Shown here: positions 1-64,000 of the stretch, piece by piece
How the letters are laid out: each line of letters opens with the position of its first letter
Numbering within the stretch: position 1 is the stretch's first letter
Source: Bacteroidales bacterium
GTDB lineage: Bacteria; Bacteroidota; Bacteroidia; Bacteroidales; P3
Assembly: GCA_017448905.1 (NCBI GenBank)
Contig: JAFSKP010000060.1
Coordinates: 15,867 to 79,866 of the forward strand
Direction: 5' to 3'
DNA: 64,000 nucleotides
Notes under the pieces: model-generated
What the model saw: the letters and a program-made list of their open reading frames with translations, nothing else
The model's database searches: none
Told to the model about the DNA's origin: nothing
Position numbers and translations under genes: made by a program

Positions 1-1
1 G

Positions 2-421
2 GGCTGGTATGACCTGCAGCCTCTCTGCACCGAGGGCCAGGGTACCACACTCAATCCCGGCAATGGCCCCTACACGCTGGTGCAGCTCTCCATGCCTTTC
101 GGCATCGGAGCCAAGTATCATCCTAACAAGTCGTTCACACTGAGCGTGGAGTACGGTTTCAGAAAAACATGGACCGACTATCTCGACGATGTCAGCACCG
201 TGTATGTCGACAATGACGAGCTGAAAAAAATCATGGGTGACCTCGCCGCTGCCCTCGCCGACCGCACGGGCGAGGTGGAGCCGGGCGCGGTGAACAAAGC
301 CGGTATGAAGCGTGGCGACGACTCGCTCAACGACTGGTTTGCATACTTCAATGTGAATATGACCGTCAAGCTCGACCTCATTTTCGGGTGGATGCTGAAA
401 AAGAAATGCGACATCAAATGA
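2..421 (+). CDS. C-terminal part of an outer-membrane beta-barrel protein (DUF6089-like); 5' end lies outside the window
   Basis: The frame is open from base 2 (GWYDLQPLCTEGQGTTLNPGNGPYTLVQLSMPFGIGAKY...). It has an alternating beta-strand pattern. The family name is recalled, not searched. Confidence 0.55.
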   Translation, partial: GWYDLQPLCTEGQGTTLNPGNGPYTLVQLSMPFGIGAKYHPNKSFTLSVEYGFRKTWTDYLDDVSTVYVDNDELKKIMGDLAAALADRTGEVEPGAVNKAGMKRGDDSLNDWFAYFNVNMTVKLDLIFGWMLKKKCDIK

Positions 422-512
422 AGTGAGAAAGGAGAACGGAGAAGTGAGAAACGGAGACGTGAAAACCGAGAGAAACGTCAAAAGTAAAACGTCAAACATC
501 AAACATCAAACA

Positions 513-1256
513 ATGAAAACCATACAGGATATCGACCGGAGCCGGATTCCCAGGCATGTGGCTATAATCATGGACGGCAACGGACGCTGGGCAAAGCAGC
601 AGTCGGAGAAACGTCTTTTCGGTCACCAGCATGCCATTCAGGCAGTCAACGATGCCGTCGAGGCTGCCGCCGAACTCGGTGTGGAGTATTTGACTCTCTA
701 CACCTTTTCGACCGAGAACTGGAACCGTCCCCAAGACGAAGTCGATGGCCTCATGACGCTGCTGATAGATGTGGTTAAGGAACAGACTGAGAGACTGAAA
801 AAAAACAACATCCGTCTGCGTCTCATCGGCGATACCGGACGCGTACCGCAGGCTTCACGCAACGCCATAGAGCAATGTGTCGCCGACACTGCGTCGTGTA
901 CCGGCACCACACTCATCCTCGCCCTCAGCTACAGCTCGCGCTGGGAAATCGCACAGGCTATGCAAGCCATGGCACACGACGTGATGGCGCGTGCCTTGCA
1001 GCCGAACGACGTTGACGAAGAGACCATACGACAGTATCTCACTACTCGCGACATCCCCGACCCCGACTTGTTGATACGTACCGGCGGCGAACTCCGCCTG
1101 AGCAACTTCCTGCTCTGGCAGATGGCCTATACGGAGTTCTTCTTCACAGACTTGCTCTGGCCTGATTTCCGCAAAGGCCATTTCTTCGAGGCCGTCAGCG
1201 AATTCCAGCAACGCCAGCGTCGATACGGGAAAACCGGCGAACAGGTGGCAAATTAA
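513..1256 (+). CDS. uppS: Undecaprenyl-diphosphate synthase (isoprenyl transferase)
   Basis: Carries the IIMDGNGRWA motif plus LIRTGGELRLSNFLLWQMAYTEFFF. ATG at 513 (MKTIQD) is preferred over the GTG at 423, whose 30 extra residues are low complexity. Confidence 0.9.
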   Translation: MKTIQDIDRSRIPRHVAIIMDGNGRWAKQQSEKRLFGHQHAIQAVNDAVEAAAELGVEYLTLYTFSTENWNRPQDEVDGLMTLLIDVVKEQTERLKKNNIRLRLIGDTGRVPQASRNAIEQCVADTASCTGTTLILALSYSSRWEIAQAMQAMAHDVMARALQPNDVDEETIRQYLTTRDIPDPDLLIRTGGELRLSNFLLWQMAYTEFFFTDLLWPDFRKGHFFEAVSEFQQRQRRYGKTGEQVAN

Positions 1257-1416
1257 ATTTTTTACACCCAGTACAATATTGAACATCTTTTTGAGTTATT
1301 GTTTGCTAAAAGTCATTCCTGCTCATAAAATAGTGATGAAACATATACTTCCGATTCATGACACCACTCTTCGGCCCGGAAATGGAGGCAAGCTCCCATT
1401 CTCCTCGCTCTTGAGA

Positions 1417-3951
1417 ATGGTTCGTACAGCTGCTTTACTGATCCTGCTCTCGCCGTCACTGTCAGCGGTTAGTCAGGTTGTGGTGGGAGGCAGTTATGAT
1501 GTCGACTACCTTACTCCCAAGACATACGAGATTGGAGGCATCACTATCGACAATGAGGATAACCTCGACAACAGAATGGTACTGCTTGTCGCCGGACTGC
1601 AGGTGGGCGATGTCGTCAAGATTCCCGGCGACAAGATATCCACCGCCATCGACAATCTCTGGCAGCAGGGACTCTTCGAGGATGTGCAGATCCTCCTTTC
1701 CCGTATCCAGGACGACAAGGTGTTCCTCAAGATCGTTCTCCGGGGTCGCCCGAAGCTTGCTGCGGTGAGCTTCAACGGCGTCAGTGGTAGCGATGCCGAG
1801 AAGTTAGGCAAGGATTTCGACATACATGTCGGCGACGTGGTGACCGAAAACATTCTGAAGACCACCTGCAACAAAGCCAAGTCGTACTATGCCGACAAAG
1901 GCTTCACCAACGTCGAAGTCAACACCATACTGAAAAGCGATACCTCCGGGAAAGGCAACTATGTGATACTTACCTACGACATCAAGAAGGGCAAACGCGT
2001 GAAAATCGACTCCCTGATTATTGTGGGCAATGAGAATGTGGCTACCAACAAGTTGCTTCGCAAGATGAAGAACACCCATGATGTGCATTATGCCAAGAAG
2101 CTCTTCTTCTGGACCAAGGGGTTCTGGAGCCGCTCCAAATACCGTGAGTTCGAGCTTAGCAACGACCTCGACCAGCTCATAGCATACTATAACGAGCTTG
2201 GCTACCGTGACGCCCGCATTGTGAACGACACCGTATGGAATGTCGCCCCCGAGGACCTGAAGATGTCCAAAGGCAAGAAACGCAGACAAGACCGTGTCAA
2301 GGTGAAAGTAGAAGTTTTCGAGGGCCGTCCATACTTCTTCCGCAACATCACTTTCTCGGGCAATACCATCTACTCTTCCGAACTGCTTGCACAGCACTTG
2401 CGCATCAAGAAGGGAGACCCCTACAACAAGACCACCCTCGAGACGAACCTCACCTACAACCCTAGCGGTACCGACATCACCTCGATGTATATGGACAATG
2501 GCTACCTCTTCTTCAACGCCACCCCCGTCGAGGTGGCCGTGACGGGTGACTCCATCGACATCGAAATACGCATTGTCGAGGGCAAGCAGGCTCGCATCCG
2601 CAACGTCGTCGTCGAGGGTAACACCATCACCAACGACAAGATAATCTACCGCGAGCTGCATACCAAACCCGGCGACCTTTTCAGTCGCGATGCCGTCATC
2701 CGCAGTCGTCGTGAGCTTGTGACGTTAGGCTACTTCAAGGAGGAGACTCTCGTCCCCGAGCCTCGTCCCAACGCGCAGGACGGCACTGTCGACATCATCT
2801 ACAAAGTCGAGGAGAACCAGACTAGCCAGCTCCAGCTGCAAGGCGGCTACGGCAACGGCATGGTCATTGGACAGGTGGGTATACAGCTCAACAATTTCTC
2901 TGCACGCAACATCTTCAAGAGAGGGGCTTGGCAGCCTCTCCCTGCCGGCGACGGCCAGAAACTGTCACTCAACGCCGTCAGTAACGGACGCTACTACTAT
3001 GCCCTCAACGCTGGTTTCACCGAGCCTTGGCTCGGAGGCAAGCGTCCGCAGTCGCTCGGCATCTCGGTGTCGCACAACCTCCTCAGCAACGGCTTCTGGC
3101 AGGAGAAGGGAAGCAGCAGCTACTATAGCCTCTCCATTACAGGTGGTACAGTCTCCCTTACACGCCGTCTCAAATGGCCCGACGACTACTTCATCATGTC
3201 GCAGTCGCTCTCCTATCGCCACTATAATCTCAACAACTATACCTCGCTTACAGCCTATTTCACCGACGGCCATGCCAACGACCTGGCATACAGCTTAGGG
3301 TTCAGCCGCAATTCGCTCGACTCGCCCATCTACCCGCGTAGCGGCTCGGAATTGTCTTTGCAGGGCTTCGTAACCCCTCCCTATTCGCTGCTGAACGGCA
3401 AGGACTACAGCACAATGTCGGCCTCCGACCGCTACCGTTGGCTTGAGTACTACAAGCTTAACCTGCGCGGTTCATGGATGCTCAACCTCATAGGCGACAT
3501 TGTCCTCAATGCCCGTTTCCGTTTTGGATATATGGGCTACTATAACAGCGATATCGGCCTTTCGCCCTTCGGACGCTACTATGTGGGTGGCGACGGCCTT
3601 TCCTCCTGGCTGCTCGACGGTCGTGAAGTCATCCCTCTGCGCGGATACAACAATTCCAGCCTGAGTCCCAACAACGGAGCTTCAGTCTTCGACCGCTACA
3701 CCCTCGAGCTTCGCCAACCCATCATTGAGAGTGCCAGTGCCACGATATATGTCCTCGGCTTCCTTGAGGGTGGCAACTCATGGGCCACCATGAAAGAGTT
3801 CCAGCCCTTCAAGGTCTACAACTCCGCAGGTCTCGGCGTCCGCCTATATATGCCTATGTTCGGACTGATCGGCATCGACTGGGGCTATGGATTCGATGGC
3901 CTCAATGGCGGCAGCCAGTTCCACTTCAGCATAGGACAAAGTATCGACTGA
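1417..3951 (+). CDS. bamA: Outer membrane protein assembly factor BamA
   Basis: About 850 aa with POTRA-like repeats and a C-terminal barrel ending GGSQFHFSIGQSID. The uppS-bamA-skp order is typical. The start at 1417 gives the signal peptide MVRTAALLILLSPSLSAVSQ; alternative starts are 1336 (ATG) and 1279 (TTG). Confidence 0.88.
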   Translation: MVRTAALLILLSPSLSAVSQVVVGGSYDVDYLTPKTYEIGGITIDNEDNLDNRMVLLVAGLQVGDVVKIPGDKISTAIDNLWQQGLFEDVQILLSRIQDDKVFLKIVLRGRPKLAAVSFNGVSGSDAEKLGKDFDIHVGDVVTENILKTTCNKAKSYYADKGFTNVEVNTILKSDTSGKGNYVILTYDIKKGKRVKIDSLIIVGNENVATNKLLRKMKNTHDVHYAKKLFFWTKGFWSRSKYREFELSNDLDQLIAYYNELGYRDARIVNDTVWNVAPEDLKMSKGKKRRQDRVKVKVEVFEGRPYFFRNITFSGNTIYSSELLAQHLRIKKGDPYNKTTLETNLTYNPSGTDITSMYMDNGYLFFNATPVEVAVTGDSIDIEIRIVEGKQARIRNVVVEGNTITNDKIIYRELHTKPGDLFSRDAVIRSRRELVTLGYFKEETLVPEPRPNAQDGTVDIIYKVEENQTSQLQLQGGYGNGMVIGQVGIQLNNFSARNIFKRGAWQPLPAGDGQKLSLNAVSNGRYYYALNAGFTEPWLGGKRPQSLGISVSHNLLSNGFWQEKGSSSYYSLSITGGTVSLTRRLKWPDDYFIMSQSLSYRHYNLNNYTSLTAYFTDGHANDLAYSLGFSRNSLDSPIYPRSGSELSLQGFVTPPYSLLNGKDYSTMSASDRYRWLEYYKLNLRGSWMLNLIGDIVLNARFRFGYMGYYNSDIGLSPFGRYYVGGDGLSSWLLDGREVIPLRGYNNSSLSPNNGASVFDRYTLELRQPIIESASATIYVLGFLEGGNSWATMKEFQPFKVYNSAGLGVRLYMPMFGLIGIDWGYGFDGLNGGSQFHFSIGQSID

Positions 3952-3986
3952 TAAAGAAATCCCAAACCATCGAGCCTTCTTCCCTG

Positions 3987-4604
3987 ATGAAAAAAATCCT
4001 ACTTGCCATATTGCTAGTTATCCCGCTGGTGACCCACGCACAGAAGTATGCATGTGTCAACACGGAATATATCTTGTCGAATATCCCGGACTACGCCAGT
4101 GCGCAGTCGAAACTTGACAAGCAGTCGGCAGCATGGCAGAAGGAGATAGAAGACAAGTTCCAGGAAATCGACAAGCTCTACAAGACCTTCCAGCAAGAAG
4201 CCTACCTGTTGCCTGAGAACCTGAAACATAAGCGTGAGGATGAACTGAAAGCCAAGGAAGCTGAGGCCCGTGAGCTACAAAACAAGTATTTCGGCCCCGG
4301 AGGCGACCTCGACAAGAAGCGCTCTGAACTGATGAAACCCATCCAGGACCGCGTATACAATGCCATAGAACGTCTCGCCAAGGAGAAAAGCTATGCCTTC
4401 ATCCTCGATAAGTCGGGGTCGGCAACTTTGTTGTATGTCAATGCCAAGTACGACATCAGCGACCAGGTGCTCGACTTGCTTGGCTACAAGGCCGGAACAA
4501 AGAAAACCTCCGAAGGAAACGATGGAGGCAAAGGCGACGATGCTTCATCCTCTCGCCGCAAAGAAGTAGGCAATCCGGAGATGCGCATACCCGGGAAGAA
4601 ATAA
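3987..4604 (+). CDS. OmpH/Skp family periplasmic chaperone
   Basis: Signal peptide MKKILLAILLVIPLVTHAQ, a coiled-coil K/E/Q-rich body, and a position directly after bamA. Confidence 0.8.
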   Translation: MKKILLAILLVIPLVTHAQKYACVNTEYILSNIPDYASAQSKLDKQSAAWQKEIEDKFQEIDKLYKTFQQEAYLLPENLKHKREDELKAKEAEARELQNKYFGPGGDLDKKRSELMKPIQDRVYNAIERLAKEKSYAFILDKSGSATLLYVNAKYDISDQVLDLLGYKAGTKKTSEGNDGGKGDDASSSRRKEVGNPEMRIPGKK

Positions 4605-4642
4605 CAGATAGTGATAAACCAACAAATTACTTTATTATACCA

Positions 4643-5155
4643 ATGAAAAAAAGTCTGATTTTACTGATTGCCGCCATGTTCGCTTTCGGAACGACGGCAT
4701 TTGCACAAAAGAACATCAAGCTCGGACACATCAACTCCTCCGAGCTAATGCAAATCATGCCTGGCAAGGACTCTGCCCAGGCCGCATTCCAGGCCGAGGT
4801 TACCTTGCTTGAGGGCGAGCTCACGGCTATGCAGGAAGAGCTCCAGAAGAAGTACAACGACTATCAGGAGCGTAAAGCCCAGATGACAGAACTTATCCGC
4901 AACACTAAGGAACAGGAACTCAACGACCTTAACCAGCGCATACAGACCTACCAGCAGAATGCACAGCAGAAACTCCAGGAAAAGGAGAAAGAGCTGCTCC
5001 AACCCATCATCGACCGTGCCAAGGAGGCCATCGCTGCCGTCGCCAAAGAGAACGGCTACTCCTACATCTTCGACACCAGCGCCGGCACACTCCTCTACCA
5101 GCAGGACAGCGACGACATCCTGGAACTGGTAAAAAAGAAACTGGGACTGAAATAA
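4643..5155 (+). CDS. OmpH/Skp family periplasmic chaperone (second copy)
   Basis: Signal peptide MKKSLILLIAAMFAFGTTAFAQ and a Q/E/K-rich coiled coil. It sits in tandem with the previous gene. Confidence 0.85.
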   Translation: MKKSLILLIAAMFAFGTTAFAQKNIKLGHINSSELMQIMPGKDSAQAAFQAEVTLLEGELTAMQEELQKKYNDYQERKAQMTELIRNTKEQELNDLNQRIQTYQQNAQQKLQEKEKELLQPIIDRAKEAIAAVAKENGYSYIFDTSAGTLLYQQDSDDILELVKKKLGLK

Positions 5156-5171
5156 TAATGTTCGAATGCCT

Positions 5172-5225
5172 GAATGTCTGAATGCTTGAGTATTATGCAA
5201 GGAATACTCAAGCATTCAGACATTC
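5172..5225 (+). terminator. Long perfect hairpin (23-bp stem, 8-nt loop) after the skp pair
   Basis: GAATGTCTGAATGCTTGAGTATT-atgcaagg-AATACTCAAGCATTCAGACATTC. No strong U-tract follows it. Confidence 0.45.
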
Positions 5226-5240
5226 AAGCAATCATGTTTT

Positions 5241-5693
5241 ATGATTGAGAGAAACATTATCGAAATAAAGAACAAGAAGGCTGAATATCAGTACTTCCTG
5301 ATGGAGTCATTCACCGCAGGACTTGTTCTCACGGGCACCGAAATCAAGAGTATACGCGAAGGACGTGCCAACCTTACTGACGCCTATTGCACTTTCATCG
5401 GCAACGAGCTATTCGTGAGACAGATGCATATCAGCGAGTACCGTTTCGGCAGCTGGCTTAACCATGCCGCCAAGCGTGACCGTAAGCTGCTCCTCAACAG
5501 GAAAGAGTTACGCAAACTGCAGAACAAGATAAAGGAACGCGGCTTCACCATTGTGCCTACCCTGCTCTATGTCAACCCTCAGGGCTACGCAAAACTCGAT
5601 ATCAGCCTGGCCCGTGGCAAGAAGTTCTTCGATAAGCGTGAGAGCATAAAGGCCAAGGATACTCGCCGCGATATGGAAAGGGAATTGCGATGA
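5241..5693 (+). CDS. smpB: SsrA-binding protein SmpB
   Basis: 150 aa. Motifs NKKAEYQYF, GTEIKSIREGRANL, and the basic tail KRESIKAKDTRRDMEREL. Confidence 0.9.
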   Translation: MIERNIIEIKNKKAEYQYFLMESFTAGLVLTGTEIKSIREGRANLTDAYCTFIGNELFVRQMHISEYRFGSWLNHAAKRDRKLLLNRKELRKLQNKIKERGFTIVPTLLYVNPQGYAKLDISLARGKKFFDKRESIKAKDTRRDMERELR

Positions 5694-6955
5694 GAGTCTT
5701 CAAATTCGGTGGCGCCTCCGTCAACAGTGTTGAAGCCATACGCAATGTGGCTGAAATTGTAAGGAACTACCTCGACAAACCCCTTGTCGTCGTCGTGTCG
5801 GCTATGGGCAAGACGACAAACCTCCTGGAGCGTGTGGTGCCCGGTGTGCCTAAAAGCGAGACTGAAAGGAGAGAGCTGATTGCTCAATCGTCAGACTATC
5901 ATCTCTCTATTGCGCGTCAGCTCTTCGGTAACGACAGTAATCCGACAATTGACAGACTACAGGAGTTATTTTGCCAGCTCGAAAAGCGGAGTTCCATGCT
6001 ACCAGGCGTTTACAACTACGATTATGACCAGGTTGTCTCTTATGGCGAACTGCTTTCCACGACGTTGATAGCTGGCTATCTTAACAGCTTGTCTATTGAT
6101 ACCATGTGGGTTGACGTGCGTGAGGTGATTCGCACCAACGAAAACTACCGCGAAGGCATTGTCGATTTTGAAGCATCGCGATGCCGTGCGAGGGATATCA
6201 TTGGTTCCATGATTGATACACGACAGTGCAGGGTTGTCGTCACGCAGGGTTTCATTGCCGGAACCGACAAAGGTACCACCACGACACTGGGACGCGAAGG
6301 CAGCGACTACAGTGCCTCGGTACTCTCCTATTGCCTTGACGCTGAGAGTATGACCATCTGGAAGGATGTGCCAGGATTCCTCAATGCAGATCCGAAATTC
6401 TTCAGCAATACTATTAAAATCAACAAGATACCATTCAACGAAGCTATTGAATTGGCCTACTATGGTGCCTCTGTCATCCATCCCAAGACGGTGAAACCTA
6501 TCCAGAATAAAGGGATTAAACTCAATATCAAATCTTTCGTTGCACCGATGGCAGATGGTTCGGTGATAGGTCCATTCGAGAGTATCGAGCCTCTCACCCC
6601 GCTCTATATCGTAAAAAACGACCAGACACTGATATCCATTCTTCCGAAGGACTTCTCTTTCATCGCCGAAGACAACCTGCAGACTATCTTCGCAGTCCTT
6701 GCCAGGCACAATGTACGCGTCAACATGATGCAGAATTCTGCCCTCAGTTTCTCATTCTGCATCGACAACAACGAAATTCTTCTTGACGCGATACGCAAGA
6801 GTCTGCATGAGGCATTCCTGCTGCGTTACAATACCGGATTGCAGCTGATAACAATACGCTACTACAATCAGCAGATTATCGACGAGATCGTGGCAGGACG
6901 CAACATCGTGCTCCAGCAGCGCTCACGCAATACGGCACAACTATTGGTGGTATGA
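5690..6955 (+). CDS. Aspartate kinase
   Basis: N-terminus MRVFKFGGASV, SAMGKTTN, GREGSDYSA, and C-terminal ACT-like regions. Its start overlaps the smpB stop (ATGA). Confidence 0.85.
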   Translation: MRVFKFGGASVNSVEAIRNVAEIVRNYLDKPLVVVVSAMGKTTNLLERVVPGVPKSETERRELIAQSSDYHLSIARQLFGNDSNPTIDRLQELFCQLEKRSSMLPGVYNYDYDQVVSYGELLSTTLIAGYLNSLSIDTMWVDVREVIRTNENYREGIVDFEASRCRARDIIGSMIDTRQCRVVVTQGFIAGTDKGTTTTLGREGSDYSASVLSYCLDAESMTIWKDVPGFLNADPKFFSNTIKINKIPFNEAIELAYYGASVIHPKTVKPIQNKGIKLNIKSFVAPMADGSVIGPFESIEPLTPLYIVKNDQTLISILPKDFSFIAEDNLQTIFAVLARHNVRVNMMQNSALSFSFCIDNNEILLDAIRKSLHEAFLLRYNTGLQLITIRYYNQQIIDEIVAGRNIVLQQRSRNTAQLLVV

Positions 6956-7614
6956 AGCGTTCTTACCAACTGACAAAAAGCAAGTTTATCCTTGGGCAGC
7001 AGTGCGAGAAGGCACTCTACCTCAACGTCTATTTTCCGAAACTGGCGTATTATCCTCCCGAAACATTGGCCCGATTCAAAGCAGGTCGCGACTTCGAGGC
7101 AAAGGTCAAATCGCTCTTCCCTGAGGGAATTGATGTCAGCAAAGCTCTGGGATGGAAGATGGACCAGTATCCCGTCTATACGGCACAGCTGTTGAGGCAG
7201 CCTGGGGAGATAAATATTTATGAGGCTGGCTTTCTTTATAACGGTGTGCTGGTGCTGGCCGACGTGCTGCATAGGGACGGTGACGGCAACATTTCCATCT
7301 ACGAGATCAAGAACTCACTGTCGATGAGGGATGTCTTCGTTAGCGATGTCGGAATACAGCACTATGTCATAAGCCATTGCATTGACATAGGATCCTTTTC
7401 GGTAGTTTATAACGACGGGAATGACAATCCCCTCTACGAGGATATGCTTGCCAGTGCACGCGAGGCAGAGCCTGCCATTTCCGCCCAGGTCGAGCACTTC
7501 AAAGAGGTTCTCCAGGGATTCATGCCCTTGACCGAAGAAGGCGACCACTGCCATATTCCATACGACTGTCCTTTCTTGAGGCATTGTGGACGCAATAAGA
7601 ACAGAAAACAATAA
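6952..7614 (+). CDS. PD-(D/E)XK nuclease-fold protein with Cas4-like Cys cluster (DUF2779-like)
   Basis: D..(n)..IYEIK motif (LADVLHRDGDGNISIYEIKNS), N-terminal Cys (GQQCEK) and C-terminal CHIPYDCPFLRHC. ATGA overlap with the aspartate kinase stop. Confidence 0.5.
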   Translation: MKRSYQLTKSKFILGQQCEKALYLNVYFPKLAYYPPETLARFKAGRDFEAKVKSLFPEGIDVSKALGWKMDQYPVYTAQLLRQPGEINIYEAGFLYNGVLVLADVLHRDGDGNISIYEIKNSLSMRDVFVSDVGIQHYVISHCIDIGSFSVVYNDGNDNPLYEDMLASAREAEPAISAQVEHFKEVLQGFMPLTEEGDHCHIPYDCPFLRHCGRNKNRKQ

Positions 7615-7712
7615 TCACCAGAAGTTTAGTATAGTTGAAAATAGTTTTGATAATGATTATGGTTATTTTGCTGATAATGAGTGATAAAATCTTTAAACAT
7701 TAAACTTTACTT

Positions 7713-8126
7713 ATGGAGATTCGACCTTATTATCATGAAGTGAAGTACTACGAGTGCGATGGCATGGGTATCACGCATCATTCCAACTATATACGCTTTA
7801 TGGAAGAGGCCCGTGTCGACTGGATGGACCAGCTCGGCTATGGTTTTGATCGCATGGAGTCCGAAGGTGTAGTCTCGCCTGTTGTGTCTGTCGAATGCCG
7901 TTACCGTGTGCCGACCAGGTTCAAGGATAACATCGAGATAGCCGTCAGCGTGGCACATCTCAGCGAGCTGAAGATAACCTTCTCCTACACGATGAAGGTT
8001 GGTGGTCGCATGGTCTGCACGGCCGAAAGCACTCACTGCTTTCTCGAGTCAGGCAAGCCTGTCGCTCTCTCCCTGCGGTTTCCTAGGCTCTATGCCGCTA
8101 TACGGGAAGTGATAGGCCGCGAATGA
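7713..8126 (+). CDS. Acyl-CoA thioesterase (4HBT/YbgC-like hotdog fold)
   Basis: 137 aa. VKYYECDGMGITHHSNYIRFMEEARVDWM is typical of 4HBT thioesterases. Confidence 0.8.
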   Translation: MEIRPYYHEVKYYECDGMGITHHSNYIRFMEEARVDWMDQLGYGFDRMESEGVVSPVVSVECRYRVPTRFKDNIEIAVSVAHLSELKITFSYTMKVGGRMVCTAESTHCFLESGKPVALSLRFPRLYAAIREVIGRE

Positions 8127-8133
8127 CCTGTCA

Positions 8134-9204
8134 CTACAGTTTCGAGACTTTCAGCAATGCGTCGCGTACCTCGTTCTCGCTGATAGCGACATCGATGACA
8201 GGCGTGGCGTAATCCTGTAGCAGGACACATAGAATCAGGCCATCACGGTTCTTCTTGTCGTTACGCATATATTTCAGGATTGACTCTGTGTCGGCGAGAG
8301 AGTAACAGGGCAGGTCGACGGCATTCCTGACGATGTCGCGATAGTCGGCCAGTACACCCTCGTCCAGTCCTGTCTTTTTGACCGAAAGATAGAGTTCGCA
8401 TAGCATTCCTATGCCTACAGCTATGCCATGGCTCATGGACATGCCTCTCTCTATGGCGAAGCTCTCTATGCCATGGCCGAAGGTATGTCCGAAGTTAAGA
8501 ATCTTGCGTACAGACTGTTCTGCCGGGTCTGCTTCTGCTACGTTCGACTTGAAAGTGGCACAGTGGACAACCAGCTCCTTGGCTTCGTCCAGCAGGTTGC
8601 CGTTTTTGAATTTCAGATCGAATAGCAGTCCATTGAGCAATCTGCTGTCGGAGATATATAACGTCTTGAGAACCTCGAAAAAACCATTGGCAAGTTCGTC
8701 GGAGGGCAGCGAGTCCAGGAATAATGGATTCATGCACACTGCTTCGGGCTGCCAGAAGAATCCTACCGGGTTTTTGACATTATCCAGATTTACGGCTGTC
8801 TTGCCACCAATGGCGGCATCGGCCATGGCTATCAGGGTGGTAGGTATATTGATATAACGGATACCCCGTTTGAATCCGGCGGCCACAAAACCTCCAAGGT
8901 CGCAGACGCATCCTCCCCCGAGGTTGATGATGACGCTGTTTCTGTCGGCACCCGACTGTAACAGGCTCTCCCACAGCTGTGAAGCTACCTCAATACTTTT
9001 GGCCTCTTCACCCACTGGCACCTCGAAAAACTCTGCACCCTCAAGTGCCGGAACATGGGCTATCAACGAAGGCAGGCAGTGGGAATAGGTGTTCTCGTCA
9101 ACGATAATGAATAATTTCGAATCGTGGTAGGAAACTCCTTTCAACATCCTGTTCAGCTTGGACAATGCTGAAACTTTTGAGGGGAAAAGAATTTTGGATG
9201 TCAT
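8134..9204 (-). CDS. aroB: 3-dehydroquinate synthase
   Basis: Motifs GGGCVCDLGGFVAAGFKRGIRYINIPTTL, GGKTAVN and HTFGHGIE. ATG at 9204 (MTSKILF) is preferred over the upstream extension to 9288. Confidence 0.85.
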   Translation of the reverse strand: MTSKILFPSKVSALSKLNRMLKGVSYHDSKLFIIVDENTYSHCLPSLIAHVPALEGAEFFEVPVGEEAKSIEVASQLWESLLQSGADRNSVIINLGGGCVCDLGGFVAAGFKRGIRYINIPTTLIAMADAAIGGKTAVNLDNVKNPVGFFWQPEAVCMNPLFLDSLPSDELANGFFEVLKTLYISDSRLLNGLLFDLKFKNGNLLDEAKELVVHCATFKSNVAEADPAEQSVRKILNFGHTFGHGIESFAIERGMSMSHGIAVGIGMLCELYLSVKKTGLDEGVLADYRDIVRNAVDLPCYSLADTESILKYMRNDKKNRDGLILCVLLQDYATPVIDVAISENEVRDALLKVSKL

Positions 9205-9351
9205 ATAATATCTTGGTTCTATGTATGTTAAAGGCTGAAGTTGAAAAAGTGTTATTTTACAAATATACGAACAACGGTTTATTTTCACTCCTTATTCGGC
9301 GAGTATGCTTTTTTTCGTGTATCTTTGCAAAAAGAAATCGGCATATAAAAA

Positions 9352-11199
9352 ATGAGTAAAAAACTGGAACTCTTATCGCCGGCCAAGAATCTGGAGCAGG
9401 GTATGGCAGCCATCAGCCATGGTGCCGACGCTGTCTACATCGGAGCCCCCTCGTTCGGGGCGCGACAGGCGGCAGGCAACAGTATCGAGGATATTGAGGC
9501 TTTGGTAAGATATGCACACATTTATGGCTCCAAGGTGTTTGCAACGGTTAACACACTTCTTTTTGATGACGAGTTGAAAGCTGCCGAGGAGATGATGTGG
9601 AAGCTCTACAACGCTGGTATCGATGCTGCAATAGTGCAGGACATGGGCCTTCTCGAAACTCATCTTCCTCCCGTTGAGCTGCACGCATCCACGCAGACCC
9701 ACAACATCGACCCTCGACGCATAAGGTTCTTGGAACAAGTGGGTTTCAAACGCGTTATCCTTGCCCGCGAGACATCGCTCGAACAGATGCGAAGTCTCAG
9801 GAGAGAGGTCACCGCAGATCTTGAAGCTTTTGTGCAGGGTGCTCTTTGTGTCTGCTATAGCGGTCAATGCTATCTGAGCCAATACCTTACCAGACGCAGC
9901 GGCAACCGTGGAGCATGCAGCCAGCCCTGCCGTTCCTCCTATAATCTCCGTAATGCTGAGGGAACGATGCTTAAACATGACGAGCATCTCCTTTCGCTGA
10001 AAGACTTTTCAGCAGCGCAATATCTTGAAGACATGATAGATGCAGGCATCACCTCGTTCAAGATTGAGGGGCGTCTTAAAGATCTCTCATACGTAAAGAA
10101 TGTAACGGCCTACTACCGAAGGTTACTCGACGGTATTATGGCAAACCGTGAAGACCTCATCTCTTCAGGATCTGGGGAGACCCATTTCTTTTTTGAACCC
10201 GACTTGCAACGGACTTTCAATCGCGGCTTTACTGACTATTTTCTTGTCCAACGCCACTCTATGGCCTCTCGCGCGACACAAAAGTCGTTGGGTAAAAAAG
10301 TCGGCACCGTTCTGTCATGCAACGGCAATATCTTGAAAGCAAGGCTGACAGAGCCTTTGCATGCCGGTGACGGCATTTGTTTTTTCAATGCCGACAACAA
10401 GTTGGACGGTTTCATGGTTAACCGTGCAGAGAACGACAAGATTCTGGCTAACAAGGTGATTGAATTCAACGGCGCTGCAACTCTATGGCGTAATAATGAC
10501 TTTGCATTTGAAAAACTGCTGCAAGGTAAGACGGCAGAACGAAAAATTGCTGTAGACATGACACTTATGCCCTCCGATAATGGCATCAAACTTGTATTGA
10601 GTGACGAAGATGACTGCTCGGCCTCGGCAGAACTCTCTATGTCGATGGTACCCGCCCGTGACCTGGCCAAAATGCGTGAGTCTGTCGTCTCACAACTGTC
10701 AAAACTCGGAGGGACACCATTTCGCGTCCGTGCCATTGAACTCTTGTTCGATGAAGTCCCGTTCATACCGTCATCCGTACTCAACCAGCTTCGCCGCGAT
10801 GCTGTCGAGAAACTGAATGGCGTCCGCTTGGCTTTCTTTAATCCCGTCGACCATGCTTTTTCAGTCAACGTTGTCCCGTACTTTTCAGAATCGTTAGACG
10901 CTCGTGCCAACATTGTCAACCACAAGGCCGAAGCTTTCTACCGACGCCACGGGGTGGTGGAGATGGAATGGGGAATGGACATACCTGCTTTTTTTGAAAA
11001 GGAGCGTAATCCGTCTCTTCCGCTGATGACAACAAAGTATTGTCTTCGTTATGAGTTGCGACAGTGTCTGCGTCACAAGTGCAACAATACAATAGATGCG
11101 GGCTACAATGGAGAACTGTTCCTTGAGAACAACGGCAGGCGTTTCCGGCTTTTTTTTGACTGCAATCGCTGTGAGATGCAGCTTTTTGCGACGGATTGA
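9352..11199 (+). CDS. U32 family peptidase (collagenase-like, long form)
   Basis: MSKKLELLSPAKNLEQGMAAISHGADAVYIG and a Cys-rich core EAFVQGALCVCYSGQCYLS. A TATCTTTG -7 box lies at 9320-9327. Confidence 0.85.
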   Translation: MSKKLELLSPAKNLEQGMAAISHGADAVYIGAPSFGARQAAGNSIEDIEALVRYAHIYGSKVFATVNTLLFDDELKAAEEMMWKLYNAGIDAAIVQDMGLLETHLPPVELHASTQTHNIDPRRIRFLEQVGFKRVILARETSLEQMRSLRREVTADLEAFVQGALCVCYSGQCYLSQYLTRRSGNRGACSQPCRSSYNLRNAEGTMLKHDEHLLSLKDFSAAQYLEDMIDAGITSFKIEGRLKDLSYVKNVTAYYRRLLDGIMANREDLISSGSGETHFFFEPDLQRTFNRGFTDYFLVQRHSMASRATQKSLGKKVGTVLSCNGNILKARLTEPLHAGDGICFFNADNKLDGFMVNRAENDKILANKVIEFNGAATLWRNNDFAFEKLLQGKTAERKIAVDMTLMPSDNGIKLVLSDEDDCSASAELSMSMVPARDLAKMRESVVSQLSKLGGTPFRVRAIELLFDEVPFIPSSVLNQLRRDAVEKLNGVRLAFFNPVDHAFSVNVVPYFSESLDARANIVNHKAEAFYRRHGVVEMEWGMDIPAFFEKERNPSLPLMTTKYCLRYELRQCLRHKCNNTIDAGYNGELFLENNGRRFRLFFDCNRCEMQLFATD

Positions 11200-11208
11200 A
11201 CGGTAAGT

Positions 11209-11394
11209 CTACCAACTCCAGGTCTGGCTTCCAAACGATGAGGCCCTGTCGTTCTGCTCCTCGTTGTTGTCTTCATACATAAGGAACTCGGCCTCCATAG
11301 GCGCGCCGTACTCGTTGCTTGCTGTGAATCCCTGTTCGACACGGAATGTCACTGTTTGCATGTCAGGTGCCTGATACTGTTGTCTCTTTTCCAT
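11209..11394 (-). CDS. Small acidic hypothetical protein (61 aa)
   Basis: An ORF immediately downstream of mazG on the same strand. No motif was recognised. Confidence 0.3.
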   Translation of the reverse strand: MEKRQQYQAPDMQTVTFRVEQGFTASNEYGAPMEAEFLMYEDNNEEQNDRASSFGSQTWSW

Positions 11395-11417
11395 GGGGTA
11401 TAGATAAAGGTTTGATT

Positions 11418-12275
11418 TTATGTATGTTTGTCGGTATGTTGATGACGACGCTCTTCTTTTTTTGCCTCATCCCACAATGCTGTCATCTCGTCGAGTGTCA
11501 TTTCGCCGAGGGACATGCCCTTCCTCCTTGCCATTGTTTCCACATAGTTGAAGCGGTTCTGGAATTTGAGGTTGGCCTGCATGAGGGCGTCGTCGGCGTT
11601 GAGACCTTCGAAACGTGCCCATTTGATGATGGCGAACAGCAGGTCGCCCAGCTCTTCTGTGGCATGGCGGCGTACACCTTCGCTCTGCCGACAGCCGTCG
11701 GCGGTTCCATGCATTGCCTGTAGGGCCTCGATGAATTCGGCGTATTCTTCCTCCACTTTGGAATGGGCTTCCTTGCTGTTGTTGAACTCAAAGCCTATGC
11801 CGGCAGCTTTTTCTTGTATCCTTACAGCCTTGACGAGGGGGGGCAGCGACGGCGGCACGCCCTCCAGCACCGAGTGTCGTCCTTCGCGCATTTTCACCTT
11901 CTCCCATTCGGGTTTCTCCTGCTGGCGAGCCGGCTGCATAACCCCGTCGCGGTCGGGCAACGGTATATGCGGGTGTCTTGCTATCAGTTTCCTGCAGATG
12001 CCGTCGATGACGTCGGATGTCGAAAAACGGCCTTCGTCGTCTGCAATTTTCGAGTAGAAAAGCAGGTGTAGGAAAAGGTCGCCCAGCTCCTTGCGCATCT
12101 CGTCGTAATCGCCCGCGATGATGGCTTCCGACAGTTCATAGACCTCTTCGATGGTGAGGTAGCGTAGCGACTCGATGGTCTGTTCACGGTCCCACGGACA
12201 GTCGCGTCGCAGAATGTCGAGGATGGTGCTGAGCCAGCGGAGCGACTTTTCTTCTTGTTGTACAGGATTCTGCAT
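11418..12275 (-). CDS. mazG: Nucleoside triphosphate pyrophosphohydrolase MazG (tandem MazG domains)
   Basis: CPWDREQT, EEVYELSEAI, ELGDLFLHL, and a second repeat EELGDLLFAI. The start is taken at MQNPVQQ (12275). Confidence 0.85.
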   Translation of the reverse strand: MQNPVQQEEKSLRWLSTILDILRRDCPWDREQTIESLRYLTIEEVYELSEAIIAGDYDEMRKELGDLFLHLLFYSKIADDEGRFSTSDVIDGICRKLIARHPHIPLPDRDGVMQPARQQEKPEWEKVKMREGRHSVLEGVPPSLPPLVKAVRIQEKAAGIGFEFNNSKEAHSKVEEEYAEFIEALQAMHGTADGCRQSEGVRRHATEELGDLLFAIIKWARFEGLNADDALMQANLKFQNRFNYVETMARRKGMSLGEMTLDEMTALWDEAKKEERRHQHTDKHT

Positions 12276-12337
12276 GGTGATAATCCAGAAAGCCGCCACA
12301 CAAGGGTGGCGGCTTCCGGTTGGTTGTTTCACAATTG

Positions 12338-13540
12338 TTATTGCAGTTTGGCGAGGGCATCCTTGATGCGGCGAAGGGCCTCGACGAGGAGCTCCTCGCT
12401 GGTGGCATAGCTCAGACGGATGCAGCTGTCGTCGCCGAAGGCGGAACCCATGACCGTGGCCACATTGGCCTCATTGAGCAAGTAGAAGGCCATATCGGTC
12501 GAGTTCTCAATCTTCTTGCCGTTGAACGACTTGCCATAGTATGCGCTCACGTCGGGGAAGAAATAGAAGGCACCCTGGGGAAGACGGACCTTGAGACCGG
12601 GGATGTCGCAGAGCAGCTTATAGACCAAGTCGCGGCGTTTCTGGAAGATGTTGCGCATGTCGATGATGTCCTTGCTGGTCTTCGGGTCCATCAGCATGGC
12701 ACATACGGTGGCTTTCTGTGCGATGGAGCAGGTGGCGCTGGTCACCTGACCCTGCAGCTTGTTGGCGGCCTTGGCGATGACTGTGGGGGCGGCGATGAAG
12801 CCTATACGCCAGCCTGTCATGGCGAAGCCTTTGGCGACACCGTTGACGGTGATAACGCGCTCCTTGACTTCGGGGAACTGTGCTATGCTTTCGTGTTTGC
12901 CGACGAAGTTGATGTGCTCATAGATCTCGTCGGCTATGACGAAGAGGTTCTCGTGTCTGGCGACAACCTCGGCGATACCTTTCAACTCCTCTTTGGTGTA
13001 GAGCATACCCGTAGGGTTGGAGGGGCTGCTGAACATGATGAGTTTGGTGCGTGGTGTGATGGCTGCCTCGAGTTGCTCGGGGGTCACCTTGAAGTCGTTC
13101 TCAAGCTTGGTCTTGACAAAGACGCATTTGCCCTCGGCCAGACGTACAAATTCCTTGTAGCTCACCCAGAAGGGGGTGGGGATAATCACCTCGTCGCCCG
13201 GGTTGATGAGACACTGCACAACCTGGAACAGGCTCTGTTTGGCACCTGTGGAGACCACGATTTGCTCGGGCTTGTACTCCAAGCCGTTGTCGCGTAGCAG
13301 TTTGGTGCAGATGGCCTCTTTCAGGTCGGCATAGCCGGGAACGGGCGGATAGTGGGTGAAGTTGTCGTCGATGGCCTTCTTGGCAGCCTCCTTGACAACT
13401 TCGGGGGTGTTGAAGTCGGGCTCGCCGATGCTGAGGCTGATGACGTCTTTGCCTTGAGCCTTGAGCTCACGGGCTTTGGCGGTCATGGCGAGAGTCTCGC
13501 TCTCGGCCATATTGAGTATACGCTGTGAAATAATTTCCAT
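12338..13540 (-). CDS. Pyridoxal-phosphate-dependent aminotransferase (aspartate aminotransferase class I)
   Basis: 400 aa. Motifs LSIGEPDF, SPSNPTG and VNGVAKGFAMTGWRIG (PLP lysine context). Confidence 0.9.
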   Translation of the reverse strand: MEIISQRILNMAESETLAMTAKARELKAQGKDVISLSIGEPDFNTPEVVKEAAKKAIDDNFTHYPPVPGYADLKEAICTKLLRDNGLEYKPEQIVVSTGAKQSLFQVVQCLINPGDEVIIPTPFWVSYKEFVRLAEGKCVFVKTKLENDFKVTPEQLEAAITPRTKLIMFSSPSNPTGMLYTKEELKGIAEVVARHENLFVIADEIYEHINFVGKHESIAQFPEVKERVITVNGVAKGFAMTGWRIGFIAAPTVIAKAANKLQGQVTSATCSIAQKATVCAMLMDPKTSKDIIDMRNIFQKRRDLVYKLLCDIPGLKVRLPQGAFYFFPDVSAYYGKSFNGKKIENSTDMAFYLLNEANVATVMGSAFGDDSCIRLSYATSEELLVEALRRIKDALAKLQ

Positions 13541-13668
13541 ATTGCATTGTTTTAGTTAGTTATGCTGATATAAATCCCGTTTTGTACCATGAACAAGATT
13601 TTGCAAAGATATATAAAAAAACTTTATCCTACATTTGGGAATACAGTTATGAGAAAAAAGTGCTTGTG

Positions 13669-14607
13669 CTATAATATGCTGTTCACCTCTTCAAGTGTCA
13701 TTTGGGTTATCTGTGCGATGTCCGATGCAATGAATCCCATTTTTTTCATTCTGCGTACGGTGTCGTTTTTCTCATTCTCACGTCCCTTCGCCTCGCCCTC
13801 GGCGCGTCCCTTCGCCTCGCCCTCGGCGCGTCCTTCGGCAAGGCCGCGGTTATAGCGCCCCACGAGGTATGCCTCTTCGTCGTACACCGACATCCAGAAG
13901 CGTTCATAGGCATACAGTTGCGACTCGCTCATCGACGACTTGGCAACGATGCCGAGTGCCTTGCTGGTCATCTCGTTGTCGAGCAGCTCGGCGGGTGCCT
14001 CGTCTTTGTTCCGTCCTATCTCTGTAAGGAAGCGCAGCCACAGTACAGCCATTTTCTTTTCGGCAATTGTCTTGGGCTTGAATTTGGGTAATTCCACAAA
14101 TACGAAGCGAAGACCCTCGATGCGTCGTTCGGGATGCTCGGTGTTGACTATGGCGTAGTCGTGGTAGAACTCGTCGGGACCGCTCACGAAGCCCACGTCG
14201 TTCACCAGACAGAGGCAGTAGACAGGCTGGATGAGGCTGTAGTTCTCGCCGCTGTCGAGCTGCTTCACCACTGCCTTGGAGGCGTTGAGGATCACGCGCT
14301 GCTGGAAGTAGGGGTTCCAGTAGAGTTGCATCTCGACTATGAACTGCCGCCCCTGCTGGTCGTGGCAGCGCACATCTACGACGCTGTTTTTCTTGCCGGG
14401 GTTCTCGGGCACCATCTCGGGTGTGAGGTATTCCACGCTGGTTATCTGCCCGTCGGGCTCTAGTGGCAGGAGTGCGTTGAGTAGGCTCATCACCAGGTCG
14501 GGGTGTTCGCCGAAGACCAGCTTGAAGGTCAAGTCGGCCTTGGGGTCGAGGTATTTGCCCACAAACCAGCTGTTAAAACTATTTGAGAACTGCTTATTCT
14601 TTTCCAT
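13669..14607 (-). CDS. Rpn family recombination-promoting nuclease / putative transposase (PD-(D/E)XK)
   Basis: DLTFKLVFGE, VDVRCHDQQGRQFIVEMQ, and a C-terminal EG-rich repeat LAEGRAEGEAKGRAEGEAKGRE followed by an HTH-like tail. Confidence 0.8.
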   Translation of the reverse strand: MEKNKQFSNSFNSWFVGKYLDPKADLTFKLVFGEHPDLVMSLLNALLPLEPDGQITSVEYLTPEMVPENPGKKNSVVDVRCHDQQGRQFIVEMQLYWNPYFQQRVILNASKAVVKQLDSGENYSLIQPVYCLCLVNDVGFVSGPDEFYHDYAIVNTEHPERRIEGLRFVFVELPKFKPKTIAEKKMAVLWLRFLTEIGRNKDEAPAELLDNEMTSKALGIVAKSSMSESQLYAYERFWMSVYDEEAYLVGRYNRGLAEGRAEGEAKGRAEGEAKGRENEKNDTVRRMKKMGFIASDIAQITQMTLEEVNSIL

Positions 14608-14868
14608 AATATATTGTCTTACACCTGTTTGAGGTTAGAGCATGGCTGTCTTTACCTGTGCAAAAGTACAAAAAAAAACATATATGGCGAAAAATATCAC
14701 AAAAAGCCTGATAATGACGTTTCCGCGCTTTCTTCCCAAACCATGGCACAAAATAATGTATGACGTTTTTGCCGGATACAACATATTGGTATACACGATG
14801 GAAAAATAATAACGAAATGAAAGATGTAAGTTTTTTACAAAAAATCATGATGTTTTGTGAAAACATTG

Positions 14869-14876
14869 TATCTTTG
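14869..14876 (+). promoter_or_regulatory. Bacteroidota -7 promoter box TATCTTTG
   Basis: Perfect TAnnTTTG match about 310 nt upstream of the ATG at 15189. The same arrangement occurs at 17413. Confidence 0.55.
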
Positions 14877-14879
14877 CAT

Positions 14880-15120
14880 TGGCAAACCGAAAGGTTTTGT
14901 TTGCTGAAAAAGTTGCATTTCGCCTTATTCCAAGTCCGTGAAACTTCGACACTTCACAAGAAATATCAGGAATAAGGGTCTGATGAATGTCTCACTGTAT
15001 TTGTATCTGTTTTTCACAGTACAACACGTGGGGCTAATCATACAGCCTTTATTTATATTTCAGGGAGTCGAAGCCCTCACGGACAAAATGGGGACTGTAA
15101 TGGATGGCTCCACTTTTTCT
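14880..15120 (+). ncRNA. Structured 5' leader / candidate cis-regulatory RNA, copy A (family unknown)
   Basis: Shares conserved blocks and compensatory stems with 17424-17670 (see findings). It ends in a helix followed by CCACUUUUUCU. Confidence 0.55.
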
Positions 15121-15188
15121 CGTTCTTTATTGTTTCCGGGCCGAAACAGAACATTAAGTTGCACCCGACACGAAAATAGGGGACAGTT

Positions 15189-15974
15189 ATGAAAAAAATC
15201 ATTACTTTTGTCATGACACTGACGGCAGTGTTCAGCATGGCCTCGGCGCAGATCTCGCAGGGCAACCCGCACTCGTCGAACATCCGTACAGGCAACAGGC
15301 CCCAGGCCGGCAACTGGGGCGTCTTTATCGGACCCAGCTACAGCGAGTTGAGAGACCTTATCGACTGGATTGACGATGCAGGCAACATCGACATTGTGCG
15401 TGGCCTGCCGCTCATCAATGTCAAGCATTACAATACCGACAATCTCGAGATGCGCCTGGGTCTGCAGTTCTACTCCAAGTCCTACCGCGGCAGTGGCAAG
15501 GCTTTCGGCACTGGCGACAAAGTCAATTTCAAGAACGCCGCGTCGTTCTTCCGGCTGACCCCGGGCATGGCCTACCACTTCTCGTCGAAGAACCTTCTCG
15601 ACGTCTATACCGGCTGCTATATCCCTCTTGGTTATGAAAGCTACACCAACAGCAACAAGACCGGCACTGTCACGAGGAGCCTTCAGCATGGTTCCATGGT
15701 TTTCGGTGTGGGCGCCTATATCGGACTCCAGGCTTTTGTCGCCGACCTGCCCCTCTCCATCGGCCTCGAATACGGTCTTGAGGGTCTGCTCCACCTCGGC
15801 GATGTCGACAAGATGGAAGCCGTCGATGCTGCTGGCGACAAACAGATCAGCTACGACCGTGCCGGCGATGGTACTTTTGGCGGCATCGGACCGTACAAGG
15901 ACCTCTCTGCCACTACCAACGCCATCGGCACCAGCCTCCGCGTCACCATCAGTTACTACTTCTCGAACAAATAA
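15189..15974 (+). CDS. Outer-membrane beta-barrel (porin-like) protein
   Basis: Signal peptide MKKIITFVMTLTAVFSMASAQ, alternating strand pattern, and C-terminal ...LRVTISYYF. Confidence 0.65.
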   Translation: MKKIITFVMTLTAVFSMASAQISQGNPHSSNIRTGNRPQAGNWGVFIGPSYSELRDLIDWIDDAGNIDIVRGLPLINVKHYNTDNLEMRLGLQFYSKSYRGSGKAFGTGDKVNFKNAASFFRLTPGMAYHFSSKNLLDVYTGCYIPLGYESYTNSNKTGTVTRSLQHGSMVFGVGAYIGLQAFVADLPLSIGLEYGLEGLLHLGDVDKMEAVDAAGDKQISYDRAGDGTFGGIGPYKDLSATTNAIGTSLRVTISYYFSNK

Positions 15975-15987
15975 ATAAGGACAAGCC

Positions 15988-16434
15988 ATGAGAAAAACAG
16001 GATTATTTATGACAATGCTCGCCTTGGCGTTGCTCATGACCTCGTGTCGTGGCATGTTCAGCGTGAGCCAAAGCCCTTCAGCATCGGCTGCACCCGATGT
16101 CGTCAGGCTTAACATAGACTACAGCAATGTCCAGTACCTTGGCGAGGTAAGCATGGAGGTCACCAGCACCATCTATCTGGGCGTGATACGCGACATCAAG
16201 ACTGTCAACGGCGAGAGCTACGACTTCCGCAATGTCAAACAGGCCTATTTCAAGGGCCGGAAAGAGGTCAACGTGCCGAATGTCATGAACAAGGCCACAT
16301 ACAAGGTCGTCGAGACATACCCCGATGCGGATTTCTATGTGCCCGTCAGGTGCGTAAAGGAAAAACAGCGCATGTTCCTTGGCCGCAACGAGACCGTCAC
16401 TCTGGTCGTCAGAGCATATAAATACAGCAAATGA
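15988..16434 (+). CDS. Lipoprotein, function unknown
   Basis: Lipobox LALLMTSC. Tightly packed between its neighbours. Confidence 0.6.
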   Translation: MRKTGLFMTMLALALLMTSCRGMFSVSQSPSASAAPDVVRLNIDYSNVQYLGEVSMEVTSTIYLGVIRDIKTVNGESYDFRNVKQAYFKGRKEVNVPNVMNKATYKVVETYPDADFYVPVRCVKEKQRMFLGRNETVTLVVRAYKYSK

Positions 16435-17243
16435 GAAAGTTTTTAGTCATATCTCTGCTTCTCCTGGTGACGCTCGCCTCGTGCAGTCACGACGACGAGA
16501 ACGAGGTGTTCATCATCGTCGACCAGCCCGGGTATACCGGAATCGTGCAGGCTGGCAGCAAGGTGGTGTTCGACGTCAACGCAACCTCCATCGAGGCCTC
16601 GCTCCGCAGCATCACCGTCACCGAACAGTCTGCATCGCTGGGAAGGAATATCCTGCTCGACACCTCTGTCAACGGCAAACAGGTGGAATTCTCCTTCTGT
16701 TATCATGTACCCGAGTTGCTGTCTGACGACTCGGCAAAGGTCAATCTCGTCTTCGAAGCCTGCAATGTCGACGGCGTGAAGTCGCACATGACCCTTGTGA
16801 TGACGGTCTCCTCCGGCTATCCGCTGCACGATGCGTCGGGCGTGACGCTCTACAGTTCACGTTCGGGGAACCCCAACGGGTTGATGCTTGAAACACTGCA
16901 GACAGTCTATGTGGGTGCCGACGCTTCGGTCAACGCCGACATCTATGACTATCTTGACAGTGCAGCTGCCGACACTACATCGATGTCGCTTCGCTGGAAT
17001 AGCGCCACAGACGTTTTGTTCGCGCGTTTCAACGACTTCAACTTCGCTGACGCAAGCGTCAAGACACTGGTCGATTCGTACAGGGCCTCTGTCCATTACA
17101 GCACAATCAAGGACATCAAGGCAGGCGACATCATCCTTGTGGGACGCGAGGAACAAGTCATCGGGGCGATACAGATTGTCGAGGTGTTCGACAGCCCGGG
17201 AGTGGAGAATGACCGCTATATCTTGAACATAAAGAAACTTTAA
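16431..17243 (+). CDS. Lipoprotein, function unknown
   Basis: Lipobox LVTLASC. 4-nt overlap with the upstream gene. Confidence 0.6.
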   Translation: MRKFLVISLLLLVTLASCSHDDENEVFIIVDQPGYTGIVQAGSKVVFDVNATSIEASLRSITVTEQSASLGRNILLDTSVNGKQVEFSFCYHVPELLSDDSAKVNLVFEACNVDGVKSHMTLVMTVSSGYPLHDASGVTLYSSRSGNPNGLMLETLQTVYVGADASVNADIYDYLDSAAADTTSMSLRWNSATDVLFARFNDFNFADASVKTLVDSYRASVHYSTIKDIKAGDIILVGREEQVIGAIQIVEVFDSPGVENDRYILNIKKL

Positions 17244-17412
17244 GTTTTCGTCTGTTTTCCTGGAAGGGGATGCCCGGTTTCATGCCAGGTGTCCTCTTTT
17301 TCTTTTTCCATTTGCATCTATTATTTTAGGTATAACTGCCTAAGTCACAGAATAAAATCAAAAAAAACGGCTTGAAATAAAATATTTTTTCCTCTATTCA
17401 AAGAAATCTTCT

Positions 17413-17420
17413 TATCTTTG
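17413..17420 (+). promoter_or_regulatory. Bacteroidota -7 promoter box TATCTTTG
   Basis: Perfect TAnnTTTG match about 335 nt upstream of the ATG at 17754. Confidence 0.55.
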
Positions 17421-17423
17421 CAG

Positions 17424-17670
17424 CCGCAAACCGAAAGGTAATGTTTGCCGAAAGAAAGCGCATTTTCGCCTTATTCCGATGATAGTGAATCTCGACAACT
17501 CACAAGAATAATTAGGAATAAAGAGAAGATGAATGTCCATATTGGACTGTGTCTGTAGCATCTACAGCACACCCTGTGTGGAGTGATTCATTAAAACTTT
17601 ATTTTTATTATTCAGGGAGTCGAGACCCTACTATCAGAAAATAGGGTGTTCGTGGATGGCTCCACTTTCT
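17424..17670 (+). ncRNA. Structured 5' leader / candidate cis-regulatory RNA, copy B (family unknown)
   Basis: Paralog of 14880-15120 with the same order of conserved blocks and stems. Confidence 0.55.
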
Positions 17671-17753
17671 TGACATCATTTCAGTATTGCCTGGCGGGCC
17701 TCGGGCGAAGACAAAGCCGACGAGGTGGATGGCATATAACTCACCAAAACAAA

Positions 17754-18152
17754 ATGATGAAGAGAAATATACGTCTTTTTGGTATCGTGGCCCTTCTGAT
17801 TGCAGCCATGGTGTTCGTCAGCTCCTGCAGCAAGGAGAAGAAGATCATAGGCAAATGGAAATGCACCAGCGCCACCGGCAACTTCAAAGAGTTTAAGGAC
17901 GAGACTGTCACTTTCAAAGAGGGTGGCAAATGTACATTCATTGACATAGATGGCGAATGGTCAATCTCGAAGGACAATCTCACAATCGAGATTGATGATG
18001 ATGAAGTCAAAGCCACCTGCGACTTCACTATCGATGATCTCAGCAGTAGTGAAATGTCGCTGGACGGCACCATGACTATCAAAGAATATGATTATGAATA
18101 TGGGTATGAGACGTATAAAATAAAAGGTACTATGGACCTCGAGAAGAAGTAA
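17754..18152 (+). CDS. Small lipoprotein (lipocalin-like, IGKWKC motif)
   Basis: MMKRNIRLFGIVALLIAAMVFVSSC lipobox. The portion of the ORF-track ORF upstream of 17754 lies inside the leader RNA. Confidence 0.6.
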   Translation: MMKRNIRLFGIVALLIAAMVFVSSCSKEKKIIGKWKCTSATGNFKEFKDETVTFKEGGKCTFIDIDGEWSISKDNLTIEIDDDEVKATCDFTIDDLSSSEMSLDGTMTIKEYDYEYGYETYKIKGTMDLEKK

Positions 18153-18187
18153 GCGACAGCTTTTTTACTACTGTTTTGTTTGATGAT

Positions 18188-18226
18188 CACCAGAGGGTGC
18201 ATGCTTCGACCATATCCCCTCTGGTG
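18188..18226 (+). terminator. 10-bp stem hairpin between the lipoprotein and vWA genes (terminator or attenuator)
   Basis: CACCAGAGGG-N19-CCCTCTGGTG followed by TTCTGT. The U-tract is weak. Confidence 0.35.
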
Positions 18227-18260
18227 TTCTGTAGTTCAGGATTTAATTTAAAATAGTTAT

Positions 18261-19814
18261 ATGAAGATACGACGATTACTCACACTCGCGGCTCTTCTGG
18301 CATTGCCGTTGCTCGTTTCGGCACAGAAAGACGACCAACAGCCGCTGGACCCCGAACACTCCAACTATGTCATACGGGGCGACATGAGCAGCGGCATGAA
18401 TGGCGACAAGCCTTTTTTCAAACTGAAAAATGTCACGCACAGGGGTATCACCTTCACCGAGCAGTCGGAATACAGGGGCGACGACTCCTACGACTCCGAG
18501 ACCGAGCGCGTGACCTTCTCTTTCAAGCGTGCCGATACCGACCACCCCAACAAATTCAACAACCCCCTGATCCTCTGGACATGGGATAAGGGTGCCGGAA
18601 AGTGGAAACGCGATGTCGAGAAGACCGAGAACAAGATGACTTTCCAGGAGAAGTTCATCATCAGCGTGATGATGGTGCTCGACTGTAGCGGCTCGATGGT
18701 TGAGAACGGCAGCACGAACTTCGACACCATGATACGGAGCGCATTGACATTCTTGGACACGCTGCATCAGGACGCACGCACCAGGAGAAACATCCACGTC
18801 GGTCTCATAGGCTTCAACACTACCAAATATGCCGACGCACATGCCTACAGCCCTGTACCTCTCACCAACGAGAACTACGAGAAACTGCGTAACTACATCA
18901 AGAACCTTGACCGTCCAAGAGAGGATGCAGGCACTGCCTTTTACTACAGCGTCGACAAGGCCGTCGACATGCTGAAGGAGAACTACAGCCGCATGTCTAT
19001 TGGCGACGGGCAGTTCATCGGCTCCACGATAGTGGCCTTCACCGACGGCAAGGACAACATGTCGAAGGACTATTCGAAAAAAATCACCACCCTCGACGAC
19101 TATCTCTACTACATGCAGGACCAGTTCCCGAAGCACAGGGTCGGCCAGCTGCCGATTTGGAGCCGCTGCATTGCCTTCAGGGGCGAGAATGTGGACCTTT
19201 CGGAATGGAACTCCATGGAGAGTGATGTCAAGAGTGTCTTCGGCGATAAGGGTTTCCAGACCATACGGCAGATGGACGAGCTCAGCGGTACGTTCAGCGA
19301 GATAGCGCGCAACCTCATGGGCAGCTTCATGGTGCTCAACTGCCAGGTGCCCAGCGCTATCTCCGGCCCGGTGGCATGGACTATTCCTGAATACGGAAAG
19401 GTCGCCCCCCCACCGCCTCCCGCACCCCCCAAGGAGTCGCACCTGCCTTGGATTGGCGTCAGCGCCGAGTTTGCCACACTCGAGGGCGACTATCTTGGCG
19501 GTCTCAACGTCGATATGGTCTTCTCCATCACCGATATGTTGGGTATCGGAGGCCGCTTGGGCGGTCTCTACAACATCAGCTCTGGAGGCTTCGACTTCCT
19601 TGTGGGACCCGAAGCCAAGCTCACTTTCTACGACGAAAATGCCATCATCGCCGGTTTTGGTGCCGGCATGAACCTCGACGAGGGTACGCTTATGCTCTCA
19701 CTCCGTGTAGGCTACAAGTTCAAGAATCCTCTGTTCCTGACGGCCGAGACTATCTACTGCGACGGTTGGTTCGGTACCGGAGTAGGTGTTGGCTTCTCGT
19801 TCGGAGGCAATTGA
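18261..19814 (+). CDS. Secreted vWA-domain protein with Pro-rich linker and C-terminal Gly-rich beta-barrel-like anchor
   Basis: Signal peptide ...LLVSAQ, MIDAS motif VLDCSGSM with TDGKDN, linker APPPPPAPP, and a C-terminus of G/F/Y-rich strands ending GVGFSFGGN. Confidence 0.8.
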   Translation: MKIRRLLTLAALLALPLLVSAQKDDQQPLDPEHSNYVIRGDMSSGMNGDKPFFKLKNVTHRGITFTEQSEYRGDDSYDSETERVTFSFKRADTDHPNKFNNPLILWTWDKGAGKWKRDVEKTENKMTFQEKFIISVMMVLDCSGSMVENGSTNFDTMIRSALTFLDTLHQDARTRRNIHVGLIGFNTTKYADAHAYSPVPLTNENYEKLRNYIKNLDRPREDAGTAFYYSVDKAVDMLKENYSRMSIGDGQFIGSTIVAFTDGKDNMSKDYSKKITTLDDYLYYMQDQFPKHRVGQLPIWSRCIAFRGENVDLSEWNSMESDVKSVFGDKGFQTIRQMDELSGTFSEIARNLMGSFMVLNCQVPSAISGPVAWTIPEYGKVAPPPPPAPPKESHLPWIGVSAEFATLEGDYLGGLNVDMVFSITDMLGIGGRLGGLYNISSGGFDFLVGPEAKLTFYDENAIIAGFGAGMNLDEGTLMLSLRVGYKFKNPLFLTAETIYCDGWFGTGVGVGFSFGGN

Positions 19815-19863
19815 TGCTGTGCATATTGCACGACTAAAAAACATCCGTCTGATGACTGACTGA

Positions 19864-19891
19864 AGGGGATGCCTTGCAAGGGGCATCCCCT
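19864..19891. terminator. Bidirectional intrinsic terminator between convergent genes
   Basis: AGGGGATGCC-ttgcaag-GGCATCCCCT. It sits between the stop at 19814 (+) and the stop at 19909 (-). Confidence 0.6.
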
Positions 19892-19908
19892 TCCCTGTAT
19901 CTGTACCG

Positions 19909-21984
19909 TCAGAATCGCAGCCTGAGCTGGGCTTTGAGCTCGTGGCGGCTGCTGCCCTCAGTCATGTCGTGGCCGGAGCCGACGGTCTCTTGTTCCGGAT
20001 AGTAGGTTGCCGCATACTTGAGGCTCAGCGAGAGCTCTTTCGTAAGGTCGTAGCGTACGACGATGTATCCGCGCATACCACGGTTCATCAGCATCAGCGA
20101 GCCGAGTTCATACATCATGTCGCTCTCATAGACGTAGATACGGGCATCGTAGGCCGAGATGTCGAAGATTGCGGCGCGTGCTGCGACGCTCATCGTGTTG
20201 CCGTGGAGCAGCATGGAGCGTCCAATGTCCTGCATGAGGAGGAAGCCATGTTCGGGCGAATGGTCGAGGCAGTCGAATCGGGTGGACACAACGCGCGAGA
20301 GCAGGTGCCAGCCGCCGCTGTTGTAGTCAAGGTGCAGCGAAAGCCGTCGGCGTACGGTGCTCTCCACAGCATAGGTCTGCAGGTCACTGTTGCGGTCGCA
20401 AGTCCGGTATTGGTACTGGAACACAAGCTGTGTGTTCGTTGTCAGGGGTTTGACGAGTCGCAGCCTATAGTCGGCACCGTCAGAGGGGGCATAAAGACGG
20501 TAGCGCATCCATGGGTAACGGAACATGTCGACGGATGCCGAGAGCCTGATTCCCAGAGGTAGACGTGCTTTCAGGTTGGCAACAATACCCGTCTCGTTCT
20601 GGGGCGACGTGCTTTGGCCTATGGTGTTGGCGAAGAAATTATGGTATGACGCTGAGCCGTAGCGGTAGGCCACGGAGAGAGCGTTGTCGGAATTGAAGTC
20701 GGTCTGAATGCCTGCCACTGCTGCCAGGGGCAGAGGTGAGTCGGTAGGCATATAAGATGCTTGTTCCATGGAGGTTGCCACCTCGCCGAAGAATACTGTG
20801 CGGCGACTACGCCAGCTGGCGTCTAGACCGGCATTGAAGAGTTGTTGCCCCCTGAAAGCAAAGGCGTTATAGACATAGTCCTGCGGTTGGAGCTCGTCCG
20901 ACAGGAAGGTGCCAAAGGCAGTTGCACCCACGGCCAGCGAGGAGTGGCGGAGCTGGATGTGTGCCCCGGCAAGGTGTTCGCCGAGGCGTTGTTTCTTGGC
21001 CATCTCGTTTTCTGTACGGTGGTATCCTGTATTGTATAGCGATGTGTAGGTTACAGTTCCGTCGTCCGATGTGTCGGCGGTGGCATCACGTCTGACGAAC
21101 GAGTAGAAGAGTGTGGCCTCCAAACGTTTTGGGATAAGAGATAGGGTTGCTGCGGCGCCGTGCAGGTAACCATACTCGCTGAATGCGCTGGCCGCGCGTA
21201 TGCCCTGACCATAACGCCGCAGTGGCATGTCGGAGCCGCCCCAGGGGGCATAGCCGCTCCAGAGGGTGGCTCCCTGGCCGAACCGCAGCTGGTATTTGCC
21301 GACGATGGCACTCCGAACGATGCCAAGGTCGTTAACCATCAGGTGATAGCCATAACTGTCGAAGCCGAGAGCGGCGGCATTGTCTCTCGCGGCGGCGAAA
21401 CGGAAAGGCTCGCCGGCGTCTTTGTCGCCGGAGAGTTGGAACGTCAGACGGTCTGAATAATGGAACTTGTAGCGGAAATACTCGCGGAAAGGTGACCCTT
21501 GGTATTTCCCCTCATCGTAGGCGCGCGAGCGCGGCATGAGGGTCTTGGCTCCTATCCTGAGGTTGCTTCGGCCTCTGTGGTGTATCTCCTTGAGCGACGG
21601 GAACCGGTTGTCGTTGACAGGACTTACGGTGGTGAAGAGTGCCAGCAGCCGTGTCTCAAGGGTGTCGAATCCGTTCATGAACTGTAGCTCGGCCATGGTT
21701 ACCATCTGTCCGTTCTGGGCTATATAGGCCTTGATGATGTCGCGCTGCAGGTCGGTGATGAACGGCAGCTCGCACAGACGGTTGGAGGTGGTATCGTTGA
21801 GGTTGATGGGGTTGTCGATGATGTCTTGCAGACCTTCGATGATGTCGTTAGGAACCCCTTCCGAGTCGTTCCGCTCCGCCCATTCCTCAATCAGGATACG
21901 CCACAGCGTCTCCTCTGTGTCTTGTGCTTTGCTGAAGGCAGGGAGAATGAGCAGGATGAGAAGGGTGGGGAGCAGGCGTTTCAT
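19909..21984 (-). CDS. Helix-hairpin-helix domain protein with large C-terminal beta-barrel
   Basis: Signal peptide MKRLLPTLLILLILPAFSKAQ, ComEA-like HhH INLNDTTSNRLCELPFITDLQRDIIKAYIAQNG, and a C-terminus ending AQLRLRF. Confidence 0.7.
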   Translation of the reverse strand: MKRLLPTLLILLILPAFSKAQDTEETLWRILIEEWAERNDSEGVPNDIIEGLQDIIDNPINLNDTTSNRLCELPFITDLQRDIIKAYIAQNGQMVTMAELQFMNGFDTLETRLLALFTTVSPVNDNRFPSLKEIHHRGRSNLRIGAKTLMPRSRAYDEGKYQGSPFREYFRYKFHYSDRLTFQLSGDKDAGEPFRFAAARDNAAALGFDSYGYHLMVNDLGIVRSAIVGKYQLRFGQGATLWSGYAPWGGSDMPLRRYGQGIRAASAFSEYGYLHGAAATLSLIPKRLEATLFYSFVRRDATADTSDDGTVTYTSLYNTGYHRTENEMAKKQRLGEHLAGAHIQLRHSSLAVGATAFGTFLSDELQPQDYVYNAFAFRGQQLFNAGLDASWRSRRTVFFGEVATSMEQASYMPTDSPLPLAAVAGIQTDFNSDNALSVAYRYGSASYHNFFANTIGQSTSPQNETGIVANLKARLPLGIRLSASVDMFRYPWMRYRLYAPSDGADYRLRLVKPLTTNTQLVFQYQYRTCDRNSDLQTYAVESTVRRRLSLHLDYNSGGWHLLSRVVSTRFDCLDHSPEHGFLLMQDIGRSMLLHGNTMSVAARAAIFDISAYDARIYVYESDMMYELGSLMLMNRGMRGYIVVRYDLTKELSLSLKYAATYYPEQETVGSGHDMTEGSSRHELKAQLRLRF

Positions 21985-21988
21985 CCAT

Positions 21989-22825
21989 TCAGAATGAGTA
22001 GGCAAGTGATATCAGTGGGGTCGGTCCCAACGGTGTGCTGAATTGGAAGGCCAGGTCGGCGCCGAGATGCTCCCACCTGCCGCCGAATCCGAAAGAGTAG
22101 AGCCGTGGCTTTGTGGCTATGCCCATGCGGGCAAAGTATCTTGACATGAACCGGTACTGTAGTCCGAGGCGCAGGGTGGCATCATAGAACAGGTTTTTTT
22201 CGACTTCGGCGGCGGCGAGCAGCTCTTCGTTGAGCAGGTATGAAAGTCCGAGCGAGAAAATCCCCGGGGTATGGACACCCTCCGAGCTGTCGGAGACTAC
22301 TGCGACAGGGTTGAAGGTGCGGAAAGCTATGCTCAGCTCGTCGGATGGGTTGTAGCGAACGGCCAGCGAGAAGGTGAGCCTGTGCAGGGGTGTGTAGTAG
22401 GGGTCGGATGTGGCCGAATGGAGGTAGTGGAACGCCGCACCGAAAGCTATCTCCCTGCCAAGCGGCAGGGCATACGCCAGCGCGATGTTTTGCTCGTTGT
22501 ATTCGGCATCGCCGAAGTGAATGGCAGACAGTGCCATTCCGCCGAAAGGCAATGGCGTCGCCACAGCAGCTGATGCAAGACTCAACCCGTCGGCCATGAT
22601 GTTCTGTCGCACTGACAGCGTGACGATGGTCGTCGGCAGCGCGGCGAGGTCGGCGACGGTGGCGTATGCTGTCGTCGGGTCGTTGACAGCCACTGTCATG
22701 CCGCCCAGGGCTGCCGTTCCCCCGCTCATGGTGGGGAAATCAAACTGTGCAAAAAGTGGTGTCGCACGGAGCAACACCACTGTGGCAATAAGGAGTAGGG
22801 GATGGGCTTTCGTCCGTTCCACCAT
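21989..22825 (-). CDS. Outer-membrane beta-barrel protein (PorQ/PorV-like; assignment tentative)
   Basis: Signal peptide ...LRATPLFAQ, a strand-rich body, and C-terminal SLAYSF. It is in an operon with its neighbours. Confidence 0.55.
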   Translation of the reverse strand: MVERTKAHPLLLIATVVLLRATPLFAQFDFPTMSGGTAALGGMTVAVNDPTTAYATVADLAALPTTIVTLSVRQNIMADGLSLASAAVATPLPFGGMALSAIHFGDAEYNEQNIALAYALPLGREIAFGAAFHYLHSATSDPYYTPLHRLTFSLAVRYNPSDELSIAFRTFNPVAVVSDSSEGVHTPGIFSLGLSYLLNEELLAAAEVEKNLFYDATLRLGLQYRFMSRYFARMGIATKPRLYSFGFGGRWEHLGADLAFQFSTPLGPTPLISLAYSF

Positions 22826-22834
22826 GTGAGGGTA

Positions 22835-23578
22835 TTATTCGGGAATCTGGTCTTCCCAGAGGCCGCGGCTTCTGTAGGCCTCGTTGACAATCTTGGTGAC
22901 GAGGGCAGGGTAGCGTTTGCTCTTGAATTCGCCGTTGATGGTAGCTGTCTTTGTGAAGTAGGTGGCGAGGTTGAAGTTGGGGTCGTTGAGGTGTTCCTGA
23001 ATGCCCTCGACATCAGATTCGGTGAAGTAGTAGGCGTGTACATTGTTGAGTGTGCCTCTCATGTTGTTGCCGGAACCAGGATACTCGGTGACGGTGATGG
23101 TGCCGTCGTAAGCGATGTACCATGATGTGTCGCTGATGGCGATGAGCAACACATTGAAGCCTGAGGGGTTGAAGACGATGTCGGCGATGGAGTCGAACTT
23201 GAAGTTGCGCAGACGCTGTGGGGTGAGGACTTCAGTGATTGTGTAGGTGCCGGTGGTGGAGTCGGAGAACTGGAAGCCCATGAATGGGTAGCGGAGAGTG
23301 GCTCCATTGGCGCTGAGGTCGACATTGGCGAAGAGGTCGAGCGTGCCGACGTAGGCAATGTTGTCGACTACGGTGTCGAACTCGTCCATGATGGTGGAGG
23401 CGAACTCGATGTTGGCGTTCTCGGCGTTGAAGCCGTTCTGGCCTGTTACGGTAATCTCGGCGGAGCCAAGAAGGCCTGACTCGACCATTTGGGTTACCAT
23501 TTGTGCGGACTCCTCATCGCATGAGGAGAACAGCAATGCGAGAGCTGCGGCGGCTCCCCAGAGTAAATGTTTTTTCAT
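22835..23578 (-). CDS. Lipoprotein, function unknown
   Basis: MKKHLLWGAAAALALLFSSC lipobox. Confidence 0.6.
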   Translation of the reverse strand: MKKHLLWGAAAALALLFSSCDEESAQMVTQMVESGLLGSAEITVTGQNGFNAENANIEFASTIMDEFDTVVDNIAYVGTLDLFANVDLSANGATLRYPFMGFQFSDSTTGTYTITEVLTPQRLRNFKFDSIADIVFNPSGFNVLLIAISDTSWYIAYDGTITVTEYPGSGNNMRGTLNNVHAYYFTESDVEGIQEHLNDPNFNLATYFTKTATINGEFKSKRYPALVTKIVNEAYRSRGLWEDQIPE

Positions 23579-23659
23579 GTTTTTTGTGTATATGGATTAA
23601 TAAAATAATGACTGCGAAATGAGGTATTTACACACCTTTACATTTATAGTAACGCATTT

Positions 23660-23983
23660 TTACAAATTATGTTTCATCTGAAGTAAAAAATTTTTCATCT
23701 CGGTCAGGGTGTCGATGATTTGTATCTTCTGGTCGGGGGTTTTGTCGTTCTTGAGGTGCTGGCGTGTACCTTCGAGGGTGAGGCCGCATTCTTTGGTGAG
23801 GTGATGGATGCGTCGCAGCAGCTCGATGTCGTCGTGTGTGTAGCTGCGTGTGCCCTTCTTGTTCTTGGTGGGTTTCAGCTCCTTGAACTCTGTCTCCCAA
23901 TAGCGCAGCAGCGACTGGCTGACGCCGAGCATCGATGCCACCTCGCTGATGCTGTAGTACAGTTTCCCTTCAGGTGTATTCAT
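23660..23983 (-). CDS. MerR family transcriptional regulator
   Basis: YSISEVASMLGVSQSLLRYWETEF is the MerR-type HTH signature. Confidence 0.85.
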   Translation of the reverse strand: MNTPEGKLYYSISEVASMLGVSQSLLRYWETEFKELKPTKNKKGTRSYTHDDIELLRRIHHLTKECGLTLEGTRQHLKNDKTPDQKIQIIDTLTEMKNFLLQMKHNL

Positions 23984-24048
23984 TGCTGTTATTGTTGCTT
24001 GGTTTTGTTTTTGGTATTGTTTTCCGGATATTCCGGAACTTCCTGATT

Positions 24049-26637
24049 CTAATACATGTAGTAGCCCTGGTTCGACTGGTAGTTCTCTTTCTTCTCGTAT
24101 TTCACGTCGCGTAGCGAGCCTGCTTTGATATTGATGACGAAGTTCCAGCTTTTGTAGTATCCGAAAGGCACCCAGTTGAAGCGCATCTCCCAGCAGTGGA
24201 GGTCGCGGTAGATGTCGACGCTGGTGTATGACATGCCCTTGTTGGTGAAGTCGTAGCCTGTCGAGAAGCTGAACTTCCAGTTCTCTGTGAGCGAGATGCT
24301 GCCCGACAGTGAGGCCGAGTGGGTCAGTGTGTTCTTGAGGTTGAAGCGTGCAGCATCGTAGCTGCTCACATAGCTCAACGTATAGTGCAGCGAGATGTTC
24401 CAGGGCACTGTGAAGTCGGTGTAGGTGCCCATCATGAGTGCCGGGCTGTAGTCGTAGGGTGTCTGCATGATGGGGGCCACCATCTGCCCCTGGTCCTTCG
24501 GGGCGTCTTTCTTGAAGGTGTTGTTGTTGAGGCTGAACGAGAGCTGCGCACTCCAGGTCGACTGGTTGAGCATGAAGAGCTGCTTGCGCGTGTTCCAGAG
24601 GAACTGGTTGTGTTTGTTGCCGAGAGAGTCGATCTCGTAAGGGGAGAATGAACCTGAATAGTTGAGTACGAGCGACTTGAACAGTGTTGTACGCCCCGAC
24701 ACGTTGAGGTTTGACCAGTTGAGGGAGTCGCGTGCCAGGTCGTAGTTCATCGAGAAGGTCAGGTTTTCGATGAGCATCACCTTTTTCAGTTCGTCGCTGG
24801 TGTCGCGAATAGGCTTGACTTTGGCTTCGAGGTTGTTGCCAAGCGAGAAGCCCACCTGCCCGGAGCGTCCGTCGGGAGGCCCTCCATAGAGGCTCTGCTC
24901 GAAGATTGAGTAGCGGTGGACGTAGCCTGTCTTGTCGGTGTACGACTTCCAGAAGCCCAGGCGCTCGTCGCCGAAGTCGGGGCGGAAGTTGAACGACAGC
25001 GACGGGTTGACGACGTGGCGCAGGGCCTTGAGGGGACCGTATTTGAAGTTGAACATTCCATAGATGCGTGTCGAGAGCGACGAGTTGAACGATGCGTCGC
25101 GGTTGGCACGGAATCCGCGTATGGTGTCGATGACGAGCTTCCCCGTGGAGTCAATGTCCTTGCTGATTGTCGTCCAGTGCCATCGCTCGTTATAGGAGAT
25201 GGAGTTGGTCCAATTGAAGTAGCGCAGCACCTTGAGTGTGCTCTGCAGGGGTATGCGGTGGCTGATGCCGTACTGCATGTTGTTGATGATGGTTTTCTTG
25301 AAGATGTTGGTGTCTATGGCGTTGAGGGTGTTGGCTCCCTCGAGCTGGTACGACAGCGAGATGTTCTCGTACCAGCGGTAGGCTCCTGAGGGTTTCTTTC
25401 GCCGTAGGGGGTAGAAGGTGTTGCTGCTCAATGAGAGCGAGGGCAGCTGGATGTTCATCAAGCCTGTCTGGACATTGTACGATTCGCGTGCCGACATGGC
25501 GAGGTTGAACCACGACCCGATTGTCGAGGTGTAGCTGATGCTTGATGTCGTGGTGCTGTTGAAGTAGTCGTTGGAGTTGGTGGTGTTGCGGTTGTAGTTG
25601 CGGCTGATGAGGTTGACGTTGGCCGAGAAGCGGCTGTTGGGGTTGGCTTTGGCATCCTGGTCGTGACGCCAGGTGACCTTGAAGTCGCTGTATTGGTTGT
25701 AAGTGTTGCTGTCGCCCCGTATGCCGGTCTTGGTGATTCCGTATCGTATGTCGAAGAAGCCCTTGTATTTGTAGCGTCGGTAGTAGTTGCTCTTGGCTTC
25801 GGCGGTCCAGCTTAGGTTAGTGTATATTTCACCCAGTACGGCAAGGTCGAGGAAGTCGTTGATTGCGAAATAGTAGCCTCCATCCTTGAGGTAGTAGCCT
25901 CTGCCGTTCATCCATCCGTAGGAGGGCATGAGTATGCCCGACGAGCGGTCATGGGCTAGGGGGAAGAAAGCAAAGGGGAGGGCCAGTGGTGTGGGGACAT
26001 CCTCGATGGAGACGTAGGCAGGGCCGGTGAAAATCTTTTCGTTGGCTATGAGTTTCGATTTCGAGAAATTGATGGCGAAATGGGGATGGGCATAGTTGCA
26101 GGTGGTATACTGGCCACTGCTGAGGTACATTATCGAGTCGTTGACTTTCTTTATCTTGGTGCCATGCAGGTAGCCGTCGCCCTCTTGGGTTATGACCCCG
26201 TAGATGAGTCCCTTGCCGGAGCTGTAGTTGTAGGTAAGGGTATCGGCGTTGTACTCCGAGGCGCCCTGCTTGAAGATGGGGCACCCGACGTAGTGCCCTG
26301 CTGTGTCGACAACGCCGACGGCATGGATCTGCTTGCGGTTGAAGTCGACCTCGACGGCATCGGCATTGAGCGTCATGTCCTCAAATTCTATGACCCCTTC
26401 GCGGTAGAGGAAGGCACGTTTGCTGTCGAGGTCGATGGCAACGGAATCGCTGGCTTTGTAGTTTACCGTCTGCTTGACGGCATCGGGTGATATGGGTATC
26501 AGGTAACGTGTCACGCTATCAGGTTGTTGCAGCTCAGTCCTGATGCTGTCCTGCGCCGACAATCCCCCCCCTCCCGCTGTCAGAAAAAACACCGGCAGCA
26601 GAAAAAGAAGAAAATTATATGATTTTCTGATACTCAA
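24049..26637 (-). CDS. LptD-like LPS-assembly outer membrane protein
   Basis: About 860 aa with an N-terminal OstA-like region and a huge barrel. A minus-strand -7 box at 26674-26681 lies inside the ORF-track extension, so the TTG at 26637 (SIRKSYNFLLFLLPVFF...) is the likelier start. The maximal ORF runs to 26709. Confidence 0.72.
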   Translation of the reverse strand: MSIRKSYNFLLFLLPVFFLTAGGGGLSAQDSIRTELQQPDSVTRYLIPISPDAVKQTVNYKASDSVAIDLDSKRAFLYREGVIEFEDMTLNADAVEVDFNRKQIHAVGVVDTAGHYVGCPIFKQGASEYNADTLTYNYSSGKGLIYGVITQEGDGYLHGTKIKKVNDSIMYLSSGQYTTCNYAHPHFAINFSKSKLIANEKIFTGPAYVSIEDVPTPLALPFAFFPLAHDRSSGILMPSYGWMNGRGYYLKDGGYYFAINDFLDLAVLGEIYTNLSWTAEAKSNYYRRYKYKGFFDIRYGITKTGIRGDSNTYNQYSDFKVTWRHDQDAKANPNSRFSANVNLISRNYNRNTTNSNDYFNSTTTSSISYTSTIGSWFNLAMSARESYNVQTGLMNIQLPSLSLSSNTFYPLRRKKPSGAYRWYENISLSYQLEGANTLNAIDTNIFKKTIINNMQYGISHRIPLQSTLKVLRYFNWTNSISYNERWHWTTISKDIDSTGKLVIDTIRGFRANRDASFNSSLSTRIYGMFNFKYGPLKALRHVVNPSLSFNFRPDFGDERLGFWKSYTDKTGYVHRYSIFEQSLYGGPPDGRSGQVGFSLGNNLEAKVKPIRDTSDELKKVMLIENLTFSMNYDLARDSLNWSNLNVSGRTTLFKSLVLNYSGSFSPYEIDSLGNKHNQFLWNTRKQLFMLNQSTWSAQLSFSLNNNTFKKDAPKDQGQMVAPIMQTPYDYSPALMMGTYTDFTVPWNISLHYTLSYVSSYDAARFNLKNTLTHSASLSGSISLTENWKFSFSTGYDFTNKGMSYTSVDIYRDLHCWEMRFNWVPFGYYKSWNFVINIKAGSLRDVKYEKKENYQSNQGYYMY

Positions 26638-26652
26638 TATATAAAAAATATG

Positions 26653-26660
26653 TATCTTTG
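26653..26660 (+). promoter_or_regulatory. -7 box TATCTTTG for the amidase gene
   Basis: Perfect TAnnTTTG match 67 nt upstream of the ATG at 26727. Confidence 0.5.
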
Positions 26661-26673
26661 CATTTTCAAATTG

Positions 26674-26681
26674 CAAAGATA
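26674..26681 (-). promoter_or_regulatory. -7 box TATCTTTG (minus strand) for the LptD-like gene
   Basis: The reverse complement of CAAAGATA, arranged divergently to the amidase promoter. Confidence 0.5.
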
Positions 26682-26726
26682 ATATAATTTGTAATAACCG
26701 TAAAAACAAAATATAGCTCTCTATAA

Positions 26727-28076
26727 ATGAAACGTTTAGTTCTATTATTAATCGCTTTGTTCGTTGTTGCTGCCGGTGCCTATTCTCAGAAAAGGGAACC
26801 CGGAAAAGTCAAAACATTGGTCATAGACCCCGGTCATGGGGGCGACAAACCGGGTGCGCTCGGCAAGCATTGCCAGGAGAAGGAGCTGACTCTCTCGATA
26901 GCCAAGAAGTTCGGCAAGCTGGTGGAGGACAACTATCCTGACGTGAATGTCATCTACACCCGCACTACCGATGTCGACATTACCCTGGCCGAACGTGCCA
27001 ATATCGCCAACCGCGCCAAGGCCGACCTTTTCGTCTCCATACATATCAACTCGCACCCCACTTCGGTGCCGGTAGGCATGGAGACCTACGTCATGGGCCT
27101 CTCCCGCAGCCGTGCCAACATGGAGGTGGCCAAGAAGGAGAACGCCGACATCCTGCTCGAAAAGGGCTACAAGGACAACAGTGAGTACCAGGGCTTCGAC
27201 CCCAACTCACCCGAGAGCTATGTGATGTTCGCCATGTACCAGAATGCCTATATCGACAAAAGCCTCAATTTCGCCCAATTCACTCAAGACCAGTATAAAG
27301 GCAGCATCAAGACCACCAACCGTGGTGTCAAACAGGCCGAGTTTTTCGTCCTCTACAAAACTGCCATGCCGGCGGTGCTGACCGAGGTGGGCTTCATCAG
27401 CAATCCCGCCGAGGAGGCGTACATGATGTCGGACGAGGGTCAAGCCACCATTGCGGTGTGTCTGCTCAATGCTTTTGCCAACTACAAGTCGCAGGAGGAA
27501 AGTGTCGCAAAACCCAAGAAGTTCGAGATTGACCTCCCCGGTTACGGCAAGAACAAGGGACGCAAGCCCACACCCCAAGGTGACCCGCAGGCCGACAGCA
27601 CGCTGCTGGCGCAGCAGAACCAGGATGCCGCCCTCGAAACGGCCATCCTCCAGTCGCAGGGCGAGGAGGTCCCCAAGGCTAAGGTCGAGGCTCCCAAGAA
27701 AGAGGAGCTCTACCCCGAGAAGAACGTGCCTCCATCGATAGAACCATTCCGCCAGGAGCAGGATGAGATACAGAGTGTCGTCAATCCCGACGACCAGGTG
27801 GTTGAGGGCGTCACCTACCGCGTGCAGTTCCTCACCAGCGAGAAGGAACTCAAGGAGGGCTCCAAAGAGTTCAAGGGCGTGACTGGCTACCAGCTCTATA
27901 AGCAGGGCAAGGTGTGCCGCTACACTATGGGCAACGAGACCACCATCTCGCGTGCCAAGGGCATACAGAGCGAGATGCGCAAGAAAGGCTTCAAGGATGC
28001 ATTCGTCATCGCTTTCTACAACGGCAAGCGTATCAGCCTTCAGGAAGCTCGCGAACTGCAGGCTGACAGCGAGTAG
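26727..28076 (+). CDS. N-acetylmuramoyl-L-alanine amidase with C-terminal SPOR-like domain
   Basis: VIDPGHGG, SIHINS and EVGFISN (amidase_3 motifs), a disordered Q/E/P linker, and the tail YRVQF...GFKDAFVIAFYNGKRIS. Confidence 0.85.
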   Translation: MKRLVLLLIALFVVAAGAYSQKREPGKVKTLVIDPGHGGDKPGALGKHCQEKELTLSIAKKFGKLVEDNYPDVNVIYTRTTDVDITLAERANIANRAKADLFVSIHINSHPTSVPVGMETYVMGLSRSRANMEVAKKENADILLEKGYKDNSEYQGFDPNSPESYVMFAMYQNAYIDKSLNFAQFTQDQYKGSIKTTNRGVKQAEFFVLYKTAMPAVLTEVGFISNPAEEAYMMSDEGQATIAVCLLNAFANYKSQEESVAKPKKFEIDLPGYGKNKGRKPTPQGDPQADSTLLAQQNQDAALETAILQSQGEEVPKAKVEAPKKEELYPEKNVPPSIEPFRQEQDEIQSVVNPDDQVVEGVTYRVQFLTSEKELKEGSKEFKGVTGYQLYKQGKVCRYTMGNETTISRAKGIQSEMRKKGFKDAFVIAFYNGKRISLQEARELQADSE

Positions 28077-28115
28077 TCCTTCAGTCTATAACCAATAACC
28101 AATAACCTATACAAG

Positions 28116-28820
28116 GTGCTGGAAATAAAGAATATTACAAGGAATTATGGCCAACAGAAGGCTCTGGACGATGTCAGCTTCAGCGTCAAGCCGGGCGAGA
28201 TTGTCGGACTTCTCGGCCCCAACGGTGCCGGCAAGTCGACACTCATGAAAATCGTCACCTGCTTCATTCCTCCAACAGCGGGCGATGCCACGGTGTGTGG
28301 TCACAGCATCCTTGACGATCCCCGCGAGGTCTGCCGCCACATAGGCTATCTGCCGGAACAGAACCCCCTCTATACCGACATGTTTATTCCCGAATTCCTG
28401 AAGTTCGTGGCCGATGTCCACAAGCTGGGGAACAGCCGGCAACGTGTCGATGAAATGATTGAACTTGTGGGGCTTACGCCTGAACTTGGCAAGAAGATAG
28501 GGGCCCTGTCGAAGGGCTACCGTCAGCGCGTGGGGCTGGCTCAGGCTCTGATCCACGACCCCGAAGTCCTCATCCTCGACGAGCCTACAACGGGACTTGA
28601 CCCCAACCAGCTTGAAGAGATACGTAAAGTTGTCCGCAACGCCGGAAAGAGCAAGATTGTCTTGCTTTCGACCCATATTATGCAAGAGGTCGAAGCCGTT
28701 TGCAGCCGTGCCATCATCATCAATCATGGCAGGATTGTCGCCGACGGAAGCCTCGACAGCCTTAAGAAATCCGGCGGCGACACACTCGAACATATATTCC
28801 AGAAACTGACAAAAAACTGA
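28116..28820 (+). CDS. ABC transporter ATP-binding protein
   Basis: Walker [10 protein letters not shown], signature LSKGYRQR, Walker [15 protein letters not shown] start. Confidence 0.85.
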
Positions 28821-28825
28821 AAACC

Positions 28826-29665
28826 ATGACACGCCAGGAACTCATTGCTTCTATACGGGAAAAACATTCTTTCCTCTGTGTCGGTCTGGATACCGACCCC
28901 AAGAAGATGCCTCAACATCTCCTCGACAGCGAGGATGCCATCTTCGCCTTCAACAAGGCCATCATCGATGCCACGCTCCCCTACGCTGTGGCATACAAAC
29001 CCAATATCGCCTTCTATGAGTCGGCCGGGATCAAGGGTCTTGTGCAACTCAAGAAAACCATGGACTATCTGCACAGTCTCGACGACAAGGTGTTCACTAT
29101 CGCCGACGCCAAACGCGGCGACATCGGCAACACGTCGCAGCAGTATGCCAAGGCTTTCCTCGACCCGCAGGGCGATTTCGGCTTCGATGCCATCACTGTT
29201 GCACCCTATATGGGTGAAGACTCGGTGACCCCTTTCACCGTCTACGACGGGAAATGGGTTATCCTCTTGGCTCTCACCTCCAACAAGGGCGCTTTCGACT
29301 TCCAGCTCATCGAGGACAAAGCGAGTGGCAAACGCCTCTTCGAGAAGGTGCTTGATACTTCCCGGAAGTGGGGCAATGACGGCAACATGATGTATGTTGT
29401 CGGAGCCACGAAAGCCGACATGCTGGAGTCCGTCAGGGCTATAGTGCCCGACGCCTTCCTCCTGGTTCCCGGCGTCGGTGCCCAGGGTGGCAGCCTTACG
29501 GAGGTCTGCAGATATGGTCTGAACAGGGATTGCGGCTTGCTGGTCAACTCGTCGCGTGGCATTATCTATGCCTCCAATGGTGCCGACTTCGCCTCGCGTG
29601 CCGCCGAGGAGGCCCATAAACTGCAGCTGCAAATGGCAGAAGAACTAACCAAGGTGGGATTCTGA
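28826..29665 (+). CDS. pyrF: Orotidine-5'-phosphate decarboxylase (type 2)
   Basis: 279 aa. Motifs [18 protein letters not shown] and PGVGAQGG. Confidence 0.9.
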
Positions 29666-30150
29666 TGGACGACAAGGTTTATCTGGCTCGCCGTCGCGGT
29701 CTTCGCATCGTATTGGTGCTTAGCTTTATCGGTTCTGGTCTTTCATTCTTCAGCTACCTGATGATGAGCGTGGGGCTGTCTGGCTTCCAGGCCATGTATA
29801 GTTCAGGCCAGATGGTTCTCCCCGGCGAGATGACAGTGTTTGTGGAACAGCTGATGGAGACTCCGCGTTCTTTCTTTGTCTGCTCGTCATTGCTCTACGC
29901 CATGTCGCTTGTCGGACTTGTGATGATGTGGAATGTCCGCAGGAATGGTTTTCACATGTACACGATGGCCCAGCTGCTGTTGTTGCTGGTCACCGTCCTC
30001 TTCCTTGGTCGCGAGCGTCTCGCTTTGGGCGATGTGATGATGACGTTGCTTTTTGTAGTCTATTATTTCATGGCCATGCGTCAGTTGGATTCTCTGAAAC
30101 AGCAACAGACAGCCGATGAGAAGATTGATTCGGATAATACACCGCAGTAA
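29665..30150 (+). CDS. Integral membrane protein, function unknown
   Basis: Four predicted hydrophobic helices. The start overlaps the pyrF stop. Confidence 0.5.
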   Translation: MDDKVYLARRRGLRIVLVLSFIGSGLSFFSYLMMSVGLSGFQAMYSSGQMVLPGEMTVFVEQLMETPRSFFVCSSLLYAMSLVGLVMMWNVRRNGFHMYTMAQLLLLLVTVLFLGRERLALGDVMMTLLFVVYYFMAMRQLDSLKQQQTADEKIDSDNTPQ

Positions 30151-30290
30151 ATAATTGCAAATAAGCATATTCTCTCTTTTCTTCGGGGAAATATGGGAAA
30201 ACCCGGAAAAATACTTCTTCTTTTGGGGTTTTCCCTTGTCTTTTGTTTATACTTTTGCATCGTGAAACAAAAACTCAAATTCTCATAATC

Positions 30291-31433
30291 ATGAAAACAA
30301 AGAGCGTTTTTGCAATTATTGCCTTGAGTGCCATGTTAGCCGCATCACCAGCTTTCGCACAGCGCGGTGGCGGTTCCCGCAGCAGCGGCTCTCACAGTAG
30401 CGGCTCCGTGTCGTCGGGTCGCAGTGGTGGCTCCGTGTCGTCGGGTCGCAGTGGTGGCTCTTTCTCAAGTCCCTCCTCCAGCCGTGGCAGCTCCTTCTCA
30501 AGCCCTTCAAGCCGTTCTTCCAGCCGTGGAAGTTCTTACTCAAGCCCTTCTAGCCGTTCCTCTAATCGGGGCAGCGGCTCGTATTCAACTCCATCAAGTC
30601 GCTCTACAAGTCGAGGCAGTGGCTCATATTCAACTCCCTCGAACCGCGGTGGCGTTTCCGGTCGCGATGTTTCCACCCGTGGTGATGCTTCCCATCGGGG
30701 TGGTGTCACCGGACGTGTCGAGAACTCATCGCGTGGTGGTTCTCGCACGACAGTGGGCACTCCATCGAGCCGCACTCCGAGTGGCTCTGTCGACCGTGGA
30801 AGCGGCAATATACGCTCTGGCTCTACGGGTACCGGTGTCAGACGTCCGGGCAGTGATGTCTCGCGTCAAAGCCCTTCAGGCGGTGGCTCCTCGCGTGTCG
30901 GCGGTAGCCCCAACGGATCGCCTCACGGTTCAGGCAACGGCTATGCCCGCCCGGGTCATCATGGCAACATGCCGCCCTCGAACCGAGCCATGCATCCAGC
31001 TCCCTACTTCCATCACCCGTACCATCACCACATGATACATATGCGTCCTATCGTATGGGTTCCTGTGCCCCCACGCCCGCTCTTCTGGCCTGGCTTCTGG
31101 CTCTACTGCAACTCCTACTGGTACGACTATCATGTGACCGATGTCACTGTGGTACACAAATATGTGAAAGATACATACAATGTCGAAATGGTAAGCTACG
31201 TCATCAGCGGCGACATCATGTATGCCATCGTCAACGACAGCGACGGCAACACCTACCTCCAGGTCTTCGACAAAAACGACAAACTTCTTGCCGAACAGGA
31301 GATAAGCCGCAAATACATCAAGACTGAAATTGACCGTGAGAATGGTGGCTGCTGGATATTCAAGAAGAGAGACAAGGACCCGATGCTGTTCCTCTATGCC
31401 GACGGTGAGCTGCTGATATACGAGGCCGATTAA
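30291..31433 (+). CDS. Secreted protein with ~200-aa Ser/Arg/Gly-rich disordered region, His/Pro-rich segment and globular C-terminal domain
   Basis: Signal peptide MKTKSVFAIIALSAMLAASPAFAQ. A -7 box TACTTTTG lies at 30250-30257. A 27-nt tandem duplication at about 30401-30454 encodes SVSSGRSGG twice. Confidence 0.6.
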   Translation: MKTKSVFAIIALSAMLAASPAFAQRGGGSRSSGSHSSGSVSSGRSGGSVSSGRSGGSFSSPSSSRGSSFSSPSSRSSSRGSSYSSPSSRSSNRGSGSYSTPSSRSTSRGSGSYSTPSNRGGVSGRDVSTRGDASHRGGVTGRVENSSRGGSRTTVGTPSSRTPSGSVDRGSGNIRSGSTGTGVRRPGSDVSRQSPSGGGSSRVGGSPNGSPHGSGNGYARPGHHGNMPPSNRAMHPAPYFHHPYHHHMIHMRPIVWVPVPPRPLFWPGFWLYCNSYWYDYHVTDVTVVHKYVKDTYNVEMVSYVISGDIMYAIVNDSDGNTYLQVFDKNDKLLAEQEISRKYIKTEIDRENGGCWIFKKRDKDPMLFLYADGELLIYEAD

Positions 31434-31481
31434 GACTGAAGCAAAGCTAAAACGCTATATTTTTTAATGTTGTTTGTTGAA

Positions 31482-31510
31482 AAGGGCATCCTCTACAGGA
31501 TGCCCTTTTT
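31482..31510 (+). terminator. Intrinsic terminator
   Basis: AAGGGCATCC-tctaca-GGATGCCCTT followed by TTT. Confidence 0.65.
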
Positions 31511-31687
31511 CAATATGCCTATATACGAGGAATCGTATATACAAGAGGAACAGTAACAGAGCGGCAATAAAACAAAAGATTTGTCGTTATCTTATCGCGA
31601 ATTTGCCAAAAAACATGAAAAACCAAATAGACAACAATCAGAATACTCCGAATAATCAGAATACTCCGACCGCCTAATCCTTTCATA

Positions 31688-32392
31688 ATGATCTCTCAAT
31701 TTAATGTCGAAATTTGTTGTAATTCTGTGCTTTCGGCACGCAATGCCAAGCAGGGTGGAGCTTATCGCATAGAACTCTGTCAGGCGCTGGGCGAGGGCGG
31801 CACCACGCCTTCGGTAGCTGCCATAGAGTATTGTGTCAGAGAACTCAACCTCCAGACGCGTGTGCTGATACGTCCGCGCAGCGGCAATTTCTGCTATGAC
31901 AGGGAAGATTTCAAGGTTATCCTCGATGACATCTATCATGCCTACAAGCTTGGAGCCCATGCCGTGGTGGTGGGTTTCCTGACGCGTGAGGGCGACATCG
32001 ATGTGCGCAAAACCATGGCTGCCGTCGAGGCCGCCGGCGGGATGAGCGTCACTTTCCATCGTGCCTTTGACGAATGCCGCAATCCCCGTGAGGCTCTGGA
32101 GCAGATAATAGAATGCGGATGCCACAAACTGCTGACCTCGGGTTGCAAGCCAACGGCTCTGGAGGGCACTGCAATGCTGAAAAGCCTTAATGAACAAGCA
32201 GATGGCAGGATTGACATCATCGCTGCCAGCGGCATAACACCCTCTAATGTCGTCCAATTGATTAAAGCCACTGGCCTCCGCGAGATTCATGCCTCTTGCA
32301 AATCCACAGTCGATGGCATGACTGTGACGGACGAAACACTGGTAAAAGAACTGTTTGAACTTGTTGACGATTATCCTAATCATAACCTATGA
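31688..32392 (+). CDS. cutC: Copper homeostasis protein CutC
   Basis: VEICCNSVLSARNAKQGGAYRIELC, VLIRPRSGNFCY and FHRAFD. Confidence 0.85.
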   Translation: MISQFNVEICCNSVLSARNAKQGGAYRIELCQALGEGGTTPSVAAIEYCVRELNLQTRVLIRPRSGNFCYDREDFKVILDDIYHAYKLGAHAVVVGFLTREGDIDVRKTMAAVEAAGGMSVTFHRAFDECRNPREALEQIIECGCHKLLTSGCKPTALEGTAMLKSLNEQADGRIDIIAASGITPSNVVQLIKATGLREIHASCKSTVDGMTVTDETLVKELFELVDDYPNHNL

Positions 32393-35043
32393 GAAAATAT
32401 CGTTTCCTATTCTCTTTGCTTGTTCTGGCAAGCATGTTGTTTGTCTCCTGCCATAAGGAGAAACATTTTATCAACGATGAGGAGTACCGTGCGCAGGTGC
32501 ATGATGACTTTCTGAAACGTAAGAACTTGGCTGCCGGTCGCGCAGACCAGCTTTTTGCCGGCATGGACACCCTCGATACCGAGACCCGCGAGGCGTTGGA
32601 GTTCCTCTACGCCTACATGCCATACAGCGACCTGGCCGACTACGACCTCTCTTTCTACCTCCAACAGGTGAGGGCAGCCTTCAAGGCTCGCGAAACTTTC
32701 GCTTGGGGTTCGAAGGTGCCGGAGGACATCTTCCGCCATTTTGTCCTTGTCTATCGTGTCAACAACGAGAACCTCGACACGGCACGTCTTTTGATGCAAC
32801 GCGAGCTGGCGCCGCGTCTGGAGGGGCTCTCCATGTACGAGGCCGCCCTCGAGGTGAACCACTGGTGCCACGAGCATGTCGCCTACCGTGCCAGCGACAG
32901 CCGCACGTCGGCACCTCTCGCCACCATGCGTACCTCCTTGGGCCGCTGCGGTGAGGAGTCGACATTCGCGGTCACAGCCCTGCGTAGCGTCGGCATTCCG
33001 GCACGCCAGTGCTACACGCCTCGCTGGGCGCATTGCGACGACAACCACGCCTGGGTTGAGGTGTATATTGCCGACAGCAACCGCTGGTATTTCATGGGTG
33101 CCTGCGAGCCAGACCCCGAGTTGGATATGGGCTGGTTTGCAGTGCCTTCGACACGATGCATGATGGTGCATAGCAATGCCTTCGGCCGCTACCGTGGCGA
33201 CGAGGAGGTCAACTTCCAGAATTCGCTCTATGCAAAGATAAACATGCTCTCCAACTATGCCCCTGTCAAGAAAGTCACCGTCTGCGTGAAGGATTTTCAA
33301 GGCCATATCGTCAAGGATGCCGACGTCAAGTTCAAACTATATAACTACAGTGAGTTCTACACTCTCGCTAGCGTCCGCACAGACGCTAACGGCATCGCTC
33401 GGCTCACCACCGGCTTGGGTGACCTCCGCGTGTGGGCCACCGACGGTGAGCATTATAACTACGTGAAACTGGATGTACGCCAGCAGGATAGCGTGGAGAT
33501 TTACCTTACTCGCGAGGGATATTCCCCCTCTGCCGTGCATCAGCGTTGCGACGTGTACAGCGACATGCTCGACAATGTGCCTCCCGTGGCCGGTGTCGCC
33601 AAGGTTACGCCCTCGAAGGAGAATGCCGACCGCAACGCACAACGGCTTCTCTACGAGGACTCACTACGCAACGCTTACGTGGCCACATTCCCAAAAGAGT
33701 CCGACATGAGTTGCATCGGCGAAGCTGTCGAGAACCGCTCGTTCTCCCTCGACCAGCTCTGGGAGATAATCCATAAATCGGAGGGTAACTACAAGGAAAT
33801 AACGATGTTTATCGAGAAAAACTTCTCGAAAGAACCAGGCTACGAGCATGCCTACGACTATCTGAAATCGTTCTCCGACAAGGATTTGCGCGACATCAGC
33901 TGTGCAACGTTGGAGGCGCACTTCTGCGACTATCAGTCTGGTTCGGCAGTGCCTTACGAGGTCTACCGAAAGGGTATCATGCCGGCAAGAATCAGCAACG
34001 AGATGGTGCGTCCTTGGCGTGAGTTTCTTGCCGGCGAACTGCAGCAAATATCCGTCGCTGCCGATGCTGAAGCACTGAAAGCATGGACGTTGTCCAACAT
34101 CTTTGTTGATGACACAGGCAATTACTACAACTGCCCCATCTCGCCGCGAGGGGTCTTCGAACTCGGTCATGCCGATGCCCACAGCCGCGATATCTTCTTT
34201 GTCGCCGCCTGTCGCTCGCTCTCCATTCCTGCCTATCTCGACAATGCCACCAATACCATATTCGTCTGGAACAATGGTGGCTGGAGGTCGCTCACCTTCG
34301 ATGAGGTTGAGGCCGTACAGCCCACCGCCACCCTCACCCTCACATACAAGCCTACCAAGGAACTCGCTAAGCCTACCTATTGGCAGCATTTCTCGTTGGC
34401 ACGCTTTGAGAATGGCGACTTTGTCACTTTCGACTTCGAGGAAGATGAACGCATGTCGCATTTCCCAGCTACAATAGCTTTGGAACCAGGCTATTACTGT
34501 CTCACTACGGGCAATCGCTATCCTGAGGGCGATGTGTTGGTGAAAGAAGAGTATTTTCTTGTTTTTGACGGTCAAAAACTCACTAAGGAGATAGTACTCA
34601 GGCCATTAGTGAAGCGTTCCGTTGCCGCAGTTGCATCCATCGACCCGAATCAGGAAATCGTTGCCGGCATGGCCACCCTTGCCGACTATGCCGGCAGTAC
34701 GGGCATGCTCTTCGTTTTTGTGGGCGACTACAAGGAGCCTTCGAAGCATCTTGTCAAGGAAATGCAAAGTCTTGAGAAAGAGTACAAGAAATGGGGTGGC
34801 ATGGTTTATCTCGTAGCTCCGCCCTCAGCAAAGGCTGCCTCATGGCATCTGCCCAACACCGACTGCATCATGCGCGAACCCACCGACAAAGACCCCTTCG
34901 AGCGGCAGATTCTGGAGGCCTTGAAACTGGACCTGAAGAACGACTATCCCCTTGTGGCATTGGTCAACAACAAGGGTGAAATACTCTTCTCAAGCCACGG
35001 CTACTCCATCGGCCTCGCCGAACAGATCCTGAGGAAGATATAG
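32389..35043 (+). CDS. Transglutaminase-like cysteine-protease-fold lipoprotein (884 aa)
   Basis: Lipobox MLFVSC. Catalytic core GRCGEESTFAVTALRSVGIPARQCYTPRWAHCDDNHAWVEVY (Cys-His-Asp arrangement). Confidence 0.8.
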   Translation: MRKYRFLFSLLVLASMLFVSCHKEKHFINDEEYRAQVHDDFLKRKNLAAGRADQLFAGMDTLDTETREALEFLYAYMPYSDLADYDLSFYLQQVRAAFKARETFAWGSKVPEDIFRHFVLVYRVNNENLDTARLLMQRELAPRLEGLSMYEAALEVNHWCHEHVAYRASDSRTSAPLATMRTSLGRCGEESTFAVTALRSVGIPARQCYTPRWAHCDDNHAWVEVYIADSNRWYFMGACEPDPELDMGWFAVPSTRCMMVHSNAFGRYRGDEEVNFQNSLYAKINMLSNYAPVKKVTVCVKDFQGHIVKDADVKFKLYNYSEFYTLASVRTDANGIARLTTGLGDLRVWATDGEHYNYVKLDVRQQDSVEIYLTREGYSPSAVHQRCDVYSDMLDNVPPVAGVAKVTPSKENADRNAQRLLYEDSLRNAYVATFPKESDMSCIGEAVENRSFSLDQLWEIIHKSEGNYKEITMFIEKNFSKEPGYEHAYDYLKSFSDKDLRDISCATLEAHFCDYQSGSAVPYEVYRKGIMPARISNEMVRPWREFLAGELQQISVAADAEALKAWTLSNIFVDDTGNYYNCPISPRGVFELGHADAHSRDIFFVAACRSLSIPAYLDNATNTIFVWNNGGWRSLTFDEVEAVQPTATLTLTYKPTKELAKPTYWQHFSLARFENGDFVTFDFEEDERMSHFPATIALEPGYYCLTTGNRYPEGDVLVKEEYFLVFDGQKLTKEIVLRPLVKRSVAAVASIDPNQEIVAGMATLADYAGSTGMLFVFVGDYKEPSKHLVKEMQSLEKEYKKWGGMVYLVAPPSAKAASWHLPNTDCIMREPTDKDPFERQILEALKLDLKNDYPLVALVNNKGEILFSSHGYSIGLAEQILRKI

Positions 35044-35113
35044 TTGCTGCATGCAAGCCAACCCAATGTTACGGAATTTGCGAAGAGATGCATGCCAAAA
35101 GCATGATTTCCAT

Positions 35114-35681
35114 TCACAACAGAGGGACCATGTAGTAAGGAAGGTAGCATATTGGCTCTTCGATGCTCAGGTCGCCAGAGTGTATGATATATGGGGTGGA
35201 GAGGTACGGAGAGAACTTTTTTATCAGTTTATTGAGCGATGTGGTGGTGTATCGCATACCGCTCTTTACTTCGATGGGGGAGATATTGTGTCGGCTGGTT
35301 GTCTTGTTTTTACGAATTAGGAAGTCTATCTCCATACGTTCGTTGGAGTCATTAGAGGCTTTAGAATAGAAGTAAAGCTGGTGTCCTGCGGTTTGCAGCA
35401 TCTGAGCCACGATGTTTTCTACAATCATTCCCTGATTGATTTCCAATTTGTCCATCAGCAGTTTGGTATAGATGTCGTTTTGGAGTAGACCGTTCTCATC
35501 GAAAGCAAGGCTTATGGGCACTGCCAAAATCGACAATGAGTGACGTGCGGTATTCGTTTTGTGCAAATTGCTGTACGGTATAGCTCTTCCCTACGCGTCG
35601 AGCTCCGTCAATAAGTATTGCTGTACGGCCGTTTGATGTTTGTTTCCAGTCCTTTAATTTGTCGTATATTTTTCTTTTCAT
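35114..35681 (-). pseudogene. Internally deleted COG1373/DUF4143 AAA ATPase
   Basis: A 61-aa N-terminal ORF with Walker A (GARRVGKSY) and a 150-aa C-terminal DUF4143-like ORF lie in different frames. Intact paralogs at 48280 and 51547 are 400-436 aa, so roughly 200 codons are missing. Confidence 0.6.
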
Positions 35682-35687
35682 GTCTGT

Positions 35688-35853
35688 GATAACACAAAAT
35701 CAGATTATTTATTGTACAAAAATGACACAAAATTAGATTATTTACTGTACAATAATGACACAAAATTAGATTAGCCGCTTCAAAACTGCAATAACTTGAA
35801 AAAAGTGGTCAGTCGATGTGCACCTAACTTAAAAAAGTGGTCAGTCGTTGGTA
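35688..35853 (-). repeat. Five ~33-bp phased direct-repeat units (3 + 2) upstream of the ATPase pseudogene
   Basis: Units start at 35689, 35722 and 35755 (ATGACACAAAATTAGATTA...) and at 35792 and 35825 (TAACTT(G)AAAAAAGTGGTCAGTCG). The last unit overlaps the 3' end of the methyltransferase gene. Confidence 0.7.
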
Positions 35854-38739
35854 GAGTTTGAATAGTTTGGCAACGCAAATGCTCTCGGTGGTGGTCTTGA
35901 TGTCGAAGCCATAGGCCTGCATCACGGCGCGGTCGTTGTCCTGGTGGGCGCGGCGTAGTTCTACGGGCATCGTCAACTCGTCGTAGAGGTCGGCGAGGCT
36001 GCTGTCGGGATAGAGGGCACGTGCGTCAAGAATGGCTTGCGCCGTCTGCTCAATTCTGGAGCACAGGCCGCTGGCCTGTGGCACGGGCGGCTCGCCCGTG
36101 CTCCCTGGCCACGGGAAGTTGTTATATACGATGTCGTTGGAATAGCGATATCGCATTTCAAGCCTGCCACAGACAGCGCGCATCCACGCCATGTGGACAT
36201 TGCTCATCAGCACACCGAAATGATAAAGTGTAGCATTGGGGATCAATATATTTGCATCGCCGCAGATGACATCGGTCGACATGAACCCCATTGGGATGTA
36301 GCGTCGGTTCTCGGACGAATGGCGAGGAATGATGATATAGTTTGTCTCCGGCTGCCGTATCTCCATGAAACGTGTGGGCTGGTCAGCATATTTGCGGGTG
36401 GCGGCCTTGCTGCTGGAGAGACGGAACTCGCGTGTCATCGCTACACGTTCCCTCACCAGCGGCATCTGGTTCAGCTCCTTGGGGGAGGCTCCCACGAGCC
36501 ACAGACAGTAGCGTGGCTCGTTGTGCAGGAACTCGCGCGCCCCTACAAAACGGCGTATGTATTTCTGAGCGTCAGGCTCGCGGTTAATGAATGTTTCGTA
36601 GTCTTCGGCCTCGATAATCAGGTTGCCTCCATCCACAGGACTGCTGCCTTTCATCAGCTCTGGCACGTCGCACAGCGGTTTCTTACGGCTCTCCACAAAG
36701 ACGTTGGGTGCCGGCAGTAGGTAGGGGTTGATGTTGTCCGCAGGGATGGTCTTGTCGCCATCGTAGATGATGTGCGGCTGGCGGTCGGGAGCGTTACAGT
36801 TGCTGAAGCCGACGATGACGCAATGGACATGGGCTTTCAGCGAAGCCTCGCTGTCCCAACGGAAGGTGCGGTGGGCGAAGTCGATGCTTATGCCATACTG
36901 TTCGACGAGCTTTTTCCAGATAGCCGCCACCTGCTCGCCTTGGGTGATGCTGTTGGTAGAGACCAGGGCTGCACGTGTGCTGGTACCTTCAATCAGCTGT
37001 GCTGCCTTGTAATACCATCCTGCCACATAGTCTATGTTTTTACCGCAGTCGTGGCAGACGAGGTCGAGGTCGGATTTCTGTTGTTCGTTCTGGAGTGAGT
37101 AGCCCACAAACGGTGGGTTGCCCATGATGTAGTCGTACTGGAGCACGGGCGGCTCGCCCGTGACCGGGAGCACAGGCCGCTGGCCTGTGACTTCACGGGC
37201 GAGCCGCCCGTGCTCCCACTCCATCTTCAGCGCGTTCCCCTCGCGGATATTGCTGTAGCTTTTCAGCGGCAGGAAGTCGATATCGCGGTGGATTATCTTT
37301 TCCGTCTCGCGAAGCATCTGCGCCTCGCTTATCCACAGGGCTGTGGTGGCGACGGTGACGGCGAAGTCGTTGATTTCGATGCCGTAGAACTGGTTGATGC
37401 TGACCTTGATGGGGTTGGCCTCCTCGAAGCCGAGGAACGACTGGCCGTGGTGGCGGGCGTTGATGACCTCGTTCTCCAGGCGGCGCAGCGAGAGATAGGT
37501 CTCGGTGAGGAAGTTGCCGCTGCCGCAGGCGGGGTCGAGGAAGGTGAGCTGCGAGAGTTTGTCCTGGTAGGCGTCAAGCCGTTTGCGACGTTCTTTTTCC
37601 ACCTTCACCTCCAGTATCTCGTCCAGCTCGCGGCGAAGGTCGTTGAGGAACAGTGGGTCGATGACCTTGTGGATGTTCTCTATCGAGGTGTAGTGCATGC
37701 CGCCGCTGCGTCGCGTTTCGGGGTTGAGCGTGCTCTCGAAGACGGCACTGAAGATGGTGGGCGAAATCTCGCTCCAGTCGAAATCGAGGCTGGCATTGTC
37801 GAGCAGGGTGCGCTTCAGTTCGTCGGTGAACTGCGGTATCTCAATCTCTTCTGCAAAGAGGCCTCCGTTGGTGTAGGGAAAAGCCTTGAGGTCGTCCTTA
37901 AGATATTTGCTGCGCTTGTCTTGCGGTGTGTTGAGGGTTTCGAAGAGACGGATGAGGGCCGAACGAAGGTCTTCGGCATCGTAGCGCACAAGATAGTCGT
38001 GGAACTGGTCGTGGGCGAAGACGCCTGCGTCCTCGGCATAGAGGCAGAAGACGATGCGGACACAGAGGATGTTGAGCCAGCGGAGTATCTCGGGGTCGGA
38101 GCACAGGCCGCTGGCCTGTGACTTCACGGGCGAGCCGCCCGTGCTCCCGGTCACGGGCGAGCCGCCCGTGCTCCGGTATTGCTTAAGCAAAGCCTCGTAG
38201 ATGCGGCCCACAATCTCGCCCGCCTGCATCGACACTTGCATCTCCTTGGTGATGTGCTCGCTCTTGGTGTCGACGAGGAATTGCAGACGGTAGTATTCCT
38301 TTGCAAGATTGGCGAGCTGTACCTTTTGCGGCTCGCCATTGGGTTGCTCCATGTCGTACACCCAGAACTCGCGGAAATTGCAGGTCACCACCCAACGGGG
38401 GTGGCGGCTCAGCGGCAATCCGACGATGTACTTCTTCGCCTGCTGGAAGGGGTTGAGCATCGCGCCGTCGCTCTGATGAATTGGGGCTCCGAGGTTCTTG
38501 TCGATGCTTTTCTGCTCTATCAGCACGCGTGTGGAGGGGAGGTAGACGTCCATAAAGTTGGTGCTGTCAACCATCACCTTGTCTTCGAACTCAACGAAAC
38601 TGTATGGGTCATCCACCCCATACACTTTCTGTAGCAGTTCGAGCCAGAATTTCTGGGTGTCGCCCTTCTCATATCCTTTGCCGCTCCAACGCTGTGAGAA
38701 CTCACTTGCGGCAGCAGCCTGTTGTCTGTCGGTAGTCAT
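35824..38739 (-). CDS. MmeI-like type IIL/IIG restriction-modification enzyme (N6-adenine DNA methyltransferase fused to endonuclease and target-recognition regions)
   Basis: 971 aa. N-terminus SEFSQRWSGKGYEKGDTQKFW, FLDPACGSGNFL (SAM motif I), YIMGNPPFVG (motif IV), NNFPWP in the C-terminal region. Confidence 0.85.
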   Translation of the reverse strand: MTTDRQQAAAASEFSQRWSGKGYEKGDTQKFWLELLQKVYGVDDPYSFVEFEDKVMVDSTNFMDVYLPSTRVLIEQKSIDKNLGAPIHQSDGAMLNPFQQAKKYIVGLPLSRHPRWVVTCNFREFWVYDMEQPNGEPQKVQLANLAKEYYRLQFLVDTKSEHITKEMQVSMQAGEIVGRIYEALLKQYRSTGGSPVTGSTGGSPVKSQASGLCSDPEILRWLNILCVRIVFCLYAEDAGVFAHDQFHDYLVRYDAEDLRSALIRLFETLNTPQDKRSKYLKDDLKAFPYTNGGLFAEEIEIPQFTDELKRTLLDNASLDFDWSEISPTIFSAVFESTLNPETRRSGGMHYTSIENIHKVIDPLFLNDLRRELDEILEVKVEKERRKRLDAYQDKLSQLTFLDPACGSGNFLTETYLSLRRLENEVINARHHGQSFLGFEEANPIKVSINQFYGIEINDFAVTVATTALWISEAQMLRETEKIIHRDIDFLPLKSYSNIREGNALKMEWEHGRLAREVTGQRPVLPVTGEPPVLQYDYIMGNPPFVGYSLQNEQQKSDLDLVCHDCGKNIDYVAGWYYKAAQLIEGTSTRAALVSTNSITQGEQVAAIWKKLVEQYGISIDFAHRTFRWDSEASLKAHVHCVIVGFSNCNAPDRQPHIIYDGDKTIPADNINPYLLPAPNVFVESRKKPLCDVPELMKGSSPVDGGNLIIEAEDYETFINREPDAQKYIRRFVGAREFLHNEPRYCLWLVGASPKELNQMPLVRERVAMTREFRLSSSKAATRKYADQPTRFMEIRQPETNYIIIPRHSSENRRYIPMGFMSTDVICGDANILIPNATLYHFGVLMSNVHMAWMRAVCGRLEMRYRYSNDIVYNNFPWPGSTGEPPVPQASGLCSRIEQTAQAILDARALYPDSSLADLYDELTMPVELRRAHQDNDRAVMQAYGFDIKTTTESICVAKLFKLYQRLTTFLS
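36058..36104. repeat. Cluster of 2 GC-rich palindromic units inside the methyltransferase ORF
   Basis: GGAGCACAGGCCGCTGGCCTGTG-GCACGGGCGGCTCGCCCGTGCTCC. Confidence 0.75.
37140..37216. repeat. Cluster of 3 GC-rich palindromic units inside the methyltransferase ORF
   Basis: GGAGCACGGGCGGCTCGCCCGTGAC / GGAGCACAGGCCGCTGGCCTGTGAC / TTCACGGGCGAGCCGCCCGTGCTCC. Confidence 0.75.
38098..38174. repeat. Cluster of 3 GC-rich palindromic units inside the methyltransferase ORF
   Basis: GGAGCACAGGCCGCTGGCCTGTGAC / TTCACGGGCGAGCCGCCCGTGCTCC / GTCACGGGCGAGCCGCCCGTGCTCC. Confidence 0.75.
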
Positions 38740-38761
38740 TTGTCAGTCTGATTTCGGAATG

Positions 38762-38769
38762 CAAAAATA
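38762..38769 (-). promoter_or_regulatory. -7 box TATTTTTG (minus strand) for the methyltransferase gene
   Basis: The reverse complement of CAAAAATA, about 25 nt upstream of the ATG at 38739. Confidence 0.5.
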
Positions 38770-38995
38770 CGACATTTTCGCCATATGGCAAAATGCGAGT
38801 CCATGGTGTTCTCTGCATATTACATCTTTCCCTGCTCGCTGCGCTGGGCTAAATCTTGTAAATCTTGTAGATAGTTTTAAACGCGCGAATTATTCATGTG
38901 CGTTCTACCAGATCTTGCACCATACGGTGAAAAAAGTTTTTTTTAGAATTCGCCTTAAATTATTGCTTATTGGTGCCATTTCATTTACCTCGCTG

Positions 38996-39520
38996 TTACC
39001 TTGTTCGGCAGAGGAACTGCAGCAGGGGGTGCATCACTGAGGGCGCGTAGACAATGGCTTTGCTGCCTGAGGGGTCCAGACGGCGGCAGATTGTGAACGT
39101 GGGTGCGCCGATGAAGAGCCTGAACTCTATCTCGCGGCGTGAGAGAGGAGGCATCTTGTAGAGCTTCATCTGGCACATGAGTTCGGGTCGGAGTCTGTCG
39201 TCGAAAGCTGGTGTGGACAGGAAGGCTTCTCGCAGCTTTTTTTTGCTTGCCGTGGTGGGGGTGATGGCGGCGAGCGGACTGTCGAAGAAGAGGTCGAGTC
39301 CGATGTCGAAAGCCACGCTGAGCAACGCATCGAATTGGCATTGCTCTTGCTGAGGGTTTCTCTTTCCGTTTTGGAAAAGTGGGTTTATCGCTTTGATGTA
39401 TGGCATGATGTCGTTGAGGAAGAGCTGGCTTTGGAGGCGGAATTCCTCATTGGTCTTGGCAGGAGGGGTCATAAGGTCGTAGGCACGGACAATGGCTAAG
39501 AGGTTGTTGCTAGGTTTCAT
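38996..39520 (-). CDS. Hypothetical protein; weak resemblance to phage lysozyme (GH24) core
   Basis: QFDALLSVAFDIG resembles the Q-YDAL-S-AFN-G block of T4/P22-type lysozymes. No convincing catalytic Glu context was seen. Confidence 0.35.
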   Translation of the reverse strand: MKPSNNLLAIVRAYDLMTPPAKTNEEFRLQSQLFLNDIMPYIKAINPLFQNGKRNPQQEQCQFDALLSVAFDIGLDLFFDSPLAAITPTTASKKKLREAFLSTPAFDDRLRPELMCQMKLYKMPPLSRREIEFRLFIGAPTFTICRRLDPSGSKAIVYAPSVMHPLLQFLCRTR

Positions 39521-39564
39521 GGATACGGTGGTTACTGGTTTTGTGGATGATGAAATGTTGTCAG

Positions 39565-39597
39565 CAAAAAAAACTCGCCAGAATTGCTTCTGGCGAG
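39565..39597 (-). terminator. Intrinsic terminator after the DUF6266 gene
   Basis: On the minus strand: CTCGCCAGAA-gcaa-TTCTGGCGAG followed by T8. Confidence 0.7.
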
Positions 39598-39625
39598 AGT
39601 GTTAGAGGTTGATGTGTAGTCGCCG

Positions 39626-40261
39626 TCAGAGGGTGATGGTGGCGATGTGCGAGGAGGGGCTTGTCTCGTTGTCCTTTTGGCGCTGCATGGCGATCCAGAT
39701 TTCAACGGTGTCTCCGGTCCAGGCTGTGGGGAGTGTGAAGGAGGCGTTGCGTTCGCTACGTTCTGCCAGCGTGGTGTTGTAGACCGCCTGCTGCTTGGTG
39801 CCGTTGTAGGCGAGGATCATGACCTTGTCGTCGGCGAGGGCGTTGCCCATGCCCGAGTTGTCGGCCCAGGTGAGGGAGAGTGTGGTGTTGTCGTTGGAGG
39901 CAGAAGGCGAGTAGGGTAGGTCGACGGGACCGTTGGAGACGAGCGTCTTGGAGTAGTCGAGCTGGTAGTCGGGCCAGGTGCCTGTGATGGCGTCGTCGAG
40001 GTTGGCGGCGACGGCGGCGTTAGGGGCGGTGATGCCCACGGCGCGTTTGCGGAAGCCTTCGGAGATGAAGCCGAGAGCCTTGGCGACGAATTTGTTGACG
40101 ATGGTGAACTTCAGGCGTTGCTGCTGCTGTGCGAGCGAGTTGCGGTCGTTGTAGCTGAGGGGGGCGGCCTTCATGACAGCCTTACCTTTCCAAGAGGAGC
40201 CGACGACGGGTCCGACTTTGCCGGAGAAACCTCCGAGGATGCCTTGCTTGATTTTTCCCAT
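39626..40261 (-). CDS. DUF6266 family protein
   Basis: The N-terminus MGKIKQGILGGFSGKVGPVVGSSWKGKAVMKAAP is as I recall for this Bacteroidota-specific family. It is monocistronic, between its own promoter and terminator. Confidence 0.65.
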   Translation of the reverse strand: MGKIKQGILGGFSGKVGPVVGSSWKGKAVMKAAPLSYNDRNSLAQQQQRLKFTIVNKFVAKALGFISEGFRKRAVGITAPNAAVAANLDDAITGTWPDYQLDYSKTLVSNGPVDLPYSPSASNDNTTLSLTWADNSGMGNALADDKVMILAYNGTKQQAVYNTTLAERSERNASFTLPTAWTGDTVEIWIAMQRQKDNETSPSSHIATITL

Positions 40262-40491
40262 GGTTTAAAGAATTTAGGGGTTTGTAAAAACTTGTTGACT
40301 TGTAGCTTTCGCAGGAACCGGGGCTTGGCTGTTTCCGGGGTGAGGCGGGAGCATGACTGGAGCTGTTGGGGCGGTGTCGCGAGGTCGCGCGCATCCTGTT
40401 GACTCACTGCCGGTGCTGTTTCGTTTTTCTCTCCTCGGCTGCGGCCTGACCCTTTCTGTTTCCAGGCCCCGTTTCCCTTTGAAAGACGATG

Positions 40492-40499
40492 CAAAGATA
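40492..40499 (-). promoter_or_regulatory. -7 box TATCTTTG (minus strand) about 230 nt upstream of the DUF6266 start
   Basis: The reverse complement of CAAAGATA. It implies a long GC-rich 5' UTR. Confidence 0.45.
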
Positions 40500-40681
40500 T
40501 GGTGTTTTTATTCCGAGAAAAGGAAAAACCGTTGGCAATCAAGCAAGAGCGTAATCGTGATACATTATGATACACAGATGTACAATGAAAAAAACACTCC
40601 GAATAACTTGTTTTTTGGGTGCAATCCAAGAAAATCGGGTGAAAAAATATTTTAAGACAAAAACTGGCTGCGTTTTTTTTA

Positions 40682-40698
40682 TGTGTCAAAATGACGCA
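40682..40698. promoter_or_regulatory. Near-palindrome TGTGTCAAAATGACGCA (same motif as at 55.5-55.7 kb)
   Basis: One mismatch relative to TGCGTCAAAATGACGCA. Confidence 0.35.
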
Positions 40699-40982
40699 AA
40701 TAGTTGTTTTTGTGTCAAGACGCATCATGCGGTAAAACATGTTGTACCCAAAGGATTCCGGCATGCCCGAAAAAGGCAGGTGGGATATGTCCCTGCATCC
40801 GAGAAACGGCAAAAGGACAAGACCTTTCAGCTTTTCGGATGAACTCACACTCGCGTTGTGGAACGTCTCAAGACCGAGTCTCTTGTCTGTCATTTTTAGG
40901 GCTTTCAGTGCGTTTGACATGGCTCGTATTGCGGAATCGTCACTGTTTTGGAAAAAAACATCAATTTCTGAAAAAAAGTTCG

Positions 40983-40990
40983 TATTTTTG
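40983..40990 (+). promoter_or_regulatory. -7 box TATTTTTG upstream of the redox gene string
   Basis: TAnnTTTG match about 140 nt upstream of the ATG at 41128. Confidence 0.4.
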
Positions 40991-41127
40991 CAGTGTGGCA
41001 TGGCTGTGTTTTTTTTTGTTTTTTGACACTATAAAAATACTAAAAATTAGTCGATTACACTAATTGTCATGCCATTTTTTTTATAAAATCACTTGTCAAA
41101 CTTTAGTTGAAAATAGGAGAACAGACC

Positions 41128-41373
41128 ATGACAGAGAAAGACGATAACAAGAAAGTGACTTTCAAGACTTTTGAGAACGAACATATCAAGGTGTTCTGGA
41201 ATCCCAGAGCCTGCACCCATGCGGGCATGTGCGTGCGTGGAAACGGGAAGGTGTTCGAGGTGGGTCGCCGCCCGTGGATAGACCTCTCGCAGGCTTCCGC
41301 CGAGGAGATCGCCGCCATCATCGACCGCTGCCCGTCGAAGGCTTTGCAGTATGAGTTGAAAAATGCCAATTGA
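41128..41373 (+). CDS. Divergent 4Fe-4S mono-cluster protein (YjdI-like)
   Basis: VFWNPRACTHAGMCVRGNGKVFEVGRRPWIDL...RCPSKALQYEL. Confidence 0.65.
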   Translation: MTEKDDNKKVTFKTFENEHIKVFWNPRACTHAGMCVRGNGKVFEVGRRPWIDLSQASAEEIAAIIDRCPSKALQYELKNAN

Positions 41374-41869
41374 AAACCGGATGATACAGACACATTGCCA
41401 CGACTGCGGAACACCGCTCATAGAAAAGGAGCTTGAGGGCGAGGGTATCGTCCCCTACTGCCCCAAGTGTGAGCAGTACCGCTTTCCCATGTACAACGTG
41501 GCCGTGAGCATGATAGTCATCAACGAGGAGAACGGCCAGATTCTGCTGATAGAACAGTACGGAAGACCCAACTTCATCCTCGTGGCAGGCTATGTCAACC
41601 GTGGCGAGGAACTGGAGCACGCCGTGGGACGCGAGATAAAGGAGGAGACGGGCATGACCGTCAGCCGAATCAAGTTCAACCGCACCAGCTTCTTCGAGCC
41701 GTCAAACACGCTGATGTGCAACTTCACGGCCTTCGTGACGGATGACAGCGAAATGTCGCCAAATGGGGAGATAGACTCCTATGAGTGGTTCACGCCGGAG
41801 GAGGCAAGAAAGAATATCAGACCCAACAGCCTCGCGGAGAGGTTTCTGAACGCATATCTTGATGAATAG
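41363..41869 (+). CDS. NUDIX hydrolase with N-terminal zinc ribbon (NADH pyrophosphatase-like)
   Basis: CHDCGTPL...CPKCEQ, with Nudix box GYVNRGEELEHAVGREIKEETG. Confidence 0.8.
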   Translation: MPIENRMIQTHCHDCGTPLIEKELEGEGIVPYCPKCEQYRFPMYNVAVSMIVINEENGQILLIEQYGRPNFILVAGYVNRGEELEHAVGREIKEETGMTVSRIKFNRTSFFEPSNTLMCNFTAFVTDDSEMSPNGEIDSYEWFTPEEARKNIRPNSLAERFLNAYLDE

Positions 41870-41894
41870 ATGATTATGAAGAGAATAGCACTTA

Positions 41895-42449
41895 ATGGAA
41901 AAAATCATGGAAGAAATTAGAATAGACATGCGGACACAGACTCCGCAGGAGATAGAGATGTCGGTGCGCGACGCACAGTTGTGTTTCAAACTCAACCACA
42001 CGATGCCTTACACCGATGAGTATAACGCCATACTCGGCGAACTTTTCGGAGACCGCCTCGGTGAGGGAAGCCGCGTGATGCCAGGCCTCACCGTGGTGCG
42101 CTCCAAGAACGTCACCATCGGCAAAAATGTGGTGATTATGAACAACTGCCTGATGATGTCCGCCGGCGGAATCACCATCGACGACAACGCCCTCATCGCC
42201 GCCAACGCGCAGCTCATCAGCAATAACCACGACCTTGAGGAACACATGATTATCACTTGCAAGCCCGTGCATCTGAAACGCAACTGCTGGATAGGTGCGG
42301 GAGCCACCATACTCCCTGGAGTAACCGTGGGAGAAAACTCCGTGGTTGGAGCGGGCAGCGTGGTAACAAAGGACATCCCCGACAACTGTATCGCCGTGGG
42401 TTCTCCGGCTAAAGTGGTGAAAACTATAAATAAAGAAAAAGATGAGTGA
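41895..42449 (+). CDS. Sugar O-acetyltransferase (left-handed beta-helix; maltose/galactoside acetyltransferase-like)
   Basis: Hexapeptide repeats and NCWIGAGATILPGVTVGENSVVGAGSVV. Confidence 0.85.
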   Translation: MEKIMEEIRIDMRTQTPQEIEMSVRDAQLCFKLNHTMPYTDEYNAILGELFGDRLGEGSRVMPGLTVVRSKNVTIGKNVVIMNNCLMMSAGGITIDDNALIAANAQLISNNHDLEEHMIITCKPVHLKRNCWIGAGATILPGVTVGENSVVGAGSVVTKDIPDNCIAVGSPAKVVKTINKEKDE

Positions 42450-42990
42450 TAAGCCCACAGGCAAGGATTATGTAGGAAGCGACGAGCTCTATGCCGACGT
42501 GCAGCGGTGCATGAAACTGGTGGCGGAGATGAACACGGGCTACCACACCGAGGCCGAGGTGCGCGGGTATCTGCGGCAGATTACCGGCTCGGAGATTGAC
42601 GAGACGGTGCGGGTGTTTCCGCCGTTCAACATCAACTACGGCAACAAGACCACCTTCGGCAAGGGCAGCTTCGTGAACTTCGGCTGCACCTTCCTCGCCC
42701 TCGGTGGCATCACCATCGAGGAGGGCGCCTTCATCGCGCCGCACTGCGTGCTGTCCACCGAGTACCACCCCGAAAATCCCGAAACGCGCCACTCCCTGCT
42801 GACCAAGCCCGTCATTATCGGTCGCAACGCATGGATAGGAGCCAACGCCACCATTCTGGCCGGTGTCACCGTGGGTGAGAACGCCATAGTAGCGGCGGGA
42901 GCCGTGGTGAATAGGGATGTTCCGGCAAACACCATCGTGGGCGGAGTGCCTGCAAAAGTAATCAGACAAATTAAAAAAGAAACAATATGA
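42442..42990 (+). CDS. Sugar O-acetyltransferase (paralog)
   Basis: NAWIGANATILAGVTVGENAIVAAGAVV. In tandem with the previous gene. Confidence 0.85.
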   Translation: MSDKPTGKDYVGSDELYADVQRCMKLVAEMNTGYHTEAEVRGYLRQITGSEIDETVRVFPPFNINYGNKTTFGKGSFVNFGCTFLALGGITIEEGAFIAPHCVLSTEYHPENPETRHSLLTKPVIIGRNAWIGANATILAGVTVGENAIVAAGAVVNRDVPANTIVGGVPAKVIRQIKKETI

Positions 42991-44009
42991 AGAAGTTAGC
43001 ATTATTCGCATTCGCTGCCGCCCTGATGCTGGTCGGCTGCAAGAACAACAATCAGACCGCCGAGGCGCAACCCGCCGAAGAGGAGGCCGTCGTTTATCTG
43101 ACCAAGGACATCAGTCCCGAAGGGCTTGTGGCCATCTACAAGGCGTTGGGGGTGGAAGCCGAAGGGCGTGTGGCCGTCAAGATGAGCACCGGCGAGGGCA
43201 GCAATCCCAACTACCTGAAGCCCGAACTTATCAAGCTGCTGGTGGAGAAAGTGAACGGCACCATTGTGGAGTGCAATACCGCCTACAGCAGCGGCCCTGG
43301 CAACGAGCAGGACGACCGCAACAACTCTGCCAACCACTGGAAGGTCATCGAGCGGCACGGATTCACTCCGCTGTTCAAGGTTGACATCATGGACGAGGAA
43401 GGCGAGATGCGCATCCCCGTGCAGGACACCACCCACCTCAAGTACGACATTGTGGGCAGCCACATGGCCAACTATGACTTTATGATTGCCCTCAACCACT
43501 TCAAGGGACACCCGATGGGCGGTTACGGCGGAGCGTTGAAGAACCTCAGCATCGGCTGTGGCAGCGCCAACGGGAAAGCCTACATCCATTCCTCGGGCAA
43601 GATGGAAGTGCTCGATATGGCGAAACTCTGGACTCCAGAATATATCGGCGACCAGGACGGCTTCCTCGAATCTATGGCCGCCGCCGCACAAGCCGTTACC
43701 GACTATTTCCGCGCCAAGAAGGGCATCATCTACATCAGCGTGATGAACAACATGAGCATCGACTGCGACTGCGTCGACCACCCCGCACCAGTGAAGCTTG
43801 AGGACTACGGCATCCTCGCCTCCACCGACCCCGTGGCTCTCGACCAAGCCTGCATCGACATAATCAACAACCAGCAGGTGACGGCCACCAACGACCCCAC
43901 CGACCTCCTCAGCCGCATTGACAAACAGCACGGAATCCACACCATCGAGTGGGCTGAGAAGATTGGCCTCGGAACCCGCAAATACACATTGGTAAGTATC
44001 GATAAATAA
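42987..44009 (+). CDS. DUF362 domain protein with lipoprotein signal
   Basis: Lipobox LMLVGC. VYLTKDISPEGLVAIYKAL...VAVKMSTGE and HFKGHPMGGYGGALKNLSIGCGS. Confidence 0.7.
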   Translation: MKKLALFAFAAALMLVGCKNNNQTAEAQPAEEEAVVYLTKDISPEGLVAIYKALGVEAEGRVAVKMSTGEGSNPNYLKPELIKLLVEKVNGTIVECNTAYSSGPGNEQDDRNNSANHWKVIERHGFTPLFKVDIMDEEGEMRIPVQDTTHLKYDIVGSHMANYDFMIALNHFKGHPMGGYGGALKNLSIGCGSANGKAYIHSSGKMEVLDMAKLWTPEYIGDQDGFLESMAAAAQAVTDYFRAKKGIIYISVMNNMSIDCDCVDHPAPVKLEDYGILASTDPVALDQACIDIINNQQVTATNDPTDLLSRIDKQHGIHTIEWAEKIGLGTRKYTLVSIDK

Positions 44010-44027
44010 AAAAAAAACTATATCCTT

Positions 44028-44543
44028 ATGAATATTTTGATTTTACAAGGCTCGCCGAGAGCCAACGGCAACACCGCATGGATGGCGGAAGAGTATAAGA
44101 AAGCTGCCGAGGCAGCAGGTCACAAAGTGACGCTGGTGGACGTTGCGAAGAAGAAGATTGCAGGCTGTCTGGCTTGCGAGTACTGCCATAACAAGGGAAA
44201 TGGAGCCTGCATCCAGAAGGATGACATGCAGGAACTCTATCCGCTGATGGCGGAAGCGGAGGCACTTGTATTGGCCGCCCCCATCTACTACTTCACGCTC
44301 TGCGCCCAGATACAGCTTCCCATCCAGCGCATGTACTGCGTGAACAAGCCTGCCAAGGTCAAGAAGATGGCGCTTCTGATGTCATCCCACTCGCCCAAAG
44401 TCTATGATGGAGCAGTCGCCGAAGTGTGCGACATCTGCAACTACTGGAGCGTGGAGAATATGGGCTATGTCAGCGCAAAAATCGACGAGCAGAAGACCGA
44501 TGCCACGCTGAAAAAAATCCAGGCATTGGTGGAGAAAGTGTAG
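44028..44543 (+). CDS. Flavodoxin-like fold NAD(P)H-dependent FMN reductase family protein
   Basis: MNILILQGSPRANGNT and LVLAAPIYYF. Confidence 0.8.
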   Translation: MNILILQGSPRANGNTAWMAEEYKKAAEAAGHKVTLVDVAKKKIAGCLACEYCHNKGNGACIQKDDMQELYPLMAEAEALVLAAPIYYFTLCAQIQLPIQRMYCVNKPAKVKKMALLMSSHSPKVYDGAVAEVCDICNYWSVENMGYVSAKIDEQKTDATLKKIQALVEKV

Positions 44544-44546
44544 TGC

Positions 44547-44720
44547 ATGAAACGATTCGCTTTGGTAATACCCGTTCTCTTGCTTTTGGCAGGATGCGGC
44601 GGAGATAAAAAAGGAGAAAGTATGTCGATAACAGTCAATCTGAGGTACACCGGCACCGACGGCAACGCCCTTAAATTCGCCGAGGAGATGGTTTCCAGCG
44701 GCACCGTGGATGCCATCTGA
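44547..44720 (+). pseudogene. 57-codon ORF: lipobox plus the N-terminal third of an ABM (antibiotic biosynthesis monooxygenase)-like domain, probably truncated
   Basis: My own translation is MKRFALVIPVLLLLAGCGGDKKGESMSITVNLRYTGTDGNALKFAEEMVSSGTVDAI*. It is too short for the fold. Confidence 0.3.
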
Positions 44721-44727
44721 AACAATC

Positions 44728-45060
44728 ATGGAAATAACGGTAGAAGACTTTGACAAGGTGGATGTGCGCATCGGCACGATTGTGGCGGTGGACATCAACA
44801 AGAAAGCCCGCCATCCGGCCTACAAGCTCACGGTGGATTTGGGCGAGGAACTCGGCACCAAGACCTCGTCGGCGCAAATCACCGACCTCTACACCCCCGA
44901 GCAGCTCCTTGGACGGCAGGCGGTGTTCTGCGTCAACCTCAAGCCGATGCACATCGGAAGCGTGAAGAGCGAAGTCCGCATCCTCGGCAGCGAAAGCGAA
45001 GGCGGCGTGGTGCTGCTGCAACCGACAATGCAAGTGAAAAACGGAGACAAGATATTCTGA
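44728..45060 (+). CDS. tRNA-binding domain protein (CsaA-like)
   Basis: FDKVDVRIGTIVAV...YKLTVDLGEELGTKTSSAQIT...VNLKPMHIGSVKSE. Confidence 0.8.
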   Translation: MEITVEDFDKVDVRIGTIVAVDINKKARHPAYKLTVDLGEELGTKTSSAQITDLYTPEQLLGRQAVFCVNLKPMHIGSVKSEVRILGSESEGGVVLLQPTMQVKNGDKIF

Positions 45061-45061
45061 C

Positions 45062-45253
45062 ATGCCCGAACTGACCCAAATACTGACCATCTACCTTGTC
45101 ACCATCAACGTGGCCACGTTCTTCGTGTACGGCCTCGACAAGTGGAAGGCCAAACAGTCCAGGTGGCGCGTCAGGGAGGCGGCTCTGCTTCTGCTGGCCG
45201 TCCCCGGAGGCAGCATAGGGGCATGGCTGGGAATGAAGGGGATGATCCTGTGA
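45062..45253 (+). CDS. DUF1294 membrane protein (short)
   Basis: FFVYGLDKWKAKQSRWRVREAALLLLAVPGGSIGAWLGM. Confidence 0.55.
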   Translation: MPELTQILTIYLVTINVATFFVYGLDKWKAKQSRWRVREAALLLLAVPGGSIGAWLGMKGMIL

Positions 45254-45272
45254 AACCAAAATTGGAAATAGA

Positions 45273-45890
45273 ATGAAAGTACTGCTGATAAACGGAAGTT
45301 CGCGCGCCAAAGGCAACACGCGGATTGCATTGGAAGAGGTCGCGAAGACCTTGAAGGAAAACGGAATAGATTACGAGATTGCCGGTATCGGCACCAAGGC
45401 GGTGCATGGCTGCATAGCCTGTCTCCGCTGCCGCGACCTTGGACGCTGCGTCTTCGACGACGACCAGTGCAACGCCTTCGCGGAGAAGCTGGCCGAGAGC
45501 GATGCCATAGTGGTGGGTACGCCCACATACTACGGCCAGCCCAACGGAGCCTTGCTCGCCCTGATGCAGAGGGTGTTCTACTCACGCCCCGACCTCGCGC
45601 AGAACAAGCCAGCTGCGGGCGTGGCCGTCTGCCGCCGTGGAGGAGCCACGGCTGCGCTGCAGTCGCTGAATATGATGTTCCAGCTGCTCAACATGCCGAT
45701 GGTCACGTCCCAGTACTGGAACATCGTCTACGGACTCGAGCAGGGGCAGGCGGCACTCGACACGGAGGGTATGCAGACCATGCGCACGCTTGGCAACAAC
45801 ATGGCCTTCCTGCTGAAACGCATCCACTCCGAGGAGCCGGTGCAGTACCCAGAAAGGGAGGCATGGGAGCCGATGCATTTTATCAGATAA
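45273..45890 (+). CDS. Flavodoxin-like / iron-sulfur flavoprotein family NAD(P)H oxidoreductase
   Basis: MKVLLINGSSRAKGNT, HGCIACLRC and IVVGTPTYYG. Confidence 0.8.
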   Translation: MKVLLINGSSRAKGNTRIALEEVAKTLKENGIDYEIAGIGTKAVHGCIACLRCRDLGRCVFDDDQCNAFAEKLAESDAIVVGTPTYYGQPNGALLALMQRVFYSRPDLAQNKPAAGVAVCRRGGATAALQSLNMMFQLLNMPMVTSQYWNIVYGLEQGQAALDTEGMQTMRTLGNNMAFLLKRIHSEEPVQYPEREAWEPMHFIR

Positions 45891-45902
45891 TTGAAAGAAA
45901 CC

Positions 45903-46215
45903 ATGAACAACCATTCCTGGAATATTGACACCGAGTTGACCGGCAGGCTGATGCGTCTTGTCGAAGAGGAGGATTGATTCCGATGTCACCGCCGACCTCT
46001 GCGATGGTTGCCGAGCCTGCATAGAGGCTTGTCCGTGCGGTGCGTTGTCGGAAGGGGGATATGATGCCGAGCGTTGCCGCCAGTACCGCGACAACCCCGG
46101 ACATCAGGAGCGTGCCTCCACCCACACCGTGATGAAGTGTATGCGCTGCATGACTTCCTGCGACAAGAAACGAATCAAAGAGGCAATAAAACAAATCAAA
46201 GACACAATAAAATGA
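45903..46215 (+). pseudogene. Frameshifted remnant of a 4Fe-4S ferredoxin-domain protein
   Basis: A 24-codon ORF (MNNHSWNIDTELTGRLMRLVEEED*) is followed in another frame by CDGCRACIEACPCGAL. There is no full-length domain context. Confidence 0.35.
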
Positions 46216-47423
46216 AGAAAGCACTATTCCTCGCTGTTGCGGCGCTGATGTTCGCCGCCTGCGGAACGAAAGAGAAAAAGACCGACATGAAGTACCGACC
46301 GTTGGGTAACACCGGCCTCATGGTCAGCGAAATAAGTATCGGATGCGGCGGATTCGAGAAACTCGACAGCGCGGCATCGCTGGAGCTGATGACGATGGCG
46401 CTCGACAGCGGCATGAACTATATCGACCTCTACGACTGCACGCCCGTGACGCGTTCCAATATCGGCTACGCCCTGCAGGGTCGCCGTGACGAGATGATTA
46501 TCCAAGGCCATATTGGAACCATCTACAAAGACGGCCAGCACTGCCGCACCCGTGACGTGGAGGAGTGCAAAGCCAGTTTCCAAGACCTCCTTGGTCGTCT
46601 CCATACCGACCATATCGAGGTGGGCATGATACATATCACCGACAGCCGCGAGGAATGGGAGGAGATTCAGAACTCGCCCTTCCTCGACTATGTATTCCAA
46701 CTCAAGAAAGAGGGAAAAATCAAGCATATTGGCCTCAGCAGCCACAATGCGGAAGTTGCTCTGATGGCTGCCAAGAGCGGCTGGGTGGAGGTGATAATGT
46801 TCTCCCTCAACCCCGCCTTCGACCGTCTGCGCGGAGGTGCCATCCCGTGGGAGAAGGGTGCGATGGACAACCTGCAGGCCGGCATCGACCCCGTGCGGGT
46901 GGAGTTCTACGACTACTGCGCCACACACAATATCGCTGTGACGGTGATGAAGACCTTCGGAGGCGGAGGCCGTCTGCTGGATGAGAAGACCTCGCCCCTC
47001 GGAGTGGCCTATACTCCGGAACAGTGCATCGCCTACTGCCTCGCCAAGCCGTGCATCTCCACCTGCATCCTCGGTATCGACAACCTCGATGAGCTGAAGG
47101 CCGACCTTCACTGGATGCACGCCACCGATGCGGAGAAGGACTATACCGCCGTCGGCAAGAAGGAGCAGGCCAAACAGGAGGGCGGATGCACCTATTGCAA
47201 CCATTGCTCCCCCTGCACCCAGGGCATTCCCATCGCCAAAGTCAACGAACTGCTCGACAAAGCGGAGACCGACGGCTTGACTCCCGAATTGCAGGCCAAG
47301 TATGACACGCTCCCCCACCATGCCGGTGAATGCACCCATTGCGGTGCCTGTATGAGCCGCTGCCCCTTCGGAGTGGACATCCCTGCGAAGATGGATAAGG
47401 CCAGGGAGGTGTTTGGGAAGTAA
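46212..47423 (+). CDS. Aldo/keto reductase with lipoprotein signal and C-terminal 4Fe-4S-binding segment
   Basis: Lipobox LMFAAC. YRPLGNTGLMVSEISIGCG, and C-terminal CTYCNHCSPC...CTHCGACMSRCP. Confidence 0.85.
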   Translation: MKKALFLAVAALMFAACGTKEKKTDMKYRPLGNTGLMVSEISIGCGGFEKLDSAASLELMTMALDSGMNYIDLYDCTPVTRSNIGYALQGRRDEMIIQGHIGTIYKDGQHCRTRDVEECKASFQDLLGRLHTDHIEVGMIHITDSREEWEEIQNSPFLDYVFQLKKEGKIKHIGLSSHNAEVALMAAKSGWVEVIMFSLNPAFDRLRGGAIPWEKGAMDNLQAGIDPVRVEFYDYCATHNIAVTVMKTFGGGGRLLDEKTSPLGVAYTPEQCIAYCLAKPCISTCILGIDNLDELKADLHWMHATDAEKDYTAVGKKEQAKQEGGCTYCNHCSPCTQGIPIAKVNELLDKAETDGLTPELQAKYDTLPHHAGECTHCGACMSRCPFGVDIPAKMDKAREVFGK

Positions 47424-47442
47424 AAGACAAAACAATAGAGAT

Positions 47443-47673
47443 ATGACACACGGACATGAAGTCCTTGCCATGATGCAGGGACACAGCTATACGGAGAAGA
47501 GCCTTCTTGAGGCCATCATCGCCAAGTTCGGCGCGGATGAGCGCTTCTACACCTGCAGCGCGGACAACCTCACCGCCCAGGGGCTGATAGACTTCCTCAA
47601 GGAACACGGCAAGTTCATGCCGATGGAGGACGGCTTCACGGTAGACACCACCAAAGTTTGCGACAACGAATAG
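47443..47673 (+). CDS. YecH-like (DUF2492) metal-binding protein
   Basis: MTHGHEVLAMM...FYTCSADNLTAQGLIDFL. Confidence 0.6.
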   Translation: MTHGHEVLAMMQGHSYTEKSLLEAIIAKFGADERFYTCSADNLTAQGLIDFLKEHGKFMPMEDGFTVDTTKVCDNE

Positions 47674-47726
47674 AGATTAAACTACCGATTATGATAGACT
47701 AAATCATAGAATACAACAAGCGTTTC

Positions 47727-48092
47727 GTGGCGGAGAAAGGCTACGAGCGTTACCGGACGGACAAGTACCCTGGCAAAATAATTGGTGTAAAGACAGAAAG
47801 GTTGTTTCCATTCCGTATGACACAGAAAGTGAGGGTACATCCCGTTCAGATGGATGTTCTGTGTGTAATCCAGAAGAGTTTCGGCTGCGGTTTCGCGGCA
47901 ATAGAGGTGCTTCATTGTGACAAGTGCAGCAAGAAGAAAGAGTGGAACAAATTTGACATGGTTACAGACGGAGATCTCGATTGCCCGTGTGGAGGTATGT
48001 ACACCGATGATGCTCCCATACGATGCCCCAAGTGCAAGTCATTGATAGATGAAAAGACATTGGATGAGGGAATTGTGATGATGTGGGATTAG
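47727..48092 (+). CDS. Hypothetical Cys-rich (zinc-ribbon-like) protein; start uncertain
   Basis: CDKC...CPCGG...CPKC. GTG start in the ORF track. No family was recognised. Confidence 0.3.
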   Translation: MAEKGYERYRTDKYPGKIIGVKTERLFPFRMTQKVRVHPVQMDVLCVIQKSFGCGFAAIEVLHCDKCSKKKEWNKFDMVTDGDLDCPCGGMYTDDAPIRCPKCKSLIDEKTLDEGIVMMWD

Positions 48093-48111
48093 TGTGGAAT
48101 AATACACCCTA

Positions 48112-48203
48112 ATCTCCAAAATTTGCACATTTCACCATCTTATTCTCTAAAATTTGTAATTTACTTTCGTATATTCTCTAAAATTTGTATATTTATATTT
48201 CCA
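48112..48203 (+). repeat. Three 30-31-bp direct-repeat units upstream of an ATPase gene
   Basis: ATCTCCAAAATTTGCACAT / ATTCTCTAAAATTTGTAAT / ATTCTCTAAAATTTGTATAT, starting at 48112, 48142 and 48173. Confidence 0.65.
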
Positions 48204-48279
48204 ACTATAAAAATATTATTTTTTTTGTAGTTTGAAATATAAATCGTATCTTTGCATTGTCAAACAAAATATAATAATT

Positions 48280-49485
48280 ATGGATATATCTGATATTCAG
48301 CCATTATACGATACGTTTTATCGCAAAATCGACAAAATTAGTCTTCGATTCAAGAGGTATTTGTACGACCAGATACATTGGAATGCAAGAATCATTGGCA
48401 TAAAAGGAGCTCGCGGCGTTGGCAAAACGACAATGCTGCTGCAACATATACGAGAGAATTATTCCGACATCAGCAAGACCCTGTATGCTTCCCTCGATGA
48501 CCTTTGGTTTTCCTCCCATTCTCTTATTGACCTTGTGGATTGGGCAGACCGTCACGGAATCACACGTTTGTACCTTGACGAAGTTCACCGCTATGAGAAC
48601 TGGTCTCAGACCTTGAAGAATATCTACGATAACTATCCAGACATGGGCATAATCTATACCAGCAGCTCCATATTGATTATGGATAATGCAAAGGTGGATT
48701 TATCCCGCCGACAGACCGTCTACACGCTTTATGGGCTGTCGTTCCGAGAGTACCTGGCTTTCGAGGATGTTGTGCACATCGATCCCGTTCCGTTTGATGA
48801 ACTGCTCGAGACACATGTGCAGAAAGCAATGCAGATTGTCAAGAACGTGAAGATTGCCCCTTTGTTTGAGGGCTATCTGGAGCATGGGTATTATCCTTTT
48901 TATAAAGAGATGCCAGAGGATTTCCAAAGTCGGTTGAGGGATGCTGTTTCTACCGTTATCGACAACGACCTTCCTTCCGTGGAGAATGTCTCGTTTGAAA
49001 CTATCCAAAAGGTTCGCAGACTGTTGATGATAATCAGTGAGCGTGTTCCGTTTGAACCTAACATGTCCGAGCTTTGGAAACAACTCTCTACAAACAACGA
49101 ACTTGGACTCAGGATGCTCTATGCGCTCGACAAGGCACAGATTCTGACGCTTCTCACTTCCAAGGTAAAGAACTACAAGTACCTGTACAAGCCGGACAAG
49201 ATATTCCTCAACAACCCAAACCTTATGCACGTCCTTTGCCCCAGGGTGGACAAGGGAAATGAGAGGGAAACTTTCTTTGCGAGCCAGCTGCAAGCAACCA
49301 CCGACATCAAGCATCCCAAGCAGGGCGACTTCCTTGTGGCGGACAAATACCTTTTTGAAGTTGGAGGGAAAAACAAGACATTTGATCAGATAGCCGATAT
49401 GCCGGACAGTTATCTTGCTGTGGACGATACGGAAATTGGTCATGGATGCCGTATTCCTTTGTGGTTGTTTGGACTGACCTATTAG
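48280..49485 (+). CDS. COG1373-type AAA ATPase (DUF4143)
   Basis: Walker A GARGVGKTT, Walker B LYLDEVH. A -7 box TATCTTTG lies at 48247-48254, so the ATG at 48280 is preferred over 48232. Confidence 0.8.
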   Translation: MDISDIQPLYDTFYRKIDKISLRFKRYLYDQIHWNARIIGIKGARGVGKTTMLLQHIRENYSDISKTLYASLDDLWFSSHSLIDLVDWADRHGITRLYLDEVHRYENWSQTLKNIYDNYPDMGIIYTSSSILIMDNAKVDLSRRQTVYTLYGLSFREYLAFEDVVHIDPVPFDELLETHVQKAMQIVKNVKIAPLFEGYLEHGYYPFYKEMPEDFQSRLRDAVSTVIDNDLPSVENVSFETIQKVRRLLMIISERVPFEPNMSELWKQLSTNNELGLRMLYALDKAQILTLLTSKVKNYKYLYKPDKIFLNNPNLMHVLCPRVDKGNERETFFASQLQATTDIKHPKQGDFLVADKYLFEVGGKNKTFDQIADMPDSYLAVDDTEIGHGCRIPLWLFGLTY

Positions 49486-49622
49486 CAAAAAAAGAGGTGT
49501 GGCTCTCCATCCTGCTGGCCGCTGCGGTGGCGCTCCGCCTCTATCTGACGAGTGAATGAAAGTATATTTTAATAAACTTTTTCTTTTACATTAAGAAAAA
49601 ATTGTATTTTTGTACCATAAAA

Positions 49623-49638
49623 GTTTATTATAATAAAC
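49623..49638. promoter_or_regulatory. Perfect 16-bp palindrome GTTTATTATAATAAAC between the promoter and the HTH gene (operator candidate)
   Basis: The -7 box TATTTTTG lies at 49605-49612 and the ATG at 49643. A further half-site AATAAAC lies at 49571-49577. Confidence 0.5.
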
Positions 49639-49642
49639 CTCT

Positions 49643-49843
49643 ATGGTATTGAGTGACACAATAAAAGAGCGTCGTGCGCAACTGAAAATTTCGCAGATTG
49701 ACCTTGCGGAGATGGCTGGCGTAAGCCTCGCCACGGTGAAGGATATTGAGCGCGGAAAAGGAAACCCGTGCCTCCAGACGGTGGAAAAGATCCTTGCCGT
49801 CCTGGGCATGGTGGTTGTATATCAGTTGAGGCAGACGATATAG
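49643..49843 (+). CDS. Xre-family HTH protein (HipB-like)
   Basis: IKERRAQLKISQIDLAEMAGVSLATVKDIERGKGNP. Confidence 0.8.
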   Translation: MVLSDTIKERRAQLKISQIDLAEMAGVSLATVKDIERGKGNPCLQTVEKILAVLGMVVVYQLRQTI

Positions 49844-49854
49844 GAGATTAGCGT

Positions 49855-50187
49855 ATGCGACAGTTGGAAATCTTATGGAATGGCGTGAATGCCGGCACCC
49901 TGACGGAACAGCTTCCTGGCAAGGGCTACCGCTTTGAGTATGCGCCGTCATATCTTGTAGGTGACAATCCACACATCTCGGTGACATTGCCGAAAAAGGA
50001 GGCCTCGTTTGAAAGCGACAGATTGTTCCCGTTTTTCGCCAACATGCTGCCGGAAGGAGCGTTGCGCCGTGTTGTGTGCCGACAGCACCATGTGGACGAG
50101 AACGACCTGTTTGGTATTCTCTGCGTCATGTCGGATGCCGATACCATCGGGGCGGTAAACGCAAAGGAGGTGAAAAATGAAGAATAA
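49855..50187 (+). CDS. HipA N-terminal-subdomain protein (HipS-like)
   Basis: 110 aa. NGVNAGTL...YRFEYAPSY...LFPFFANMLPEG matches the N-terminal subdomain of HipA. Confidence 0.8.
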   Translation: MRQLEILWNGVNAGTLTEQLPGKGYRFEYAPSYLVGDNPHISVTLPKKEASFESDRLFPFFANMLPEGALRRVVCRQHHVDENDLFGILCVMSDADTIGAVNAKEVKNEE

Positions 50188-51166
50188 CCCGTTGTTTGAC
50201 AAGGGTCGTGTGTCGCTGGCACTCGACTTCAACCTCGACGAGCGTCACCACACGGACGAGATGACCCATGCCATGCAGCTCATCTCGGTATCGGGAGTGC
50301 AGGAGAAGTTCCCCGCTGTGGTGGATGGCGGCAAGATACGTCTCGCCAGGGATGGGGAACGCTCCACACACATTCTGAAACCGGCTCCGTGGGATGCCAC
50401 CCTCAACGAGAACTGGCAGATTCCCGCCAACGAGCATCTGACAATGCAGATAGCCTCACTGGTGTACGGCATTGCCACAGCCGCCAACGGACTCTGCTCC
50501 ACTCCCAGCGGACATCCCGTCTATATCATCCGCCGTTTCGACATCAGCCCCGACGGAACGAAATATCCCATGGAGGATATGGCCACTTTGATTGGCAAGA
50601 GCGAGGCCGATGGCGGCACGGTGTTCAAATACCACGGCTCCTATATGGAGATTGCCGAGGCCATACGCCGCTATATCGAGGCATGGATGGTCGAGATGGA
50701 GCGTTTCTTCGAGCTGGTGGTGTTCAACTACATATACGCCAACGGCGACGCCCATCTGAAAAATTTCTCCATCATCCGCTATGCTGATGACTACCGGCTC
50801 ACACCGGCCTACGACCTGATGAATACCGCCCTCCATGTGCGTGACGAGGATTTAGCCCTCTCGGACGGTCTGTCTCCCGCCATACCGAAGAGCGATGCTT
50901 ATTCCCGAACAGGCCATCCGTGCCGTCAGGACTTTGAATGGTTCGGAAAGGAGATAGGACTTGTCGAGACCCGTGTGCGCCGCATCCTCGACAAGTACAC
51001 ATCCATTCCCGACATGACGCAGCAGCTCGTGCAGGGCAGCCAGCTGACGGAGAAACTTGGGCGCAGCTATCTGCACATCGTCGGTGAGCGCATCAGCAGG
51101 TTCAACCGTATTGACAAAGAAACGAACAACAGATCGGTCCCGTGCTGGCCGGTATCGATAAGATGA
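50177..51166 (+). CDS. HipA-family Ser/Thr kinase core (HipT-like toxin)
   Basis: ISVSGVQEKF (Gly-rich loop) and ANGDAHLKNFS (catalytic motif). It lacks the N-terminal subdomain, which is encoded by the previous gene. Confidence 0.8.
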   Translation: MKNNPLFDKGRVSLALDFNLDERHHTDEMTHAMQLISVSGVQEKFPAVVDGGKIRLARDGERSTHILKPAPWDATLNENWQIPANEHLTMQIASLVYGIATAANGLCSTPSGHPVYIIRRFDISPDGTKYPMEDMATLIGKSEADGGTVFKYHGSYMEIAEAIRRYIEAWMVEMERFFELVVFNYIYANGDAHLKNFSIIRYADDYRLTPAYDLMNTALHVRDEDLALSDGLSPAIPKSDAYSRTGHPCRQDFEWFGKEIGLVETRVRRILDKYTSIPDMTQQLVQGSQLTEKLGRSYLHIVGERISRFNRIDKETNNRSVPCWPVSIR

Positions 51167-51381
51167 AAACCTTCCGCATCCACGTCACGCGGCGGTCGGT
51201 GAATCTTATCAACGAGCTGCGGAACTACACGTGGGAGAGGGACAAGGACGGCAACTTCGTCAATGCTCCTATCGATGCCTTCAACCACGCTATCGACGCG
51301 GTGGGGTATTATGTGCTCGTGAAGCTGCTCGGTCGCATCCTCAAGACCGTTAGGATTACTGCAGACGACATTCTTTACTAA
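51142..51381 (+). pseudogene. C-terminal fragment of a phage terminase large subunit
   Basis: LINELRNYTWERDKDGNFVNAPIDAFNHAIDAVGYYV resembles the terminase nuclease-domain C-terminus. It is only about 75 codons and overlaps the end of the HipT-like ORF. Confidence 0.45.
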
Positions 51382-51383
51382 TC

Positions 51384-51546
51384 CGGAAAAAGTGTCATTT
51401 TTTCTCAAAAAAGCTCGGAAAAAGTGTCATTTCTTCACCGCTAACTGGATTGTATGGTAGAAAAAATGTAAAAAACATTTTTGTATATCGTAGAAAAAAT
51501 GTAATTTTGCAGTCGTCATTCGTACAGAAAAATGTAAATATTCTAT
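51384..51546 (+). repeat. Five ~33-bp phased direct-repeat units (2 + 3) abutting an ATPase start codon
   Basis: CGGAAAAAGTGTCATTT at 51384 and 51417. GTAGAAAAAATGTAA at 51457 and 51490, and GTACAGAAAAATGTAA at 51522. The ATG is at 51547. Confidence 0.7.
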
Positions 51547-52857
51547 ATGAAACGATTGTTATATAAAGAGTTACTGCTTTGGAAAGAAAGTAAGGACAGA
51601 AAGCCGCTTATCTTGAATGGAGCGAGACAGGTGGGGAAAACGTGGCTTCTGCAATCCTTCGGTGAGTCGGAATACAAAAAAATGGCGTACATCAGCTGCG
51701 AGAAACTCTCCGGCCTTGAATCTGTGTTCGCGGACTTCGATACCAGGCGTATCGTCAGGGCGTTGTCGGCAATCTCCCATGTGGACATCACGCCATCGGA
51801 CACGTTGGTCATCATCGACGAGGTTCAGGAGTATCCGCGTGCTTTGACCGCTCTGAAATACTTCTGTGAGGATGCTCCCGAATACCACATTGCCGTTGCC
51901 GGTTCCCTGCTGGGTGTAACATTGCACAGAGGTGTTTCTTTCCCCGTCGGCAAGGTTGACATCCTCCAGCTTTACCCCATGACATTCTCGGAGTTCGTCG
52001 AGGCTGTGGACGGTGAACAGTCCGCCGAGGTTCTTCGGAGCGGTGACTGGCCTCTCATAGGTTCGCTGCACTCCCATTATGTTGAACTGCTCCGGCAATA
52101 TTATTTCGTCGGCGGAATGCCTGGAGCCGTTTCTTCCTACTGCGAAGGGGCAGGGCCTGCCGCCGTAAGCAAGATACTTCAGCGTATCTTGCAGGGATAT
52201 GCGGATGATTTCTCCAAACATGCCGACAACAAGGAAGTTCCGCGCATCAAAATGATATGGGAAGGCATACCGCGCAGCCTTGCCAAAGAGAACAAGAAGT
52301 TCCGGTACAAGGACATCCAGACAGGAGGCAGGGCCTCGCAGTTTGAGATTGCACTCCAGTGGCTGATGGACACCGGCCTCGCCTACAAGGTGAACAGAAT
52401 CACCGAACCGAGGATGCCGCTGAAATTCTACGAGGAGTCATCCATATTCAAACTGTTTATGCTGGATGTGGGATTGCTCGGCCAGCAGATGCTTGTTCCT
52501 GCGGAGAATGTGCTTGTCGGTGACAATATTTTCTCCGAGTATAAGGGTGCGTTCACCGAACAGTATGTGTTCTCACAAATGGCCACAACGGAGATACCCA
52601 TTCATTATTTCAGCAGCAACGATTCGAGGGTGGAGGTGGATTTTGTAGTCCAGATTGGGAGCGACATCATCCCGATTGAGGCAAAGTCCGAGGAGAACGC
52701 GAGGTCTAAATCTTTGAAGACGTATGTCGACAAGTACCCTGGCTTGAAAGGTGTCAGGTTCTCCATGAAGCCTTACATCGACCAAGGCTGGATGGAAAAC
52801 ATCCCGCTGTATGCAGTGGAAACATTCGTGAACAAGAAAAAGGGCATGAGAATATGA
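51547..52857 (+). CDS. COG1373-type AAA ATPase (DUF4143)
   Basis: Walker A GARQVGKTW, Walker B VIIDEVQ, and the C-terminal DUF4143 block EVDFVV...IPIEAKS. Confidence 0.85.
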   Translation: MKRLLYKELLLWKESKDRKPLILNGARQVGKTWLLQSFGESEYKKMAYISCEKLSGLESVFADFDTRRIVRALSAISHVDITPSDTLVIIDEVQEYPRALTALKYFCEDAPEYHIAVAGSLLGVTLHRGVSFPVGKVDILQLYPMTFSEFVEAVDGEQSAEVLRSGDWPLIGSLHSHYVELLRQYYFVGGMPGAVSSYCEGAGPAAVSKILQRILQGYADDFSKHADNKEVPRIKMIWEGIPRSLAKENKKFRYKDIQTGGRASQFEIALQWLMDTGLAYKVNRITEPRMPLKFYEESSIFKLFMLDVGLLGQQMLVPAENVLVGDNIFSEYKGAFTEQYVFSQMATTEIPIHYFSSNDSRVEVDFVVQIGSDIIPIEAKSEENARSKSLKTYVDKYPGLKGVRFSMKPYIDQGWMENIPLYAVETFVNKKKGMRI

Positions 52858-53387
52858 CCGTCAAGTTTGAAGAATCAATACATAAAGACCTGCTCCAGTA
52901 CCTTGTAGGTATAGGTAAAGTCGATGAGCGGCTTCCCGAATGCCCCGATGTGACGGACAAATGGGAGTCCATAGGCAGCTCCTATATCCCCGACGGCGCG
53001 CGTGAGTACCGCGACTATCCCGTGGCCAGTCTCGGCTGGATGATGTACATCGGAATGGCCGTGGCCAAGTTGTGGGATGACGAATGGGAGATATACTCCC
53101 AAATAGAAGACCTCTATCTTTATATGCGTGACAAACGCGGCTATGATTCCCTGGACGAGTACATCTGCGAGGACGTGCTGATGGTGCGCGGGGAGGAATA
53201 TGAGGAGTTGGCACAGGTGGTCAGCGAGTGCGCCACCCGTGTGAACTTCGACCTCATACGCGAACAGATAGAGCCAGGCACCAAGGAGGCTTTCGACGGC
53301 TATGTGACGTGCCTGCGGCAGCTCTACCTCTTCGGAATGGCCATGCAGCTCAAACGGATGGGGTATCACATGGGAAGGGTTCGTTAG
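52854..53387 (+). CDS. Hypothetical protein (177 aa)
   Basis: 4-nt overlap with the upstream ATPase gene. Composition is coding-like and no motif was recognised. Confidence 0.5.
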   Translation: MTVKFEESIHKDLLQYLVGIGKVDERLPECPDVTDKWESIGSSYIPDGAREYRDYPVASLGWMMYIGMAVAKLWDDEWEIYSQIEDLYLYMRDKRGYDSLDEYICEDVLMVRGEEYEELAQVVSECATRVNFDLIREQIEPGTKEAFDGYVTCLRQLYLFGMAMQLKRMGYHMGRVR

Positions 53388-53390
53388 GGG

Positions 53391-54092
53391 ATGAAGACTA
53401 CGGAAACCATAGGAGGACGCGGCTGCACCATCTACACAACGGACGGTGCGGAGATCCTTTTGTTACAGCCCGTGGATGACCACGACCAAAGCCTTCTGGA
53501 CAGCGAGGTGGAACTGATACAGAGCCTCACGGAGAGACCGTTCATCCTCGTGGCCTTAGGTATCAAGGACTGGTCGTCGGAACTCACCCCGTGGCCAGCA
53601 CCGCCGACCTTCGGCAAACAGCCCTTCGGCGAGGGCGCGGAAGACACGCTCGGATATTTCAAAGACACGCTGTTACCCTCCTTGACGGAACGCTGGGGCG
53701 ATATGAAGGTTATCCTCGGCGGCTATTCATTGGCCGGTCTGTTCCCCCTATGGGCAGGATATAACTCTGAACTGTGTGACGGCATCGCTGCAGCTTCCCC
53801 GTCGGTGTGGTATCCGAGATGGACGGAATACATAGAAGGAAAGGCGATGCACAGCAAGGCCGTCTATCTGAGTCTGGGAGACCGAGAGTTCCGCACCAAG
53901 AACCCCGTTAGAGGGGAACGCGACCGAAGTGGAGCGAACCCATCTAACATGGACGATGCCATACGCTTGCAGCACGAACTCATTTCCGCCCAGGCCATTG
54001 CCACAACGCTTGAGTGGAACCCTGGCGGCCACTTCGTCGACTCGGAGAAGCGGATGGCGAAAGCCTTCGGGTGGGTGGTGGAAAATATGTAG
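53391..54092 (+). CDS. Alpha/beta hydrolase (esterase family)
   Basis: Nucleophile elbow GGYSLAG, and the terminal GGHF histidine context. Confidence 0.7.
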   Translation: MKTTETIGGRGCTIYTTDGAEILLLQPVDDHDQSLLDSEVELIQSLTERPFILVALGIKDWSSELTPWPAPPTFGKQPFGEGAEDTLGYFKDTLLPSLTERWGDMKVILGGYSLAGLFPLWAGYNSELCDGIAAASPSVWYPRWTEYIEGKAMHSKAVYLSLGDREFRTKNPVRGERDRSGANPSNMDDAIRLQHELISAQAIATTLEWNPGGHFVDSEKRMAKAFGWVVENM

Positions 54093-54533
54093 TTCATATT
54101 ATGTTGTTGTATATCAGCAGGTAAAATCTTTTTACCATATTGAAGGCATCTTCCGAGGTCAAAATTGCGAAAAAAAGGCTCTTGGATCCCGTTTTTTAAT
54201 CGTGGATTTTCCGGATTGAAGTAGGCTGAAAAATTTTTTCAAGGTATTTTCATCTAAAAATACATCATTTCCAAGCCACGTTTTTGACCTGTCCGAAGAG
54301 CAAAAAAATGCTTTTTGTACTGCGTTTGTTCGGATTTGGATTGTATAATGCTGCATTTTAATCATTTGCAGAGGTTGTAAATCGAGTTGAATCCATTTCG
54401 GATTTTGTTAATCTGATTTCTCGATTTAGAATCGATTTAATCTCGATTTAGAATTGTAAATGATTGAAAATAAATTTGTACGTATCAAAACTTTACTTAT
54501 CTTTGCCGGCGAGATACCAAAAAATGAACAATT

Positions 54534-55013
54534 ATGGAAATATACAAAGCACTTAGCCGATGGGACTCATTCGCCGCTCTCCTTTCATTAAGGAAAGGAC
54601 GTTTCCCGATGCCAAAGAACGGAGGCAGTTATGTGGTAGAGAAGTCTGATGATGTGAAGAGCATGGAGAAACTGGAGGATTTCCTTAACAGTAATATGCA
54701 CCTTGACCGGCTCATAAAGGTGAAGCACTCCTGGGTTAGCCCGTTGGACAAGGGAGGTGATGGCAAGCGTTTTTATGAGATAGAGGGGATAAAGGGCAAA
54801 GTATACGAGTGGAGAGATTTCAGCGAGACATTGGAACTGCCCAATATCAAACGCAGACAAAAACCGGATAGGTCTGGTGCAAATGGCAAGGAGGTCGCTG
54901 CCGCGAAGAAAAGACAGAATCTTGTTCTCCGGTTCAGAAAACAATACCCTCATGTGCGGGAGAACATTATTAGGCAGATGGTTGACAGGGAGATGACAAG
55001 GCTGGCAGTATAG
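54534..55013 (+). CDS. Hypothetical basic protein (159 aa)
   Basis: A -7 box TATCTTTG lies at 54498-54505, just upstream. No motif was recognised. Confidence 0.45.
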   Translation: MEIYKALSRWDSFAALLSLRKGRFPMPKNGGSYVVEKSDDVKSMEKLEDFLNSNMHLDRLIKVKHSWVSPLDKGGDGKRFYEIEGIKGKVYEWRDFSETLELPNIKRRQKPDRSGANGKEVAAAKKRQNLVLRFRKQYPHVRENIIRQMVDREMTRLAV

Positions 55014-55527
55014 GGAGAGACCATAGTTTGAGAATATAGACAGATGCACCGCTGTGAAGTAGGGCATCAGCCTGGTCGGGAAGAGATTCCTTCCCAGGCA
55101 CAATGCACGATAGTGTGCAGAAACAACAAAACGTAATGTTATGTTTATAACAATTGCCCTCGTATTGGCCTTCCTCGCGGAGGGTTTCAAGGACATGACC
55201 GGTGACGGCTTCTTTAAGATGAAGTAAATAGTAGACCGTCTGTCGGTCGTTGTAAGTTAAGGTGATGGAAAGTACCCAAAGGTGTATGCATTCTGGGTGC
55301 TTTTTTTTAGCAATTAGTTGCAAAGTACAGCAAATTGTAACGGCGAGTCTTCATCTTTGTTAGCAGCCCATCATGCGTGTGCGTGGTGGGCATTTTTTGT
55401 GTGTGCCTTAGCAGAGGTGTGTGTGGTATACTTTCGGCTACAATATGGTATACTTTTCGATTATTATGGCGGTTTTAACGCCTTAAATCAGTGGTTTACA
55501 TACCAATGCCTGTTTGCAATACAATAC

Positions 55528-55544
55528 TGCGTCAAAATGACGCA
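55528..55544. promoter_or_regulatory. 17-bp palindrome TGCGTCAAAATGACGCA (operator candidate, site 1)
   Basis: Perfect inverted repeat. Confidence 0.45.
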
Positions 55545-55652
55545 AAATTTATGTTTTGAATAGCCATGAGAGGCTATTTTTGTGTCGTAACCTAACCGAT
55601 AATGAAAAATATTTCAGTACACTTAACTTTGTGTTTCAATTTGTTGCAAATT

Positions 55653-55675
55653 TTTTGCGTCAAAATGACGCAAAA
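55653..55675. promoter_or_regulatory. 23-bp perfect palindrome TTTTGCGTCAAAATGACGCAAAA (operator candidate, site 2)
   Basis: Perfect inverted repeat 53 nt upstream of the NrtR-like start codon. Confidence 0.5.
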
Positions 55676-55701
55676 TATTTTGTCAGTTTGAAAATAAGTT
55701 G

Positions 55702-55724
55702 TATTTTTGCGTCAAAATGACACA
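55702..55724 (+). promoter_or_regulatory. -7 box TATTTTTG overlapping palindrome site 3 (TGCGTCAAAATGACACA)
   Basis: The box is at 55702-55709 and the site at 55708-55724 (one mismatch). The ATG is at 55728. Confidence 0.5.
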
Positions 55725-55727
55725 AGA

Positions 55728-56684
55728 ATGAACTCTGAAAAACATACTGACGGCTACACTTACAAATATCCCCATCCGGCGGTGACTACCGACTGCGTGG
55801 TGTTCGGTTTCGACGGCAAAGAACTCAAGGTTCTCCTCATCGAGCGCGGTCTTGATCCCTACAAAGGCATGTGGGCGTTCCCTGGCGGATTCCTTCGTAT
55901 GGACGAGACGGCAGAAGAGTGTGCCAGACGCGAACTCAGGGAGGAGACCGGCTTGGAACTTGACAAGGTGAGAGAACTCGGAAGCTTCTCCGGCGTCGAC
56001 CGTGACCCGCGCGAGCGCGTTATATCCATTGCATATTACTCTTTGGCTTGTCATTCCGATGTGAAGGGCGGCGACGACGCGGCCAAGGCCAAGTGGTGGG
56101 CTATCGACGATATTCCGCAGCTGGCTTTCGACCACGACTATATCCTCCGCAAGGCCATGAAGCGCATCCGTCAGGACATCCACTTCGAGCCGGTGGGATT
56201 CGACCTGCTGGACAAGGAGTTCACCATCTCGGAGCTGCAGCGTCTCTATGAGAGTATCCTCGGCGTGCATTTCGACCGCCGCAACTTCCTCCGCAAGATG
56301 ATACAGACCGGCGTACTTCTGGAAGTCGAGGAGGACGATATGCCCAGACCATCCTATTATGGCAAGCGGAAGGAGATGAAACGAATGGACATCGACGACC
56401 TCTTTGATGGTTCTGTTGCAGAGGCTTCCATGCCATACGTTGTTCCCAACCAGGTATGTCAACAGTTTTGTATGGAAGAATCGGATGAGGCTCCGGCCAG
56501 CGCTTCCGACCGTATTCACCGTATCCATGACCTTCTGAAAAACAATACAATAGCGGAGGAGACGTGTGAGGCTGTTGTATGTGAGTCGGAACGTCCGGCG
56601 GCACGCAAGAAGAAGCTCTACCGCTTCAATCAGGAAAAATATGACCGAATGAAGGAGGACGGCAATTTCCGTCTGGAGTTCTGA
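55728..56684 (+). CDS. NrtR-like regulator: Nudix (ADP-ribose pyrophosphatase-like) domain fused to winged-helix DNA-binding domain, with acidic C-terminal extension
   Basis: Nudix box GGFLRMDETAEECARRELREETG. The wHTH block is LLDKEFTISELQRLYESILGVHFDRRNFLRKMIQTGVL. Confidence 0.8.
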   Translation: MNSEKHTDGYTYKYPHPAVTTDCVVFGFDGKELKVLLIERGLDPYKGMWAFPGGFLRMDETAEECARRELREETGLELDKVRELGSFSGVDRDPRERVISIAYYSLACHSDVKGGDDAAKAKWWAIDDIPQLAFDHDYILRKAMKRIRQDIHFEPVGFDLLDKEFTISELQRLYESILGVHFDRRNFLRKMIQTGVLLEVEEDDMPRPSYYGKRKEMKRMDIDDLFDGSVAEASMPYVVPNQVCQQFCMEESDEAPASASDRIHRIHDLLKNNTIAEETCEAVVCESERPAARKKKLYRFNQEKYDRMKEDGNFRLEF

Positions 56685-56804
56685 AGAAACATAGATAAGT
56701 ATAAGTAACCAAAAATTAGAAATATAATTAAATTATTCGATAGGGCGCGACTTGTCGTGTCAGCGTAAAGAACACCCTTTTTATTAACCCAAAATTTCAC
56801 AGAT

Positions 56805-57902
56805 ATGGAAACTATCATCAGAACCAAGGTATTCAATCTCATTATTCTCGACAAGAGCGGCTCTATGTCCTCCATTGCCAAAGCAGCCATTGCCGGTTTC
56901 AACGAGACCGTCGGAGGCATCCGCTCTGCACAGAAGCAGTTCGCCGACACACAGGAGCATTATGTCAGCCTGCTTCCCTTCTGCGCCTGCTCTATGGAGT
57001 ATGTCTATGACTGTGTTCCCGTGGAGAAGGTCAAGAATCTCACATCCAAGGACTACCAGCCCTGCTGCGGAACACCGCTCTACGATGCCATGGGCAAGGG
57101 TATTAACGACCTCTACAAGAAGACCAAGGATATGGAGAACGCCACCGTTGTCGTGACCATCATCACCGACGGTATGGAGAATGCCTCCCATGAGTACAGC
57201 GGCAAGGCCATCAAAGCCCTCGTAGACAAGATGCGTGATGACCACGGTTGGAACTTCGCCTACATTGGCACCAACCAGGACGTGGAGTCCGTGGCCATCA
57301 ACCTGTCTATCACCAACTCTTTCTTCTTCGAGGACACCGAGGAGGGTATGACGAAGGCTTGGGAGCGCGAGCGCAAATCCAAACAGCGCATGTACAGCCG
57401 CCTTGACGAGGCCGCTTGCTACTGCTGTGATTCGGCGGAACCAATGTCAGCAGAGGAGCGTAAAAGACACATACATGACGTGCTTCGTAAGAATAAGAAC
57501 TATCAGGAGTCCAGCGAGTTCGCGCACCGCGTTACCCCCAACCACATCAAGGCATTGAAGCCTGGTCAGGTGTTCGTCTTTGGAAGCAACGGAATGGGTG
57601 CACATGGCGGAGGAGCCGCACTTGCCGCTGTGAAGCACTTCGGGGCTGTCATGGGACAGGCCGAGGGAATGCAGGGCAACAGCTACGCCATCAACTCGAT
57701 GGACGGTTTGAAGGTGCTGCAGGAGCAGGCCGAGCGCTTCATCCACTATGCCAAGGAGCATCCGGAGCGCACTTTCCTCGTCACCGCCATCGGATGCGGC
57801 ATCGCAGGTTACACGCCGGAACAGGTGGCTCCGCTGTTTGTCAAGGCTGTTGATGTTGAGAACATTTGGCTCCCGAAGTCGTTCTGGGATGAATTGTTCT
57901 AA
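56805..57902 (+). CDS. Fusion protein: N-terminal vWA domain plus C-terminal Gly-rich Rossmann-like domain (A1S_2505-type phage-associated family, from memory)
   Basis: MIDAS motifs LDKSGSM, GTPLYDA and TDGMEN. The C-terminal part is GQVFVFGSNGMGAHGGGAALAAVKHFGAVMGQAEGMQGNSYAI. Confidence 0.7.
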   Translation: METIIRTKVFNLIILDKSGSMSSIAKAAIAGFNETVGGIRSAQKQFADTQEHYVSLLPFCACSMEYVYDCVPVEKVKNLTSKDYQPCCGTPLYDAMGKGINDLYKKTKDMENATVVVTIITDGMENASHEYSGKAIKALVDKMRDDHGWNFAYIGTNQDVESVAINLSITNSFFFEDTEEGMTKAWERERKSKQRMYSRLDEAACYCCDSAEPMSAEERKRHIHDVLRKNKNYQESSEFAHRVTPNHIKALKPGQVFVFGSNGMGAHGGGAALAAVKHFGAVMGQAEGMQGNSYAINSMDGLKVLQEQAERFIHYAKEHPERTFLVTAIGCGIAGYTPEQVAPLFVKAVDVENIWLPKSFWDELF

Positions 57903-57920
57903 CTTTAATACATTATTGCT

Positions 57921-58247
57921 ATGAATCCAGACAGAGACAAGCCAGGACATTGGAACCTCCGCAAAGGCCACGTGGATGAAATCAGCGAGCAGCGTCTGAC
58001 GGAGACGATGGAGATGCTGCAACGGGTGGCCGACAATACCAACACCGACCTTGAAGACGTGATAAGCGTCTATAATGCAGCCTCCCGAAACCGTCTCACG
58101 GAAGTATTACTGGACAGCGGCGATGCCTTCGACTGGGCCGTGGATGACATCAAGGAGTGGAAGAAAGAACACGAATACACCAAAGTTATGCTCGCCGGTG
58201 ACTATAATGCCGACGAAGTCAGAGTAAAGATGATAAATGACGATTAA
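57921..58247 (+). CDS. Hypothetical acidic protein (108 aa)
   Basis: An ORF packed between neighbours on the same strand. No motif was recognised. Confidence 0.45.
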   Translation: MNPDRDKPGHWNLRKGHVDEISEQRLTETMEMLQRVADNTNTDLEDVISVYNAASRNRLTEVLLDSGDAFDWAVDDIKEWKKEHEYTKVMLAGDYNADEVRVKMINDD

Positions 58248-58259
58248 AACCAGACAATT

Positions 58260-59018
58260 ATGATAGGAGCAATTATAGGCGACATAGTAGGGTCGCGATT
58301 TGAATTTCACAACCACCGCTCGACAGAGTTCGAGTTCTTCCACCCCGACTGCACCTTCACCGATGACACGGTGATGACGGTGGCCGTGGCGGATGCCATT
58401 ATGAATGGCCGTCCTTTCGGGGAGGTGATGCACGAGTATGGCCGCAAGTACCCCAACCGTGGTTATGGCGGACGGTTCTTCAACTGGCTGCTTTCCAAAA
58501 CACCGAAGCCCTACAATTCCTTCGGCAACGGTTCGGCCATGCGTGTTTCCCCGTGTGCTTATCTTGCCAAAGGCAACCGCGAGTGGGCTCTAACGTGGGC
58601 AACAGCCTCCGCAGTCTGTACCCACAACCACCCAGAGGGTGTAAAAGGAGCGATGGCTATTACCGACTGCATCTTGTTGGCACAGCAACACGTATCAAAG
58701 GATGAGATACGAAAAATCGCCGAGGAACTATATGATTACGACATGGACTTCACTATCGACCAGATACGTCCGAGGTTCGGGTTCAACGAGACGTGCCAAA
58801 AGACTGTTCCGCAGGCCATTGAATGCTTCCTGGAGAGCCATGACTTTGAGAGTGCTATCCGCATTGCCATCTCGCTCGGAGGCGACAGCGATACAATTGC
58901 CAACATTACGGGCGGTATGGCGGAGGCTTATTACGGAGTGCCGGAGGATATGGTTGTCAAAGCCATGTCTATGTTGCCAGAAGAGATGCGGAGTGTTGTG
59001 AAGGCGATGTATGAATAA
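58260..59018 (+). CDS. ADP-ribosylglycohydrolase family protein
   Basis: GAIIGDIVGSRFEF, FTDDTVMT, GNGSAMRVSP and SLGGDSDTIA (binuclear metal-site motifs). Confidence 0.85.
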   Translation: MIGAIIGDIVGSRFEFHNHRSTEFEFFHPDCTFTDDTVMTVAVADAIMNGRPFGEVMHEYGRKYPNRGYGGRFFNWLLSKTPKPYNSFGNGSAMRVSPCAYLAKGNREWALTWATASAVCTHNHPEGVKGAMAITDCILLAQQHVSKDEIRKIAEELYDYDMDFTIDQIRPRFGFNETCQKTVPQAIECFLESHDFESAIRIAISLGGDSDTIANITGGMAEAYYGVPEDMVVKAMSMLPEEMRSVVKAMYE

Positions 59019-59081
59019 GTTGCCCGTTTGGGCAATAAAAATCGCTTTCCTGCGTTATTTCAGAGTATTAGACAATAGATT

Positions 59082-59687
59082 ATGACCACAAAAGACAAGA
59101 TACTGGAACTTCTCGACAAGACCGACCGCCAGGGTATCGATGAGGTGATGGACTGGCTGAAAGGCAGCGGCTTCTTCATGGCTCCTGCTTCCACCAACTT
59201 CCACGGCAACTACGAAGGTGGTCTGGCCGACCATTCCCTCAACGTGTACACCGCAGCCATGCGTTTGCGTTCAACGGCATTGAGTCTCAATCCAACGTTG
59301 GAGAGCGAGCTGCCGGAGGATAGTGTTACCATCGCCACCCTGCTGCACGACATCTGCAAGGCTGATGTGTACAAGGAAATCACCAAGAAGCGCCAGAACA
59401 GTTTCGGACGCTGGGAGGAATACCAGGGCTATACGGTGGATTACAGCAACTTTCCCCTTGGCCATGGCGAGAAGAGCGTCATCATTCTGCTCCGTTTGGG
59501 TTTGGACTTGACCGATGCCGAGATAGCTGCCATCCGCTGGCACATGACGGCTTGGGATTTGCCCTTCCAGAGCCGTGAGGCGTTGGGCAACATCAACGCA
59601 GCCAAAGACAAATACCCGTTGTGCGCCTTGGTTCAGTTGGCCGATGGCTTTGCCTCGTCGCTGATGGAAGACACTGTAAAAAACTAA
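59082..59687 (+). CDS. HD-domain phosphohydrolase
   Basis: GGLADHSLNV, LLHDICK, GHGEKS and IRWHM. Confidence 0.75.
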   Translation: MTTKDKILELLDKTDRQGIDEVMDWLKGSGFFMAPASTNFHGNYEGGLADHSLNVYTAAMRLRSTALSLNPTLESELPEDSVTIATLLHDICKADVYKEITKKRQNSFGRWEEYQGYTVDYSNFPLGHGEKSVIILLRLGLDLTDAEIAAIRWHMTAWDLPFQSREALGNINAAKDKYPLCALVQLADGFASSLMEDTVKN

Positions 59688-60355
59688 CAACGTAAACCAG
59701 CACAGAACCGATTTCGTGTCTGGGTGTTAGCTGGTGAGTCTTTATAGTATCTCATCAAGGCGAGTGGGTGGGTGAATGAGTTAGCGTCAAACTCCTTGTC
59801 AAGATAGTCGGCAGCATGATTCACGACAGCCTCGCTAAAAAAGGCTTCTGCCTTATCCCTAAAATCGGATGACTTCGCCAGTTTACCGAAACCGAGGTAT
59901 ATGGGGGCTTTGATACTGACTATATCGTGCTTGAAAATGGTGTCGTTAATCTCTCCGAGCATCGCAAGTTCCTTGTTCGTCTTCAAGGCTTTGCCCAAGT
60001 CCTGCTCTTTCAGATAGAACAGATTGAATATCTGGATTACTCCGTTCAGTTGCATCTTGTCCGGCACATTGTAGTACAAGGCAAACAACTCGGCCACGCA
60101 ATACATTGTCTGGTCGCCCTTGAACTCAAACCACTCCTTTCCTTCATCGCCAGGATATTCAAATGCAGCCAAATTAGCAAGCAAAGAAGAGTCTGTAATG
60201 CTGATGTCTTTCCCGTTTTTGAAGTTTGCGCTTCCTGGGTTCTTCATCACGACGGAGCCGATGATGTCCCATGAGTTTCCAAACTGGAGCAATGTGCGCC
60301 AGCGATAACCGTTCCCGCAATCGTCAATGGCCTGATAATGTGTGTAGACTTTCAT
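59684..60355 (-). CDS. DUF1643 domain protein
   Basis: IIGSVVMKNPGSA, as in DUF1643 (recalled). It is convergent with the HD gene. Confidence 0.65.
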   Translation of the reverse strand: MKVYTHYQAIDDCGNGYRWRTLLQFGNSWDIIGSVVMKNPGSANFKNGKDISITDSSLLANLAAFEYPGDEGKEWFEFKGDQTMYCVAELFALYYNVPDKMQLNGVIQIFNLFYLKEQDLGKALKTNKELAMLGEINDTIFKHDIVSIKAPIYLGFGKLAKSSDFRDKAEAFFSEAVVNHAADYLDKEFDANSFTHPLALMRYYKDSPANTQTRNRFCAGLRC

Positions 60356-60369
60356 GCCTTTTGACCGCT

Positions 60370-61398
60370 TTATCTTGAATTTCTTAATATTCCGTCGGCT
60401 GCATCACGATGTCGTTTGCGTATCGAGTTGGCGAGGAATACCGGTTCAACCACACGGATGCCTGGCCCAAACCCAAGGAACGCACGTATCAATTCCGGAT
60501 TTATGATGACGTTGATTTCAAACAACATCTCTCCATTGTCGGTTTGCTCTAAAAGGGTTTGGGAACAATGGATGGGTTTGGTAAGGAAATAAGGCGCGTC
60601 CTCTGTGGATGCCCAGAACTTTACGGTCGTTGTCTTGCTTGACAGGTCGCGAGACACGCCCACCATCTCGGAGAAATATTTCTCGGCATCGAAATTCTTT
60701 GGCACGTTGTTCGGCTCGTCAGAAAGTGTTTCAATGCTGCCTATACGGTCAAGAGCGAGAGTGAGGAGCTTTTTCGGATTGTCTTTCCGTCTTCCTACAA
60801 CGAACCATCTGTTGTTGAACTCTTTCAGCACATAGGGATAGAATACGAATGAAGAGGGCTTTATGGCTCGGAATGACTGGTATTCGTACTTTTGTGCATG
60901 GCCTCGGCGCAGGGCATCATATATCACTGGGACAAAGTTCAACCCCTTCAATCGCTCGTTGCTCTCCATCATTATCAAAGCCTTGCTGTTCGCTGTGGCA
61001 AGGTTCACCTGGTCTTCAAGTCTGCTCACCAGGTCTGCGATGCCGGCCATTGCGGGGAAGCCTACCAGTTGCTTCAACACCCCCACGGCTCCCGACAACT
61101 CGTCCAGGTCATGTTCCGTAAGCGGACTGTGCATGATACTGTAGTCAGGATCTTCGTATGTGTAGTATTTGTTATCCACCACGATGATAGGAGCGTTGTA
61201 GCCGAGACGGTCGCTGCGCATAGTCTGGATGTCGAGCTGGATGGTGCGTCGGCTGATACCCTTGCGGATGCCCTCGTATTCATACAGCGCATCGGAGCAG
61301 GCTTCGATAAGGTCGTCAAGCGTCCATTGCCGGTAGCGGTTGCAGAGGCAATGGTCTATGGTCTTGTAGCGCAGCAGCGCATTGCGGTTGACAGGCAT
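60370..61398 (-). CDS. WYL-domain transcriptional regulator (HTH-WYL-WCX architecture)
   Basis: N-terminus MPVNRNALLRYKTIDHCL...RTIQLDIQTMR, central FVFYPYVLKEFNNRWFVVG (WYL-like). A minus-strand -7 box at 61420-61427 supports the start at 61398. Confidence 0.8.
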   Translation of the reverse strand: MPVNRNALLRYKTIDHCLCNRYRQWTLDDLIEACSDALYEYEGIRKGISRRTIQLDIQTMRSDRLGYNAPIIVVDNKYYTYEDPDYSIMHSPLTEHDLDELSGAVGVLKQLVGFPAMAGIADLVSRLEDQVNLATANSKALIMMESNERLKGLNFVPVIYDALRRGHAQKYEYQSFRAIKPSSFVFYPYVLKEFNNRWFVVGRRKDNPKKLLTLALDRIGSIETLSDEPNNVPKNFDAEKYFSEMVGVSRDLSSKTTTVKFWASTEDAPYFLTKPIHCSQTLLEQTDNGEMLFEINVIINPELIRAFLGFGPGIRVVEPVFLANSIRKRHRDAADGILRNSR

Positions 61399-61419
61399 AG
61401 TGTTGTGTTTTTCGTGGTG

Positions 61420-61427
61420 CAAAGATA
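61420..61427 (-). promoter_or_regulatory. -7 box TATCTTTG (minus strand) for the WYL regulator
   Basis: The reverse complement of CAAAGATA. Confidence 0.5.
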
Positions 61428-61589
61428 CGCAATTATTCTGGAACTGGTATGATGGGTAGCCGTCAGATTGCTGCCTTTTGAAGCATTATAATGAAAAATT
61501 TTGCATTTTATCATATTGATATTCAATAGTATAAAAAATTTTTCAAAAATATTTTCAAAGTACGCAAAAAGATTGCGCACCGACTATAG

Positions 61590-61597
61590 TATCTTTG
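61590..61597 (+). promoter_or_regulatory. -7 box TATCTTTG for the Y-RNA-like array / rsr-rtcB operon
   Basis: Perfect TAnnTTTG match about 50 nt upstream of the first RNA unit. Confidence 0.55.
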
Positions 61598-61646
61598 CAC
61601 CGAGAAAACGAAAACAGAAGTTCTTTGATAGATTGACCACATGAAA

Positions 61647-61757
61647 GGTGACGGTTGCCGTAGCGGGGAGTTACTTCGTTTGCTAAACCGGCAAGGTCTG
61701 AAACCACCGTTGGATTATTCCAAAAGTCTCCCTGCGTCTGTTTCACCGTTGCCTTGT
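61647..61757 (+). ncRNA. Y-RNA-like element, unit 1
   Basis: UUGCCGUA plus hairpin GCGGGG-AGUUA-CUUCGU. UUGCCGUAGC pairs with GCUA..CGGCAA. It ends at CACCGUUGCCUUG. Boundaries are approximate. Confidence 0.45.
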
Positions 61758-61764
61758 TATAAGG

Positions 61765-62033
61765 TGGAGTTGCCGTAGTGGAGGATTACTTCGTCCCAGA
61801 GCCCGTGAGTCGAATGACTCGGATGGGCAGTTAGAAGCCTCCATGAATGTCGCACTTCACCTTTATGAATTAGGCAAGTGCTGTAGGTAAGACTTCCATC
61901 GGTCTGTAAAACCTCTTGTGTCGCGGGTTGTCGGCAGAGCCGACGCCATAGCACGATTCCCGTCGAGGCTTGTCCTCGTAGCTCAGCTGGTAGAGCAAAG
62001 TTTATTGTCTTTCCGTCCGTTGCCTTGCTTTTA
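61765..62033 (+). ncRNA. Y-RNA-like element, unit 2, with tRNA-like segment (YrlA-like)
   Basis: UUGCCGUA plus GUGGAG-GAUUA-CUUCGU, several nested hairpins, the tRNA D-arm sequence GUAGCUCAGCUGGUAGAGCA at 61978-61997, and an end at CCGUUGCCUUGCUUUU. Confidence 0.5.
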
Positions 62034-62042
62034 CAACAAACA

Positions 62043-62165
62043 GAATGCCGTAGGATACGGATACTTCGCGCCTCTTTAGGGGATGTTTTTGGCGATTCCC
62101 CGACCGTTATCTGCCTGTCGCTTCTGCTTTTCTTCAAGGTCGCCGCATACCGCAGCACCTTGGAT
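62043..62165 (+). ncRNA. Y-RNA-like element, unit 3 (most diverged)
   Basis: AUGCCGUAGGAUACGGAUACUUCG shares the motif frame. Boundaries are approximate. Confidence 0.3.
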
Positions 62166-62274
62166 AGAAACGGTTGCCGTAGTGAAGAGTTACTTCATTT
62201 GGAATCAGCAAAGTCCGTCCGACTGAAACTCGGACATCATAAGCCTCTCCACGCCCGTTGCACCGTTTTCTTTG
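62166..62274 (+). ncRNA. Y-RNA-like element, unit 4
   Basis: Closing stem AGAAACGG / CCGUUUUCU, UUGCCGUA plus GUGAAG-AGUUA-CUUCAU, and internal hairpin GUCCGA-CUGAAAC-UCGGAC. Confidence 0.45.
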
Positions 62275-62281
62275 AAAACCT

Positions 62282-63829
62282 ATGTTTAACAATATATACG
62301 TTACGAAGATGAATTACAATTCGATGCTGAAAGAAGAGAATGTCGTCCAGAACCATGAGGGAGCCAGGGCTTACGCCATGTCCCCCGAGCTGGAGCTTTA
62401 CACCGCCGTTGTGACTGCCTCGTTGAGTGACACATTCTATGAGAAGCAGGATGAGCGGGTGAACCGTATCTCGGAACTCGTGGGCAAAGTCGCCCCAGAG
62501 TTCGTGGCTCGTCTTGCCGTGTACACACGCACAGAGATGCACCTTCGTAGCATCCCTCTGTTGCTGCTGGTGGAGCTGGCCAAAGTTCATAACGGCGATG
62601 ACCTTGTCGCGCGCGCCGTGGAGAAGACCGTCCTCCGTGCCGACGAGATTATGGAACTGCTGATGTGCTACCAGTGGCGCAACCCCTCCGATGGTATCAA
62701 GAAGCTCGGCAAGCTCTCCCGTCAGATTCAGAACGGCCTACAGCGTGCGTTCAATAACTTCGACGAGTACCAGTTCGCCAAGTATGACCGCGACAACCTC
62801 GAAGTGAAACTCCGCGATGCCCTGTTCCTCGTCCATCCGAAGGCGAAGGATGAGCAGCAGCAGATGCTGTTCGACAAGATTGTGACAGGTGAGCTTGAGT
62901 CTCCCTACACCTGGGAGACACAGCTCTCTGCGCTCGGCCAGCAGCAGTTTGAATCGGAGGAGGCGAAGCAGAAGGCCATACGTGAGAAGTGGGAGGAACT
63001 TATCGACAGCGGCAAGCTGGGCTATATGGCCCTGATGCGCAACCTCCGCAACATGCTCCAGGCCGGTGTCTCATTGTCGCAGATGCTTAACGTGGCGGCT
63101 CGTCTCTCAAATCCGATGCAGGTCGAGTCATCCAAGCAGCTGCCGTTCCGTTACCTTTCTGCATACCGAGAGATAGAGAATGTGACCTCCGTGCATACCT
63201 CGATGCTGATGAGCGCGTTGGAGTCCGCTGTCAAGTGTTCCGCCGCCAATATCGACGGATTCGACGAGAACACCCGCGTGCTGATTGCATCCGACGTGAG
63301 CGGCTCGATGCACCACTCCGTGAGCCAGAGGAGTTCCGTGCAGTTCTATGACATCGGCCTTTTGCTGTCGATGCTCTTCAAGAGCCGCTGCAAACAGGTG
63401 GTGTCGGGTATCTTCGGCGATGTCTGGAAGGTGGTAAATGTCCCTGCCGACAATATACTGATGGCCACCCGTCAGATGGATAGGCTTTGCAACTCCGTCG
63501 GATATGGCACCAATGCCTTCGAGGTATTCGACTGGTTGATAGTAAATAATGTGGTTGTTGACAAAGTGATGATGTTCACCGACATGCAGATGTGGAACAA
63601 CACCGGCGACAACCGAAATATTGAAAAAATGTGGGGGAAATACAAGAAGAAGTCTCCAGGAGCAAAACTGTACTTGTTCGACCTTGCGGGCTACGGCCAG
63701 GCTCCCTTGCGGCTGGTTAAGCCGGACATCTATCTGGTTGCGGGATGGAGCGACCGCATCTTTGAGATACTCTCTGCTGTTGACAGGGGCGAGGACGCTC
63801 TGGATGTTATTAACAAGATTGAAGTTTAG
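62282..63829 (+). CDS. rsr: Ro60 ortholog Rsr (TROVE domain plus C-terminal vWA)
   Basis: NHEGARAY and TROVE HEAT-like repeats, with C-terminal MIDAS ASDVSGSM. The alternative start at 62309 (MNYNSML) fits homolog N-termini better. Confidence 0.88.
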   Translation: MFNNIYVTKMNYNSMLKEENVVQNHEGARAYAMSPELELYTAVVTASLSDTFYEKQDERVNRISELVGKVAPEFVARLAVYTRTEMHLRSIPLLLLVELAKVHNGDDLVARAVEKTVLRADEIMELLMCYQWRNPSDGIKKLGKLSRQIQNGLQRAFNNFDEYQFAKYDRDNLEVKLRDALFLVHPKAKDEQQQMLFDKIVTGELESPYTWETQLSALGQQQFESEEAKQKAIREKWEELIDSGKLGYMALMRNLRNMLQAGVSLSQMLNVAARLSNPMQVESSKQLPFRYLSAYREIENVTSVHTSMLMSALESAVKCSAANIDGFDENTRVLIASDVSGSMHHSVSQRSSVQFYDIGLLLSMLFKSRCKQVVSGIFGDVWKVVNVPADNILMATRQMDRLCNSVGYGTNAFEVFDWLIVNNVVVDKVMMFTDMQMWNNTGDNRNIEKMWGKYKKKSPGAKLYLFDLAGYGQAPLRLVKPDIYLVAGWSDRIFEILSAVDRGEDALDVINKIEV

Positions 63830-63835
63830 CAGATT

Positions 63836-64000
63836 ATGGAAAAAGTAATAAGAATAGGCGATTCGGTGGTCAAGATGTGGCTCACCGAAGTCGAGGAATC
63901 GGCACGCGAGCAGGTGGAGAACCTTGCCTCGCTGCCTTTCGTATATCATCATATTGCGCTCATGCCCGACTGTCATGCCGGAATGGGAATGCCTATCGGC
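63836..64000 (+). CDS. rtcB: RNA ligase RtcB (N-terminal 55 codons; continues beyond the window)
   Basis: My own translation is MEKVIRIGDSVVKMWLTEVEESAREQVENLASLPFVYHHIALMPDCHAGMGMPIG. It contains the hallmark MPDxHxGxG metal-binding motif. Confidence 0.88.
   Translation, partial: MEKVIRIGDSVVKMWLTEVEESAREQVENLASLPFVYHHIALMPDCHAGMGMPIG

What the first reader, a model, noticed from the sequence alone, without database searches (positions are those of the whole stretch)
61590..62274. Tandem array of about four Y-RNA-like elements sharing a UUGCCGUA-hairpin motif between the WYL regulator and rsr
- Shared motif: downstream of a perfect -7 box (61590-61597), and before rsr, four units each carry (U)UGCCGUA followed by a 6-bp stem and an RRUUA pentaloop. 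The stems are GCGGGG-AGUUA-CUUCGU (61662-61678), GUGGAG-GAUUA-CUUCGU (61777-61793) and GUGAAG-AGUUA-CUUCAU (62181-62197), plus a diverged AUGCCGUAGGAUACGGAUACUUCG (62045-62068).
- Covariation: the 3' strand CUUCRU is constant, while the 5' strand varies through C-G to U-A and G-U to A-U changes.
- Repeated core: a GUUGC core (GUUGCC in five copies, GUUGCA at 62256), or AUGCC in the diverged unit, recurs 7 times (61654, 61748, 61769, 62018, 62045, 62173, 62256). Units end in ...CCGUUGCC followed by U-rich sequence.
- Closing stem: unit 4 has a clear closing stem, AGAAACGG/CCGUUUUCU.
- Comparison with known systems: bacterial rsr loci usually encode one or two Y RNAs, so four tandem, mutually diverged units with a shared protein-binding-like motif would be unusual. 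The motif may be the Rsr-binding site or a processing signal.
Basis: partly seen in the sequence, partly recalled or inferred. Interest (0 to 1): 0.7.

Follow-up and report, generated by a model that had tools for sequence, protein, structure and literature searches.

The report
Five tandem Y RNA genes before rsr
The stretch between the WYL regulator gene and rsr encodes five (not four) back-to-back small structured RNAs of the bacterial Y RNA kind. Each has the same docking stem for the Ro-like protein Rsr and a different top domain, and arrays of 3-7 such RNAs turn out to be normal next to rsr across the phylum Bacteroidota.

Summary
The repeated motif is real and far from chance. The array has five units, not four: 61647-61753, 61762-61862, 61870-62032, 62037-62130 and 62166-62270, all on the + strand.

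A covariance model built only from units of other genomes finds exactly these five in the 64-kb window (E 2e-7 to 2e-18). It also finds 272 more in 67 of 73 Bacteroidota rsr loci, always on the rsr strand and next to rsr, mostly 3-7 per locus.

The purine-rich strand after GUAG instead pairs long-range with the 3' end.

The shared architecture is that of a Y RNA:
- an outer stem formed by the 5' and 3' ends;
- a conserved internal loop, 5' UGCCGUAG opposite 3' GNYUGUYGC;
- an inner stem;
- a conserved UUACUUCG;
- a variable apical module.

Both stems covary strongly (score 0.61 against 0.21 in shuffles).

The third unit is a diverged YrlA (tRNA-like) RNA with a 24-nt insertion in its T loop. 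The fifth carries a hairpin resembling a tRNA D arm plus anticodon arm.

A single Bacteroides-type promoter box, no internal terminator and very short spacers suggest one precursor transcript with rsr-rtcB. Rsr binding and processing are inferred, not shown.

Verdict: a real, new variant of a known kind.

The parts
60370..61398 (-). Divergent WYL-WCX transcription regulator gene
   Evidence: Pfam hits to WYL (2e-8) and WCX (2.4e-10). A homologue lies upstream and divergent in 64 of 153 related loci and is never found elsewhere in them.
61420..61427 (-). Bacteroides-type -7 promoter box (TATCTTTG) for the WYL gene; lies inside one arm of a 28-nt inverted repeat
   Evidence: inverted repeat I1: 61401-61428 / 61589-61616.
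61590..61597 (+). Bacteroides-type -7 promoter box (TATCTTTG), the only one between here and rsr
   Evidence: A TAnnTTTG box lies 38-61 nt upstream of the first unit in 20 of the 30 related Bacteroidales loci tabulated, and inside the array in only 3.
61647..61753 (+). Unit 1 (107 nt). Outer stem 61647-61655/61745-61753; motif UGCCGUAG 61656-61663; inner stem 61663-61670/61728-61735; UUACUUCG 61671-61678; variant 3' loop GUCUGUUUC 61736-61744.
   Evidence: Model R1 63.7 bits, E 3.7e-17. The MFE fold gives the same architecture. BLAST matches in 42 loci. Coordinates.
61762..61862 (+). Unit 2 (101 nt). Outer stem 61762-61770/61854-61862; motif 61771-61778; inner stem 61778-61784/61838-61844; 3' loop GAAUGUCGC 61845-61853.
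   Evidence: R1 62.2 bits, E 1e-16. BLAST matches in 24 loci.
61870..62032 (+). Unit 3 (163 nt), YrlA-type with a tRNA-like module. Motif UGCUGUAG 61879-61886; T arm 61923-61963 interrupted by a 24-nt insertion (61930-61953); acceptor-like hairpin 61964-61978; D arm 61979-61997; 3' loop 62014-62023; outer 3' strand 62024-62032.
   Evidence: Rfam YrlA RF02553 33.5 bits (gathering score 69), E 2.7e-5. R1 31.7 bits, E 2.1e-7. Aligned with orthologues. The insertion has no match in 153 loci.
62037..62130 (+). Motif AUGCCGUAG 62045-62053; inner stem 62053-62060/62104-62111; apical GGGG/CCCC helix 62079-62082/62098-62101; possible pseudoknot partners CGCC 62069-62072 and GGCG 62091-62094.
   Evidence: R1 58.9 bits, E 1e-15. 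BLAST matches in 34 loci. The GGGG/CCCC helix has compensatory variants in orthologues, but the test of the second pseudoknot stem was inconclusive.
62135..62162 (+). Spacer hairpin CAAGGU...ACCUUG between units 4 and 5; specific to this genome
   Evidence: MFE fold. No match in 153 loci.
62166..62270 (+). Unit 5 (105 nt). Outer stem 62166-62174/62262-62270; motif 62175-62182; inner stem 62182-62189/62245-62252; D-arm-like hairpin 62201-62216; anticodon-arm-like hairpin 62218-62234 (loop CUGAAAC).
   Evidence: R1 68.0 bits, E 1.8e-18. RNAalifold on 22 related type E units finds the apical hairpin with compensatory changes. BLAST matches in 55 loci.
62282..63829 (+). rsr (Ro60 orthologue: TROVE domain plus Ro60-type vWA domain)
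63836..64000 (+). Start of rtcB (RNA ligase), cut by the end of the window
   Evidence: Pfam RtcB 2.7e-8.

Best explanation
The region holds five tandem genes for Y RNAs, the small RNAs that dock onto the ring protein Rsr (bacterial Ro60).

Each RNA is closed by pairing of its 5' and 3' ends. Just inside that stem lies a conserved asymmetric internal loop: 5' U-GC-CGUA opposite 3' GNYUGUY-GC, with the two G-C pairs formed across it. A 7-8 bp inner stem follows, then a conserved UUACUUCG. This shared lower part is the presumed Rsr-binding module. The upper part differs from unit to unit and is the presumed effector or mimic module:
- unit 3: a tRNA elbow-like domain (YrlA type);
- unit 5: a hairpin like a tRNA D arm plus anticodon arm;
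- unit 4: a GGGG/CCCC helix, possibly part of a pseudoknot;
- units 1 and 2: two other conserved folds.

The five are most likely transcribed from the single promoter at about 61590 as one precursor together with rsr and rtcB, under the divergent WYL regulator. They would then be cut apart in the short A/U-rich spacers and trimmed back to the Rsr-protected stems.

Shown here: the units, their common structure with covariation, their conservation and position, and the promoter layout. Inferred: transcription as one precursor, processing, Rsr binding, and what the apical modules do.
For: 1. An independent covariance model (58 units from other genomes, no window sequence) finds exactly five hits in 64 kb on both strands, all in this array.
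2. On 73 Bacteroidota rsr loci the same model gives 272 hits. All are on the rsr strand and all abut rsr. Hits per locus: 0 in 6 loci (mostly cut contigs), 1 in 2, 2 in 6, 3 in 15, 4 in 23, 5 in 8, 6 in 10, 7 in 3.
3. Covariation was tested on a register-fixed alignment whose 3' anchors were chosen by sequence motif only. 79.5% of cells pair, against 57% in shuffles and 41-51% when the partners are slid. The covariation score is 0.609 against 0.213 (0 of 500 shuffles reach it). 16 of 19 pairs show changes on both sides. In a cross-check with the anchor chosen on the outer stem alone, the inner stem formed 6-7 of 7 pairs in 84 of 115 units.
4. The MFE fold of each window unit, computed separately, gives the same architecture.
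5. Rfam YrlA matches unit 3 (E 2.7e-5), and unit 3 aligns with canonical YrlA-type units of relatives.
6. GCCGUAG is one base from the published Rsr-binding motif GNCGAAN0-1G. The conserved UA after the inner stem matches YrlA's conserved YUAY/UA kink.
7. The locus has one -7 box upstream and none inside, no + strand terminator, and spacers of 4-35 nt. M. smegmatis YrlA/YrlB and D. radiodurans Yrn2-tRNAAsp-Yrn1 are likewise made as precursors upstream of rsr.
8. Context: a WYL regulator, rsr and rtcB.
Against: - There are no expression, processing or binding data of any kind.
- No unit reaches an Rfam gathering score.
- The 5' motif is not an exact match to the published motif.
- Unit 3 has degenerate motifs (UGCUGUAG, UUCCAUCG) and a T-loop insertion seen nowhere else, so it may be decaying.
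- Unit 1 has a variant 3' loop (UC instead of GC).
- The promoter consensus is recalled from knowledge of Bacteroides promoters and is a pattern match only.
Confidence: 0.8

Rival explanations
1. The region is a long structured 5' leader of the rsr-rtcB mRNA. It acts in cis (attenuator, riboswitch-like or protein-titrating leader) and is not processed into separate stable RNAs.
For: A single upstream promoter box and no terminator before rsr. The last unit ends 11 nt before the first ATG of rsr.
Against: - In Sphingobacteriia, Chitinophagia, Cytophagia and Flavobacteriia the same units lie downstream of rsr, and in L028, L030 and L068 on both sides. That position is incompatible with a leader function.
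- The units are self-contained, each with its own closing stem.
- True tRNA genes are embedded in the arrays of relatives, which implies processing.
- No Rfam cis-regulatory family matches.
Confidence: 0.06
2. The repeats act at the DNA level, either as operator sites for the WYL regulator or as a family of small repeated or mobile elements that happens to sit here.
For: Repeats at roughly 100-130 bp spacing beside a regulator gene. WYL regulators bind nucleic acids (general knowledge).
Against: - Compensatory base-pair changes in two helices, which fall to 41-51% cells paired (against 79.5%) when the pairing partners are slid by one to three columns, indicate selection on a single-stranded RNA fold.
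- All 277 hits are on one strand relative to rsr, and none occurs elsewhere in the 64-kb window or in the flanks of the loci.
- Where the arrays lie downstream of rsr they are far from the regulator's promoter.
Confidence: 0.03
3. The units are tRNA-derived or tRNA-like decoy RNAs that work without Rsr, for example as baits for tRNA-targeting nucleases or modification enzymes. The shared stem would serve only as a stability or processing element.
For: - tRNA-like features in unit 3, in unit 5 and in type B units of relatives, which ARAGORN calls tRNA-Leu.
- True tRNAs embedded in arrays.
- A published suggestion that YrlA could inhibit an anticodon nuclease (PMC7790460).
Against: - The invariant part is the stem and internal loop, not the tRNA-like part. 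About 58% of units have no T arm.
- Strict linkage to rsr on the same strand.
- Similarity of the motif to the known Rsr-binding motif.
- This rival overlaps with the main explanation rather than excluding it.
Confidence: 0.08

Closest known systems
Salmonella Typhimurium YrlA and YrlB (rsr-yrlBA-rtcBA operon; Rfam RF02553 YrlA)
   Same: - Small RNAs encoded on the rsr strand in an rsr-rtcB locus.
- A terminal stem with a conserved 5'-strand motif at a helix/internal-loop junction, then an inner stem, a conserved YUA, and an effector module.
- One RNA carries a permuted tRNA-like domain (T arm, acceptor-like hairpin, D arm), as unit 3 does.
   Different: - Five RNAs instead of two, placed upstream rather than downstream of rsr.
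- A WYL regulator instead of the sigma-54 activator RtcR.
- The motif is GCCGUAG, not GNCGAAN0-1G. There are extra invariant elements (UUACUUCG; 3' GNYUGUYGC).
- The Rfam model scores only 33.5 bits (gathering score 69) on unit 3 and nothing on the others.
- The window's T loop carries a 24-nt insertion.
Deinococcus radiodurans Yrn1/Yrn2 with RNAs a, b, d upstream of rsr
   Same: Several small RNAs encoded upstream of rsr. Yrn2-tRNAAsp-Yrn1 is made as one precursor. Relatives of this window likewise embed tRNA genes in the array. Yrn1 was modelled with an anticodon-arm-like hairpin, as unit 5 is here.
   Different: In D. radiodurans only two of the RNAs have the canonical Ro-binding stem. Here all five share one well-conserved module. 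No sequence similarity was detected.
Mycobacterium smegmatis YrlA and YrlB
   Same: [quoted passage not shown]
   Different: Two RNAs, both with T-arm features. Here there are five, of which four have no T arm.
Vertebrate Y RNAs (2-4 per species)
   Same: A small family of modular RNAs sharing a Ro60-binding stem and differing in the upper module.
   Different: Separate RNA polymerase III genes, the motif GGUCCGA with a bulged helix, and no tRNA-like modules described.

Membership tests
Bacterial Y RNA (Rsr-associated small RNA) | Encoded close to rsr and on the same strand | tested here: met
   All five units lie on the + strand, 12-635 nt upstream of rsr. The same holds for all 272 hits in 67 related loci.
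Bacterial Y RNA (Rsr-associated small RNA) | Long stem formed by pairing of the 5' and 3' ends, holding the Ro-binding site | tested here: met
   Outer and inner helices: 79.5% of cells paired, covariation score 0.609 against 0.213 in shuffles and 0.13-0.25 when slid. The MFE folds agree.
Bacterial Y RNA (Rsr-associated small RNA) | Conserved 5'-strand motif GNCGAAN0-1G (GGUCCGA in vertebrates) | tested here: inconclusive
   The window has GCCGUAG four times and GCUGUAG once. These are one or two substitutions from the published pattern, in the equivalent position. Whether Rsr recognises it is unknown.
Bacterial Y RNA (Rsr-associated small RNA) | Size of about 80-130 nt | tested here: met
   The model-defined units are 107, 101, 94 and 105 nt. 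Unit 3 is 163 nt because of its insertion. True RNA ends are unknown.
Bacterial Y RNA (Rsr-associated small RNA) | Bound by Rsr and dependent on it for accumulation | not testable with these tools
   Needs immunoprecipitation and an rsr deletion.
YrlA (Rfam RF02553) | Score at or above the Rfam gathering cut-off (69 bits) | tested here: not met
   Unit 3 scores 33.5 bits, E 2.7e-5. The other units give no hit at E up to 10. YrlA-type units of 15 related loci also stay below the cut-off.
YrlA (Rfam RF02553) | tRNA-like module: T arm, acceptor-like hairpin and D arm in permuted order | tested here: inconclusive
   In unit 3 the D arm (61979-61997) and acceptor-like hairpin (61964-61978) are canonical. 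The T stem is present, but its loop carries a 24-nt insertion that orthologues lack. Units 1, 2, 4 and 5 have no T or D arm.
tRNA gene | Cloverleaf recognised by ARAGORN or the Rfam tRNA model | tested here: not met
   No tRNA is found in the window. Relatives do carry true tRNA genes inside their arrays.
Cis-regulatory leader / riboswitch | Fixed position in the 5' untranslated region of the regulated gene; match to a known family | tested here: not met
   The arrays lie downstream of rsr in most non-Bacteroidales loci. No Rfam match.

The most novel reading that the evidence does not exclude
Bacteroidota rsr loci may encode a panel of 3-7 RNAs that dock on Rsr and whose top domains each imitate a different piece of the translation apparatus:
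- the tRNA elbow (YrlA type, unit 3 here);
- a tRNA D arm plus anticodon arm whose 'anticodon' positions vary freely between species (unit 5 here);
- a class-II-tRNA-like fold (type B in relatives);
- in at least two genomes, a near-copy of the 58-nt L11-binding GTPase-associated centre of 23S rRNA.

Together with the RtcB ligase and a WYL sensor-regulator, such a panel would act as decoys, baits or damage sensors for nucleases and toxins that attack tRNA and rRNA. Alternatively it would act as adaptors that steer Rsr and its partner enzymes to each class of damaged RNA.
Probability: 0.3. Interest if true: 0.8.

Novelty: new variant of a known kind. Interest (0 to 1): 0.6.

Why it matters
Bacterial Y RNAs have been studied in three species, and those without a tRNA-like domain have largely escaped computational discovery (PMC4201824). 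This locus and its relatives add several things.

- A sharply defined, phylum-wide Rsr-docking module. It can be used to find Y RNAs that the Rfam YrlA model misses at its curated cut-off.
- Evidence that Bacteroidota, which include abundant gut and rumen commensals, routinely carry 3-7 different Y RNAs per rsr locus.
- Recurrent apical types that can be compared across species. This makes the old question of what the upper Y RNA module is for directly testable: different modules on one common stem, in culturable organisms, beside an RNA ligase gene.
- A practical warning for annotation. Some units are called as tRNA genes or rRNA fragments by standard tools.

Tried and rejected
Tested on 157 distinct homologous segments and rejected as a conserved feature.
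- **First permutation test.** It searched freely for the 3' partners and separated cognate from non-cognate pairs poorly (12.5 against 11.0 of 14). I replaced it with motif-anchored, fixed-register tests.
- **Pseudoknot in unit 4.** Compensatory variants are visible by eye. MAFFT did not keep the register, and a cognate versus non-cognate test of the second stem was uninformative (4.11 against 3.92). Only the GGGG/CCCC helix is claimed.
- **Rfam E-value scan of L028 3600-6000.** It returned nothing, although the gathering-mode scan of the whole locus had reported the 23S fragment at 63.9 bits. I did not resolve this discrepancy. The sequence itself aligns without gaps to the E. coli 1051-1108 segment as I recall it, with 47 of 58 bases identical.
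- **Supplementary tables of Chen et al. 2014** are not held. I could not check which Bacteroidetes YrlA candidates were already listed.
- **Metagenome scan**. No locus was much closer than 79-84% Rsr identity. The T-loop insertion of unit 3 and the unit 4-5 spacer hairpin could not be confirmed in a sister genome.
- **Literature searches** for Bacteroidota Y RNAs found nothing.
- **Sigma-70 promoter scan** is not applicable to Bacteroidales and was not used as evidence.
Full report
**Layout**

The finding lies between a divergent WYL-WCX regulator gene (60370-61398, minus strand) and rsr (62282-63829; TROVE plus Ro60-type vWA domains). rtcB follows, starting at 63836. The intergenic region begins with an AT-rich stretch. 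It holds two Bacteroides-type -7 boxes (TATCTTTG), one for each direction, at 61420-61427 (-) and 61590-61597 (+). No further box occurs on either strand before rsr.

Yes, in its core.
- TGCCGTAG plus about 15 further bases recurs at 61656, 61771, 62046 and 62175.
- The 8-mer TGCYGTAG occurs 16 times in the window against 2.84 expected. Five copies sit on the + strand within 527 nt.
- The quoted hairpin coordinates are off by one base.

**What the units look like**

RNAfold, run separately on each of the five stretches, returns the same plan every time:
- a stem formed by the two ends;
- a bulged U;
- two G-C pairs formed by the GC of UGCC with a GC on the 3' side;
- an internal loop;
- a second stem that starts at the G of GUAG;
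- a variable top.

Examples are unit 1 GCGGGGAG/CUCCCUGC, unit 2 GUGGAGG/CCUCCAU and unit 5 GUGAAGAG/CUCUCCAC.

**Related loci**

A search with the Rsr protein in one genome per species gave 73 loci, all Bacteroidota apart from one bin labelled Limnohabitans.
- In nearly all Bacteroidales loci the motif occurs 2-7 times in tandem directly upstream of rsr.
- In Sphingobacteriia, Chitinophagia, Cytophagia and Flavobacteriia it occurs directly downstream of rsr.
- The extended consensus is UGCCGUAG, 7-9 variable bases, then (U/A)UACUUCG. The distance from the G of GUAG to the C of CUUC is 11 nt in 129 of 163 units.
- On the 3' side a second conserved strand, G-N-Y-U-G-U-Y-G-C, separates the two 3' stem strands.

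**Testing the two structure models**

*Long-range model.* I took every unit in which the 3' motif NNNN[GT]T[ACT]GC occurred exactly once, so pairing played no part in the choice. I spliced fixed-length 5' and 3' segments and aligned them without gaps (78 distinct units).
- For the proposed 19 pairs, 79.5% of cells form standard pairs. This compares with 57.0% in column shuffles and 41-51% when the 3' partners are slid by one to three columns.
- The covariation score is 0.609, against 0.213 in shuffles (none of 500 reaches it) and 0.13-0.25 when slid.
- 16 of 19 pairs show changes on both sides.
- As a cross-check I chose the 3' anchor on the outer stem alone. The inner stem then formed 6-7 of 7 pairs in 84 of 115 distinct units.

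Only the three loop-proximal pairs (RAG with CUU) are commonly possible. The local hairpin is therefore a side effect of a purine-rich helix strand lying next to an invariant CUUC. It is not a conserved element.

**An independent model**

I built a covariance model (R1: 105 positions, 19 pairs) from 58 units of other genomes, deliberately leaving out the window.

In the whole window, both strands, it finds five hits and nothing else:

| Unit | Coordinates | Bits |
|---|---|---|
| 1 | 61647-61753 | 63.7 |
| 2 | 61762-61862 | 62.2 |
| 3 | 61870-62032 | 31.7 |
| 4 | 62037-62130 | 58.9 |
| 5 | 62166-62270 | 68.0 |

On the 73 loci it finds 272 hits. All are on the rsr strand and all lie in arrays abutting rsr:

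| Hits per locus | 0 | 1 | 2 | 3 | 4 | 5 | 6 | 7 |
|---|---|---|---|---|---|---|---|---|
| Number of loci | 6 (mostly cut contigs) | 2 | 6 | 15 | 23 | 8 | 10 | 3 |

A five-unit array is therefore ordinary for this phylum.

**What kind of RNA this is**

- Rfam has no match at gathering scores anywhere in the window. At relaxed thresholds, YrlA (the tRNA-like bacterial Y RNA) matches 61896-62026 with 33.5 bits (cut-off 69) and E 2.7e-5.
- Alignment with relatives shows unit 3 is the orthologue of a canonical YrlA-type unit (T arm, acceptor-like hairpin, D arm). In the window it carries a 24-nt insertion in the T loop (61930-61953) and weakened motifs. The insertion has no match in 153 loci.
- The published description of bacterial Y RNAs fits the shared module: a long terminal stem carrying the Ro60 site, a 5'-strand motif GNCGAAN0-1G, a conserved YUA, and then an effector module (PMC4201824; bioRxiv 10.1101/312249). 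GCCGUAG is one substitution away from the published motif.
- I conclude that all five units are Y RNAs in architecture and context. One is of the YrlA subtype. Rsr binding remains an inference.

**The variable modules**

BLAST finds matches to all five window units in many of the 153 loci: 42, 24, 50, 34 and 55 loci respectively. Short hits to the shared motif inflate some of these counts.

*Unit 5 type (usually the last unit before rsr).* RNAalifold on 22 units of this type finds the common stems and an apical hairpin with clear compensatory changes (for example C-G 14, U-A 6; U-A 12, A-U 7, C-G 3).
- It has five pairs and a seven-base loop, Y-U-N-N-U-A-A. Loop positions 3 and 4 vary freely and the others are nearly fixed.
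- A D-arm-like UAGCU...AGAGC hairpin and a single purine precede it. This arrangement resembles the D arm, position 26 and anticodon arm of a tRNA.
- Such hairpins occur in 38 of 267 distinct units, against 3.8 in shuffled controls.
- In the window the D-like stem is GGA/UCC and the loop is CUGAAAC (62201-62234).
- This resemblance is my reading, not a tested homology.

*Unit 4 type.* It has a conserved GGGG/CCCC helix with compensatory variants (GGGAG/CUCCC, GGGAGG/CCUCCC). A possible second, pseudoknotted stem could not be confirmed.

**How it probably works**

- A TAnnTTTG box lies 38-61 nt upstream of the first unit in 20 of the 30 related Bacteroidales loci tabulated, as it does in the window (50 nt). 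It lies inside the array in only three.
- The window has no + strand terminator-like site.
- Spacers are 8, 7, 4 and 35 nt, and the last unit ends 11 nt before the first ATG of rsr.
- Relatives embed true tRNA genes (Met-CAT, Lys, Ser) between units. The window has lost the tRNA that relatives carry between the unit 3 and unit 4 types.
- This matches the precursor arrangement shown experimentally in D. radiodurans (Yrn2-tRNAAsp-Yrn1) and M. smegmatis.
- The divergent WYL regulator is conserved in 64 of 153 loci, always upstream and on the opposite strand.

I therefore propose one stress-regulated transcript covering the Y RNAs, rsr and rtcB. It would be cut in the spacers, and each RNA would then dock on Rsr by its common module and present a different upper module. 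What those modules recruit or imitate is unknown. Published ideas are tethering to PNPase and competitive inhibition of an anticodon nuclease.

**Comparison and novelty**

- Multi-Y-RNA loci, tRNA mimicry and precursor processing are known.
- I could not find the following in Rfam or in the searchable literature: the Bacteroidota-specific docking module, the regular presence of 3-7 units, and the recurrent non-tRNA-elbow unit types.
- I could not inspect the supplementary tables of the 2014 survey. They probably list some Bacteroidetes YrlA-type candidates.
- I rate this a new variant of a known kind.

Noticed in passing
L028:3872-3929 (inside Y unit L028:3808-3971); also L068:3467-3653: The apical domain of one Y unit in two uncultured Bacteroidales/Prevotella genomes is a near-copy of the 58-nt L11-binding GTPase-associated centre of 23S rRNA. 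Rfam LSU_rRNA_bacteria model positions 1079-1158 match at 63.9 bits (cut-off 50). It aligns without gaps, 47 of 58 identical, to E. coli 1051-1108 as I recall that sequence. This would be an rRNA-mimicking Y RNA.
   Followed up: partly
L003:3704-3778, L007:3658-3731, L009:3725-3799, L065:3675-3749, L073:3660-3733, L012:3603-3692 and 3792-3865: True tRNA genes (Met-CAT; in L012 Ser and Lys), scoring 50-66 bits with the Rfam tRNA model, are embedded between Y units in relatives. The window has only a 4-nt spacer (62033-62036) at the corresponding place.
   Followed up: partly
L009:3287-3424, L065:3085-3222, L006:3679-3815, L011:84-221: A unit type absent from the window (GUGAGUGCCGUAGGAGAGG...) is called tRNA-Leu(TAG) by ARAGORN and weakly by the Rfam tRNA model in L007 and L005. 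It risks being annotated as a tRNA gene in metagenome-assembled genomes.
   Followed up: no
window 61930-61953: A 24-nt insertion (GUCGGCAGAGCCGAC hairpin plus GCCAUAGCA) sits inside the T loop of the YrlA-type unit. It has no match in 153 related loci. The same unit also has weakened docking motifs, so it may be decaying or specialised.
   Followed up: partly
window 61401-61428 and 61589-61616: A 28-nt inverted repeat (82% complementary) flanks the 160-nt AT-rich intergenic region. Each arm contains a TATCTTTG -7 box and the first ~20 nt of the divergent transcripts (GTATCTTTGCACC...GAAAAC). It is a candidate pair of operator sites for the WYL regulator.
   Followed up: no
window 62135-62162: A hairpin (CAAGGU-16 nt-ACCUUG) lies in the unusually long 35-nt spacer between units 4 and 5. 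It has no match in related loci and its role is unknown.
   Followed up: no
L031-L067 versus L001-L030: The Y RNA array sits upstream of rsr in most Bacteroidales, downstream of rsr in the other Bacteroidota classes, and on both sides in L028, L030 and L068. The WYL regulator stays upstream and divergent throughout.
   Followed up: partly
window 56805-60355: Genes just upstream of the WYL regulator include an ADP-ribosylglycohydrolase (58260-59015) and an HD-domain protein (59082-59684), plus three ORFs with no Pfam match. They may form a stress or conflict-related gene neighbourhood.
   Followed up: no
window, 11 sites outside the array (e.g. 2847, 3405, 10548, 37251, 37380, 43805): TGCYGTAG is also more frequent than expected outside the array. 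Eleven copies lie elsewhere, against about 2.8 expected for the whole window. None carries the extended motif or matches the covariance model. This is probably a coding-sequence composition effect.
   Followed up: partly
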